64,000 nucleotides of DNA from Iphione sp. A-MEVVRFRX5 (lineage: Eukaryota). The translations under genes were made by a program, and so were the position numbers. Below are positions 1 through 64,000 of the stretch, one piece after another. The stretch is from contig OZ320321.1 of the NCBI GenBank assembly GCA_976226885.1, positions 20,894,001 through 20,958,000 on the forward strand, in the 5' to 3' direction. Under the pieces are notes generated by a model. The model was not told where the DNA came from. It made no database searches and was given only the letters and a program-made list of their open reading frames with translations. The stretch's first letter is position 1. Each line of letters begins with the position of its first letter.

Positions 1-1628
1 TTACTCAAATATATTATCCATTAGAATCTTGAGACTTATGCAAATTTATGTAAATGAGAAGTAAATATTGAAAACTGTAATATTTGAACATGCTCAGTGG
101 ATTCCTTGTCAAAAACTGTATTAGTTGTGTAATTTTCATAAGGATAGATGAAGATCCCGTTTTATAATTAAAATATCTATTATATCTGTAAAAACATGAA
201 ATCTGAGGGTCCATCAAAGTAAGTCCTAATAGCCATTGTTCTCTCATCCTGTTTTTATGAAATTCTTGGTTACATTTTTGGCCATAACTTTTTTGTTTAT
301 TTCTTGTTTTCAAAAATTCAAAAAACATGTTATTCCTGCTATTGAGCTCCATAAGATGTGAGTGAAAAACAATCAAAATACTTGATATAAAAAAACTCAT
401 TCTCATTGCTAAGGAAAGCCGGCCTTATGAGCCTCGTAAGGACTCCAATATTTCAATCTGTGGGTTGCACAGCCAGAAGAACTGAGATTAGTCTAATTCT
501 ATGTTTATATTCTTTATTAGTGCAGTCCCCACTGACATTTGTGACACTCAAACTCGTCGGATTTCCCTATGATATACTTTTTCATGAAAAAGGCATCATC
601 ACACGGAGCCTCTTATCATCAATTTGTTTCTTTCTATTGTATGTAGTCTATACAGGGGTGTACGTCTACACATACGTGTATATACATCTACAGTACACGG
701 ACAGGTATATCCAAATGTAGCCTTTCTGTATATTGCTTCAACTGATAAGTATTCCAAAGCTGAGGGCATATGCTAAAAATACCCATAATCTGTATACCCC
801 CGGTACCGTACTTTCTTAACATGATATGCTTTATGTTTTATGGCTTTTAACTAAATAATATCAACTACGGATCAACTATACAGCTGCACAGCTGTTGAGA
901 TGCTACTAGAACAGTGTAAACATTTTCTTCTTCATTTTTGTCTCTGTTTTTTTCTTTCATTTTTGAGGGGGAAGGGAGTGTCTAAATATCTCTCAAAACA
1001 TATTCGAGGAGATGGTCTTGGGAGAAAAATTTAAGTTGGTTGAACTTCTCTAAAGTGTCTGAGAAGTCTTTTAATGCAAGAACAACATTAGGCGGTGATA
1101 TAAGATATGTAGGAGACTGAACCTATGGACGACGACGTGTCTCAACTGTCATCACTGGTACTTAGCCGTAAGAGAAGGTAAACAAAACACCGGGCATGTC
1201 ACGAGCCACGCAACACAGACAACCACGTACTAACCAGCATTCCCTGAATCCATCAACACACACAGTTATTTGAACCCGTTTTACGAGATAAGGACAGGAA
1301 CTAAATTATAATCTTAATTTGATGTTGCCTAAGGCTGAGACTAAGCAACGAAAACGGATTCGCACATCAGCTGCGTGGAAACTGGAGGGGCGATACCGGC
1401 TTAATTAGAACATGATCCCAGCGTCCTAGACATCGCCAAACAATATTTCCAATCTGTGAATACAAGATGTATTCAAAACGCTACTTTACATATCGGCTGG
1501 ACGTACCTTATGATATTCTTCAGGGCGAAAGCAGTAGAAATAACCTAACTCCTTCACTCAGCTCTACACACACCTACGTGTTCTCTAAGCCTCGAAATCA
1601 ACTTGACACACTAGTAAGGGGACATCTG

Positions 1629-1889
1629 ATTGGCTAACCCAGTTAGCAACTCTGGGGGATTTCAAAGCGATTATTTACTTTATTCAGAGGATGAAGTAAA
1701 TTATTTCCTGGTTAAGAGAATAGGATACACAACTCATTTGTATTGTACATGATTTGCAATCGAGGGTTTTCCTATTTAGAGTTTTGTCTGTTATGAGCTG
1801 GCTGAAGATAATGACCATCCAATCAACAACAAGGAGAGATTGAGTCACTTTCCCGGCAGGCACAGCGCCAACAACAAACATGGCGGCGC
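1629..1889. promoter_or_regulatory. Promoter-like region: ATTGG (1629), CCAAT (1819), YY1-type aaacATGGCGGCG (1877-1889)
   Basis: Motif matches only. Confidence 0.35.
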
Positions 1890-3033
1890 CCGTCGGAGGT
1901 GACCAGAGTGTATTACAATGAACTCCATCGTCCCAATTTGGTGAGAGCATTTATTCATTATTAGATTCACCACTAAACATTAAGGGGAATACTTTGAGAA
2001 AATTTATGCGTTGCTAGATGATTGTCTGTCTTGTCAAGGCAGTTTTTAGCGAAGATGAGTGTGAATTTGACAGTTCATCGGGTGACAGGTCGTTGTCCGG
2101 TGTTCCTCCCTCAGCTCCGCCTCCCGTGAAACCACCCTCGTCACCACCAAATATTCTCTTGTTTATCTCCTTAAATTGTAAGTGACTCAGTTTGTTCTAG
2201 ATTTCCCATCTGGTTTAACAAAGACATACAACTGGCCGTTCTTTATTGTTTGAAAATTGTGCTAACTTTGGAAAAGAACTTGCTCCTGCCTACGTCAGTC
2301 AAGGCAGGGGCCACGTCCAGGGTTGTTTATTACCCACCGAGGGAGTGCCCATGACTTTATTTGTGCACTGTGACGTAATCTGAATATAACTGTTTCTCTC
2401 TGGGTTGACCCCAATACTAATAAAAACGCTCTTCCGGTGCTGTGAAAATATATAAAAGATGATTATAAGAACCGTGAGTTCATTTTCTGGTAGACTGTCG
2501 CTATGGTATGGGTGTGCATTTCCTGGATGTTTCTCATAATCCTCTGAGCACCATAATTTTACGATCTGTTTAGAACCACCCGCATACATTAACTACTGCT
2601 TTTGATGAAAAATTTATAGATATATTTACGTTAATGACACGCTAACATGAAAGAAATGATAGTTATATGGTAGTATATATGGCCAGATGGGTATGTCTCC
2701 GATTGATCACATTTATGGGCTGCTTGCACTGTCAGAATCTGTTTTTAAATAAGACGTCAACAAGTTTTTTTCCACATTATTCTGGACGAAGGAAGTAGTC
2801 GGAGTCAGATTGATAGTTTTCTTACGAAGCGTCCAGGATAATATTGTGCTCCATAGCAGCCTTGCTTCCTGCATGATTCACGTATTCCGTGAAAGCTGGC
2901 AAGATAGTTTGAGGGTGGCGGTGTAGGTGGCCAAACAGGGCTGCTACTGGTTGCGGAGCACGTGGGAGGAGGTAAATCTCCTACAATTCACAGTTTGCTT
3001 CATGAAATTACCTTAAATCCACAATAACACCAC

Positions 3034-3170
3034 NNNNNNNNNNNNNNNNNNNNNNNNNNNNNNNNNNNNNNNNNNNNNNNNNNNNNNNNNNNNNNNNNNN
3101 NNNNNNNNNNNNNNNNNNNNNNNNNNNNNNNNNNNNNNNNNNNNNNNNNNNNNNNNNNNNNNNNNNNNNN
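3034..3170. other. Assembly gap (N); further gaps at 23812-24001, 44890-45044 and 52144-52272
   Basis: N runs, mostly abutting simple repeats. Confidence 1.
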
Positions 3171-4435
3171 TGTATGTCTCATGTATATGCATGTTTGTGT
3201 CTCTGGTCTCCACATTGCATCTAGCTGTATTAATTTGGCAACCTATTTTACCCTCATGTACCTATAACCTTATATCCGAACAGAATGATCTGAAACAGAC
3301 TTTGTTTGGTTATCCAAGCCGTCTCTCTCTAAATATATGTATGTATATACTTGTTAATATGCACACAAGTATATATACATGTATGTAAATATATTCATAT
3401 ATATGATTAATTCTACCAATTTTTGGACCAGTCCCAGAGAAAACATTGTAGAGAAAATGTACCTAAATGAGGAAAAACTTTGTAGTGTAAACTATGCATG
3501 TTTTAATTTAAAGAACAGTAGAAAATGTACAATTTCACAAGGAGTAGTAATGTTACAGGATGAATTAAGAAGTGCCAAAATGTACATTTTTTCTTTTCGT
3601 GCTCACCTGAAATTCCCTGGAGATATATAAAATATTCATCGATAGATACATTTAGGGTAAGACATATCTGAGGTACTGACATCACTCATTTAAAATTATG
3701 GTAATGACCCATTATTGTAAATAAATGCACTATCGTCTGTTATGTGAGACTGTTAGCAGTATAATAAAAATTCCTTCAGCCTTTGCTACTAATTTACTGG
3801 AACCCCTGCGCTATTTTTAAATGGTTCACTCTTTGAAGCACATAGGCTCTGATTTTTGTGCCCACGTAGACGCATGTCTGGGTTGAAGAAGTATACTTTT
3901 TGGCTGAATGACCCACAAACCGATTCACCTGGGTAAGGTATTGAGGGTTCCCATCAATTGTAGATTCTTAGTGTATTTACCTCAGTAGAAGCTATATAGT
4001 TGAACCATCTAATTGCCTGATCGCTTTTCAGCTCATAGCTCCACCCACCATGATATATCACAAATACATGTATATGCTTCCAGCATAGGCAAGCTGATGA
4101 TTCTCTAACTCAAGCCTGACATGTTAAATAGAACTGAACATAAGTCTGTTTAACTTACAGTGAGTGACCTTTGATATATTTTCTCTTTGCATGAAATGTT
4201 TCAAAATTCCATCTGTAATATGTCTGAAGATATCCATAGATGGCATTGACTTAAATTCTAGACATCTTTGTTTTCTATAGTCTCAGTTCCAACCCACTCT
4301 GAAAGCTGTGCTATGATTGGTTGATCAAACTGTTATGTCACAAAAAGCCATTTGTTAATATGCTCATTCACTCAAAACATAAAAGTTTTGAATAGACACG
4401 AGGCTATTTTCAGTACTGTAAAACAAATACAGCTG

Positions 4436-5721
4436 TACAAGCGACTCCGCCTAAAGCGACCACCTAAGGGACTGAGCTTAAGTGGTCGCCTTAGGCGAAT
4501 GGTCGCCTAAGGCATTGGGTGTCTTTCTGTCTCCCTATTTTCCTCTTTCTCTGTCTGTCTGTGTCCCTCTCCCTCTCTCTGTCTCCCTCTTTCTCTCTCT
4601 ATGTCCCTCTCTCTGTCTCCTTCTCAATGGGGAATATTATGGGGAAAAGAAGTCCAAATTAACTGAATATTATGGGGAAAATATCCAAATTAACTGAATA
4701 CTATGATGAAAAAGTCCAAATTAAGTGAATATTATGGGGAAAAGAAGTCTAAATTAACTGAATATTATGGGGAAAAGAAGTCTAAATGAACTGAATGTAA
4801 AATGAAGAAATAAAACTGAAATTAAGAATAGCTTGAGTTTCCGCTGTCAGACCCTCAAATTGGTGGGGAGCAGACCCATGGTCGCCCCGGCTACCCTCAA
4901 ACAACCATGACAGGAGTTCCTCAAGGGTCGTTTTCATAGTGTTTATTGGGTATGTGGGCCGGTGGTCGCCCTGGTTACCCTCAGACAACGCAAACTTGGC
5001 TTGAGTCCCCACCATCAGACTCTCAAATTAGCGGGAAACAACCCTATGGTCGCCCCGGTTACCCTCAAACTACCGCAACAGGAGTTCTTCAAGGGTCTTT
5101 TTCATAGTGTTTATTGGGTATGTGAGCCGGTGGTCACCCCGGTTACCATCAGACAACGCAAACTTGGCTTGAGCCCCCACTGTCAGACCCTCAAATGGGC
5201 GAATGGTCGTCTTAGACACCTTGAAATCATGACTTTAGTACCAGCATAGGACACTAGGTGTCTCCCTGAGATACAGCCCAGTGGCGCCACCACAGTCAGC
5301 CATCTTGGTTGTTGTCACTTTTAGTCTAGCAGTCACCCAGTTCAGACCTGTCTTGGGATTCTTACTGTTCTAATCTGTCAGCTATTTTTCCCACATTTGA
5401 TGGGGTTGCGTTTGGCAAGCATCCTGATGTTGTCAGGGTTCTTACTGGTGGCGCCACTGGGCTGTATCTCAGTTAGACACCTGTGTCCTAATACTGGTAC
5501 AAAGTCAAGGTCACACTTCACTGTAAGTTTGTGTAACCCACTAATTTTGGTACTGCAAATAATGGTCTTAATAGCCGAATGGTCGCCCTAGCCATTGGTC
5601 ACAATGGGCGTCAGTTATCATATAAGAAATGTACTAAAATTCTATCCGTTCTGAGCAAAACTGGTTTCACTGGCCGACTGGTCACCCTAGGTGACTGGTT
5701 GCAGGGTGAGACTCTCCTGTA
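4436..5721. mobile_element. TA-flanked non-autonomous DNA transposon copy A (internal 31-33-bp and 168-bp tandems, nested MITE)
   Basis: Begins TA-caagcgactccgccta and ends ctctcctg-TA; sequence is the reverse complement of copy B. Confidence 0.75.
5231..5506. mobile_element. MITE with ~60-bp TIRs nested in copy A; fragments recur near 31040, 35570, 35935, 54020 and 62525
   Basis: gactttagtaccagcataggacactaggtgtctccctgagatacagcccagtggcgccacca versus its near reverse complement at 5446-5506. Confidence 0.75.
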
Positions 5722-5858
5722 TATTCTTTCCTACTTAAAACAAATCTCTAATGGTGCACAGAAATGCCACAGATCAACGGAAAGCCAGGGTCAAAGATGT
5801 TCATTTTAGTGTCTGGGAAGAATAAAGACCTTTACCATTGGATAAGGGAAACTGCATT

Positions 5859-5889
<31 letters not shown>

Positions 5890-5960
5890 TTTGAATTCAT
5901 AGAACAAACAACCCTAAAAGGTCGGTGTTTCCCAACTGAGCTGTCATGGCATATAGATAT

Positions 5961-6565
5961 TACAGGAGAACCCCACCATGCGACCAGCCGCTTGGGGCGA
6001 CCAGTGGCCCATGTCGACCACTTTTGCTCAGAACGGATGGAATTTTAGTACATTTTCTATATGAGTCACCTCGCCCATGGCGACCACTTGGCTTGGGCGA
6101 CCATTTGCCCATTAAGACCACTATTTCCAGTACCAAAGTCATGATTTCAAGGTGTCTATGGCGACCACCAGCCCACATACCCAAATAAACACTATGAAAA
6201 TGACCCTTGAGGAACTAATTTAGACTTCTTTTCCCCATAATATTCAGTTAATTTGGACTTTTTCCCCATAATATTCAGTTAATTTGGACATTTTCCCCAT
6301 AATATTCAGTAAATTTGGACTTTTCCCCCATAATATTCAGTTAATTTAGACTTCTTTTCCCCATAATATTCCCCATAGAGAAGGACAAATAGAGAGGGAC
6401 ATAGAGAGAGAGAGGGAGACAGAGAGAGAGGGATACAGAGAGAGGGATACAGAGAGAGAGAGAGGGAGACAGAGAGAGGGACCCAATGCCTTAGGCGACC
6501 ATCTGCCTAATGCGACCACTTCAGCTCAGTCCCTTAGGTGGTCGCAATAGGCGGGTTCTCCTGTA
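5961..6565. mobile_element. TA-flanked non-autonomous DNA transposon copy B (inverted relative to A)
   Basis: TIRs TA-caggagaaccc ... gggttctcctg-TA; 6481-6565 is the reverse complement of 4436-4520, and 6222-6372 of 4632-4790. Confidence 0.8.
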
Positions 6566-6985
6566 TTTATTTTTGAAATCTCATATGATTTAGTTGAAAA
6601 ACGTCTGAATATTTCAAAATTAAGTGACTAAAGAATGAGGTGAAAAGCTGTGCAGGAATTGGAGGTTTGTTATTGTTGCAAATTTTTTATTGGAGCAAAT
6701 TTAATCAGATAAATTTAAAAGCATAGCCTTTGCATAAGTCAGTCTGTAAAGCATTTTTTTGATAGATTTATATCAGTAACTATAGAAAACTCCTACTACC
6801 TACATGTGACTCCTCTCTATTTCAGTGATCCTAACATACCATTATTTTCTTTTTAAATAAGTTTGTAATTGACTTGACTTCTGTAAAGCATTTAAGTTCC
6901 CTGACCGCCCCCCCTTCTGCAAATGTACCTTCACTCTCTTTAAGTTGTGTTCTTTCATAAGAAATAATATTAAAAAGTTAATATG

Positions 6986-7298
6986 TACTGGTATACCTCT
7001 ATAAACAAACTGTGTGGATTTTTTTTGGTATCACTCCATAGTGGGAAACTTCATTGTGAGAGACTACTTCATTCTGCATATCATTCCTGTGTGAATTTTC
7101 AATGCTTCTGAATTGATACCTGTAAAATATTTCTGATTGTCCATAATGCTATACGTATGTCTATAGGTTTTCCCTTTATTCTCTAAGTTATTTTTTTGTG
7201 AGAAGAGGTTGGTAGGCCACAATATTTCAACGGGAAACCCAACTCCTTCATAAAGGAGCCTCGTTCCCAGAGGCTTCGTTAGCAGAGGTTTACCTGTA
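6986..7298. mobile_element. TA-flanked MITE (Tc1/mariner-pogo-like), same family as 17580-17877
   Basis: TA-ctggtatacctct ... agaggtttacctg-TA; shared internal gcatatcattcctgt.tgaattttcaatgc. Confidence 0.75.
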
Positions 7299-7541
7299 AT
7301 GCCATCACGAGTCACATTTCGTTAAATATGATAGGATGTATTTTTTTGGTCTGCCAAGCTGTGTCCTGCGCGGAATGTTCAATATGATACATCAAAATAC
7401 GGCTCAGAAACCGTTTTTTTATTATAGTGCAATCAAGCGCCCTCAATGGATAGATCATAATCTGGATATGACCTGGAATCGGGAAGCTTTATTCAGAACG
7501 CTTGGCTGTCCGCAATCTCCTGTATATTGACGTATTTACTG

Positions 7542-7555
7542 GTTGCCATGGCAAT
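7542..7555. promoter_or_regulatory. RFX X-box-like palindrome GTTGCCATGGCAAT
   Basis: 13/14 match to the GTTGCCATGGCAAC consensus; a donor-like aat|gtaaga lies at 7654. Confidence 0.5.
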
Positions 7556-9769
7556 ATGGCAGGGACGAATACAGAGCACCGTGAATGACAACCTGGAATT
7601 TTTACAGTCCAGAGCGCCCAAACAGCCGGTAGCACTCTTATTCAGAGGGGAATGTAAGAGAATGTTGGCCATGTTTCATTCGCCATGATTTGGACTGATA
7701 GCAGACTTGAGTGGAAGATTTCAGAGAAGCATAGAATAGAATGAGGTTTCCCCTTTTTGATGGTGAGGACTCGTGCATGTCCTGTAACCAGAGTGAAGCA
7801 TCTGTTCAACAAGGAGGGCTATATGAAGGGAATAGAATTATTTCCCCCCACATACCTTGCAGGGTGATGTAGAGAAAGTGTGAATGCTAATATATGGAGC
7901 AGAAGATACTGCTTAAACAGCTGTTAGTACAGATTTCACTAAGTTAGAAGGCAGAATTTAAAAGCAAATGAAATGGAAACATGTGGGCTCCATGGAAAAC
8001 CTAATGATATGTCGAAAAATGACTGAAAGTAGTAGAAAAGTTGTATCTACGTCATTAGTGTCAGTGGACAAACAAATATATATTAAATAAAAATATTTCC
8101 CCACAGATACAATGCATAATGCTTCAGTGAAGAAGGTCTAAGCATAATGAACTGACCAGTTTATAGGTGGTGTAAAAAGTGTTTCTTGGAAAGCAATGTT
8201 TTGAAATTTATGTCATTGCGATATATATATATATACATATACACATGTGTGTTTATAAATATACTCCATAGATCAAAATGTAAACATGAGTGATGAGGTG
8301 GGCGCCCGCGGAAATTGGTCTTGGCATTACACATATCAAGATACATGTACATGATGTGTGAATGCAGATAAATGTGGTCGTCAACTTAGCCGAACATAAT
8401 AGAGAAATTAGTAACCAGATCATTAATATCGTTGAAAATTGATATATATATATATCTCCTCACGTTCCCCACTCCGATGACAGGGGCTGGATGTACGTTG
8501 TTACTTGGTAGACGATCTGCTGCGTATATTTTTCTGAAACAGTAGGTGACTTTATTTATCGCTACTTATTCAAAACAGCTACAGGAAATAGAGTTGAATA
8601 TATTGAAACGAGGAGGAACGTACTCTGTGACTAGCTGAAATTATAAGCAGCAGTAAAAGTAGTTCCTCTCTGCGGTTCCCTCCTATCAGCTTTCTGATGA
8701 TAAAATTAACAAGGTTGCTTTCTATGTGTTCCCTTGATACTATATGCGGAAGTGGACGACACCATGGATGTATTTTATGACAAAAAAATAGAATAGAACA
8801 AAGTGGTGAAATATCCTGCACTATTTCTTCAGCTGAGTGTACATGTAGTAATATGTGTTCCATGATGTCGCTGTATTGTGAGAAACAGGGTAATAAATGT
8901 CCAGTCAGACCCCTATTAACGGAGCCCCATTGAGAGGAACACTCAATCGACCATCATTTTTATAATGATTGAATTATCATAAAATGTGAACATTCCTGTA
9001 GATCTTTAGTGGGTGATTCATTGTCCAAAAGAAATATAGGCGGGAAACAGAGAAGATCTACTTGACTCCGTAAGGAAGGAGCTTCTTTATCCCGGGACCT
9101 CTTTTAGAGGAAGTGACATTGTATATTATATGTGTCGTATATGAATCCATTCGTCTTCAGAACTGTAAAAAAAAATACGATGCCTATCCCTAAGTTTGTT
9201 TTTTCTTGTGAATTGTACTGTGATACATTAGAGAAGGTGTTTTCTCGTAGATATTTATACATTGTATTCAGTGCTCAACCCTCTGGGTCCGTTAGTGCTT
9301 GCAGGCAGTACCATGCCACACTGGCTAGTGCCTCCAGGCACTACCTCGGGCAGCAGCGGAACACTGCCTCCAGGCACTTAGCACTAGAGCAGTAGCTAGG
9401 TAAAATGCCTCTGCTTAGAGGCGCAAGTTAGTCGGTCTGCAATGGTTATGCCCTTGGATATTATTCAGACCCACAGGGTAAAACATCAGACTTAAAATGA
9501 ATTACCTTTCGACTACAAAAGAACTTGCTGTACAAAATACTTTGTACAAATATGCGACGAAAATTAAGAGAGTTGCTATAGCAGTTCTAATTGATCTGCA
9601 TGACGCATATGTTGTAAACCTGGTACTGTGTGTTAAAACATAATCTTTTTCTTTCTTATTTTTTTTAACTTTTTTTTGACCAGCCGATGAGCGTAGACAA
9701 CAGCTGTTGATGGGGAGGTGATACGTTTGGGAGGAGTGAGCGAGTGGACTGTGTGAGTAGCTCAGCACC

Positions 9770-11554
9770 ATGTCTCACCAGGAGACGGAGTATGACGAGG
9801 AGGCGGCCATCCGGACGGCCATGGCCCTCAGCATCCTCACCGTGCAGGAGGACGACCGGCGCCGCAAGGAGAAGTGGGGCACCTTCGCGCCGCTCGCGCC
9901 CGACCTGAGCAGCGCGGCGGCGGTGGCTCAGGACGCGGCGGCGGCGACGACGACGACCGGGAAAAGCCTGACGGGCGCGCCGCCGCCCATGAGGCGGCCC
10001 GCCTCGGCCGGCACCTTGACCAGTCAGCAGAAACCTCAGTCGGGATCTGGCCAGACTCCCAGGTCGAGCCCACCCTTGGGTAGCATCGCGCGGCCGCGGC
10101 CTCAGTCGTCGACCAAGCCCGTCGTGGGCAAAGATGGCGGCGGCAGTGTGTTAGGGCTGAGCGGACCGCCCCCGCCCCTGCCGGTGGTGGGCCCGAACGC
10201 TCGTAGTTGTCAGCAGCAGCAGCAGATGGGTGGCAGCCGCGAGGATTTACAGTCTGCCCCGACCATCCTACTGCAGGGACCGCCGCGGTCGCCACGAGGT
10301 GCTCGGAGGAGCTCGGACATCGCCAACCCCAACATCGGCGGCGGCGGGGGCGGGAACGTGCGCAACAGCCTCAACGCGCACATGTTCGAGCCGCAGCCGT
10401 TGATCAGCTTGTCTCCCCCCGCCGCCAACACGCACGACTTTGACATAAGTAGTCTGGATCCACTTTGTTCAAAGTCTGATGACGCCTCTGATGGTGCCGT
10501 CGTGGCCGTCAGCCACCAGCCGCCCGTGCCGCCGCCGGCGGCCAGCAGAGGGATCACCATCCGCAACCCCATGTTCGAGCTGGGGGGTAGCTACCTGCCC
10601 ACTTACGGCATGCAGACTGGTCATACGGGGCAGGCCGTCCCGGCTCCCACTTCCTCGGCCAACTCCTCTACTACTACTACCCTGGGCGTCTTCGGAACAA
10701 CCACAAGTGCCTTGTCCTCATTGCATGCGCCCCCGTCGAAAGGCATTGCCGACGGCGGCGTCCGGAACAAAGGTGCCCTGCTCGCCCCCGGTGGTGTCGG
10801 CGTGGTCTCTGGCATGGCGGCGGAGGGTAAGGGCAAGACCCACCAGCCTAACTGTATCTCCGGCGTCACCCCCGCCATCCCGGGCTCCTCCTCGTCGTCC
10901 TCCTCCATGGCCACCCTCGACGGGGCCTCCTCCTCACAGTCGTCGACGCCGTCGCAGTCGTCGACGCCGTCGTACGCCTCCACGCCGCAGGTCTCCACGG
11001 CCTCCTCCACCTCCGGTGACCTCATGGACTTTGGGCTCTCCGATGACGAAGACCCGGCGCACGAGTTCCTCAGCCTGGAGATGTTCGACCCCTTGTACCG
11101 CCTCGACCCCGCCGGAGCGCGCGCCGTCGACTCCTTCGAAGCGCTGGCCGGGCGGCTGGCGGCCGACGAGCAGCGCCGACCGTCGCGCATGGGGGTGGTC
11201 GCCGTCGGACCTGCCATCCCGGAAAACGGCTCGCCCAAGTCGGTGGGGTCGCCGGTGCCCTCGCCGGCCCTGCCGACGACGGTCGACGCCTCGCCGCAAC
11301 AGTCGCTCGCCAGCGAGGAGGAGTCGACGATGACGACGACGAGGGAGGGCAGCACGGAGGACGGCGAGCTGCAGGACCCGTTCGAGATGACGGCCCTGAC
11401 GAGTGCCCTGGAGAGGAAGCGCGCCCAGCACGCCCAGGAGCAGGAGAGGCGGGACGCCTTGCTCAGACACAAGGAGGGCGGCGAGCGGGTCCAGACCCCG
11501 GCCGCCAAGCGGCAAGGCATCGTCCGACGGAACTCCCACCTCGAGAGAGGCAAG
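9770..11554 (+). CDS. PIK3C2A: PI3K-C2 coding exon 1: 595-aa low-complexity N-terminus
   Basis: ATG in good context (cagcaccATG), 601-aa ORF, donor AAG|gtgagc at 11555 phase 0. A strong polypyrimidine acceptor at 9683 implies an upstream non-coding exon. Confidence 0.92.
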
Positions 11555-13744
11555 GTGAGCGTGAACTTTGTATAATATACATGTATACACAGCTCTTACT
11601 TCACAGCAACTGTTGTGCTTCAGTAGTGATTGATCATTCATACATCCCCTTTCGTACAGCTCTCCGTCTCAGTGATCGGATTTAAAGCCGAGAGTGGTTT
11701 TCTGATCTGCACGAGATTCGAATATGATTCATGCCATTTGTCTGCATTACATTTTCAGCGCATCCAGAAACACACGGTAGTGTATCGGGCCTTCTGTAAA
11801 TGATGTATCAAGTATTAAAAAATAGTGAATATTTCTAGTTAACATCTGGCTTTGTTCCCCCCTTGAAAGATACGTGTACGTCTGTATTTAAGAAGTCGAC
11901 TCCGTGAAGTTATAATAGCATAAGATTAAGAAACCATGTAACAGCTGGTCTTCGAATTCCTTCTCTCTTTTCTTGACCAGTTTTAGAATTGAATGTAGCC
12001 CAAACTTTCATATTCTCAGCAATAAGTAACCTCTGAGGTTGATAAATGTTAGTGGTTCATGACCCAATCAGAAGAGGACATCTTGTCTTTATGGGCCATG
12101 GCTTCATTTTTGCAACAGTTTTATTGCAGCCAGGCGCAAAGTCCACTTGGTGCGTGTAAATATGTGCACTCATTTCTTCCTTGATGCATAGCAAACAAGC
12201 TGTCAAATTGTCTAGGTTGACCCAACTAGAACTAGCAAAGACTTCCCTATACAACAGTTGCATAGACAGAGAAATGTACATGAATGTAGGCTGACCATTT
12301 CATGTACACACTGTACAATGTACAAAGTGCAACCGATAATACACATATATATGTAGATATAAGAAGTATTATAACCTCCTCCCGGGGGGGCTATTATAAG
12401 ATTAGATGTATACTTAAGCAACCATCACTCAGCCTAAACTAAGGTACGGCCGTATGTAGGTTGATATGTTTTGTGGACATGTTGCCTCAGGGAGTCATCC
12501 GATCGAGTTATTCCACGGTCTGAGGATAAGGATTTCTTGTGGCACTGGAAAAGGAATAAATAATAATAATGATGAACGTACTATTACAGTTTCAGTTTTG
12601 ACACTGAGGTAATACTATAAACGCACAGGCAACATTGTTTTTGGAATATCATTGTCGCATTTCCGACTAGTAATCACGTAACTGTGCCTACGAGGTCAGC
12701 AGCGTAGACTGGTCAAGTTGTAATCACGTTTGTCATTAATGTGAAACAGTGTGGTTGACATCCCTAACGTTCCTGTCATAATTATCACCTTCAGCAAAAT
12801 TCATTGGAAAACTTATGTTTTTATTATGAAGGTCCTCACATGTGTGAATGTAATAGAATCCGTTGATAGACGGAGGGTAAAGGTAGCTTTTGAGGTCCTT
12901 AGGGCTGTTTTCCTTTCATGTGTGATGCATTTGTGTTGTATTTGCATTGCATTTTTTTAACCAGCAGCTGATGATGGAGGTGTTGCCATACCTGCGTTGT
13001 GTGATGTGTTGATGGGGGTTATGTTAGTATGCATTGTTCATTATTGTGTTTTAATTCAATGAAAACACACACAAATGCAGCAATAGTATGAAAAAGAGTT
13101 TTTTTTTAATTCTAGGTGTGTGTGCCTGTGGAAAACTCCACCTAAGTAGTATATAATTAGTATAAAAGCTGCATAATTGCCATAAATTTGGCTCACTTTC
13201 AACAAAAACTTTCACTTTCCACTTTCCACCCACACTGCACAATTTCGCTCCGTATATACCAGTTTTATTTACTTTACAAACACACACATACAGGAACACC
13301 TTGCAACATCATGCAAAACCTGCAAGTAAAAGTCATCCATCCCAATTTCACCAGGCATTACAACACAGTCCCAATGCATAGACACGTGAATGGAAACCTG
13401 CCCTCAGGTGATAGAGAGAAAGAAGGAGGGGTGATTGCATAGGTCTTTAGGTCCTTAGCCAGAGAGACAGACAGACAGACAGACAGGGACAGAGAGACAG
13501 AGGCAGAGACAGACAGAAAGCCAGAGACAGAGGGGGGGGGGCGTGAAAGTGGGTTTTTAGGTCTTTCGGTAGACCCATTACCTGATTACATGTATTAGCA
13601 CTTCGGTCAGTTCCTTTGTTGTGAGAAGGGATGTATAGTTTCCCAGCCTGATGCCGTGAAAGAATGCTACTCTCGTCTTAATTACTCACAACAGTGGAAC
13701 ACTTGTATATATATATTTTTTTGGTTCCTTGTATGTTTCGATAG

Positions 13745-13824
13745 GAGGCAACGTACGAGACGCTGCAAGAGTTCCACGAAACGGCTGACGAGGAAATCAG
13801 GGCCTTCTGTCAGATGGTGGCAAG
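13745..13824 (+). CDS. PIK3C2A: PI3K-C2 exon 2 (EATYETLQEFHETADEEIRAFCQMVAR)
   Basis: atag| and |gtaggt, phase 0 to 2; resembles the EEMAAFC segment of class II PI3Ks. Confidence 0.92.
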
Positions 13825-16070
13825 GTAGGTCCCCAGTCGTTGTCATCTTTTTTTTTTATCATAATTCTCCTACTGAACATTTTTCCTTCTCATAAGGTCT
13901 CTTTGTCCATACCTCCGTCCCTATGTTCACAGATCTGTACCGTCCCTAGACTGTAGAGGGTCAGCACTGCCGGGGCCCTCTGTGTATGGTTCGGGTACGG
14001 TACATGACCCCTGAACCTAGTGCAAAACGCGTGGGAGTATGGACAAATGTACCGCTAATGGTGTCTCAGTCTTCCTGCCCCAGTTTTCGTGTGGACCACT
14101 TATATTTAAGAAAATTGATCTAGAGACCAGCGCATTGCTGAAGATATCCAGCCTTAATGATAATGAGAATTATGCAACATTTTGTTAAATTTGAGAATTA
14201 TCCTCCAGTTAATGTTATATTCACTTTGTCAGCGAAGGTCTGAAGCTTGACAATGTTTTTTGATTCTTGATAATATGGCTTCATATCAGATGAGAACTGA
14301 TCAGATTATCTCGGCTGTCATAGATTGTGCTTTGTAATTTGTATGCAGCTGATTTCCTCTCTTTACCTTACAAGGTGATCCTGTCTCAAATGTTGGTGTT
14401 TGCTGAATTCATATCCCGAACACCGACATAGTTTACTGTCGGTTGACTTCGTTGTTCGAATATAAACTGACTTACATGTACATATTTGTATATAATACAT
14501 GTATACGTTTGTTTTTGCATGCTAGGATACTTGGTCTGTGTTAACTGCGGGCCGCTTCTGAACTATTCATATCGGTTTGATATATAGCCCCGTTGTAAAA
14601 CTTTACATAACCTCTCAGCTGTGTGATACGAAAGCTATAACGTGATTGGTTACTACACAGTTAGGTGGCACCCTGTTGTATTGACCCATATTGAAATATG
14701 TATGCAAGATGATGTGTTATTGGCCACCTCAGGTCAGTTTAACCGGGCATGTACATGTACCACCAGGAGCCTGGGGAGCGAACGTTGTGGTCGGCACACA
14801 CTGACTTGCGATCTTCATTTTCTGCAGGCACACTAACCGTCCTAGCTGTTGCTGGCATGGGAATCACACAGCATCCACTCACTTTCAGTTCATTTCTCGT
14901 GCACTATGGGTTTTGTTTTCTTCTAAAACCCACTCATTATGGCTTATAGTCCCCCTGACTGACCCTCCCCATCGTGACTCTCACGCAGCGATAGGAATTA
15001 GGACAAATATATATATAATACATATATATTAATTTCTGCCTTCAGGACTGTTCGGTAGCTGTGAAGAAGAAATTGTCCTATTTAATTGATTCATCTGTAA
15101 GTCATCCAGCGTTAAGAATAAAGGGGAAAAGTATGTGTAATAGTAACGGGATTATGAATTAGCTGATATACACGTACCCTGCCGCTAACACACCTGATTG
15201 GCTTCCTTGAAGTTATGAGTTTCCATGGCTTGTCCGCCTCAGTTTTCACGTAGCATGCCACAAATAGTCAAGCCTTTAGGTCAAAACAATTCAATATTGC
15301 CTACGTTGACATTTTCCTAAAAAAAGGGAAAAAGTCAGACTCATCTCCCGAAAGTGTTTATTGCGTTCATCGTCCATTAAAAAGACAAGTGATGTTTTAA
15401 ATGTGTGTGGTTGTGCGTCCAAAAATGAGCGATGAGTTTTATTGCTGTCTGCCTAGTGACCCCCTCCCCCCGATCAGTGCCCCCACCCCCATCCCAGCTG
15501 ATATGATTCCTGATGGCAATATAACGGCAGCTTTGGCCAGGTCTCGCCACAGATCACGTCAGAGGTCACGTGCTTAACGACGGTGGCCACCCAGACCGCC
15601 TTCTGGCGTATGTGATCTACTTGTATGATGAACGTTCTTTTTGTCAAGAGGTGTGTATCAACAGTGATTACACCCGACAGCTCTAGTATATATACATGTA
15701 TTCTTGTATTTTCGGTCTCAAAGAGCGAACAAAACTCAGTTTATCAAATAATTCAGCTTTGTGCTTATGGAGCTAAATACAATGTACCTGCAGTATTAAC
15801 GATACCTCGTGAGAATATGACCCCTCTTAATGGCGAGGTTAGCCAACTCGGTAGACTTTAGGGTATTTTGTCAAGTCAGTCGATCAGCAATGGCTGGCTG
15901 ATTACATCATCAATATGCATTCACCATAAAAAAAATATATGGTGAGAGGCACATGCCACCGAGACAACCGTGGCATCACTACGAGAAGGTTTCATCCGCC
16001 AGACCTCACTTTAGTTCACGGTCGTATCACCTATAACATTGGTTAGCCACGTACATCTATTATTCCTTAA

Positions 16071-16380
16071 GGCCCTGTTCACATATATCCGTAGGAAAAA
16101 TACGTCTACAGGTCTGGAGGCATGAAATACCAAATGCTGATCCATTTTTTTTATTGCCCACGTCTGTAGACCAGATGTCGTTTCACCATTGCAGCCTAAG
16201 GAATACAGATCCGTATCCGTAGAAAGACTGTCACAGAGGGTTCTTGAATACAAATACATTTCCGTATCCATTTTCAAACGGATGCATGTGAAGACAATAG
16301 TATGATTGCTTTGGATGGATGAAATCCGTCCATGGATCCGTACATGTTTTGAAAAAATATGGATGCATGTGAACACCCCC
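16071..16380. mobile_element. PIF/Harbinger-like MITE
   Basis: TAA-ggccctgttcacat ... atgtgaacacccc; related to 47734-48045. Confidence 0.7.
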
Positions 16381-17579
16381 TCAGAGAGGTATACCTGTAC
16401 TCTTTTCATTACTTAAAGAATGAATTCCATTACTTTATGAGACGTGCCTATACTCTAGCCATCCCATTTCTCTTCCGCTGCCCTAGGATTTGGCAGTATG
16501 GTTTTTTTAATGTAAACATTCGCTTAGAAAATGGATGGTAAAAAAGGGTGTATATATTGCAAAAATTGAAGCAAGAGAAATATAAACTGGGCTATGATTT
16601 CAGTCTATATCTTATCAAATTATTCAGACGACGTGGAGAAGATTCTAACCCGTAGGTTTTATACACAAAACCAGCAACGTGCCGTTTAGTCAATATTTTT
16701 CGTAACACCTCAAAGGACCATTATTCTTATTGCCAAAAATGATCTGAAATGCGTACTGCATATTACTAGTAATCAGACGTGAAGATTAAACGGTTCAGAT
16801 TTGCGCCGGGAAAACTTGTTGAAGAGCTTTCAGTTTGGCTGAAGAGGTTGATGTACAGACTTCACCGCATAGTGCCTCAGACTCCTAGTTATACTCGGAG
16901 GGGGGGGGGGGAGAGGAGGAGGAGGGGAGGGTGGTAAGTAGTATCCAGACAGGAAAAACGAGTACAACGCAATATTCAAACATTCGTTGCCAACAACAGC
17001 ACGACAAGCGTTTACATTAACTCTTTTATGGCGGGTCACGTCCGCACTCCGGCCATTACTATCTCTACAGCAGTATATCTTTCTAAGCAGAATTGTACAT
17101 GGGAGAATTAAGTCCACAGTTTATATACCACGTAATCTAAAAGATGATTAACAAGCTAGCAACCGTGTCAGGGACGTGGACATATAAAACCGTTTAACCG
17201 TAAATACACTACACTGAATCTAATACCGTTGAATATATCTATACCTAACTGATTCTGCCATTACACAGTCTGTCATACAGAAATCTGTAGGTGTTTCTCG
17301 AGGCAAATAGTTCACTGTTCTTTGACAAAGAGCATGCCTTGTAAAAGCGGTTGCCATGCGAAACACGAACAGGTGTACACGAAACCCCAGCGATTAACGA
17401 AAAAGAAAGAGAAAGACAGATGGAGATCAAAGCAGACCAAGTTAATTACACAAGTATAATGAAAAAATGTCGAAAGGTTGGGAAAATTGCCATTGTTTCA
17501 TTAAGGTTTAACGACATATATTAGGATGCACAGAGCAATCATATAAGGAGACCCGGGATGCAACATTTAAATACATGTA

Positions 17580-17877
17580 TACAGGTGCGCCTCTGTTAAC
17601 GAAGTGAACGGATTCTTTTATATCACTTCATCGTGAGCAACGTGTTTACCAGAGGCATATCATTCCTGTATGAATTTTCAATGCCTTTGAATTGATATCT
17701 AGTAAAATCACGTTTGTGATTGAAAAAAAACTGTTGTCTTATGGTTTTATGGGTTTTCCCTTTAATTTTAGTTTATTTTGGGGGAAAACAGGTTGGTAAA
17801 AGTGATCAGGAAACCAACTTCATTATACGTATAGGCGCTTCATTCCCAGAGGCCTCGTTAACAGAAGTTTACATGTA
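17580..17877. mobile_element. TA-flanked MITE, same family as 6986-7298
   Basis: TA-caggtgcgcctctgttaacga ... tcgttaacagaagtttacatg-TA. Confidence 0.75.
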
Positions 17878-20800
17878 CATGTATGTTTACAATATAGCTT
17901 CTGCACATCTATCAAGGCGTCTGAAATGGACCATTTCGAGTCGACGACAGTTTCAGGTTATAACTAGACCAGATAGGTCATTGGCCAGGAAGAAGGCTAA
18001 ATTAGTAGCAAACAGAGAGGACGACTGGGCGAATGGAATGGTAACAACACCGATGTATATGCTTTGAAACTAGACAGGCATCACTGTCACTTCTTGTCCC
18101 ACTTCTCCTCGTTTCCCTACGTGTAAATCAGTGAGCGTCTGTCAGTGTTTGTGTAACTCGGTGTGTGTGCGTTTGTGTGTGTGTGTGTTTTTTTTTTTTG
18201 GGGGGGGAGCAAGAGGCAGCATACACTGTGGCCATAATAATGAGAGTTCCCAACAGTCACTTGACCACTGATGGACGTGACCCAGTTCTCCATGGTAACG
18301 ATTGCTGCTGACCTACGCATAAAAAACTAAATTCCCCTTAATATGATGGAATTTAGTGGGCTTTATGGCCCTCCTGTGTTCATCTGCGTTTGGCCTGGCA
18401 ATACAGCTGTTAGTCTCAACTTTACAGCTGACGGTCATATATACACGACCATCCAGGTCTACCATTCACACCTAATCCCAACTACGCACTTGCTTTTGAT
18501 ATGAGACAAGACATCAGTCTTTGAACTTAATTTCAAGATGATCCTAACTCATCCATGTACTGTATTTAATTGTGGCGGGAAGAGCGGAGAGTCAAACAGT
18601 TGAATAACAACATAACCAGGGCCTCTTGGGCTGGTCTGGTGGTCAAATTGTGTCGCTTCCTTAAGAGATAAGAGAGCCGTTCTCCTATAAGATGGACACG
18701 TATGCGAACAGAAGCTGAATACAAATGGAGCTGTCTAGGGGGTTCACCTGCACCTGAGCCACAGGAGGAGGCCACAAACTCAGCCTGAGACGATGAAGGT
18801 TTTATGTGTTTTCAAGGATGTCGCTGCTTCACGCAGCTGAGCCATGGCGAGTGTGTATGGATAATGAAACACACTCGGTGATCATGAGAGATTGGACTGT
18901 CACAATGACATCTTGGTGTCAGCAAAGCCCCATTACTCATAGGATGTAGTCTTTGCTACTACGATTAAACCTCTTTTAATGAAACCCCTCAGAAAGAAAC
19001 AAGCACAATGATTTATTAACAGATATTAACTGGGAAAAAAAACTTTGACAGTATAGCTAATGCACACTGGAACGGTGTACCTTTGATAAAAATAAGTTCC
19101 CTGCGATGGGGTGGAATCGAGAAATAAACCTGTAACTGTGTTGAGGTGTTCCCGTCCCTTCAAATAGCGGTGTATTATATAGTATGAGATTAAGTTTGGA
19201 GTTTTGAATATAGCAAAGTTCGCCTTATTGTACAGGCGTGGTATAGAGTGCAAGTCATAAACTATCGATTTTGTGTCATTTATGTGTTATTTATGTAATA
19301 TTGATAGTCATCGAACAGAAACAGAACTGTCTTATATGTGTGACTTTCTTGGTGTTAGCTGTTTTAGGGGAGTGCAGAACTCTCAAGGCCAGTCCACTGC
19401 CTTTATTATACATGTATGTCGAAGGTCAAAAGGTTAGTTACATCGATTGGCGACTGTTGTCTCAAAGACCACCTCTGTCATCCTGATGACCAAGATAAAC
19501 TATGCCACAAAACGATAGACTACTTCCCTGTCTGTCAGGGCTAATGTACCCCAAACATGTTCATTATAAATGTACTTTCAACTTATCACCTCTTTTTGAA
19601 ACATTTTTGTTCACGAAATTCCCAACAAAACTCTAAGGAATTGAAATGTTCAATTGGTTTTATTCTTATGACGATGCAACCACCCCCAGAGTTTTGTTCC
19701 TTTCTGAAAACGATGACCTATCGGTACGAAAAGTCTTGTGTTTAAGTTTTCTCTTCTTCGTTAGGATCTGCAAGTCATTTTTGTTACATGCCACAAACTA
19801 TTGTCGTATTGTGATCTGTGATGATTCAGCTTTCCTGTATGGTAGATAATGAGGTAAACTTTATATATACATGGAATATATACTTGCACGCACGTATGAA
19901 GTTTTCCTTTTTTTCACTGCGAACCAGGAACTTCCTTTGGTATCATCTTTGCGGCGAGGCGTTTTTTTTGTTTGTTTCAGTCAGCAGAACGAACAGGAAG
20001 ATATCTGTGAGCCGTTGTAATTGAGAGTAACGAATGACATCTGTCTTCCTTTGCAGCCCAATTGTCGTTTTTAATATTTTCATTTGCCGAAGCGGAAGCA
20101 CCCATGGAGACAATACCCCCCCCCTTTACGTGGGACACTGCTGGAATCTTTTCCACTAACATGTTTTGTATATTGTCTGTTCCTCCTCCGTCGTTTCCCT
20201 CTCTCAGTGTCGATCAAGATGTGCTGCAGCAGTAAGTCTTTATCTAGGAGCCAAGCAAACCGTCAAACTTACCCTCCCCTACTTCACCCCTACTCTGTCC
20301 TTTTCCACCTCACTTACTGAGGGGTGCGCAGGGTCCTATTTGTCCTTTTTACGGACCGCAGATTCCCCCCCCCCGCCCGCCGTGTAAGGTCCATTAGATA
20401 AAAGGACCCCATCCCAACCAGTAAGGTCCATTAGGTAAAAAGACTTATATAAGAGCTTAAAAATTACTTGATAGAACTTTGTATTGCGACCTGATACAAC
20501 GAGTGAGAGTTAAGTTCAATTAAGTTCTCATAGAAATACGGTACTTAAGCCCTAATTCAAAAAAGGTCGGCTGTTAACTGTCCAATGCCATTTAATTGTG
20601 CAAATAACCTTTCAGATAAGTGATAGGTGTCAGTATCCAGTTCTGTGCCCCCTGACACCCCTATGATAGTGACCATTTTAAATGACCAGTCTTAATTACT
20701 AGGAGCCATACGGGAATTCAGAGAAATTCCATTTGTGATTCAGTAAAACGTCTTCAAGATCATGACAAAAATCTCGCGGTGACTGCGCACCCCTAAAGAC

Positions 20801-22235
20801 TGCCCCCAAGCCCTTCATGCACAATTCTTAGCCATTCACCTTGCATGTCGCTTCAACCATGTTCAGGTTACCATAACAACGGGGACCTCCCCCCCTCCCA
20901 CACGTTGGGTGGAACTCCTGCATTTCCATACAAGTTGGGGGGAATACACCCTTGTCTTGTAAACATCACAGCTTTGCCTTATGTTTTGTTGATGTTGGGT
21001 CTCATGAGTCGTTCCATTTAAAAAAAAACAAAACAAGTTGACCAATATTTGCCTGCTGGGAAGTTCAGTTTTATTTTTTCTCTCTATAATTTTTTTGTAC
21101 TGCCTGTAATCGTTTAAGTTGATGAACAAGTTTCCTCTATGGCGTTTGCCCTTTTTTGTTTTCTTCTATAATTTGTTTGTTTTGGCTTGTCATCGTTTGG
21201 TAGTGCCCTAAGCATGAATGTGTAGAGTTGGTTTTTTTTGTTTTTTGTTTTTGTTTTTTTGCTGCAGTAGTCTTCTGTAGATTTTCATGCTCTCATGAAT
21301 GAGGATCAAGCAAGCCCAAATATTAAGGAAGCCAAGAGCTTTGCACTGATTTACATATATCACCAGAAATGGAGAAGTTGATGCATGGCCTATGATCACA
21401 CAGTAGGCTGTAGAATGTTAACAGGTGAAGATACTGCCTGTTAAGTCCTCTCATTCATATCCTCAATACCCACTGTTTCAGAACCTTTTGTTTAGGATGT
21501 AGAATTTCAAATAGTGAATCCAGTTTGGAAAAGTCAAAAGCCTTGACATGACACCAGCCATGTCATTGTTATTTTGAAATTGATCCGTAACATAGAAAAA
21601 CTGATCGTAAATCACACTTAAACGTCTCCGTTCGGTCTGCGATCTGACATTTAGCACCGAGAAATCCAGGGGATGTAGAAGTCGTTGATCTGTCACTTTG
21701 ACATGAATCATACTCATATCTGCCACCTTCATGAGAAAGATTTCTTTGCCCCTTAAATATTTATTAACACCACCTTTTTTGTGATGGATAATCTGTGCCC
21801 CTGTAAATTCAGGGGACTATCTTGTTATCGAGGTAACGATGAGTAAGGAAAACATAATGAAGGAAGGCTAATTTTTCCTCATTCAGTCATAAGTGGTTTC
21901 TAAGTAGTAGTTTAGTCCTGATTTAACCTTTCCAGTAGTCTAACTTTGAATTATATGAAGAGTAAAGTAGTTTTTTTTCTTCTTAATAGCTCAATCTTGG
22001 CTTGATGTAAATCTCATTAAATTATAGGTTCAAAAAATGGAAAACCCAAGGAATGCTTAGAAGAGCCAGTCTCGTAACGCCCTCCCCATGAAGAGGTCAC
22101 AGTAATAGATCCAAATACTAACCACATCTTTGCATATTTTGCACTGTTTTCCCCACAGTACAGCCGTTCTTATTTTTTTTCTTTAAATGCTGATTTTTTT
22201 CCCCCTTTGTCTTCGTCTGTTCACAATTCGCCCAG

Positions 22236-22387
22236 GTTGAAACAGCAGCATTCCCACGATGACCCGGTCACCAACCGCGGGCTGGTCATCAGCACCCGCC
22301 TGAAGCACCCACCCTACATCAACATGACCGTCAAGGTGGTCGTCCTGACTGACTTCTCCAAAGAACCCGTGATCTTTACCTGTGACT
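22236..22387 (+). CDS. PIK3C2A: PI3K-C2 exon 3 (LKQQHSHDDPVTNRGLVIS...VIFTCD), RBD start
   Basis: cccag| and |gtaagt, phase 2 to 1. Confidence 0.95.
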
Positions 22388-22660
22388 GTAAGTACTTCGG
22401 ATTTAATGAGATGCAGAGTCAGTTCAATCCACCTAGACAATCAAGCAACTATGTCCCATGTTGTTGGCAACGTCCAGAACACTGTAAAAGTGCATTTCTA
22501 AGAGCCTGAGAACGTTTTCTCCAAATACATGTACAGCTTCGGACAAATGGATTGGGCAGTAACACCCATCAGGTGAGGATTCTGAAAAAAACACAATAAA
22601 ACAACGATGAAAACCAAAGGTAATCTTTATTATGGTTTTACACGCTGCTCACTGTTCCAG

Positions 22661-22781
22661 TGAATTCCTCGGTGGAGCACGTGATCAGTCACGTGCTGTT
22701 GTCACTCACTGACGACCTTGGGCATTCTCCCCTCGACACCTTCATCATTAAGGTTCATGGCCTCACGGAGTACATGGTCAA
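22661..22781 (+). CDS. PIK3C2A: PI3K-C2 exon 4 (NSSVEHVISHVLL...IIKVHGLTEYMV), RBD
   Basis: ttccag| and |gtaagc, phase 1 to 2. Confidence 0.95.
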
Positions 22782-23268
22782 GTAAGCAAATTCATATTTC
22801 TTTAGAGTCCCAGTTACCAGTAATCAACAGTAGCGTGGAGGCTGATCAGAAGGGCGTGCTTTGACAAGTACTTAATGTGTCTGCAGTTAACAGTAGAATG
22901 AGTAAAATGTGTATTCCTTAGAAATACAAGAATGTTATATAGTTGAAACTTGCATAAGAGACCAACTTTTGGACTGGAGGATTTTGGTCTGTTTGCAAGG
23001 TTGGTCTCCCCTGCAAGTTGAATACTAATGAGAACAGACAGTTTGGGACTGGAGAATTTTGGTCTCTCCTTAGGGTTGTCTCCCCTTCCAGTGGCTCTTT
23101 AGGAGGGCGTTGACTGTATATCACATGGTAATTTGCCCCGAAGATTGTATGTTATTTGGTGGGAGGGATGAAAAGAACTTTGACCAAAGTATGTTTCCCA
23201 ACAACTCAAAGCTTCATCCAGCGAGGGGTCAGTTTGTCGTTGATCGATTCCCATGTGCATCTTGCTAG

Positions 23269-23454
23269 TGACTCCAAACTGGGCGATTACGAGTACGTCC
23301 AGAACTGTTTGAAGCTGGACGAAGACATTCGCCTCATCCTGTGCAAGCTGGAGTCCGTGCCAAAGTCTCTTCTCCGTACCGCCGATGACGATAAGCAGCC
23401 TGTCTTCGTGCCCAAGCACCGGGATCCGGATGTCGCTGGAGCCAAAGTCACAAG
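23269..23454 (+). CDS. PIK3C2A: PI3K-C2 exon 5 (DSKLGDYEYVQNCLKLDEDIRL...KVT)
   Basis: cttgctag| and |gtctgt, phase 2 to 2. Confidence 0.92.
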
Positions 23455-24001
23455 GTCTGTAGCCGAGAACCTTCGCTCGTATGGTATTGTTACGACCTGG
23501 CCTCAACATGTATAGCCATGTCCAGGCTTGAGCTCGAATTAAGATGCAGTTTATTCAGAAGTCAGACATAAACTGAATTTGTACTCCACACTGGAGGGCT
23601 TATTACACTACATGTACTCTTATAAAATGGCTGCCGGAAGTAGGCCGCATGCATTGCACTGACCGCACATGCGTGAAACCTAACCAGCCAAAGAGTGCGC
23701 TCTTTACAAAAGGGTTTAGGGTGTTGTTTTGGAATTCCCCAATGATAACGTCATCATGGGAAAGCCCAAAACACAGTATCTCCCTGCTGCCACCACTCCA
23801 AGGTAGAGATGNNNNNNNNNNNNNNNNNNNNNNNNNNNNNNNNNNNNNNNNNNNNNNNNNNNNNNNNNNNNNNNNNNNNNNNNNNNNNNNNNNNNNNNNN
23901 NNNNNNNNNNNNNNNNNNNNNNNNNNNNNNNNNNNNNNNNNNNNNNNNNNNNNNNNNNNNNNNNNNNNNNNNNNNNNNNNNNNNNNNNNNNNNNNNNNNN
24001 N

Positions 24002-24104
24002 AAGAGGAGAGAGACAGAGAGAGGGAGATAGAGAGGGAGGGAGACTAATAGATAGGGAGGAAGAGAGGGAGAGAGAAAGGGAGAGGAGAGAGAGAAGAGA
24101 GAGG

Positions 24105-24155
<51 letters not shown>

Positions 24156-24175
24156 TGTGTGCGTGTGTGTGTGCA
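24002..24175. repeat. (GA)n/(GT)n microsatellite next to a gap
   Basis: Direct inspection. Confidence 0.95.
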
Positions 24176-25132
24176 CGTGCGCCTATCAACTATAAGTGCA
24201 AGCACCGAAGGCGCTTGTATATACATACAGTGTGACCGTGCAGATCAGCAACTTTTGCGGAGTACATGTATGTGCAATTGGCAGAGTGGCAGTGACTGCG
24301 CCAAACGACATCCAGTCGCCCCCCCCCCCCTCCCTTCGCTTGAGTTAGCGTGCGCCCTTTTTCGAGTTAGCGTGCGTTTCAGTGGTGAATATGCATTTAG
24401 ACATTCATGCGGATACACTGAACGGTTTATGGTAGAAATGCAGAATGTGTATACCTAGGGAAACGTAAGATAGGCTATTAACATGCACGTACATTTTCTT
24501 AGTGGTTTTTCCACCCACAATGTTTTATATACGTCATGGCTAGAGTAACTCGGTTACTCAACCAAAACCTCCAATAGAAGCAGGTGAGCCTCATCCTAAG
24601 GTACTGGGACGGTGAGAAGAGTGAGTCCACAGCCCTCTTTTCAGCTCAGAGATGATAGGCCACGCCTTTCAGCTTCCAGACCTGTAGCACAACGTTTGGC
24701 GAGCATTAAATTTGTAAATTGCTATCATTCATTGACATCACATCTATGATATCATCAGTTGTCAAACTTTATATTTCTTACCTTTACTATAAGTATCAGT
24801 GAATGGTGACAGTAAACCAGTGCTGTCCACGCTGTCAAAAACATGCCTTTTTGGGCGACAGCTGGAAATTAACTATTTTCTATTCAGTTGGATTCAGTTC
24901 AAAGAACATTGACACCATGTGGATATGTAGAACATAATGACGATCATATGAAGACGATAGAATGCGGATCATGAGGAGATCCTTCGCTGTACTTGAAGGA
25001 TCAGAAGTGTAAAAGTTCGTTGGAGCGGTTTAGAAGAGGGAGCAGGTGTTGTACAGAGTCAGGGGGCCGCTTAAGTAGGTGGGGTCAGGAGGTCATCATC
25101 ATGATATCGACTACTTTGTCTTGTGTTTGCAG

Positions 25133-25202
25133 GGAGAAGATGAATATCCTCATGGAAAACTTTTACCGCGAAGTGGAGCGGTTGAGGGACAATGCCCTTC
25201 AG
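25133..25202 (+). CDS. PIK3C2A: PI3K-C2 exon 6 (EKMNILMENFYREVERLRDNALQ)
   Basis: ttgcag| and |gtgagt, phase 2 to 0. Confidence 0.9.
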
Positions 25203-25665
25203 GTGAGTAACTATGGCAACAATCTGTCTGATCCCGTTCCTCATAAAGGAGTTCGGATGGGGGTGGGGGTAGGGGTAGGGGGCTTGGGAATACTGCTGTT
25301 CGACCATCCTACCTTCCGTCAAGAGACTGTGGATGTATCTGCTTGTAAGCCATTATGTCAAATGTGGTGATCTTTACATATATTATTCCAGTACAATATG
25401 TGCTTGGTACTTTGTCATAAACTCTAGGATGCCATTTTCTCACTCACACACACTCGTATGCACACATGCACACATACACACAACAATAATACCAACAACA
25501 ACAACAATGTTTGCAAACTACAAAGCACGGAGCTGCTCACCCAGGCAGAACTATATATATAATCAGTTCCAGCTGATTGAATGACTGGCGGGGGCAATAG
25601 AACTCTGATGTGGACAGCCTGCATTTGATGACCCTTTCCCCCCCCCCCCCCCACATTGTTCTTAG

Positions 25666-25797
25666 GTTGGTGCGTCCCAAGTCCACTGCAAGTCTGTGAT
25701 TCAGTCAGTCAAGGCGGTCTGCGCTGTTCTCTCCAAGATTGAAACCATCGACATCATCAAAGCAGTCCAGAGACTACAGGCTGTCACCATTGATAAG
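25666..25797 (+). CDS. PIK3C2A: PI3K-C2 exon 7 (VIQSVKAVCAVLSKIETIDIIKAV)
   Basis: cttag| and |gtaagc, phase 0 to 0; matches the conserved VIQSVKAIC helical-bundle motif. Confidence 0.95.
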
Positions 25798-25882
25798 GTA
25801 AGCCAGAGCCATAGATGAAGGTTTCCCAGCTTTTGAACCTGAATAATTCTGCCGATCTTGAAACGCAAAGAAGTTGAATTGA

Positions 25883-26067
25883 TACAGTGTCCCCTCACTA
25901 ATAAGACCACCATTGGTTCTTAATTACCTTATGTAGTCTGAATATATGGAGTGGTCTTATTTGAGAGGGGTATTTATATACACGCATGTAATTATGTTCC
26001 TTAAAAGTGGTCTTACTGGGGAGGTTGTCTGGTTAGATAGGTGGCCGTAGTCCGAGGGGACACTGTA
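25883..26067. mobile_element. TA-flanked MITE
   Basis: Perfect TIR TA-cagtgtcccctc ... gaggggacactg-TA. Confidence 0.85.
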
Positions 26068-26549
26068 GTTTTCCCATGAAGATTCAGGTCATTGGAATAA
26101 TACTATCGATCTTAAGGTAATTGAAATAAGTTCTCATAGTCTTAATAGCTACGTAAATGATCATCAGTGATTTAAACAGAGAGGACCAGCTATTCTGATC
26201 ACCTCTCCAACATTATACCCGTATTTACTTGACGCCATGTCTAGTGAATATTTCATGCTTTTCACTGTTCAGTAATGGATTACTCTTGCAGAAATTGTTC
26301 GATTCATTTCAGTTTTATTGAGTGAGATTTTCTCTAGACAGTTGCATTTAGAAAATAAAATGACACGCAAAGTTTACCAGGAGGCAACTGGTTGCTTCTG
26401 TGGTTGATGAGCCCAGGGCAGCCTGTTGCCCACTTAGCGTCAACATCAGTTCTGCTACTGTACACTAGGAGTCCCTCCCCCCGTCTCCTAAAGTTAATAC
26501 GAGCCCATGCATGTAATAATGGCACTGTTTCTTCTCCCGTTGCTTCCAG

Positions 26550-26647
26550 GCGCTGAGACCTGCTAGTCCCCACGACCGGGATGCCTTCATCTATGTTACC
26601 GAGGAGGGCGAAGGGGTCTGCTCAGTGGTCGATTCAGACTGCAAGAA
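26550..26647 (+). CDS. PIK3C2A: PI3K-C2 exon 8 (ALRPASPHDRDAFIYVTEEGEGVCSVVDSDCK)
   Basis: ttccag| and |gtgagt, phase 0 to 2; poorly conserved linker. Confidence 0.8.
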
Positions 26648-27053
26648 GTGAGTGCCGCCTTCGTTTCCCCCCCCCCCCCGAATTTTCTTATATTTGAGGT
26701 GTGGCTTGTGTTTGAACACTAAAAGAGGACGCAATTCAAAGCAGGTGGTTGGGGGGTTGGGGTAATGTGTCCGTGGTCACTGATTTCTATGTTTGTTGGC
26801 GTTTTATTACTATGTATTCTTATATTGCGCTAAAAATGAGAGCAGTTTTTTTTTCTTCTCATAATATGCTTACAATGTGAGAATAAGTGGCGACGAAAGA
26901 GGGAGAAAAGCGAAACCAATCGGCCTGATTTACGCCAGACAATGCCTGTCTGCAGGGAATCCCACACAGCCTATAACGCGGGCAGTTTTTCCAATGCATA
27001 CATTTCCACGCACACTGGTTCCTATCCAGGGTGTGCAGGGCAGCCCCAGGACA

Positions 27054-27134
27054 TAGCTAAAAGCACCGGTATATTCCCATGTGTGCGTAAATTAGCTAAT
27101 TAAGCACTGGTGTATTCCCATGTGTGCGTAAATC
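27054..27134. repeat. ~41-bp tandem duplication
   Basis: agctaa..aagcac.ggt.tattcccatgtgtgcgtaaat twice. Confidence 0.85.
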
Positions 27135-27693
27135 ACGCACACTTGTGCATAACTGAGAAAAGCTAACCAGACTTGATGGATTACCCCAGTTACAGCAGAC
27201 GTGGGAAAGCCATTGGTTTCCTACCGTTCTGGATATCTGATGGTCAGTTGGGAGTGAGTTATGTCACACAAATTCATCCACAGGGGGCGGGGGGCTCAGG
27301 GTGTCTTCAATAACACATCACCAAGAATTCAAAGCAGTCATAATGCTTAAAGGCGCAGTAGAAAATGTGTCACCAAGAATTTACTCTTTGATAACAGATC
27401 ACCAGTAACTGTTGGAAAACGCATAGCGCCAAATTTGAAGAACAAATAACGTTTCACCAAGAATTCAAAGCACCGATAATTAACGCTTCACCAAAATAGT
27501 TGACACTCCCTGTTCATCCGAAACAGGATAACGCTTATGTATGTGGTTGTTTAAAACACGTATACATGGAAAAAAAAAAAACTGCCGTAGGGCTCGATCG
27601 TGGCTAGTTACATGCTTGTGGCACCGCGGAGAGCCTATTGGCATGTGTAAAACGTGAACCTCCCCCCCCTGCTTTGGGGTCGCTCATGACCAC

Positions 27694-27743
27694 GTCACGT
27701 GATGTAATTCATGGTGTGACGTCATAGCAACTCGAGGAAGTGA
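27694..27743. promoter_or_regulatory. Dense motif cluster: E-box/CLEAR gtcacgtgat, CRE tgacgtca fused to an RFX half-site tagcaac, ETS ggaagtga
   Basis: Four promoter-type motifs within 50 bp in a locally CpG-rich intron segment. Confidence 0.45.
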
Positions 27744-28907
27744 AGAGGGATGCCGGTAGGTTCGCTCGAGCTCGAACAAAGCTGGGTTTTGATACAGGAA
27801 TGCTAGCTGACTATCTACACCCAGGATTTCTGTATAACCCAAAAAAGAGATCGAAAAGAGAGATCGGTTCTGTACTGATTGTCGTACAAGAAACGTATCA
27901 AGGAATGTAGTATTGCTCAATTTGCTGTACTGTGGCGTTTTTCAAAGAGAACGGCCCCTCTTGAACTATCTTTTGTATACAAAGTACTTGAAAAGGCCTT
28001 GGTGTAGACTTTCAAGCCAGTGTTCACAGAAGGAATGCTGATGTTCGAACTGCAGGTCTTCGAATATTGTCTCTAACATTGCTTACTGTAAACACTTGGG
28101 CGAGAATGAAGTCTATTGCTGTGCTTCAAAGGATGCAGCAGATAACAATCCCTTTTGGTTGTATGATTTGCATATACACCAGATATTCTTTTGTGTACAC
28201 TGCAAAGCCTTGCTTATAAAAGGGCAAATCATTATGAGTTGTCTCTAATGAATGCTCACTTCAAACACATTACAACCCGGTGCACCTTTTAGTTTTTTCC
28301 TTACGGACTAGTCTAATTGCTAATGATTTTTTTTTTATCTAAACTGGCTAACCAGAACCAGGAAGAATATTTTTCCTTCTCACTGATGACCTACTGAGCG
28401 TTTTTACATGTTGATCGCGCGGTGAATTGAGAACAAAATTTTTTTTTTTCGTATCAGTATCTATTGTCGAAGGAGCGCACTACGAAGGTAACCTCTCCCA
28501 ACATCCATCCATCAGCTGTATATGATTAACTACAGTCATTGTTGCTTTTCTTTAAGAGAAAGTCAGTCGTTGTCCCTTTTCATTCATTAGCATCTCCAGT
28601 ATTCAGAGACTATTTTTGACATTACATTGCTTAGGTTCCCTGCATGACAGTGGTTATTTTGTGTTTCAAAGATCCTGATTTTTCTTTGTTTTGGTCAAAT
28701 CATCAAACAAAAAAAATCATCATCTCCAAATTTGTCTTAACTCAAGCATATATATATGCATAAATATAAAGCCCTATGTATTTAATATGTATTTGTGTGT
28801 GTTAATTCTCGTGTTTGTGAAAATTTGGATAACAAATTCTCCGGCTATTTTGGGGGTGAGGATCTTTGATACATGAAGTTGTTATCATACCCTTACGTAT
28901 AGGAACG

Positions 28908-29096
28908 TGCTCAAGGACCACTAGTTGCTAGCACCCTACGGAAATAGCTCAGGCCCAACACGTCCCCACAAGTTCCATCGTAGACCTTAACCTTAACCCT
29001 CTCATTGTCAACTGTCTAGGGGAATGATTGGCTTGGGATGTTGTTCACTGAATGGAATCCACCCCCCACCTCAACCTCCCAGTGGTCCTTGAGTAT
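28908..29096. mobile_element. Small TIR element containing ccttaaccttaaccct
   Basis: gtgctcaaggaccact ... agtggtccttgagtat. Confidence 0.65.
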
Positions 29097-31614
29097 GGCA
29101 CCTGATTGGTATCTTTTTATTATGGGATGGTTATGACTGGCAGGAAACCAGAAAGGGAATCTTGTCTAATATAGAGGAAAGAGACGATACATATCATTGC
29201 ATGAGGTTAGCGATGCATACTATTTATGTTTGCCCTTTTGTATCGGAGATTTTTTTTGGCGCAAAGTTTGATACCATACTTTCGTCTCTGCTATGGTACA
29301 ACTAAAGCATCTTGAATGTGATATCGCTGTGTGCATTGTGGGTCTGGCATTGGATGTAGTGTATTCATTCATACATGAGAGTAATGTCATGTGCAACAAT
29401 TTACTTCTCATTGAATGATTTCCTGAGATATAAGAAAGAAAAATAGCTTAAGCGATATGATTACCTCAACAGAGACACCTCATTTTACACAGCCACAAAT
29501 GACAGTACATATTGGATACCCCAGCCTGGCTTTGTTTTGCAGGAAATTAACAAGAGGAACATAAATCAACAGAACTATTTTACTGGGCTATATTTCGTTG
29601 TCACCTTCTAGGAATCCATTTTATGCCATATTTTGTTCAGTAGTTATTTGACAGTTCAAACAGGAAAAGAGTTTTTTTTTAACTTGTGCAATTTTATTCT
29701 TCAAAACGTAAGTAAATGCAGTGAAGAGCCTGCTCTTAAAATGCCACTTAACCAGAACACTAGTTCAGAAAAAGAATATTTTCAGTGGTTTTGTTTAATA
29801 TACCGGTACGTGTATCTGTGAAGTGGGAAGAAGAGAAGCCATATCTGTTGCTTTCAGTTCGACCTTAAAAGGGTCCAGTACGTGGTAGAAGTAATTACAT
29901 GTACTTAAGTTAACGACAGGCTATAGCTGTGCTGAACTTTATCTCCAGAGTTTTGTTATTTGATATAAATCCCACAGGACCTCCTACAGAGTCCACACAC
30001 TTGTCAAAAGCCCGGTTTTGTGTTTATTCTACATCTGAGATGAAGTAGCGTCATGTATCTATAATATATCGTGGACACGTTACATGCATATTGCTGATGA
30101 TAATTCGGTAATCTGTTCATTCACGAGTAACCTTTACAGTGTGTAGAACACGACGACAGTGACCACATAATACAACAAATATCCCTAACAAAGCCTAAAA
30201 CTCTTAAAATACAGTTCTTGTAGCATTGGTTCACGATGAGTAGGACAGTAGACTCTCCGTACTGAGAATACCGTCAGAGTAAAGGGTGTGGGGAATGCTT
30301 CGGAATTTTCACGGTTCACGCCTGGCATAATTATACGCACGTTGTAAGGAAAGGGTTAGGAACTCCAGGTATACCCACAATGTTGGTTTTTATTAAGGGG
30401 TAGTACATGTAACTTAAGGCTCAAGCTTTCAACTGTGTGATACAGTCTTCCTCAACTGTATGTATATACATGTATGTGAATCTACATACACGTAAGATAC
30501 ATATATAGATACATACACACATATATAGATAGATACATACATGTATGCTTGCATATATAGATACATACATGCATACACACATTGCATTAAATACAACTCG
30601 TTTTTCAAACTGATCATTACACATATGCAAGTCCAGCTAGAAGCATCAGTTGTATGGTTCTAGTGTTTGTTTTTCTCCGAGAACACTGTTAAATTGAACA
30701 CTACTGCTTTGAGCTGCTGGCATATGAGGTTGTACAAGTGTAGCTTGAGAGACTCCACTAAAGGAGATTTAGGGCCCATTTTCCAATCGCAAATAAGATA
30801 CGTAAGTGTTTAATAGTTCTCTCCTTATAAATGACCGTCAGCTGATCGAAGTGTTAGTTTGTTTTGGGTTTTCTGCCCTTCTTGTTCTGCATACACGTTA
30901 GGAACACAGGAACGTGCCATGGTTTCCTACAAGGCATTCATAATATCCGAAACACTCGTCTGAAAGCGGAGCTCTTAGACCAGGTTCGCTCCACAGACCT
31001 GTTGCAGTGTTTTCGCTACAAAGGCCACGGGACCATGACGTTAGTACCAGGACAGGACACTAGGTGTCTATCTGAGATACAGTCCTGTTACAAAGTCGAG
31101 GTCACATTTCACTGTAAGTTCATGTATAACCACTAATCATAACGAACGTAGATGGTAGAGAAGGCCTGCCTCGTTCCGCTGGGGGTAAAACTACAGTCCT
31201 ACGACTGGTAAACTTATCAGGAGGAGAGTCTACTGTTTTCCGTCGAATTTTCATTGTCAGGGAAGCAGCATGCAAAACTTTTCAAATACAGGTGAATGCC
31301 ACAAATGTGGACGCCCCTCGAATCTGAAAAACTGCCCTGATCTCCGGTCCTCTCCACATTGTGACATTCTGTTAATTTAGTTTACACAGTGCACTTGCCC
31401 TTTGTTTTTACCGTTTGCCTAAATACCCGTAATTCTGGTCTTGCCTGCATTGTGGGGAGGTCTGTCCACTATGTGACATTTGACTGTATAAATGTGCTTG
31501 TATTTGACTGACCAGGTATGATACAAGTTTGTCGTTAGTTTTGTGGTTGAGTACAACTCATGTGGACTAAAGCTGATGTTGTGTTTTTTTTTTACGTGCT
31601 TTCTCTCTCTCTAG

Positions 31615-31695
31615 GCTCGTAGGCCGCGCTGTGGATGACGCCTCGAACCCTTCCCATGATTCCCTGTCCTCCCGTAACCATAGTAACACCCCAGG
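31615..31695 (+). CDS. PIK3C2A: PI3K-C2 exon 9, tentative symmetric cassette (LVGRAVDDASNPSHDSLSSRNHSNTP)
   Basis: Long pyrimidine tract plus ctag|, |gtaatg, 81 nt open, phase 2 to 2; no homology support. Confidence 0.6.
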
Positions 31696-33112
31696 GTAAT
31701 GATTACTATGAAGAGAGAGACCGTTGACTGTATGCCTTCCAATTAACCCCTTCATGACCGTCAGTAACCAAGTGAACCAAAAAACACTCACACGATCAAC
31801 TTAGAACATATGTATTTCTCACCGGATCCTGATCAATGCTGTGTCATTAAAGGGTTGATTTGAGTCTTCTTCCTAGTTGATATTCCCCTCAGAGAATCAC
31901 GTGGTGGAACTTAACCTGTAGTGATATTAATATAGCTGCTCCTCTGGCCTTTTTCTGGTGTGCTGCACGTATACATATACCACATAGTTGTTGCTTGTTG
32001 TGATATAAAGTCTGCGACCCCCCGGGCAGGTTGCGCTACCTGTTCATATGCATGTTTATAACGCTAACCCCGCTACATATACTATGCAAAGCCTGTGCAA
32101 ATCAACAACCTCTGCTCAAATCATATTTACATACATCAGCATTATTATGCTTTACTATTTCTATGATTTATGCTTCTACTAAAACCAAAAAAAGTAGGGT
32201 CATTAGAAAATTCAGACTTAGCTATGGCTCATCCCATATTTTCATTTCTCCCCAAGTTTCACTTTCACAGTTTGGATCAATGTACCCTTTTGGTGGGCCC
32301 GGGGTAGGGGGAGTAGGATGTGTTTAAGCTTACTCCGAATAGTCTAGGATTGATGTTATTTCTCAATGAGTTAGCGCATGTGTTCGATCCATTGTGCCTC
32401 TCATTACATAGGATCATTTTCTTCCTGACTAATCAGTTTTTTTTTCTACTAGTTTTCATTTCCTACAAGTTCGCCGTCAGGTTGATTCTATCTGCAGTTT
32501 TGTTTTGACATTTAACCACACAGTGTTGTGTAAATGTTGTTTTTTTGCTGCATTGGTTTCGTTAACACCCTAACCACATATCTGTTGTCTCTACTAAAAT
32601 CATTTATCTCCTGGGAACGATTAAATGTGAATATGTAAAAGGTTAAATAAAAATAATATTGCATGATTCCAGTAAGTGAAATAATTCTCTGCGACAATCC
32701 ATTTTTAGGTTTATGATTTCTAACATCAGCTGTGCTGCTTGTCTCTCAATCACCTCCAGAACATACTCAAAAAAGACGCCAAGTTTAAGATCTGTAGACG
32801 CGAAGTAATGTGATATTGATCTTTATTTTCGACATAGAAAAGTGGTTTTTTTTTCAAAATTCATTCGAGGTCTTCCTTGAATAATCGTAGTAAATAATCA
32901 GAATAATATGCTGAAATTAATATATTTTTCAATTACTAGATAGAGGGATATAATGCTTATTAGCTTCACACAGCTTCTTGCTATCACTAAATTAGCGACA
33001 GCAAAAAGCCACCGCTCCGTGATATTGTTAGGTGCCTTAACTAAACACAGCCGCCTCTTTTTAAGGCTCAACTTGTATATATTTAATGCCTTTTGGTGTC
33101 TGTCCTTGCCAG

Positions 33113-33243
33113 AGTGTGTGACATTAATGACCTTCATGCGGCCTTAGAGGAGGTTACCCAGAGTGTGAAAGCTCTGATTGAGATGTACTGCCGGACCTTT
33201 CACACTGACTTCCGCTTCGAGTCTGCAGCCAATGTTGTCAGGG
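33113..33243 (+). CDS. PIK3C2A: PI3K-C2 exon 10 (VCDINDLHAALEEVTQSVKALIEMYCRTFHTDF)
   Basis: ttgccag| and |gtaagt, phase 2 to 1; LIEMYCRTFHTDF is a class II motif. Confidence 0.95.
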
Positions 33244-33875
33244 GTAAGTTTTTAAATCGTTCAGACGTGGCAAAAAGTGACTGTATCCTGCTAGTGCTAC
33301 CTTGACAGTGGGTTCTAAATAGTTCCATTCATAACTGCTACCCATTGTGATAGGTCATGTGATGTATATTCATAGTTACATCCCATGGTGACCCTTAGTG
33401 ATTGAGAATACTTCAATTTCTGCCATATATGTAATTATATGGTCAAGGGTTTTTGTTTTGTAGGATGTATATGTGTAACATTACATCCCTAGGTCAAGGT
33501 TTCGTCTGGTTAGACTTATCAGGCACTATTAATTAGCAGTGATCAAGGCATCAACTTTTGTTGATTTGTGAGGTCCCCAGCTCCATGCTGGTTGGATCTT
33601 TATCAAATATCACAATGGTTTGTACCATGAATTTCTGGTACAAAGAGATGGAATAGTGTGTGTTTTTTGTCTCCCACACAGTAATAAGAAAATTTTTGAA
33701 CGAGGCATTGGTGTGTGTGGATAGACAGATTACTCTCAACTCTGATAGACAGGAGCGTCTATCAAGTTAAATCAAAAAAAAAGGGGGGGGGGGTAAGTTT
33801 TTAGCTGGTAGTGTATACATGCACTACAGGTATGCCTCTGTCAATGAGGTTTATGTGTTTAAAAGAGATCACTGT

Positions 33876-33966
33876 GTTACACAGAGTGTGAAAGCTCTGA
33901 TTAAGATGTACTGCCGGACCTTTCACACCAACTTCCACTTTAAGTCTGCAGCCAGCGATGTCAGGG
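33876..33966 (+). pseudogene. Decayed partial duplicate of PI3K exon 10 (pseudo-exon)
   Basis: Hand alignment to 33153-33243 gives 10 mismatches in 91 nt and no indels; donor replaced by ggg-atac. Confidence 0.9.
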
Positions 33967-34994
33967 ATACATTTTAGCTGGTAGTGTGCCTCTGTTAATG
34001 AAGACGTTAAGTTCAAAGAGATCATTGAAAAGATGGTACCGGTATCATTTAGAATCATTTGAAGCATTTTGAATAGCTAAAATATAGTGAAACATTTCAT
34101 AACAATCTACCGTCAACCCTGAGGCCCCTACAATAAACTGTTGCAGTTGATCATTTTAGTTACACTCAGCCAGGCAGAAACAGTTCCATTTGATTGACCC
34201 TTGGGATGGGTCCTTAGACCTCACAGGTCACCTTCCTTGTAACATTGGGCACCATCACATTTGTTCTCAAATGGCTACTCTTTGTACTGTTAAGTGTAAC
34301 TCCATTTTAAAATGGCTTCGTTTCCGGGGGAGGGGGGGTCATTAAGATAGGCACACCTGTAGTCTGACAGTTCTTGGCAGCGAGTTGTGGCTAAAGGCCA
34401 TTTTGCTATGAATGTGTTACATGTAGTTGCATCAATTCCGCACCTGCTACAGTGTATTGCCGGGGGGGTTGAAACTGTAAACACGGCTCAGAGAGAGAAA
34501 TGATTTCCAATTGAAAGAAAATCCAATGATACGTGTTTCTGGACCGAAACTGTCCTTAAAGTCGGGTCTCCACAAAAACTTTGCTGCTATATATGATACC
34601 CTCTAATCCGTCTTGGCATTTGTACAGTTCAACTAAATATGATGCCCTCTAATCATCGTGAAGGTAGACCTTGACCCAAGCTAACTTATCCTAGGAAAGA
34701 GAGGCAGTTACTGTTTGATAGTGTTAATTGTTTGTGCATTTTTGCTGACAGCAGCCTTCGTCAAATCATTGTCTTGGCCATAAATAAGATGTCATCTAAG
34801 ACGCAGTTGAACATGTATAGTTGGTAGGAAGCCATCCTGCTGGTAGCTTTGGACCAAAAACATTAAGATATTTGATTTTTAATGAGATCGACACAGGATA
34901 TAGGAAATGTTTCTCATTGAATACTTGTATTTTTTCATGATATTCATTCATCATAAATCATTTAATCACTGGTGCCCCATCCTCACACATACAG

Positions 34995-35079
34995 AGAAGA
35001 AGTCACTTTGTGCGGTTCGGGAGACCCTCATCCTCCACGTAGCTTCACTTCACAGGATCCCCCTCAAGTGGCGATCCAG
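34995..35079 (+). CDS. PIK3C2A: PI3K-C2 exon 11 (C2 start: ETLILHVASLHRIPLKW)
   Basis: atacag| and |gtaaac, phase 1 to 2. Confidence 0.92.
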
Positions 35080-35756
35080 GTAAACTACATATGCTTGAAT
35101 CTCATCGTGCCAGCTTCAGGACTGATGATTATACGTTTTGTCACAGCCCAGGGAGATATTCTTTATTCTTTATGTATCTGTGATGTCAGTTGTTGAAATT
35201 GTTGAGACACAGTGTGTTGTTTCTGAGCTGTCAAAATATATATTAATATAATCGGTTGTCTCTGTTCCTAAGAGACAATATATACATGTACTTGAACATG
35301 GACAGTCAGATCCATTGTAACTTCTAGGTATATCCAATGCCCCTACAAATCTCTTGGTGCGCTCATCTGACTTTATGGGAGGGAACAGCCTGTGGTAGAG
35401 TTTACACGGTAAACAAAGGACCGGGGTATTGCATTTGACTTGCCATTTTTACAACAACTTACGTACGGAAACGTTGGTACCATTACTAGACACTTAAGTA
35501 TTTACCCGAAATACAGTCCAGGTGGCGTCACTGCAGACAGCGTATTGGATAACCACTTGGATTGTATCTCAGCTAAATACCAGTGTCCAGTATTGGTACA
35601 AAGTCAAGATCACATTTCACTGGTAAAATGATGACTGCGTAATAATAATGACTGGTAAGTTACAGTTCCTCTTCAGAGATGTTATCTGGCCTGCGAACAA
35701 ACGTCTGGTTTCATTGTTTTAACACACTCATGCCTCCAGTGTTTCCTTTCACCCAG

Positions 35757-35882
35757 CTTTGCTGACTACAAAGTGGTGTGTGGACTCTACCAAGGAGGCC
35801 GACGACTCTGCGAGGAAGTCAGCACCCAAGCGACACCCGTCTTCACAGAGAGCTTCCAAGACACACTCATCTGGGACGAATG
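35757..35882 (+). CDS. PIK3C2A: PI3K-C2 exon 12 (FADYKVVCGLYQGGRRLC...LIWDE)
   Basis: acccag| and |gttagt, phase 2 to 2. Confidence 0.95.
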
Positions 35883-36158
35883 GTTAGTCAGTCAGATAAA
35901 AAGAGGGGTTCCTTACCAACTTTTCATGATTTAAGTACCAGTAGTGCACGCTAGGGGGAGTCTCCCTGAGATACAGGCCAGGTGGCGCCACTGTGCAGTA
36001 ATGGTACAAAATCCAATAATACATTTTTTCTGGTAACTCCATTTAATGTACTAGTTTTTGTCGTCTCTTCCGAGTAAATCGGGGAGACGAGGGGGGGGAG
36101 GGCTTCACTCTGTGATTGGCGGATGTGAAATTATCTTCATATGATCGATGCGTTGCAG

Positions 36159-36317
36159 GATCCAGTTCGAAGTGGTCAATCTTTCCGCCCTGCCTCGCGA
36201 GACGAGGCTCGTCTTCATGCTTCTGGGTGTGCGGATGGTGAAGTCGGGTGCTGAGGAGGGTCAGCGCATCACGACTCCTCTGGGATGGGTTGCACTGCAG
36301 GTCTTCAACCACAAGTT
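36159..36317 (+). CDS. PIK3C2A: PI3K-C2 exon 13 (IQFEVVNLSALPRETRL...LGWVALQVFNHK)
   Basis: ttgcag| and |gtaagt, phase 2 to 2; LPRE.RL C2 motif. Confidence 0.96.
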
Positions 36318-36562
36318 GTAAGTAACCGCATCCTATCTTGTTCTTTACTCGGCTGACTAAAGTACCTTGTAGATCTAACTGTGATACTCACAAACAGGTA
36401 GAAGTCTTCTCTGAAAACGAGAATTTCTAGGTGTTCCTAACATGGGTGGCAAGACGAATATCAGTTGAAATTTAGGTAGAAAATTTTAGTACTTGATAAA
36501 AGGAAGGTTTTTTTCCCAACACCATCCTCCCAGTCATATATGCTGTGACTTTTTTTAACCAG

Positions 36563-36671
36563 TGAACTGGCGCAGGGCAGTCAACTTCTTGGTCTCTGGC
36601 CCGGCGAGGTGGCCAACCCCACTGGTACCTCCCAGTCCAACACTGAAGGCATCAGCAGCGTTTTGCTTCAG
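36563..36671 (+). CDS. PIK3C2A: PI3K-C2 exon 14 (ELAQGSQLLGLWP...VLLQ)
   Basis: aaccag| and |gtacga, phase 2 to 0. Confidence 0.93.
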
Positions 36672-37166
36672 GTACGAATGGTAGAAACTAATATTCACCG
36701 AGCCTTTCGTATGCGTCTTTCATGAAGTGTGTCAAATAGAATTCTGTGACTTTAATTCATCTGCTATGCACTGGATGGCACACCTGAGGTGTAGCATCTC
36801 GTAAAACAAGGAACTTTGCTGACGTCTTACTAGCTGACTGTATCTCAGCCATCCCTGTCCCCTCCTTTGTGCGTAAGACATTTTCAACGTCAAGATCATA
36901 TTTCACTTAGTAAGTTGATATAATCTTATGATTAAACTTGAAAATGGCTGTACTGGTATGTGTACATAAAATGTTGTATGATGCTGAGAACACTGGAGAC
37001 AGCTTCTTGAGGTGTATTATGTCCACTTGTCTCGAGTTAACCATCTTATCACCACTGCTATCGATCATTTCCTCAGGATTATTAATGCCACTTCAAAAAG
37101 ACGTACATGGCATATATAATGTATACGTATTAATAATCAGACATACTTATCGTTAACCCTATACAG

Positions 37167-37228
37167 GTGAATCTACCAAGCTTCGACTTTGATGTTGTCT
37201 TCCCTCCTGTTGGAGAGCTGGATCCCAG
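37167..37228 (+). CDS. PIK3C2A: PI3K-C2 exon 15 (VNLPSFDFDVVFPPVGELDP)
   Basis: atacag| and |gttagt, phase 0 to 2. Confidence 0.9.
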
Positions 37229-37718
37229 GTTAGTGTAAACCGAGACGAGTGCAGAGGTCTCACACTGTGTACGCTAGCATTAATCAAAAGATTAAGAAGA
37301 GTCCGATCAGTATTCAACTGTCAGACCAACTTTGATCACCCAGACCATTGCACATGTTGGGGTGTGTCAAGGGTTGCCGTAGGGTTTACTAGCATGAATG
37401 AAGAGTCAGATCAGTAGCGTATGTTGGCTTTGATCAATGGTCAGTTTAACAATTGTTCCCTAGACGAAAACTTACCTTTTCGTTTAGTGTTGAGAAGTTT
37501 GCTTGTTGGTAATGAAGCAGGCGCTCACGTACTAGTGTACACCTGCATATTCTTCTGAAACCAGTGACAAAATTCCACCTTTTAATGGGCAAGTGAACAT
37601 CCTTTTGAAAAATCAAATAAAATCTTTTGGCAAATGGTAATGTTACTTCTCACTGGCGTTTGCAAAGTGCCCTGTAGCGATAAAATAGGTTAACACTTCA
37701 TTACATTATCATCTACAG

Positions 37719-37991
37719 CAGCTTCCGACAGGATTTCAACGCCCTCCACCCAAGTGACCAGGAGCGACTCCATGCAATTCTGTTCAGGAATCCCACCATG
37801 CCCACCTCCCGTGCGGACATGGAGTACCTCTGGGAGAAGCGACATTACCTGCACACCTTCCCCGAAGGCCTCTGTAAGATTCTTCTCGCCCTACCCACCT
37901 GGAGTTATGCGGCTCTGGTTGAAACCTATTCGATGATTCTTGGATGGGCACCACTCTCTCCTATTGAAGCTCTTGAGCTTCTGCAGCCATG
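37719..37991 (+). CDS. PIK3C2A: PI3K-C2 exon 16 (helical domain: DMEYLWEKRHY...EALELLQP)
   Basis: ctacag| (NAGNAG) and |gtaagt, phase 2 to 2. Confidence 0.96.
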
Positions 37992-38074
37992 GTAAGTTGC
38001 TGTGATCCCTTTTTAACAATGCCCCGAGTCAGATTGAAACAATACACTGCTTATATTTGAGTAAAGAATTGTAG

Positions 38075-38290
38075 ATGTCATGTTTTTTGTGTGTGTTTCT
38101 GGTGACAGCTGCACACTGTTGACATTTGACTGAAGTGTCATAGCTGTCATGTTTTCTGCTCTTGTGACAGCCACACGCTATTAACATTTAGTGTAGTAGA
38201 TGTCTTATTCTCTGTTTCTTGTGGCAGCTGCACACTGTTAACATTTGAGTAGAGTGTCTTAGTTGTCATGTTTTCTTTTTCTGGTGACAG
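38075..38290 (+). repeat. ~60-bp tandem repeat whose last unit supplies the exon 17 acceptor
   Basis: Units end gtg(a/g)cag at 38108, 38170, 38227 and 38290. Confidence 0.85.
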
Positions 38291-38384
38291 TTTTGCAGAC
38301 ACCCATGTCCGGACTACAGCTGTCCGATGGTTGCGTGAACTTCCTGACGATGAACTCTCCAACTTCCTCCCTCAGCTCGTGCAG
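38291..38384 (+). CDS. PIK3C2A: PI3K-C2 exon 17 (FADTHVRTTAVRWLRELPDDELSNFLPQLVQ)
   Basis: gtgacag| and |gttagt, phase 2 to 0. Confidence 0.97.
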
Positions 38385-38615
38385 GTTAGTAGCTTCTATC
38401 ATCCTTACTTTACATTTTCTTTTCGATCATTCCCAGAAATTCTACAACTTGCACCATTGCCCCAAGCAGTAAAGAGTTGGTCATCCAGACCTCAATTTCA
38501 GTATCAATGAAGGTGTCTTGGCGATCTCTCAGTATGTTTTGCTTCAAATCAAGTTGTCAATTTGGGGGATTTTTTTCCTCATGCAGAGTAAACATAGTTC
38601 TCTGTCCATAATTAA

Positions 38616-38786
<171 letters not shown>

Positions 38787-39268
38787 TAAGGTTACAGTAT
38801 TCCTTATCCTGTCCCTGTCCTCTAGCTCCAGTCAGTTAACGCTCTGTCTTCATCAGGAGCATTTGTATGTGGGTTTTTATTTTCTACTTGAGGGGAATTG
38901 GTGTTAACTTCAGGATTCTCCCTGTTAACTTAATATATTGTAAGCCAAAACCAAACAATCCTCGAAACGAAAGCCTGTTAGAACTGGGGGTACTCCGGGA
39001 TTTTAGATTGTGGATCTTGATAATTCTGCATTTATAATGCGTGGTCAGCCTGCGGATAATCCACGCTAAATAATATTTGAAAGAAAAACCCTTGAAAATT
39101 TATTACAATTAATATTCACGGCCAGTGTGAGATAATAAATTTCTCAGCTGGGAATTCGAAAGGTGTCTAATTTCCTCCCCTGATATAATTTATGATTACT
39201 CCTGTGAGATTTCTACATGCCTTTTCCTTTACCCATCGCGTATTGACTCCCCCCCTCCCCCTCTACAG

Positions 39269-39443
39269 GCAGCTAAAGGAGGCAGCCGAAGACGTTCGCT
39301 ACCGGAAGCGGTACCAGTTGGTATTTGGAGCGTTACTCAGCGTCGTCGGTGCAGCCATGAGACGCGAGTTCAGCAAGCAGGAGGACCTGGTCAAGATGCT
39401 GGCAGCCATAGCAGAGAAGGTCAAGGCAGCAAAGGACAAGGAG
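39269..39443 (+). CDS. PIK3C2A: PI3K-C2 exon 19 (QLKEAAEDVRYRKRYQ...AEKVKAAKDKE)
   Basis: ctacag| and |gtaggt, phase 2 to 0. Confidence 0.96.
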
Positions 39444-40740
39444 GTAGGTCATAGCGTAGATCTTCCTCTAACAAGGGAAGAGTTTGGTTCGTGCAATGAG
39501 GCCTAAACAAAACAACAGTTGTGTTTCCAGTCACATGCTGGGGGAAAAAAGGGTTGGTATAAGTAGGTGTATTTATTTACTTTTTTTTATCTTACATACA
39601 AATGTATCGGTGAAGAAGCCAGACAGTACCTTCCAGTCTTGGTACTATCGCTTCTACTGCTTGAACCTTGATAGAATATACATGCATATCATGAAAGCTA
39701 ATGATCTTAGGACCGAAATGGTGTATTCGTATGCGTCGGTGGCATTATTCAGTCCCAAGATATGGGCAAAGCAATTCTGAAATAAAATGTTCCAACACAT
39801 CGAAGATCAGGGTCAGTCGGGTTACTGGAAACACATATTTTTTGCTTAGGCCTAATTTACATCGCCTTCAGCTCATACCATAGCCAGATCTGGCCATAAG
39901 CAACTCATAGCTTTGGACCAGAAAAGTCTACCATCTCTCTACCAGATTCCTCCATAGTTCTCAGGGGATGAACTCGTACTTCAAATTTTGGACGAGGAAT
40001 AGAAGTCATGTAGACCACAACAGTGCCAGATTACACATATACCCATGTGAGCAATCCCATGTGAATAATCTTATTTTGAGATATTTTATTTATCATGAAT
40101 TTATAAATATTACCTGGATGTTTGCATCATCATTGACGCGTTACCTCAGCGAATGACCCAAGTGGTACTTGTTTTCAGCAGCTGTTGCTTTGCATTTAAG
40201 GCCACTGTTATCAAAGCTTTTGATATTGTTTTTTTTATTGAATTACACTTGAATTCAGTGGAGATCAGGCCCTCTGCTAGATTTGATCTCCGCTATATGT
40301 AGGGATATAGATGAATTGCTGAGACATGGCTGACTTCTTCGGAGCCTGAGCTGGCGTTCTCCAGGAGAGTATACACTGTCTGGGCAATCTGCATTGGTCG
40401 GTGGCTTGGTCAGGGACTGAAGGAGGCTCCATCGGCCATAGTAGGGACCAGACAGCAATCCAACAAGTTCAGCAGGGTGGGAAGGGACTCCAATGGCCTC
40501 TGTATGTGGTAGAGAGGGCTCGAACAACTGCAGTGGGGTTGGAGGGGGGCCCCAATGAGCCAATCGCGAGGCTGATGATCACACCGTTACTACATGTATG
40601 TTTACCGTTTTTTGTGACAGTGTCACAAAATGAAGCATTTTGATTGGTCAATTCACATTATGATGTCACAATTAGTCAAAGTTACATCCACGATACCTAT
40701 TTATTTTTAACTGCTGGTGATTGGGTCATTACCACTGTAA

Positions 40741-41067
40741 GGCTGGGTTTCCATGCACACATGTTGGCTCGGAGCATGCATGTCAGAGTGTGTTTGGTCT
40801 GTTAATCTCATAACCACTGCATACATGCCATGGCACATGTATTCACCATGTTTTTCATTTTACACATCTGTGACGACGAATCTTTCCAAAAACCATGCCT
40901 AACATGCCTCACTTTCACGGTGGAATGGGACATGTTCCATTCTTCAAACATGGAGCATGCAGACACGTTCCATGCTTCATGCCCCACGCATGTATCGAAA
41001 CCCATTTTTTTAAGTTGAAAACATGCTTACATGCTCCAAGCCAACACACATGCATGGGAACTCGGCC
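40741..41067. mobile_element. PIF/Harbinger-like MITE with TAA target-site duplication
   Basis: TAA-ggctgggtttccatgca ... tgcatgggaactcggcc-TAA. Confidence 0.85.
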
Positions 41068-41294
41068 TAAGGGACAGAGTGGGCTCCAGCAGCTGTGGCG
41101 GGGTTGGGATGGGGCAACTTATGGCCAGAGTATGGGATTGAGTGGGCTCCAGCAGAATGGTGGGGGTGGGACGGAGGAAAATTTCAGTAACTGCTTTAGG
41201 CCATCAACAAAAAGTTTCGGTGCACTGTGGAGTCTCAGTCTTCCGAGGGAAGAAGTGTGGCTGGGGTTCTGCACAAGTCACCGAGCGTGGCACC

Positions 41295-41652
41295 CTACCA
41301 TTTAAAAATAGACACACATATATGCGCGACCGTTAGCATGGGGATGACCATAGCGTATCGATGTAACTTCAGCCAGAGACCATCGATGATGGCTGCTGCT
41401 GCCCGGTAATGCTTGAAGTAGCTGCGGGAGGAGCTGCCACTTGTCACAGCAGCCGGGCGCGTTTCGTTACCCCCGTGCCTCGTCGCTTGGGCAGTGTTGG
41501 TCAGCCGGCAGCTCGGGCCGATGGTGCCCTCCGTCCTGCAGCTGTAAGGAGGGCGGCGGTACGTTCGGCAGGTCCGTCCGTAGTTGCGTAGCAACCGAGA
41601 CTGGCAGTCGGCGATGGACGGTGCCACGCAGAGGACGTACTGCGTGAAGGCC
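41295..41652 (-). CDS. Nested antisense gene, terminal coding exon (R-AFTQYVLCVAPSIADCQ...YAMVIPMLTVAHICVSIFKW*)
   Basis: Acceptor tttcccttgcag|G, phase 2 matching the previous donor; GC-rich coding-like codon usage; stop TAG at 41295; hydrophobic C-terminal tail. Confidence 0.85.
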
Positions 41653-41984
41653 CTGCAAGGGAAAGGCGTACGCAGTACCGTTTACTCAGTCGCACTAGGA
41701 GCCATGTCTCCAGTAGAGCTCCATCCTTTTGGCGTTTTCCTGCCAAAGTTTTTGGTCGTTGACCAACGGGGGCGGCCATACTGTACAGAGTTAGGGTCGG
41801 TTTCCTTAACTGCGTTGGTGTCCGTCAGGCTGTGTTTTGCTCCCTGTGCGTTAGTATACGTTTTACATGCATTTTCTCTTAACGCAGTGTTAACGGATAG
41901 GGGTGTCTATTGAGATTGCATTGACGTTGCGTGAGGTTGCACGAGGTTGCATGAAATCTATGATAGATTTATGATAGATGGAGG

Positions 41985-42212
41985 GAAAAGGATGAATATC
42001 ACTCTAAAAGCCATGAAAATGGCAGGGAAAATGATGAAAAAGGACGAATATGATGCTAAAAGGTGCAAAACTGGTGGAAAAATGATGAAAAAGGACTAAT
42101 ATGATTCTAAAAGCTGTGAATATGATAGGGAAAATGATGAAAAGGACGAATATGATTCTAAAAACTGTGAATATGATAGCGAAAATGATGAAAAAGGATG
42201 AATATGATTCTT
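41985..42212. repeat. ~50-bp degenerate purine-rich tandem, 4-5 copies, in the intron of the nested gene
   Basis: aaaatgatgaaaaaggacgaatatgattctaaa recurring. Confidence 0.85.
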
Positions 42213-42772
42213 AAATCAACAGAAATCATGGTCTTTCACCTGATTCAAAGGCCATCTGATGTATACTACTGTGCGTTTTGCGTCTGTGTGCGTTAAATTA
42301 TCGGTCAGTGACCATTAATGGTCAACGCATGGCAACGCACAGCAACGCACATGGAAACCTCACGCATACAATAGACACCCTCCATTGAAATCAGTGTGCT
42401 GGAAAAAAACGGATGGCAATGCACAAGGACACCAACGCATATAAGGAAACTGGCCCTTACGGCAACCCTTTTTCCCCACAACTTAAGTCGTGAAGAGTGC
42501 GAAGGTGTACGGACGATGGAGATCTTTTCGGACTTTCTTGACTTGAATTCATAGGAGAAATTTCGCATATATAGCAGGGCAGACAAGGGGTTTCAGAGTA
42601 GATTCATGGTATTAAGGGAGCGGAAGAAAGTGAATTTAACAGCGTGGAGACCCCCCCCCCACTCCCACACACACACTTACAAACACACACACGCATGCAC
42701 GCACGCACGCGCACGCACGCATGCACAGAGAAACGCAAGCATCTCTTTTTATTGTTGTTTTTTTGTACCCAC

Positions 42773-42960
42773 CTGCATATGTTATTTCCCTCTCCTGGTC
42801 GACTTTGAAGAACCACCGTATTCACATGCGCACGGTCTGCGTTACAACGGTGCAACGCAAAATTGATCGCGCCATCAGTACAGTGCGCTGGCACGAGGGG
42901 GCACCACAGGAGCAGCCAGGCCAGCGTCCCGGTAACCCCAGCACAGAGTAAAGTCAGCAT
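42773..42960 (-). CDS. Nested antisense gene, first coding exon: signal peptide plus Cys-rich start (MLTLLCAGVTGTLAWLLLWCPLVPAHCTDGAINFALHRCN...NNIC)
   Basis: ATG at 42960 (tcatcATG), hydrophobic N-terminus, donor TGCAG|gtgggt phase 2. An upstream tttcag acceptor (exon start 43004) implies a 5'UTR exon. Confidence 0.85.
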
Positions 42961-43415
42961 GATGATATAGCTTGGTTAGAGTCGTATGAAGTTTTCCTCC
43001 TCCTCTGAAATACCTGTCCGCCCTTCTTAAGTCGAAACACCCCTCAAGTCCTCATGCGGCCTACAGAACCTTGGCGTATGTAAAGAAGTCAGTGGTGACA
43101 ACTCGGTAGCACATTATACAGTCAGAAACATGTATCTGCCCCACGTCCTCACCATATGAAATGAATGATGATATAACTGCGATGTGATTGTCAAGCCGAG
43201 GATCTTTGAATCAGGTGTTTGTCATAGAAGTAGCCTATTTTTCCCCCTCAGTCTTTCGCAAGCACTTCGATGCATAGGTTAAATTGTCCACGTCGATCAA
43301 CGGATCGGATTTTTTTTCCGCTTGCTGGCTGAGATGCCAATTCCCTTGCCGTGTGCTGCCTTTTTGAGTCGTGATCGAACCTCTTCTGCTTCCTCCGGCT
43401 GGAGTCAGCGGCAGA

Positions 43416-43513
43416 GGCGCCACTGGCTCGCTGCGTACAATGGCGCCACTGGCTCACTGCCTACAATGACGCCACTGGCTCACTGCCTACAGTGGCGCCA
43501 CTGGCTCACTGCC
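43416..43513. repeat. 26-bp tandem repeat, about 3.7 copies
   Basis: ggcgccactggctcactgcctacaat units. Confidence 0.9.
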
Positions 43514-44178
43514 AGCCTCCTTTCCTACAATGAGAAATTCGACACCTTGGTTAGGGAGCAACCGCAGCAACACAATACCCACTGAAACTGCATCTCTTTG
43601 GAGGAACTCTCCCAGCTCATTAGGGGTTCCTCTTCACCGCAGAATACATGTATTTATTTTTTTTACCTTTACAGTCAAATTTAGGCGTATCTGGTCGGCA
43701 TACATGCAGCGCTGCGTAGGTTTCGTTCAGTGAAACTGTGAACAAACCAATCGTTGAAAGTTAGCCATCTCATAGCCATTCGCCACTACCGTTAGTTTGT
43801 GTCAACACTTAAGAATACGAACCAAGGCGAGGATGGTCAAGACTTTGTATATGCTTCGTGGGAAAATATAAAGATATATCCAGTCAGACGTCCTCTTATG
43901 AACACATTTACATTGCCAAATGCAGATAATTTGAATAAGAACAGCCAAAATGCCCATAGTTAATATATGTGACAGGATGCCTTCCATCGGGACAGGATAA
44001 TTCGGGAAACGCCCCGCTGTGGACATGGTTGGCAAAGGCGTCAAAGGGTGTTTATTTTGCCTACGTACATGTCTATCAGACCTCTAAAGTACCTAGAACT
44101 GTAAACAGGGAGCTGTGAGGATACGTTTTCTCGCATCATAGGCCTCTCCCTTTGAAGGGAGGGCCACACAGCTACATA

Positions 44179-44343
44179 TACAGTAGGAAGCCACCTTAGG
44201 AACTTGCCCCCAATAGGGACAAGCCTCTAATAGGGACACCTTTGTGAAGAACAGACTCTACTTGTCCTATATCAAAAGAAGTCTCCAATGGGGACAGTTT
44301 GAGAAAGAGCCAAGGGTGTCCCGAATAGAGGCTTTCTACTGTA
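44179..44343. mobile_element. TA-flanked MITE
   Basis: TA-cagtaggaagcc ... ggctttctactg-TA. Confidence 0.75.
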
Positions 44344-45828
44344 CAGATACAGATACATGTAGGACACAGTTGCTTTAGAGTGGCCACAACATCGGGGATC
44401 AGGACAAATCTCAAATTTGGACACTTCTGGGGAAGAACCAAGGATGTCCCGTTTAGAGACGTTCCATGGTATATGAAAAAAAAGGTATTATATAAAGTGC
44501 ACAAAGTTCAGTTAACGTTAATGCAAGTAAATTACGTTCATTTGCAAATACTAAAGGCTCCCCCACCACATTTCTTCCATCGGACTTTAAATCGCCTACA
44601 TGCATTTTAGTTTCCCTTATCTGAATAAACTTCTTAACTGAACGAGTTTTTTCCTTATGAACAGTGTATTCCGGATAGTGCTGGTGTTAAGTTAAAATTG
44701 TTCACAAGGTGATCATATCCACATTTGATCTACTATTATATTAAGTAATATTTATATTTATACACGCCCCTCCTTGTTACTCTGTCTCTCTCTTTCTCGC
44801 TCTGTCCCCCTCTGTCACTCTAGATATCACTCTATCCATCTCTCTGTCACTCTCTCTGTCACTCTGTCACTGTCTCTCTCATTCTATCTNNNNNNNNNNN
44901 NNNNNNNNNNNNNNNNNNNNNNNNNNNNNNNNNNNNNNNNNNNNNNNNNNNNNNNNNNNNNNNNNNNNNNNNNNNNNNNNNNNNNNNNNNNNNNNNNNNN
45001 NNNNNNNNNNNNNNNNNNNNNNNNNNNNNNNNNNNNNNNNNNNNGGCCACAGCGACCTATAGCCTCCTCTACTACAGGTAGAATCTTGGCATGCGAAGAG
45101 AGAAAAGACAGCGTGATTAAATGTGTGCGTGTCACATTCAATTGGTGCACTCGGGTGACAGAACCAGTAGTAAAACGTCTTTCACATTTGTCTCTCGACG
45201 ACCGGCCTTTCCAGGCGATGGGACCACACACGAGTCGGCCTCTGAAAGGGAAGTTTCACACATTGAAGTGATTTCGTAGAACACATCCATTTTTGCTGAC
45301 AGTCGTTTACTCGTATATTATTGAAAACTGAAGACGAATTGGTCCGCAAAGCGTGGCTCAAATAATCTACAGTAGAAACAAACCCACACAAGAAGAAGTA
45401 AAATAAGAGCAGTAACTCCAAGGTGTACAAAAACCTGACTTCCATTGCACAGTAAATACATGAACTAGTGTGTGTTTCCAGATATTCGTCCCTACATTGT
45501 TCCGATACACTGCTCATTCCTGCATTGCCGTATATCTGGAAGCATGCAAAAATGTCACGATCGAACATCTTGTTTTTCCGAAATATGGCAGTAATTTTTT
45601 TTGTTTTTGGAATAGTCATTAGAAGCTCTACCTTGTGCCAACCCCCCCTTATCATAGCAACTCGTAAAACGTGCTTTAATAACACGTTCATGATTCTTAT
45701 AAATGTAGCAAGTAATCATTACTTTGTTTCACTCACCTTATTAGTGAAAAGGTCCAGATAAGTTCAGGTCAGAGTAAAGAGAGAGTCCGACCTCCACTGT
45801 AGGCAGCTTTCAAACGGTGTGGTCTTGC

Positions 45829-46475
45829 TGTGTGATGTCTGAGCCAGTGTCAGGTCTGTATCAGGCAGCCACATACCTCTGCAGAGTGACAGGTTCTGTG
45901 ATGTCTGAGCTACTGCTTGAGGGGCCCTGTGATGTCGGAGCTGGTGTCAAGTCTTAGTCAGGCAGCCACATACTGCTCCTGAGTGAGGGGCTCAGTGATG
46001 TCTGAGCTGGTGTTAGGTCCCAGTCAGGCAGCCATGTACCTCTACTGAGTGAGGGGCCCTGTGATGTCTGAGCCATTATTAGGTCTCAGTCAGGCAGCCA
46101 AGTACCTCAACTGAATGAGGCATCCTCTGATGTCTGAGCCTGTATCAGGTCTCAGTCAGGCAGCCATGTACCTCAACTGAGTGAGGGACCCTCTGATGTC
46201 TGAGCCAGTGTCAGGACTCAGTCGAGCAGCCAAGCACAGCTCCTGAGTGAGGGGCTCTGTGATGTCTGAGCCAATGTTTTAGGTCTTAGGCAGCCACGTA
46301 CCACTACTGAGTGAGAGGGTCTGTGATGTCTGAGCCAGTGTTAGGTCTCAGTCAGGCAGCCACATACCTCAACTGAATGAGGGGCCCTCTGATGTCTGAG
46401 CTGGCATTAGGTCTCAGTCAGGCAGCCATGTACCTTTACTGACTGAGGGCTCCGTGGTGTCTGATCTAGCATCAG
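45829..46475. repeat. 66-bp minisatellite, about 10 copies
   Basis: gatgtctgag recurs at 45931, 45997, 46063, 46129, 46195, 46261, 46325 and 46391, with partial units at the ends. Confidence 0.95.
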
Positions 46476-46695
46476 CCACTGGCTGCTCTCAGGGCTCTCT
46501 TTCAGGTGAGCAGGGGAAGAGCGCAGTCATGCACGCTGCATGTAGGTCCGCTCGGCAACTTCGCACCCACGTGCTGCTCCGTTAGACACCGGGGGCCAAT
46601 TACCCGCCCGTCTTCCAACTAACGTTACTGTACGATCGCGAAAGTGAATTAGCCTTCCCTGCTCCGACTGTGGACAGGTGTAAGTGATCATCGGT

Positions 46696-46707
46696 TGTGT
46701 GTGTGTG

Positions 46708-46761
<54 letters not shown>

Positions 46762-46770
46762 CGTGTGTCT
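46696..46770. repeat. (GT)n microsatellite
   Basis: Direct inspection. Confidence 0.95.
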
Positions 46771-47733
46771 GTGTTTGTATGTCAGGAACCGGCGTGGTTT
46801 CTTCATTGTTTTGCCCTGCAGGTGCTCTTACCTGTTAAATGTTTGTGTGCGAGCGCCTGAGGAACCAGAGCTGTTTGCTCTTTTGTTTTTTTTTAAAATT
46901 GCCCCGTGGGGTTCCTACCTGTTCCTGCTGTATCTCCTCAGGTGACGGGGATCTCCTGTTAACGACGTTTACTTGAAAGAGAATAAATCATGCTGACAGG
47001 CCTCTTATTTTCTCAATTATCACTCAGGCAATACATGCCTATGGAAACGGAAAAATTTTGATAGGTTTACTAAACGAATTATGTTTGGGTTTCATAGAAC
47101 AGATTGTAATCGTTTCTTTATTGTGTATATATATATCTTGTTGGAAAAGAGTTAATCAAGATAGCCGTACAAGTCCAGGTCATGCATAAGTTTACACTGT
47201 ACAGTTAGGCATGTGTAACATGACCAGGACTCAGACATAACGCATGGGGGATGCGTATCTTCAATTACACACACATGTGCATCTCTATGTACAGTATAAC
47301 CTCGCTATTACAACACTACTTGGTTCCAAGTGTGTATGCCTGCAATTGCAAGGGTGATGGAAAAGTGAGGGAGCTGATTTCTCTCTTAATCCTGAATTGG
47401 GTTGCACCTGAGGGAGTGTAAAGACAAAATCTGAGGGCAGCAGGAGGACTTGTTTAGCATCTGATGAAGTGTGTGGAGACATGTAAGGACAACAGGAAGG
47501 CTTGTTTAGCACTTGGTGAGGTGTGGAGACGTCTGAGGGGGCGAGACAATAGATGCTGCAAGGTGAGAGTTTCCCTTGTTTTCCTTGATTCCTGCCTGGA
47601 ATACTGAAGGAATTACATATAGAAATATAGAGGAATCTATTCTGTTCCAAGGAATTGTGTGTGGAATACTGAGGGTACTGCAATAGTGAGGTGACGGAAT
47701 AGTGAGTTTATACTGTACATTTTACAGATGTAA

Positions 47734-48045
47734 GGCATTGTTCACATGCATCCATAGAAGAAAAACAGATACGGGTCCGTAGATGTGAAATACCTCCTGC
47801 AGTGTTTGTTCCAAGATGCCCTTGTATGTAATACCAGATGTTTTTCTACCACTGCTGCCTATCTAAAACAGACGACTGTCCATAGAAAATCTGTCTGGGA
47901 TGGGTTTTGAATACAGACCCGGGTCCACATCCATTTTGAAACAGATGCATGTGAACTGTATAGTGACATTTGCTATAAGATGCATAAATTCTGTCTACTG
48001 ATCCGTATCCGTTTTCAGATCATACGGATGCATGTGAACACCGCC
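47734..48045. mobile_element. PIF/Harbinger-like MITE with TAA target-site duplication
   Basis: TAA-ggcattgttcacatgcatcc ... ggatgcatgtgaacaccgcc-TAA. Confidence 0.85.
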
Positions 48046-48314
48046 TAAGTTCACATACTCTCTGTGTGTGAGATGAGCTGGAGCTGGCAGGAAGGGAAAG
48101 CATGGCCATGGGAGCTGTGGGAGGGGCCACAAGAGCCGGCAGCAAGGGGTAGGCGAGTCGCCTACGTGGCATGTAATACATTCGTCCTGTCAAATAATAG
48201 TAGGGGCAAAGTTGAAATTATCTCACCGCAGACTATGGAGTATATACTCAGTAGGCAGAACAGACAGAGCAACTGTGCATCTTGATTTACCAGAGCAGTC
48301 TTACCCCTGGCACA

Positions 48315-48530
48315 GGGAGAACAAACAAAGGGCAGCAAGTATACGGGGAGGGCACATTGCTGTCACCAGGGGAACAGACAAAGGGCAGCAAGTAGAGGAT
48401 GGAGGCACATCCGTATCACCAGGGGAACAGATAAAGGTCAGCAAGTATGGGGTTGAGGTACTTCCCTCCCTGACACAAGGAGACTGAGCAAAGGTCAGTA
48501 AGTAGAGGGAGGAGGCAGATCCCTGTCAGC
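48315..48530. repeat. ~50-57-bp degenerate tandem, 4 copies
   Basis: aaaggg/tcagcaagta recurring. Confidence 0.8.
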
Positions 48531-48927
48531 GTGACTAGTCAACCATAGGTGACCCTTAGAGGGGAGAATCACACGTGAAGTCACTGGTGAACAAAGGAAT
48601 GCCCCAAGCTGAGGGTGTGTTAATTCATGGCCCTCCTGGCACCTACCTTCACTGAGCAACTTGTATGGAAGACTGTCAGCGTGTATGGATGATGAGTGGA
48701 AGAGCGCCTCTCATTGCTACCACAGCAGACGGCAGAAGTCACTTTCACTCACGCGCTGTCACTTGATGGCTCTCTGCCCAGTGTAATCCTCCAGTGATTA
48801 ATTAGCCTGGGCAATTAGCAACGGCCCCACTTACTCAGCCTCCTTTCCCCTGGGCCATTTTGCCACAGGAGGTTCGTGTTTGCGACCTCTAATTGCTCTG
48901 CGTGACACTATTGGTCATGTTGACTGA

Positions 48928-49236
48928 GGCCCTGTTCACATGTACACTGACAAAAAATCTGTCCCGTGTGCGGACGTGGAGGGCCTCCCCGCAGTGTTCT
49001 CCTGTTAATTGCTTCCATATGGTCTACAGCTGTCTCTTAACCATTGTGTCTGTAGGGATCTGCATCCGGGTTCTGGACAAAATCCATGCTTAACAGTTTG
49101 ACATCCGCACCCGCATGCCGACACGGAAAAGTCATGACACATTTTAAGTGCTGTATTGATTAGAATAGGCTGGAAAATTGTCCGCACCCGTCTGCAGACA
49201 TGGAAAGGAAAAATCCTGACGCATGTGAAAGGCGCT
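48928..49236. mobile_element. PIF/Harbinger-like MITE (degenerate)
   Basis: ggccctgttcacatg ... catgtgaaaggcgc-ttta. Confidence 0.6.
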
Positions 49237-49791
49237 TTATAAACAAACTATGGTTTCGCTCGAAGTTGTGTGCAGATCTTACCTAAGGAAAATGATAGGC
49301 TATTGAGACCTTGGAAGAGTCTGCCTATCCGTTGGAAGTAAGTTTTCGTCGTAGATGTAGTTGTAATTCTTTTTGGTCCCATCCAACCACTGTCTAGAAT
49401 GTACCCCCAAGATTGTATGAGAACTTGTAGATTGGTACCTGTGCAGCATGCTGCACGACACCTTTAACCCATTCCAGGCGGCCACCTATCGGATCATGAC
49501 GTTACGTCACGGCGAGCGTGTAGTACAGCCGCACCCCCTGGAGTGTGCTTATATATTCAGCACATCTTAGACAATAAGATGTCCTAATACTGTCAACCAC
49601 CGTTAACCAATACCCACGCATCTTCCCACATCCCCGAGTCAGTAAAATAAGTTACAGCACGATTTTTTTTTAAACATACTTTTCTGACTATGTCACAAAA
49701 TAACACATTTTGATTGGAGAGGGGCCGATTGGAGAGCAAAACACATTGTGTTGTAGGGGGTGGACATGGATTTCAGTGCTACAAAATTGAT

Positions 49792-50020
49792 TATTCCCTT
49801 TTATGCTGTTGGTAGTATAATGAACAATAATACGCTCAACTGCACAACATTCACCGGAACGCGCTGTCCAGATAAGCAAGCTTGACTGTATTTTTGTGTA
49901 ATATATTCCCTTTTATGCTGTTGGTAGTATAATGAACAATAATATGCTCAACTGCACAACATTCACCGAAACGCGCTGTCCAGAAAAGCAAGCTCGACTG
50001 TATTCTTGTGTAATTTATTC
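49792..50020. repeat. 112-bp direct tandem duplication
   Basis: tattcccttttatgctgttggtagtataatgaac at 49792 and 49904, few mismatches. Confidence 0.95.
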
Positions 50021-50224
50021 ATATCATCCCCGGCTTCCCTACAGGTGAGAATGTGTTCTAAGGTAAATTTCACAGCCAGGGGTTGACGATGGAAGATGGC
50101 TCCTGCTCTCTTTATCTCTGACACTTTTGCTATTTGCCCATCTGTCTGCCATCCATCTGCTGGAAACCTCTAGCGCCCTGTCGTAGTGCATTGCTAACAG
50201 CTGATAACATTTTTTTTTCTACAG

Positions 50225-50329
50225 GCGGTGTTGCAGAGAGAACTGGAGAACATGTTTGACTTTCTGCAGCGAGAGAGTATTCACCTACCGATCAACCCGA
50301 GTATGGAGATCATCGGCGTGGATGCCAAG
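50225..50329 (+). CDS. PIK3C2A: PI3K-C2 exon 20 (AVLQRELENMFDFLQRESIHLPINPSMEIIGVDAK)
   Basis: ctacag| and |gtaaga, phase 0 to 0. Confidence 0.95.
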
Positions 50330-50683
50330 GTAAGACCCGGTCAGGGGTGTACACAGGGCACAGGGCTCCGCACCAGATCCCCAGCCAGTGGAAATCTACC
50401 GTATTTTTTGACATCTGGTTAGATTGCCGTACTCCATTTGATGAATAGTGTTATGATTATCATTCAGCGGGACTGTTTATTGAAGCCATAACCATAACAA
50501 AAATATTTATGGATATGTTCGCTTAAACACCCGAAAAAGTTGTGTGAATAACAGTGAAGGTAAGTGAAATAAATGATTGAAATAACTCGATAAGTAAATT
50601 AAGCAGATCGAAGGCTATAATGATAATGGGAGCGCATCGTTTTTCGTGCTATGCCAATAAAGTATAATCTGTTCGTCTTTCAG

Positions 50684-50776
50684 TCTTGCTCCTACTTCAC
50701 TTCCAATGCATTCCCACTCAAACTCGTACTGCGAAATGTGGACCCTAAGGCCGACTCTATCTACACAATGTTCAAG
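50684..50776 (+). CDS. PIK3C2A: PI3K-C2 exon 21 (SCSYFTSNAFPLKLVLRNVDPKADSIYTMFK)
   Basis: tttcag| and |gtatgg, phase 0 to 0; ends at the catalytic Lys. Confidence 0.97.
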
Positions 50777-51877
50777 GTATGGCATGACCTTTTCAGCCAA
50801 CAGTGATGAATGTCCAGTATAATTTTTTGCAGTCACAGTGACACCACTCATTGAACCAAACATTATCACACTGGGAGCTTTCCTCTTGGTGGGTCACTGT
50901 TGACTCCCACAAATATATACATAAACACCCATTTACATTACCCAGACTGAAATACTCTTCTGAAATATTTCTTCAATATTGGTAAAGTACTTGTCAGCTG
51001 TCACTCGAATGCCCCATGGTTAGGGATCTAGCAGTACTTGCCTTGACCTTCATCGTTATGTACCCACTCCTGGTATTCAAGTGGGTGTGTGTGTGTCTGT
51101 GTCTGTGAAAATTGTGTGTCTAGTAACTAATGAACCAGTTTTGTACATATAGTCGTGAAATTTACACACCCCCTGCTTCCCATTAGGCTCTTACTACTGT
51201 ATGATCTTAATACAAATAGAAAGAATCTCAGATGAGATAGAAGCTGATTTACAAGGAGAAGAACTGATTCACTTTCTACTGCTCTGTAATGGACCCGTTG
51301 ATTCACGCCAGGTGGCGTGGATTTGACCTAATTATAGCTCACCTCGCCATTGTTTTATAGTCTGTATTCAATCCTATGTAAAAACCCCAACTTTCCACTG
51401 CTGTCATTCTGTCAATACTCTATGTACAGAAATCTCTCATAATTTGAATGAAAGATCACTGAAATCTGAACCATGCATATACGAAACCATTTTGTCCTAC
51501 CGGTCATAGATTTTTTTGTAGTGACATGAGAAAGCTTCCACTCTATGTACAACTCTGTCAGCTAAGCCATGTAGATGAGGTTTGGAGAGGTAGGCTCATC
51601 AGTGTGCATGTGCAACTAGATGTAATTAGGACAAATGGTGAAAAACATCGTTTGTAACGAGAGAATCGACGGGTCCATTGATATTCTGCTGATATTTGTT
51701 CACATATTTACATGTTGTTCTATAGGTTTACCTCACATCGCGCTTAGGCTTGATTGGATTGCGCCCCATTTTTCTCCTTAGTATTGAGAAGTCCAATAAT
51801 CAACTCCCAACTGCTTTACCATGATTTTGTCGAGGTAGTTTACTGTATTATATTGGATCAACCTTATTTAATTTTAG

Positions 51878-52007
51878 GTCGGGGATGACCTTCGTCAGGA
51901 CATGCTTACTATGCAGCTAATCTCCATCATGGATAAGTTGTGGCTACGAGATGGGCTCGACCTCAAGATCATCACCTTTCGCTGCCAGGCCACCGGCCCC
52001 AAGAGAG
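51878..52007 (+). CDS. PIK3C2A: PI3K-C2 exon 22 (VGDDLRQDMLTMQLISIMDKLWLRDGLDL...)
   Basis: ttttag| and |gtatgg, phase 0 to 1. Confidence 0.98.
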
Positions 52008-52376
52008 GTATGGGCATCACAGTGACGAGCTCCACACAACCCACTGTCCTCTTTTTCTGTTCCCCCATTTGTTTCTATCGGTGTGTTTCTTTTTCCCTTT
52101 GCCTGTGTTTTTTTTCTCTTCACGCCTGTCTTTGTCTCTTTCTNNNNNNNNNNNNNNNNNNNNNNNNNNNNNNNNNNNNNNNNNNNNNNNNNNNNNNNNN
52201 NNNNNNNNNNNNNNNNNNNNNNNNNNNNNNNNNNNNNNNNNNNNNNNNNNNNNNNNNNNNNNNNNNNNNNNNTAGTCATAAATAAGCCAGTGGTCCACCG
52301 TCGATCCCTTTATCTGCTCCAATACCTTGAATACTGCACCATATTTAAGGAAAAATTCTGTCTCTTCTTGTGATAG

Positions 52377-52519
52377 GCCTGGTCGAGCTAGTGACTGAGT
52401 CGGAAACCCTACGAAAGATCCAAGTAAAGCACGGCCATGGTCTGACTGGCTCCTTCAAGGACCGCACTATCGCTGAATGGCTCCAGCTGCAGAACCCAAC
52501 AGAACTCGAGTACCAGAAG
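52377..52519 (+). CDS. PIK3C2A: PI3K-C2 exon 23 ([16 protein letters not shown]...GSFKD...EYQK)
   Basis: tgatag| and |gtgggg, phase 1 to 0. Confidence 0.97.
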
Positions 52520-53201
52520 GTGGGGCATCGTTAGCAGTGACATACCGGTGTAGTTTTAGATAATGCATGTTCATAAAAAAAAACAAGATCTAATGAAATA
52601 ATGATTTCAGGAAGGCAAATATTACTAGTATGAATATTGTCTTGCGGATGTGAAGAAGGCATTTAGGTCAAAATTTTGCGGACAATTTTGGTCGTAATTT
52701 GATTTTTCGAAGTCTATGCTTTTAACTGACTACAACAGCTTACACGCAGTGCTCCATGATTAACATGAGTAATTTACCTGGATGTTTCTTGACAAATACA
52801 AGACAAGTTTTGGAAATAGTGTGTTGGTTTTGATTTCGCTAACTCCTTATATAGTTAATACTTAGGAAGTTAGTGTTAGATACAAACTCGACATGTTCTT
52901 TGCTTTACAACGTTACAGTGGAACGCTGCATCAGGGACACATCTCAAATAGCCCTGACATGCCTCAAATAGGAAAAATTTAAGGAAGAACAGGTTCTCTT
53001 TGCTGTAAAAGTAAAAGAAGTATCCAATAGGGTCATGTTCGAACTAAGGATCATTTAGGAAACAACCAAGGTTGTCTTGGTTAGAGGCTTTTCACTGTAC
53101 TTCATCAGACTTATAGCTGTCCAGCTGTGGAGCCCATCGCCTTTGACAAATAGGATATCATTTATAGTTCTATGCCATTACATCAGTTATTGGAGACATG
53201 A

Positions 53202-53522
<321 letters not shown>

Positions 53523-54197
53523 TGATAAGCTGGGACTGTGTCCCAGACACCTTCTCGTATGTTGTGGTCATTCGAATGTGACTACCCATCGCTCGTTGGT
53601 CCACCTCTCCCATCTCACACCTATGCTATACCCATGTATACGATCTCTTGCCCCCTCCCCTTTCTTCTGCTCCTTAATAATTACTTTCTGTCTATATCTG
53701 TCTTGTCTGGCCTTAGTCATCCGGTTTGTTGAAAAGAGGAAAGGTTCAGCTACAAAATCTGTTAAATTCATGAAAGTAATTCCAGCCTCCTGTACTGACA
53801 GTCGTCCTGCCAATTTAGAGGATTCCTTCAAGTGAGCTCTACTTTGCAGCCTACAGCTCCATCTTCAACTAATTCTAAATTTTAGCACCAGAAGCAGATT
53901 CAAGGTGGTCACCAGAGAATGGTCCAGATAGTGCTGCGGTTGTCCGTGTTACCAATAGGCACTTTTAGTTCGGATGTTGCAGTGGTAAAACGCGTACCAC
54001 AGATGACCGCCACACCACCTAGACTATTCTCAGTTAGACACCTGTGTCCATCTGCTGGTACGAAGTCAAGACCACACTTGACTGTTAAGTTCATATAATC
54101 TGCTAATTTTCCAATACAGCTTAAAAAAACAAGATGTCCCCCAACTATGTGTACACCTCACTGATGAATGTCTCCTGTCTTGCTGTCTACCTTCTAG

Positions 54198-54354
54198 GGA
54201 TCGTGTACCATTTGTGTTGACCTCTGACATGGCCTACGTCATCAATGGCGGCGACCGGCCGGGCTACAAGTTCCAGCAGTTTGTCGACCTTTGCTGCCAG
54301 GCATTGAACATCCTTCGCAAACATAACCGGCTCTTTCTGAACCTCTTTTCCCTG
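54198..54354 (+). CDS. PIK3C2A: PI3K-C2 exon 25 ([18 protein letters not shown]...LFLNLFSL)
   Basis: ttctag| and |gtcagt, phase 2 to 0. Confidence 0.98.
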
Positions 54355-54814
54355 GTCAGTTACAAGCTTGGCAGTTTTACTTCATTCGTGCACAGAGGTG
54401 TCGCTGTTCATTGCTGCATCATTTATTTCCAATTTGAAATTAATACTTGAAAATAAATATATGAGAAATATATGGGTCCAGTGATAGCGGGATATCAAAT
54501 ATTGTGACGGTTAATAGGAGAACAGTTTATTGGTTTATCAGACTAATTCTTCCAGACGAATCAGATATTGCGGAACTGTTTCTCATCATTAGATTTAAAG
54601 ATCTATGGGGGCAATATTACAGCAGCAAATAAAGAAAATAATTTAAGAAACGATATGCACCAAATAGCAGAAACAGTTTTTCTACAGAATATGGAATGCT
54701 TTTCACCTATGATCATCTACCGTGAGCCTTGTATGTATATATGTAAATGGGTGTGAGTTGGTTTATATATCATATATATATATGAGTGTGTATATCCTAT
54801 TTTAATGATTACAG

Positions 54815-54921
54815 ATGGTAAGGTCTGGCATTCCGGGTGTGAATGAACACGCTGCCAAATATGTCCAACACACACTTCTCCCGGACCACACCACAGCGGA
54901 AGCCACCGCCATCTTCACCAG
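54815..54921 (+). CDS. PIK3C2A: PI3K-C2 exon 26 (MVRSGIPG...AEATAIFT)
   Basis: ttacag| and |gtaaag, phase 0 to 2. Confidence 0.96.
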
Positions 54922-55659
54922 GTAAAGACATCTCTATCAGTAAATTTTGTTCTGCTTACTACTACGAAAGCCATCTTCTCTATTTTTTTTAGTTTCTCCA
55001 TAATGGTGTGCTTCTACAGTGTCTTCATGTTTTCCTGTGAGAATTCCCGTCTCCCATTTTGACTTTCTTCTTTTAGTAATCACCATAACCATATCTGTAA
55101 TTCTGTCTTTTTGAAGGTCTACCATTACACAGTTAACTGAATCGTCTCAGTCGCAGTCTCTCCCTCCGCCCCTCCAACTCCCTCCTCTGGCTTAATGCCC
55201 TCACTTCTTCTCCCTACCACCTGTTTTCTTGTTGTCCCATTCCTCATAGAGGCGGTAACCTTGGCATTGCTGCTGTCCATTTGTCACACCCTTCATCATA
55301 ATCTCGTTTTTCTGTCTCCTCCTAAACTAAATAATCAAATAATTTTTATATATTATCTTCTACTTTATGGATGTTATAAACTTGCTCATTTTGCACAGCT
55401 CCACTTAATTAAGATACAGTTGAATGCCTCAGAGCTGGGGTCTTCGATGAAAGTGTCCAAAAGGTGGTCTATGTCTGGATTATGCTATAGTCTGCTTCCC
55501 CATCAAAATCAGTCAGTTCCACCTGATTGAACAGCAGAAGGGAAAATCGACTTTGTAGGTCCTTGTTTAATTTGCTCCTGTTCTGTTGCATTCATTATCG
55601 TACCAATGCCTAGAAAATCAAAGGTGATGTGTTAAACGTATCAACCGGGACTCTTCCAG

Positions 55660-55785
55660 GATGATAGAGGAAAGCCTGAAGTCGATCTCTACCCAGATCA
55701 ACTTCTTCTTCCACAACTTGGCACAGATGAAGTTCTCTGGACACAGCGAGGGGGCGCTGTTGTCCTTCATACCGAAGACCTACAG
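55660..55785 (+). CDS. PIK3C2A: PI3K-C2 exon 27 ([27 protein letters not shown]...PKTY)
   Basis: ttccag| and |gtaaga, phase 2 to 2. Confidence 0.97.
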
Positions 55786-56268
55786 GTAAGACTCCTCAGT
55801 AGTGACATCAAATGTTTGAATAGCCAAGGAAAATTGACAGGAGTGTCATTCTGATTCGGTCAAAGTGGGTTTGGAAATGATTAATTTAGGAGGTTACCAT
55901 AGTTTTAGGGTACAAATCAGATGGTCGGAGAACTATGTTTTTTTTCCTTCCAAAGGTTAACGGGGACGATCGTGGTCAATACAAAATTCACTGCTTAACT
56001 GATGAGGCGTGGCATCCAAGTGAATCACTCAGTGGATTTTATCTCAGTAGGTTACTGGCTGTGGAGAACCAGAAGTGGACAAAACTGAGTGTTCTGCCTG
56101 CTTACGCTGTCCTATGTTAGAATGTATAGTAGGCAAGGCGAATTCTTTGACCAAAGCTGCATGGGAGGGTTTCCCCTGTTGAGGTGCAGGTAGCTTAGAT
56201 GCATTTTTTTATGTATAAGTTTTACTTCTCCTGGGGTGAAATGTACCAACGTTTTCCCTTTTTTTCAG

Positions 56269-56344
56269 CTTGGCTACCGATGGGAAGATAATGAACATTG
56301 AAGTCTTTGGTTACCAGAAGCGTTACAATCCAGAGAAATACTAC
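56269..56344 (+). CDS. PIK3C2A: PI3K-C2 exon 28 (PX start: DGKIMNIEVFGYQKRYNPEKYY)
   Basis: tttcag| and |gtaagt, phase 2 to 0. Confidence 0.97.
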
Positions 56345-56691
56345 GTAAGTATCATCATCCCGGCACGTTTCAGTGTAATAAGAATAGATTTAGAATTAAA
56401 GTTGTCAAGCATGAAAAACAGAACTGATCTCCCAAGACTATATTAAATTTTGTGTTGAACTTTCATATGAATTCCATCGTGATGACAGTATTCTGTTACT
56501 CCAAGTAGCGATAATGTTATATCTGCACCATATCCTTGTATTGGAAAATCTCCGTTTTTTCAATTATAGAGCTATGCATTTCAGCAAATGACAAATTCAC
56601 AACACTGCTGCTGACTCAGTTCTAGTACCGCTCTGTTGAAGAATTCTGCCAGCAACCCAAACAAAATTAATAGTTATGTTTTCGATGACAG

Positions 56692-56828
56692 ATCTACATC
56701 ATCAAGGTCGACCGTGAGAACCAGAAGGTGCCCTCCTTCATCTTCAGGAGATACTCAGAGTTCCAGGAGTTCCATCATAAACTCATTGTCCTCTTTCCCC
56801 TTGCTAAGCTACCCAGTCTGTCCGGAAA
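56692..56828 (+). CDS. PIK3C2A: PI3K-C2 exon 29 (PX: IYIIKV...FIFRRYSEFQEFHHKL)
   Basis: tgacag| and |gtaagt, phase 0 to 2. Confidence 0.97.
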
Positions 56829-56895
56829 GTAAGTCGCATATTTGCTATCTATGGCAATTATGAGGAAGGGAGAAAGTCAGTCACAGCCAGACAGA

Positions 56896-56929
<34 letters not shown>

Positions 56930-57408
56930 GGACAGACAGACAAACGTGGGAGGAGAGGGGATTTAAAAGGGAGAAAGACTAAGAGGCATACAGAGTGGAG
57001 TTTCACAAAGGAAAGGTGAATTAATGAGAGATGGGAGACAAATAGTTATCCTTATAGCTAAGCAAACAAGTCAAGGCTGGTGTGAACACTGGCTATATCA
57101 TGCCTACATGAACTCTCCCTCACCTGGGTTCACACACGCACATACACACACAAAACTTATGAACTGTTCACTGGACTTCCTTGTAATTTTACTTTACACC
57201 GCAGGTATTCATGACTATGTCATTGATGCAAATTCTAAGTCATAATGTATTTTCCAGACTCTATTTCTATATAGCTTTACTGAAAAACACCGTGCCTTAT
57301 GCATTAAGTAACAGGCACTGGAAACACTCACACTATCAACACCTCTCCGTACCCATGTCAGTTGATCTTCCCAAGCACAACGTAAGAACTCCCTTGTCTG
57401 TCTTGCAG

Positions 57409-57514
57409 AGTGTTGTTGGGTCGGACTCACGTGAAGACGGTGGCCGAGGCCAGGAAGTCCGAACTGGAGAAGTTCCTCAGGCAGCTGCTGCAGCTGGCGC
57501 CGGAGATATCAGAG
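57409..57514 (+). CDS. PIK3C2A: PI3K-C2 exon 30 (PX: VLLGRTHVKTVAEARKSELEKFL)
   Basis: ttgcag| and |gtcagt, phase 2 to 0. Confidence 0.97.
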
Positions 57515-58206
57515 GTCAGTTCTTCCTAGCTCCTCACCTGCGTGTGTTTTTACCTGTGCATGATTGACATCAGTCCGTAACTTTACACCACCATCTGACA
57601 ATGTCGCATTTTTCCTGAATGTATCTATAACAGGTTATCTGCTGCTTGGTAGGAGAGCTGAATCCCGTGTCTATAAAGATTGAGCCTTCAGTCAAACCTT
57701 GTGAAATGAAGTGTCACCTGTTGCAGCAACTTGTGTTCAGATAAGAAAACATTTGCATAAACAGACCCAGTTTTTGCTTTAATAAGGACAATGCGGCAAA
57801 CAAGGCAGCAGATAACAAGGCTTGACTGTATCATATGTGTGCATATTGGAAATCTCAATAAAAAGATTTGTTTACAGTTTTGTTGGTTTTGAGACATTGT
57901 GACGTGAGAAACACCTCATCATCGATAACGAAAGTTGCTCACTCCCGTTTATTCCCCGTGATATAGCGCCGTGCTGCTGTATGTACCACCTCTGTCAACA
58001 CCTAGAACTGTAGGCGGTAATGTTTGGTAATACGTTTGACGATTTGTTTTGAGTTTAATAACGAGTTGCCCTGGTGACTACACTGGCTCCACGTGACTTA
58101 CCGAATAGGACTGGATCCTCTTTCCATATATACAGCCAGGACTCCGTATAGCTGAAATGATCGCCATTTCAGTGATTTCTGTTTCGAAATCGCACATTTT
58201 ACGAAA

Positions 58207-58387
58207 CAGTGGAACCCCTCTACTTAGGACATCCTCTATAAAGGACATCCCACACTATGTGCAGGCTGGAGACAGAACCAGATCTATATAAACTTGTTTA
58301 AATGCTTGTGCTATAAAAGGACACCCCTCTTTATGGACAGTTTTTGGTCAGTCCCTTTGCTGTCCATAGTAGAGAGGTTCCACTGTA
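58207..58387. mobile_element. MITE with cagtggaacc TIRs
   Basis: cagtggaacccctcta ... tagagaggttccactg-TA. Confidence 0.8.
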
Positions 58388-58802
58388 CTTATTATTAGCA
58401 GGAAAATGCCTGTTTGTATTATTTCGTTAAATTCACTTATAAATTGCAACTTTTCGGATATTGCGTGTGCGTATATGGAGTCCTGACTGTTTCGTCTGGA
58501 ATTCTACTGTACATAAACAGTGTGTGTGTCTGTCTCTTCACATTTACTGGACATCTAGATGAGGCTCCTCTTTATTTCATATTTCGATAAGCACTTGTGC
58601 CTAGGGTTTCCTGTGAAACCTTCACTAATGATTGCAATATTATATATATTATATCCTGTATATAAGGTGTAGCGCTACTGTTAGAGGGTGTGATATGAGT
58701 GACTTTGATGCTGCTGCCCCACCCCCCACCCCCGATCATCTCTTCTCTTGAGAGGTCGGCATATAGAGGCGGATGGCCTTACTTGATTTCTCTCTCATAA
58801 CA

Positions 58803-58833
<31 letters not shown>

Positions 58834-59760
58834 GGTGCGGGGAAGGGTGGGAGGGGAGGGGTCCAGCTAGGCGTCCGTTCAAGGGTCAGACAGGGACCAG
58901 GGAGGTGGTAGGTATAGGAGGTGGAAATGGCATATTATACAGAATCTTTGTTTGATGTCAGCGCTGCAGTTTGACTTACTGCCACTGCACAGTATGTGTA
59001 TATGTGTACGTGTGTATCTCTGTGTGCTGTTGTGTGATTTTTTTTCCTTCCCGAGTTTTCTGTACTACTAACAACATGCAACAAAGTACAAGACCTCCAC
59101 TGGGCAGCTGTCAGGTAGCATTACTTCCAGCTAATGGTTAGTTTCTGTTTGAGTGCCATAATTGAAAGATGTAATGGTAATGTATCGACAACTATTGCAA
59201 GTTATCCAGAGAGGGTTTTACTGACGGTTTTTACTGACACAGTATCATGACGTGCCCCCCTGAAGAAGGCTGCATATGACAGTCAAAAAGCTCGTGATTT
59301 ACGTCTCATTTTCCTTAATAAAAGGCCAACTGCTGGACTACTCTGGAGTTTCTAGCCCTCTTTATTAACATTTTCACACAAAGTAGGTTTTGTCCCTCTT
59401 TATTGATATTTTGACACAAAATAGGTTCTTGCAATATAGGTATGACTTAGTATCTAAGTTTCGCTTATTTCTGAGTAAAATGAAGTAAAACAGCCATTGT
59501 TCGGGTATTGAGAGTTAACTGTATATGAAACACAATGTAGATATAACCGGACTAGAGGACAATTTAGTTTATTATGGATGTCTGTCAACAGTGTGGCATA
59601 TAACTGTCTTTAATTCTTCATTGATGATACTGATCGATTTCACCGCCTTCTCACAATGTTTTGGTTAAACCATATCTCGCACTACATATTACGGTTCAGA
59701 TTTATACAAATTATTTGGCTAGTGTATATACCTGTGGTTTCTGTTGCTTCTTCTTTTCAG

Positions 59761-59839
59761 TGTGATCTAGTGTATACCTTTTTCCATCCGATGTTGAGGG
59801 ACGAACAGGACATCGATAAAAACCTCCACAAACTTAAAG
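59761..59839 (+). CDS. PIK3C2A: PI3K-C2 exon 31 (CDLVYTFFHPMLRDEQ)
   Basis: tttcag| and |gttagt, phase 0 to 1. Confidence 0.96.
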
Positions 59840-62664
59840 GTTAGTGTTTATTCAGATGTTAACATTCATAAAACCTCCACACACTCAAAGGTTAGTCTCC
59901 ATACATCTTCATACATACTCAGAAGGCCAAACGGTGTGTCCAGGTACCTTTAAAATAACTCGAATCACCAATCCACCCACTCACCCACTTCAGGAGTGGA
60001 TCATATTGCACACATGAGACGAACTCAATACTGCTGCAGAAAGGAGCAGTGCATATTACGACAGCTTGTTTTGACCCGTCAACTACGACTGGTACCGGTC
60101 CTTTTGAATATGTGCGGACAATTTATGTATTGTTCACGTGTTTTCAAATGCCTTCCTCTTACAGAAAGTGGGCCGGGACATCGAGGCAATAAAACGGGTA
60201 AAGTTCCAGTTTAAAAAGTCAGAAGTACATTGTACTTAGCTAAAGGTGGTTTCTCCTTAGTTACCCCCCCCCCCCAAAAAAAAAGACCCTGTGATAGGTT
60301 ACTTGTTTTCTGTCAGTAATACCTACCTGTTAATTAACGTAGATGTATTTTTTTTTCTCTCCCAAAGTTCCCCCTCCCAAACTGGCAATGCTGCATTATT
60401 AGTTGCAATATTAGTGTAAACGAAGTCAAGGATGTATAGTTCAAACAGCTGTCATCATCATAAGACTTTAGGAAAAGGGCTTTCCTGCTGTGACAATACT
60501 GATTTTGGAGTTGGTAAACTGTATAGCAATATTTTTTGTCTTAGCTGAATGCATGTGTTCCATCTTAATATTAATGGAAATGGACACTGACAGAGAGCAA
60601 CATCCGTTGAAAACTGCATGAGCAGAGAGCTTTACAGAGATTCAAATGTCAGTCAGTTGATTAGAAATATTACAGCATATTGCAGCGGCACTAACAAGAG
60701 ATACTAACAGGGTGTTATACTCAAGGTTGTGCTGTTGAAGTACTTGTCGCATTCTGCTTTTTTGTTGAACCTTGACCCTGTACCACACTCCTGTGTGGTA
60801 CATGGTTGTGTACTATTCACCTGTCAAGAGTGGGGAACGCCACAATCTGTACCACACAGGAGTGAGATGTGTTCAGTTTCAGACGGGAGCTTTTGATCAT
60901 AGCACCAAAGCTGTCCCCATTCCTAGAGGTGAGCTAGGTTGTACGCCTTGATCGTGCCCATGATTTCCTTAAATTCCTTACTGATTAGATATGATTTCCT
61001 ATAGCTAAGTGTGCTCGACATCGAAAATGTGGAGGCAGCGACATGCAAGATATGTTTTATCGAGTCAAGACCTTCGTGCTTTATGAAGGTAGCATTTAGG
61101 TTTATAACTGTTTTTCCAAGAATCAAGGTGTAAATCAAGGACATGCCAGGACCTCCTGCCAGGTCCAAGTGTTTTGTACTAAGACAGGACCTCTACACAG
61201 TGGAAGTATATGCTCGTGGGTGAGTCTTGTTGTACCACACTCGACCTGTGGTCGTCTGTGGTACAGCAAAGTGAATCCACAAGCACATTTCGCCAGTGGA
61301 AGTCTGGTCATGTTTTTATTCCATGCATATTTAAGAATATGTACGGTTAACTCTAACTTTATGAAGCATTCTTGGCAAATCGCAAACAGGGTATTTACCC
61401 ATTTTTAGCCAATACGCATGCGTGATAGGGTAGCTTGGACATGAGATATTTGTTGTGTTTAAGAAAAGATGATGCTATTTATTTTTTTTTAAAACTTTGT
61501 TTTTAAATGGAACTGTCTGTCAAATTTGGTTCAACATGTCCAAAAAGGTGTGCATATGTTAACTATGTTATATTGTTCTCTGTGTCGCTTTTATATGTTT
61601 ATGTTTCAAACTGGTAATCACATGACAGTCTGTTTTGCATGAGAGAAGATCTCATGCAGTACACACTGAAATACTGTATGGATCTCAGAGGCTGGTAATA
61701 TGAGATTTGTACTACACAAGCATAGAATATATGTATACAGTGACTATATACATGTACATAACACTATATATATTTAGTGAGTATATCATACAGTTGAGTT
61801 TTTATATTCAAATTTTGATGCACTGCGTAGTCTGTATTTGAGTGGGTTTTTTTCTCATTTTTCTTTCTTGTAAGCAGGAATACATCATCGCATATAATTC
61901 ATTCTTCAGCTGACTTGTTATTGTGAAATAATTGGCAGGAGAGTAGCATTATTCTAAGTATTACTTAACAGTACAAAAGAAGGATTTGGGAATAAACTGT
62001 ACAATTTGTTTCACATCATTTGTACGTAAAGAGTTACTTGACGAATAATGAATAAGATATATAATACTGTAGATAATCTCCTCAGGTAGTTACCCTTCCC
62101 CCTTGCCTCCTGTTCTCCTTGGATGATGTCCCACTCCTAGAGTTTTCCTACCCTGGGGAACTTCTGTGTACAGAAGGGCAGTGAACCCTTCTCTCCCTCC
62201 AGTCACATCATCTCCCGTCCAGTCATAACAGAAGACGTGGCGAAACTATCACTCGGTGGTAGAATAAAAGAAAAGACATCCAGTTGGTCGGTTTGCTTGC
62301 TGCCAGTTGGCCTCTTCCTCTTTCCTACAACCACCGCTAGCATCCATGTATAAGAGCTCAACTCCATCAACAGTTCACCTTTAAATTATTGTAGCCCAAA
62401 CTTTAAACCGTTTTCTCTCTCTCAAGGTTGAGGGATGTTGCCCAGAAAAGAGCGGAACATCAGGATGTGGGTGGTTGGTCTTGATGAAAACAGATGTGGG
62501 GATTTGTCTTGTTGAAAACATGTGACTTTAGTACCAGGATAGGACACGAGGCGTCTCTCGACGAAAGCAGAGGTGATGATTAGTTTTTATGAAAACTGTG
62601 TTGGCTAGCTTCTCCCTCCCACAGTGACCTTAAGACCTGTTTATCACTTCTCAACTTGTGACAG

Positions 62665-62774
62665 GAGAAATGGCCCCGCGACCGTCAGCTCGGATGATCC
62701 AAGGTCAGGTGAAGCTGTCAATCATCTATAAGAATGACGCACTGACTGTTATGATCATGCATGTCAAGGACCTG
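62665..62774 (+). CDS. PIK3C2A: PI3K-C2 exon 32 (C-terminal C2 start: IQGQVKLSIIYKNDALTVMIMHVKDL)
   Basis: tgacag| and |gtgagt, phase 1 to 0. Confidence 0.96.
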
Positions 62775-63688
62775 GTGAGTGTCACTACCGCTCGATATGA
62801 AGTCTGTGTACGTGTGTGCCTCTCTCTTCTTAACGAATCCTATGAGAATGAAACTACTTTATGACGAAATCAACAGAAAGCCTGTAAGAGGTTGTATATA
62901 TATCGTTTCCTCTCTTTCTCACACTGTCTATATGTCTGTAAATGTGTGTGTGTTTGTGTCTGTGTCTGTCTGCACCAAATTCCTGAGATGTGTTTTCCTT
63001 AGAACTATACGTATTTGCAGGAAACTTGTATGAAATTGCTGAGATGTTTTATGTATCATTCTGCATCTTGGTCATTATGATAGGTTATACCGAAAAATAA
63101 ACGTCGTTGAGACGTTTATACTCGCACTGTATCATCTACAGTAACTTATACTTCTTTCAGTTGTTTGGTTTATGAAGGGATAGCGTTTTTTCTTGAATTT
63201 CTACTTGAGAAATAAGCCATTTTTGTCCCCCGCCTCATAGAGGGGGGGACATTAGGAATGCTGCCAGCTGGTGTCCCGACCATCCGTCACACTCTTGTGG
63301 GTCTTATAAGTTTTAAACCCTTCACTCAAAAAAACTGATTTTTATATATGATATTGGTAAATATGGCCCCATGGCACTGGGTAATTTTGGTAGTAATTCA
63401 AATATTTTAAAGGTGAAATTATGCCAATTTTACTCTTTTCCTAACACACCTACAAACATACATACCTGGTTCAGGGGTTCCTAGGTCTGACAATGCACAT
63501 ACACACACACTCAGTGCTCAGTCATGCAGAACCGAGGATTTGTAGCAGTCTGGTGCTCAGTGAGGCAGAACCGAGGGGACTGTGTCCGGTCAGGCAGAAC
63601 CGAGAGTTGTAAACCTGAAGGACTTAAACAAGTCTAGCCAACTACCCCCAAAACAAGCAGCCAATCAAGGTGGTTGTAAGGAGAGAGA

Positions 63689-63707
63689 GACACACTACAC
63701 ACACACA

Positions 63708-63753
<46 letters not shown>

Positions 63754-63785
63754 CTCTCTCTTTCTCTCCCCTTCCCCCCCCCCCC
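63689..63785. repeat. (CA)n/(CT)n microsatellite and C-run
   Basis: Direct inspection. Confidence 0.95.
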
Positions 63786-63966
63786 CAATCTTTATGGGCA
63801 GTTGATGGCGGGGGACAATAGACCTCACAGGTCCATACTCTTGTACTGCTACAGTGAGACCACCGGCAGAACTCTTATAACCATTGGAAGTGGAAATAGC
63901 ACAATTTATAACAGAATGTCAAAAGACTCTGGATTGCTAATGATTTCTGATTTTAATTGTCTACAG

Positions 63967-64000
63967 GGTGTTGAAGGTGACGAGGTGCCCTCTCCTTATG
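63967..64000 (+). CDS. PIK3C2A: PI3K-C2 exon 33, partial (GVEGDEVPSPYV...), truncated by window end
   Basis: ctacag| phase 0; resembles the P.PYVK motif of the C-terminal C2. Confidence 0.88.

What the first reader, a model, noticed from the sequence alone, without database searches (positions are those of the whole stretch)
41295..43004. Nested antisense gene for a small secreted, probably GPI-anchored, neuritin/RGM-N-like protein inside the PI3K-C2 intron
Seen: two minus-strand exons with canonical splice sites and matching phase 2 join into a 181-aa ORF. It has a hydrophobic signal peptide, Cys at 27/39/62/71/79/91/101/111, a Ser/Thr/Ala-rich stalk with an N-E-T sequon, and a ~20-aa hydrophobic tail ending at the stop. 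Recalled knowledge: the RGMa N-domain has spacing C-x22-C-x8-C-x7-C-x21-C with CN and Y.LC, which C39-C62-C71-C79-C101 reproduces (HRCN, CRAFTQYVLC). Neuritin/CPG15 shares C-x8-C-x7-C followed by DCQ (here ADCQ) and is a small GPI-anchored protein. No vWD-like domain is present. Inference: an invertebrate neuritin-like or RGM-N-only surface protein, possibly a BMP-binding or neurite/synapse modulator, hidden antisense in a housekeeping kinase gene.
Basis: partly seen in the sequence, partly recalled or inferred. Interest (0 to 1): 0.88.

Follow-up and report, generated by a model that had tools for sequence, protein, structure and literature searches.

The report
Conserved small gene nested in PI3K-C2
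A small two-exon gene on the opposite strand inside an intron of a class II PI3-kinase gene is very probably real, because a related animal keeps its second exon in the same intron under purifying selection, but only its cysteine spacing supports calling it a neuritin or RGM relative.

Summary
Minus-strand exons 42960-42773 and 41652-41295 join in phase 2 (CAG|GTGGGT donor, pyrimidine-rich acceptor). They give 181 aa with a signal peptide, eight ectodomain Cys, an N-E-T sequon and a hydrophobic C-terminus.

The gene lies antisense in an ~11 kb intron of a class II PI3K. I walked along a relative's PI3K-C2 gene on an ENA contig. Exon 2 is there, in the same intron, on the same strand and with the acceptor at the same codon. 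tblastn gives 49% identity over 51 aa, E 1.7e-10; the ungapped 38-aa core is 55% identical. Intron DNA does not align. dN/dS is about 0.17, and 12 of 21 identical residues use different codons. Given exon 2, an upstream exon like exon 1 arises by chance in 0.25-2.5% of simulations. Exon 1 was not found in the relative. No RNA run was listed.

Family: C39-C101 has exactly the spacing x22-x8-x7-x21 of RGM-N, checked against PDB RGMB. C91 and C111, the two extra Cys, are absent from the relative. Every other test was negative or uninformative:
- Pfam (RGM_N and NRN1 controls positive)
- PDB sequence and profile searches
- phmmer against 1.84 billion proteins
- ESM Atlas
- AlphaFold (pLDDT 43-48)

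The GPI anchor is untested; the relative has a transmembrane-like segment plus a 29-aa tail.

The parts
42773..42960 (-). Exon 1 coding part: ATG, signal peptide (aa 1-25, 42960-42886) and the first part of the Cys-rich domain (C27, C39, C62). It ends in TGC AG|GT, phase 2.
   Evidence: Given a real exon 2, only 0.25% (donor >=8/9) to 2.5% (>=7/9) of simulated 3-kb upstream sequences hold such an exon. It was not found in the relative.
41653..42772 (-). Intron of the nested gene (1120 nt, GT..AG). It holds a 51-nt minisatellite at 41986-42215.
41295..41652 (-). Exon 2 coding part (aa 63-181 plus TAG): C71, C79, C91, C101, C111, then stalk and tail.
   Evidence: GC3 periodicity P about 5e-4. 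Ortholog in the relative at L008 16939-16564 (-).
41538..41651 (-). Conserved core, aa 64-101: 21 of 38 residues are identical in the relative, including C71, C79 and C101.
   Evidence: tblastn E 1.7e-10, alignment A1, dN/dS 0.17 with pS 0.72
41463..41471 (-). N-E-T glycosylation sequon (aa 124-126) in the Ser/Thr/Ala-rich stalk. The relative has N-V-T in its stalk.
41298..41360 (-). C-terminal hydrophobic segment (aa 161-181) that ends at the stop. It could be a GPI signal or a tail-less membrane anchor.
   Evidence: Hydropathy. The relative has a 20-aa hydrophobic segment followed by 29 more residues. No GPI predictor was available.
41200..43800 (.). Block of high CpG observed/expected (0.7-1.0) over the nested gene and about 800 nt upstream. 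The flanking intron is at 0.36-0.5.
   Evidence: In the relative only the exon 2 window is CpG-rich.
43113..43118 (-). TATAAT, about 155 nt upstream of the ATG: a possible core promoter element (weak evidence).
   Evidence: Read
40700..40705 (-). First minus-strand AATAAA after the stop, about 590 nt downstream: a possible polyadenylation signal (weak evidence).
39246..39410 (+). Host class II PI3K exon just upstream of the host intron (approximate limits).
   Evidence: 94% identical to the relative at L006 10139-10333.
50231..50300 (+). Next host exon, at the start of the kinase region (approximate limits). It closes the ~11 kb host intron.
   Evidence: Read. Kinase domain hit further on.

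Best explanation
This is a real, evolutionarily conserved protein-coding gene of two coding exons, nested antisense in an intron of a class II PI3-kinase gene.

Its product is a 181-aa precursor with four parts:
- a cleavable signal peptide (cut after V-P-A, aa 25)
- a basic disulfide-rich ectodomain of about 86 aa
- a short glycosylated Ser/Thr-rich stalk
- a C-terminal hydrophobic segment that holds it on the cell surface (GPI signal or tail-less membrane anchor in this species)

Shown here: the gene model, the host context, and the conservation of exon 2 and the selection on it.

Inferred: secretion, disulfide bonding, surface anchoring, and a role as a small cell-surface binding module. 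Its family is unassigned by every sequence, profile and fold test that could be run. The only link to RGM-N is an identical spacing of five cysteines.
For: Gene model.

Host gene and intron.

Ortholog: I walked the relative's PI3K-C2 gene through loci L001-L009. The host exons there are about 60-97% identical.
- Exon 2 lies in the same intron, antisense, with the acceptor at the same codon and phase.
- tblastn gives 49% identity over 51 aa, E 1.7e-10; the ungapped 38-aa core is 55% identical.
- blastn finds no similarity between the introns.
- dN/dS is 0.17 with pS 0.72, and 12 of 21 identical residues use different codons.

Coding signal: GC3 periodicity in the proposed frame, P about 5e-4.

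Exon 1: a chance equivalent appears in 0.25-2.5% of simulations given exon 2. A whole-model chance equivalent appears on 0-2.5% of strands.

Other: CpG-rich block over the gene. The exons are not repeats, and no tRNA or Rfam match lies in the intron.
Against: - No RNA run was listed, so the splice junction is unobserved.
- Exon 1 has no identified counterpart in 13 kb upstream of the relative's exon 2.
- After aa 101 the two proteins cannot be aligned with confidence, and they end differently.
- No homolog turned up in 1.84 billion cluster representatives or in the 5.8-billion word-indexed set.
- The composition is Arg/Ala-rich and poor in Asp/Glu/Lys, as in translated GC-rich DNA.
- The Atlas recognition score is low at 1028.
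- Only one relative could be examined.
Confidence: 0.8

Rival explanations
1. It is a true but very divergent member of the RGM-N / neuritin kind. On this reading it is a stand-alone disulfide-stapled three-helix bundle on a membrane anchor that binds BMP/GDF-type ligands or modulates neurite and synapse growth. This refines the best explanation rather than excluding it.
For: - C39-x22-C62-x8-C71-x7-C79-x21-C101 equals C2-C6 of RGMB. RGMA aligns without gaps, and RGMC does from C3 on.
- The chance of that pattern among 8 random Cys in 90 residues is 3.6e-5 for a single family pattern.
- The two extra Cys (C91, C111) are absent from the relative, which keeps C-x7-C-x21-C.
- Non-Cys similarity to RGMB in that register is slightly above shuffles, P 0.023.
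- RGM-ND is a three-helix bundle with three disulfides that binds BMP2 and GDF5 (PMC7354924).
- The overall layout resembles neuritin: signal peptide, about 90-aa Cys domain, hydrophobic end.
Against: - The 88-aa spliced domain hits no Pfam family at E<=10, while RGM_N gives 92 bits and NRN1 84 bits on their controls.
- PDB phmmer and a two-sequence profile find no RGM at E<=10.
- phmmer on 1.84 billion proteins and the Atlas are blank.
- AlphaFold reaches pLDDT 43-48 with no helical bundle.
- The first gap is 11 residues against 4 in RGM.
- The stretch that would be helix 3 is basic and has conserved prolines.
- In-register similarity over exon 2 is inconsistent between the two species.
- 'DCQ' is 'GCP' in the relative.
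- The match was picked after the fact from many possible families.
- The exon 1 cysteines are not confirmed in a second species.
Confidence: 0.3
2. Exon 2 is a real conserved coding exon, but the proposed exon 1 is wrong. The true transcript would use other 5' exons, so the signal peptide and the first three cysteines are not part of the protein.
For: Exon 1 has no detectable ortholog in 13 kb upstream in the relative. Exon 1 shows no codon-position periodicity. No RNA evidence was obtainable.
Against: - It is the only signal-peptide-like, phase-compatible exon with a strong donor in the 3 kb upstream.
- Such an exon arises by chance in 0.25-2.5% of simulations, and one with at least 3 Cys in 0 of 400.
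- It supplies three ectodomain Cys, giving an even total of eight here, or six without the C91/C111 pair.
- Signal peptides and short exons diverge fast, and the relative's introns are much larger.
Confidence: 0.12
3. There is no gene: the ORF is a chance product of GC-rich intronic DNA, or the conserved piece is a non-coding element of the host gene.
For: The composition is like translated GC-rich DNA, with long ORFs in several frames over 41.3-41.9 kb. There are no database homologs. A scan of some 250,000 windows will turn up some chance ORFs of this type (lenient thresholds).
Against: - Conservation is at the amino-acid level, with near-saturated synonymous change.
- The frame is open for 124 codons in the relative, and the acceptor is conserved.
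- Surrounding intron DNA is not alignable.
- The GC3 phase matches the ORF.
Confidence: 0.06

Closest known systems
RGM N-terminal domain (Pfam RGM_N, PF06535; RGMA/RGMB/hemojuvelin; PDB 4uhz, 4uhy, 4ui1)
   Same: The spacing of five cysteines is identical (x22, x8, x7, x21). There is an aromatic residue at C3+6 and a hydrophobic residue at C3+3. The protein is extracellular and membrane-anchored.
   Different: - There is no profile or sequence match.
- The first Cys gap is 11 residues, not 4.
- There is no RGD/RGN motif and no HSAV..GI.DLM-type helix 3.
- There is no RGM_C / partial vWD domain with the GDPH site; the protein is only 181 aa.
- This species has two extra Cys.
- The fold is unverified.
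Neuritin / CPG15 (Pfam NRN1, PF15056)
   Same: The architecture is alike: signal peptide, one Cys domain of about 90 aa, and a hydrophobic C-terminus. Both have the C-x8-C-x7-C core. This species also shares the 'DCQ' that follows it.
   Different: - There is no match to NRN1.
- The flanking gaps differ: 22 and 21 here. In neuritin they are 24 (recalled from memory only, not checked by any tool) and 27 (memory-typed bait, which matched NRN1 ungapped at 84 bits).
- 'DCQ' is not conserved in the relative.
- There is an extra stalk of about 35 aa.
- Neuritin has no solved structure in the PDB copy searched.
- Its presence outside vertebrates was not established here.
Nested antisense genes in introns of large animal genes
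   Same: It is a compact gene on the opposite strand inside a long intron, and the arrangement is kept between two species.
   Different: Nothing unusual in kind. No functional link to the host PI3K-C2 gene is indicated.

Membership tests
RGM (N-terminal domain) | Cysteine framework C-x4-C-x22-C-x8-C-x7-C-x21-C (three disulfides) | tested here: inconclusive
   Four of five gaps are identical (x22, x8, x7, x21) against PDB RGMB; the first gap is 11, not 4. C4-C6 are conserved in the relative. C1-C3 are seen in this genome only.
RGM (N-terminal domain) | Match to the family profile RGM_N (PF06535) | tested here: not met
   The 88-aa spliced domain and both exon peptides hit 0 families at E<=10. 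The RGMB control scores 92 bits.
RGM (N-terminal domain) | Three-helix bundle fold | tested here: inconclusive
   AlphaFold reached pLDDT 47.6 (single sequence) and 43.2 (two sequences). The models are unusable, so no fold search was run.
RGM (whole protein) | C-terminal RGM_C / partial vWD domain with the autocleavage site | tested here: not met
   The ORF ends at aa 181 with a stalk and a hydrophobic tail, and there is no Pfam hit.
RGM (N-terminal domain) | Binding of BMP/GDF ligands | not testable with these tools
   This needs a binding assay. Residues of RGM helix 3 are not recognisably kept.
Neuritin (NRN1) | Match to the family profile NRN1 (PF15056) | tested here: not met
   0 families at E<=10. 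The neuritin control scores 84 bits.
Neuritin (NRN1) | Cysteine spacing including x24 and x27 around the x8-x7 core | tested here: not met
   The x8-x7 core is shared but the flanking gaps are 22 and 21. The neuritin x8, x7 and x27 gaps come from a memory-typed bait that matched NRN1 without gaps. The x24 gap is recalled from memory only.
Neuritin (NRN1) | GPI anchorage | not testable with these tools
   Here the hydrophobic segment ends at the stop. The relative has a hydrophobic segment plus a 29-aa tail. No GPI predictor was available.
Nested antisense protein-coding gene | Coding exons on the opposite strand within one host intron, conserved and under purifying selection | tested here: met

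The most novel reading that the evidence does not exclude
The gene encodes a stand-alone RGM-N-type module on a membrane anchor in a mollusc-type invertebrate. It would be a form between RGM and neuritin, kept in the same PI3K-C2 intron across species. That would show the RGM N-domain exists as an independent small surface protein outside vertebrates, and it would give a handle on the origin of neuritin and on BMP co-receptor evolution.
Probability: 0.3. Interest if true: 0.6.

Novelty: new member of a known kind. Interest (0 to 1): 0.42.

Why it matters
The result turns a paper gene model into a gene supported by cross-species selection. The protein collections searched did not hold it.

If the cysteine framework reflects descent, it would be the first stand-alone RGM-N-like surface protein seen in this scan. 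It would then be a candidate BMP/GDF-binding or neuritin-like factor in invertebrates.

If it does not, this is one more lineage-restricted small cysteine-rich surface protein nested in a large gene. That is useful for annotation but not surprising.

Tried and rejected
**Searches that found nothing useful**
- Pfam on each exon, on the 88-aa spliced domain and on the relative: nothing.
- Word-indexed protein search with exon 2 and with the two-species alignment: nothing.
- phmmer against 1.84 billion representatives: one hit, P0001, a translated tandem repeat matched in 9 stretches. I rejected it as spurious.
- PDB by sequence and by profile: only chance NDUFA7 hits at E 0.3.
- ESM Atlas: no usable or coherent hit.
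- AlphaFold twice: low confidence, so no fold search was run.
- Exact-protein look-ups of the two genomic ORFs: not on record.
- JGI metagenome scan with the alignment: nothing.
- Earlier notes of this scan, by place and by sequence: nothing.

**Readings considered and dropped**
- Transposon or repeat origin: no terminal repeats, the exons are single-copy in the window, and there is no tRNA or Rfam match.
- Exon 1 in the relative: two signal-like ORFs (L009 3277-3365 and 12134-12213) have weak donors or no similarity and sit in repeat-rich DNA. I did not accept them.
- In-register BLOSUM tests against RGMB and neuritin: weak and inconsistent. RGMB against neuritin itself scores at chance, so the test has little power.

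Only the 88-aa domain was.

Full report
**1. Observation**

On the minus strand an ATG at 42960 opens exon 1 (42960-42773, 188 nt). It ends in TGC AG followed by GTGGGT, which matches the donor consensus at 8 of 9 positions. After a 1120-nt intron, the acceptor cctttcccttgcag precedes exon 2 (41652-41295, 358 nt, TAG stop). The joined frame is 546 nt, giving 181 aa, with a phase-2 junction.

The product has four parts:
- A hydrophobic N-terminus with a V-P-A cleavage motif.
- Cys at 27, 39, 62, 71, 79, 91, 101 and 111.
- A Ser/Thr/Ala-rich stretch with an N-E-T sequon.
- A hydrophobic last 20 residues.

**2. Context**

Plus-strand stretches around the site hit four Pfam families:
- PI3K_C2 at 35.7 and 36.2 kb.
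- PI3Ka at 37.7, 38.3 and 38.7 kb.
- PI3_PI4_kinase at 53.3 kb.
- PX at 56.7 kb.

This order identifies a class II PI3K. The candidate lies between the host exon at about 39.25-39.41 kb and the next at about 50.2 kb. It is therefore antisense in an intron of about 11 kb.

The two exons are not repeated in the window. The candidate's own intron holds a 51-nt minisatellite. No terminal repeats, tRNA or Rfam match suggest a mobile element.

**3. Is it more than chance?**

- In block-wise Markov simulations of the window, 0 of 120 strands gave a matching model under strict splice thresholds, and 3 of 120 did under lenient ones. A matching model was a two-exon ORF of at least 150 aa with a signal-like start, a hydrophobic end and at least 6 Cys. 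The thresholds were chosen after seeing the candidate. A scan of a quarter of a million windows would still yield some such ORFs, so this alone does not prove a gene.
- Exon 2 has a three-base periodicity: GC is 0.50, 0.57 and 0.72 at codon positions 1-3. This was exceeded by about 5 in 10,000 simulated open frames of the same composition. The third-position composition equals that of the host's exons, whose GC3 is 0.66.
- CpG observed/expected is 0.7-1.0 from 41.2 to 43.8 kb, against 0.36-0.5 on both sides.

**4. A relative decides the matter**

The 601-aa GC-rich ORF at 9770-11575 is the large first coding exon of the host gene. It has a 43% identical homolog, P0002, on an 890-kb contig of an ENA assembly.

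The host exons are found in order at about 60-97% identity. The exon equal to window 39.2-39.4 kb lies at L006 10139-10333, at 94% identity.

Its downstream intron is longer than 37 kb and shows no DNA similarity to the window's intron. About 25.5 kb into it, on the strand antisense to the host, L008 16941-16789 matches residues 63-109 of the candidate. tblastn gives 49% identity over 51 aa, E 1.7e-10, in a 20-kb target.

The match starts right after a pyrimidine tract and AG, at the same codon and phase as in the window. The frame stays open for 124 codons.

In the ungapped 38-codon core:
- 21 residues are identical, including C71, C79 and C101.
- 12 of those 21 use different codons.
- pS is 0.72 and pN is 0.32, so dN/dS is about 0.17.

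This is the pattern of a protein-coding exon under purifying selection. It is not that of a conserved non-coding element or a chance frame.

Beyond residue 101 the two proteins are not reliably alignable. Both continue with a polar stalk carrying an N-x-T sequon and then a hydrophobic segment of about 20 residues.

**5. Exon 1**

I could not find its counterpart in the 13 kb upstream of the relative's exon 2. I tried tblastn, cysteine patterns and a search for signal-like, phase-compatible exons. Two weak candidates sit in repeat-rich DNA, and I do not accept them.

Within the window, however, exon 1 is the only such exon in the 3 kb upstream of the acceptor. When that 3 kb is replaced by simulated sequence, an equivalent exon appears in 0.25% of trials (donor at least 8/9) to 2.5% (at least 7/9). 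One with three or more Cys appeared in none of 400.

I take the model as probably right, about 0.8. The rival that exon 2 is used with other 5' exons gets about 0.12.

**6. Family**

RGMA aligns to it without gaps, and hemojuvelin does from the third Cys on. This fixes the framework C-x4-C-x22-C-x8-C-x7-C-x21-C.

C39 to C101 of the candidate reproduce x22, x8, x7 and x21 exactly. For eight Cys placed at random in 90 residues, the chance of that pattern is 3.6e-5 for a single family pattern.

The two Cys that had to be skipped, C91 and C111, are both absent in the relative, which keeps C-x7-C-x21-C. This removes part of the cherry-picking objection and suggests they form an extra, lineage-specific disulfide (inference).

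Against this, every test beyond cysteine spacing failed or was uninformative:
- The whole 88-aa spliced domain, both exon peptides and the relative's peptide hit no Pfam family at E<=10. RGM_N (70 positions) scores 92 bits on RGMB, and NRN1 scores 84 bits on a neuritin fragment.
- PDB searches by sequence and by two-species profile list no RGM at E<=10.
- phmmer over 1.84 billion representatives gives only a spurious repeat protein.
- The Atlas gives nothing coherent.
- AlphaFold reaches only pLDDT 43-48.

In the cysteine-anchored register, non-Cys similarity to RGMB is marginal: P 0.023 over C2-C6. Over exon 2 the results are inconsistent between the two species:

| Comparison | This species | Relative |
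|---|---|---|
| RGMB | P 0.19 | P 0.04 |
| Neuritin | P 0.009 | P 0.34 |

RGMB against neuritin itself scores at chance in this test, so the test has little power.

Other points against membership:
- The stretch that would be RGM helix 3 is basic and carries conserved prolines.
- 'ADCQ' reads 'AGCP' in the relative.
- The first gap is 11 residues rather than 4.
- There is no RGM_C domain.

I therefore do not file the protein as a member of either family. I give about 0.3 to a real but very remote relationship.

**7. Anchor**

In this species the hydrophobic segment runs to the stop, preceded by small residues (A146-A149) and a spacer of about 11 residues. That fits a GPI signal (established knowledge of GPI signals; inference). 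No predictor was available.

In the relative the hydrophobic segment is followed by 29 mostly polar residues, which looks like a type I membrane anchor. What is conserved is a C-terminal membrane-anchoring segment, not demonstrably a GPI signal.

**8. Mechanism**

The most likely mechanism is as follows. The precursor enters the secretory pathway. The signal peptide is removed. The basic ectodomain folds with three or four disulfides, and the stalk is glycosylated. The protein is then displayed on the cell surface as a small binding module. All of these steps are inferred.

A BMP/GDF-binding or neuritin-like role is possible only if the RGM-N relationship is real. PMC7354924 describes RGM-ND as a three-helix bundle with three disulfides that binds GDF5 and BMP2.

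**9. Limits**

- None of the public RNA runs was listed for this stretch, so no reads could be laid.
- Only one relative was reachable, and its taxon is not given.
- The full 181-aa spliced protein has no reference and was not entered in any tool.

**10. Verdict**

A real nested gene is well supported. The family assignment is unproven and rests on cysteine spacing alone. This is a new member of a known kind, of moderate interest.

Noticed in passing
window 9770-11575 (+): A 601-aa ORF with GC 0.67-0.73 and CpG o/e about 1.0-1.2 has no Pfam hit. It is the large first coding exon of the host PI3K-C2 gene, 43% identical to P0002 at the head of the relative's gene. Long overlapping ORFs on both strands there come from the GC richness.
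   Followed up: partly
window 33153-33252 and 33876-33975 (+): A 100-nt piece of a host exon is duplicated 723 nt downstream at 87% identity. The first copy ends in GG|GTAAGT. The second has lost the donor (GGGATACA), so it looks like a decayed pseudo-exon. Both map to a single place in the relative.
   Followed up: partly
window 45833-46449: A tandem array of 7-8 copies of a 66-nt unit lies in the same host intron.
   Followed up: no
window 43416-43513: A 26-nt tandem repeat (3.8 copies, 93% matches) holds GGCGCC. It sits about 450 nt upstream of the nested gene's ATG, inside the CpG-rich block. It might belong to the gene's promoter region.
   Followed up: no
L006-L009 (relative's orthologous intron): The host intron is longer than 37 kb in the relative, against about 11 kb here. 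The extra DNA is full of recurring short ORFs and a CpG-rich hairpin repeat (L009 3040-3180).
   Followed up: partly
window 41604-41657 (-): The acceptor ...TGCAG|G also reads as Cys-Arg in the unspliced frame. The C-x8-C spacing therefore appears with or without splicing, as a by-product of TGCAG at both splice sites.
   Followed up: yes
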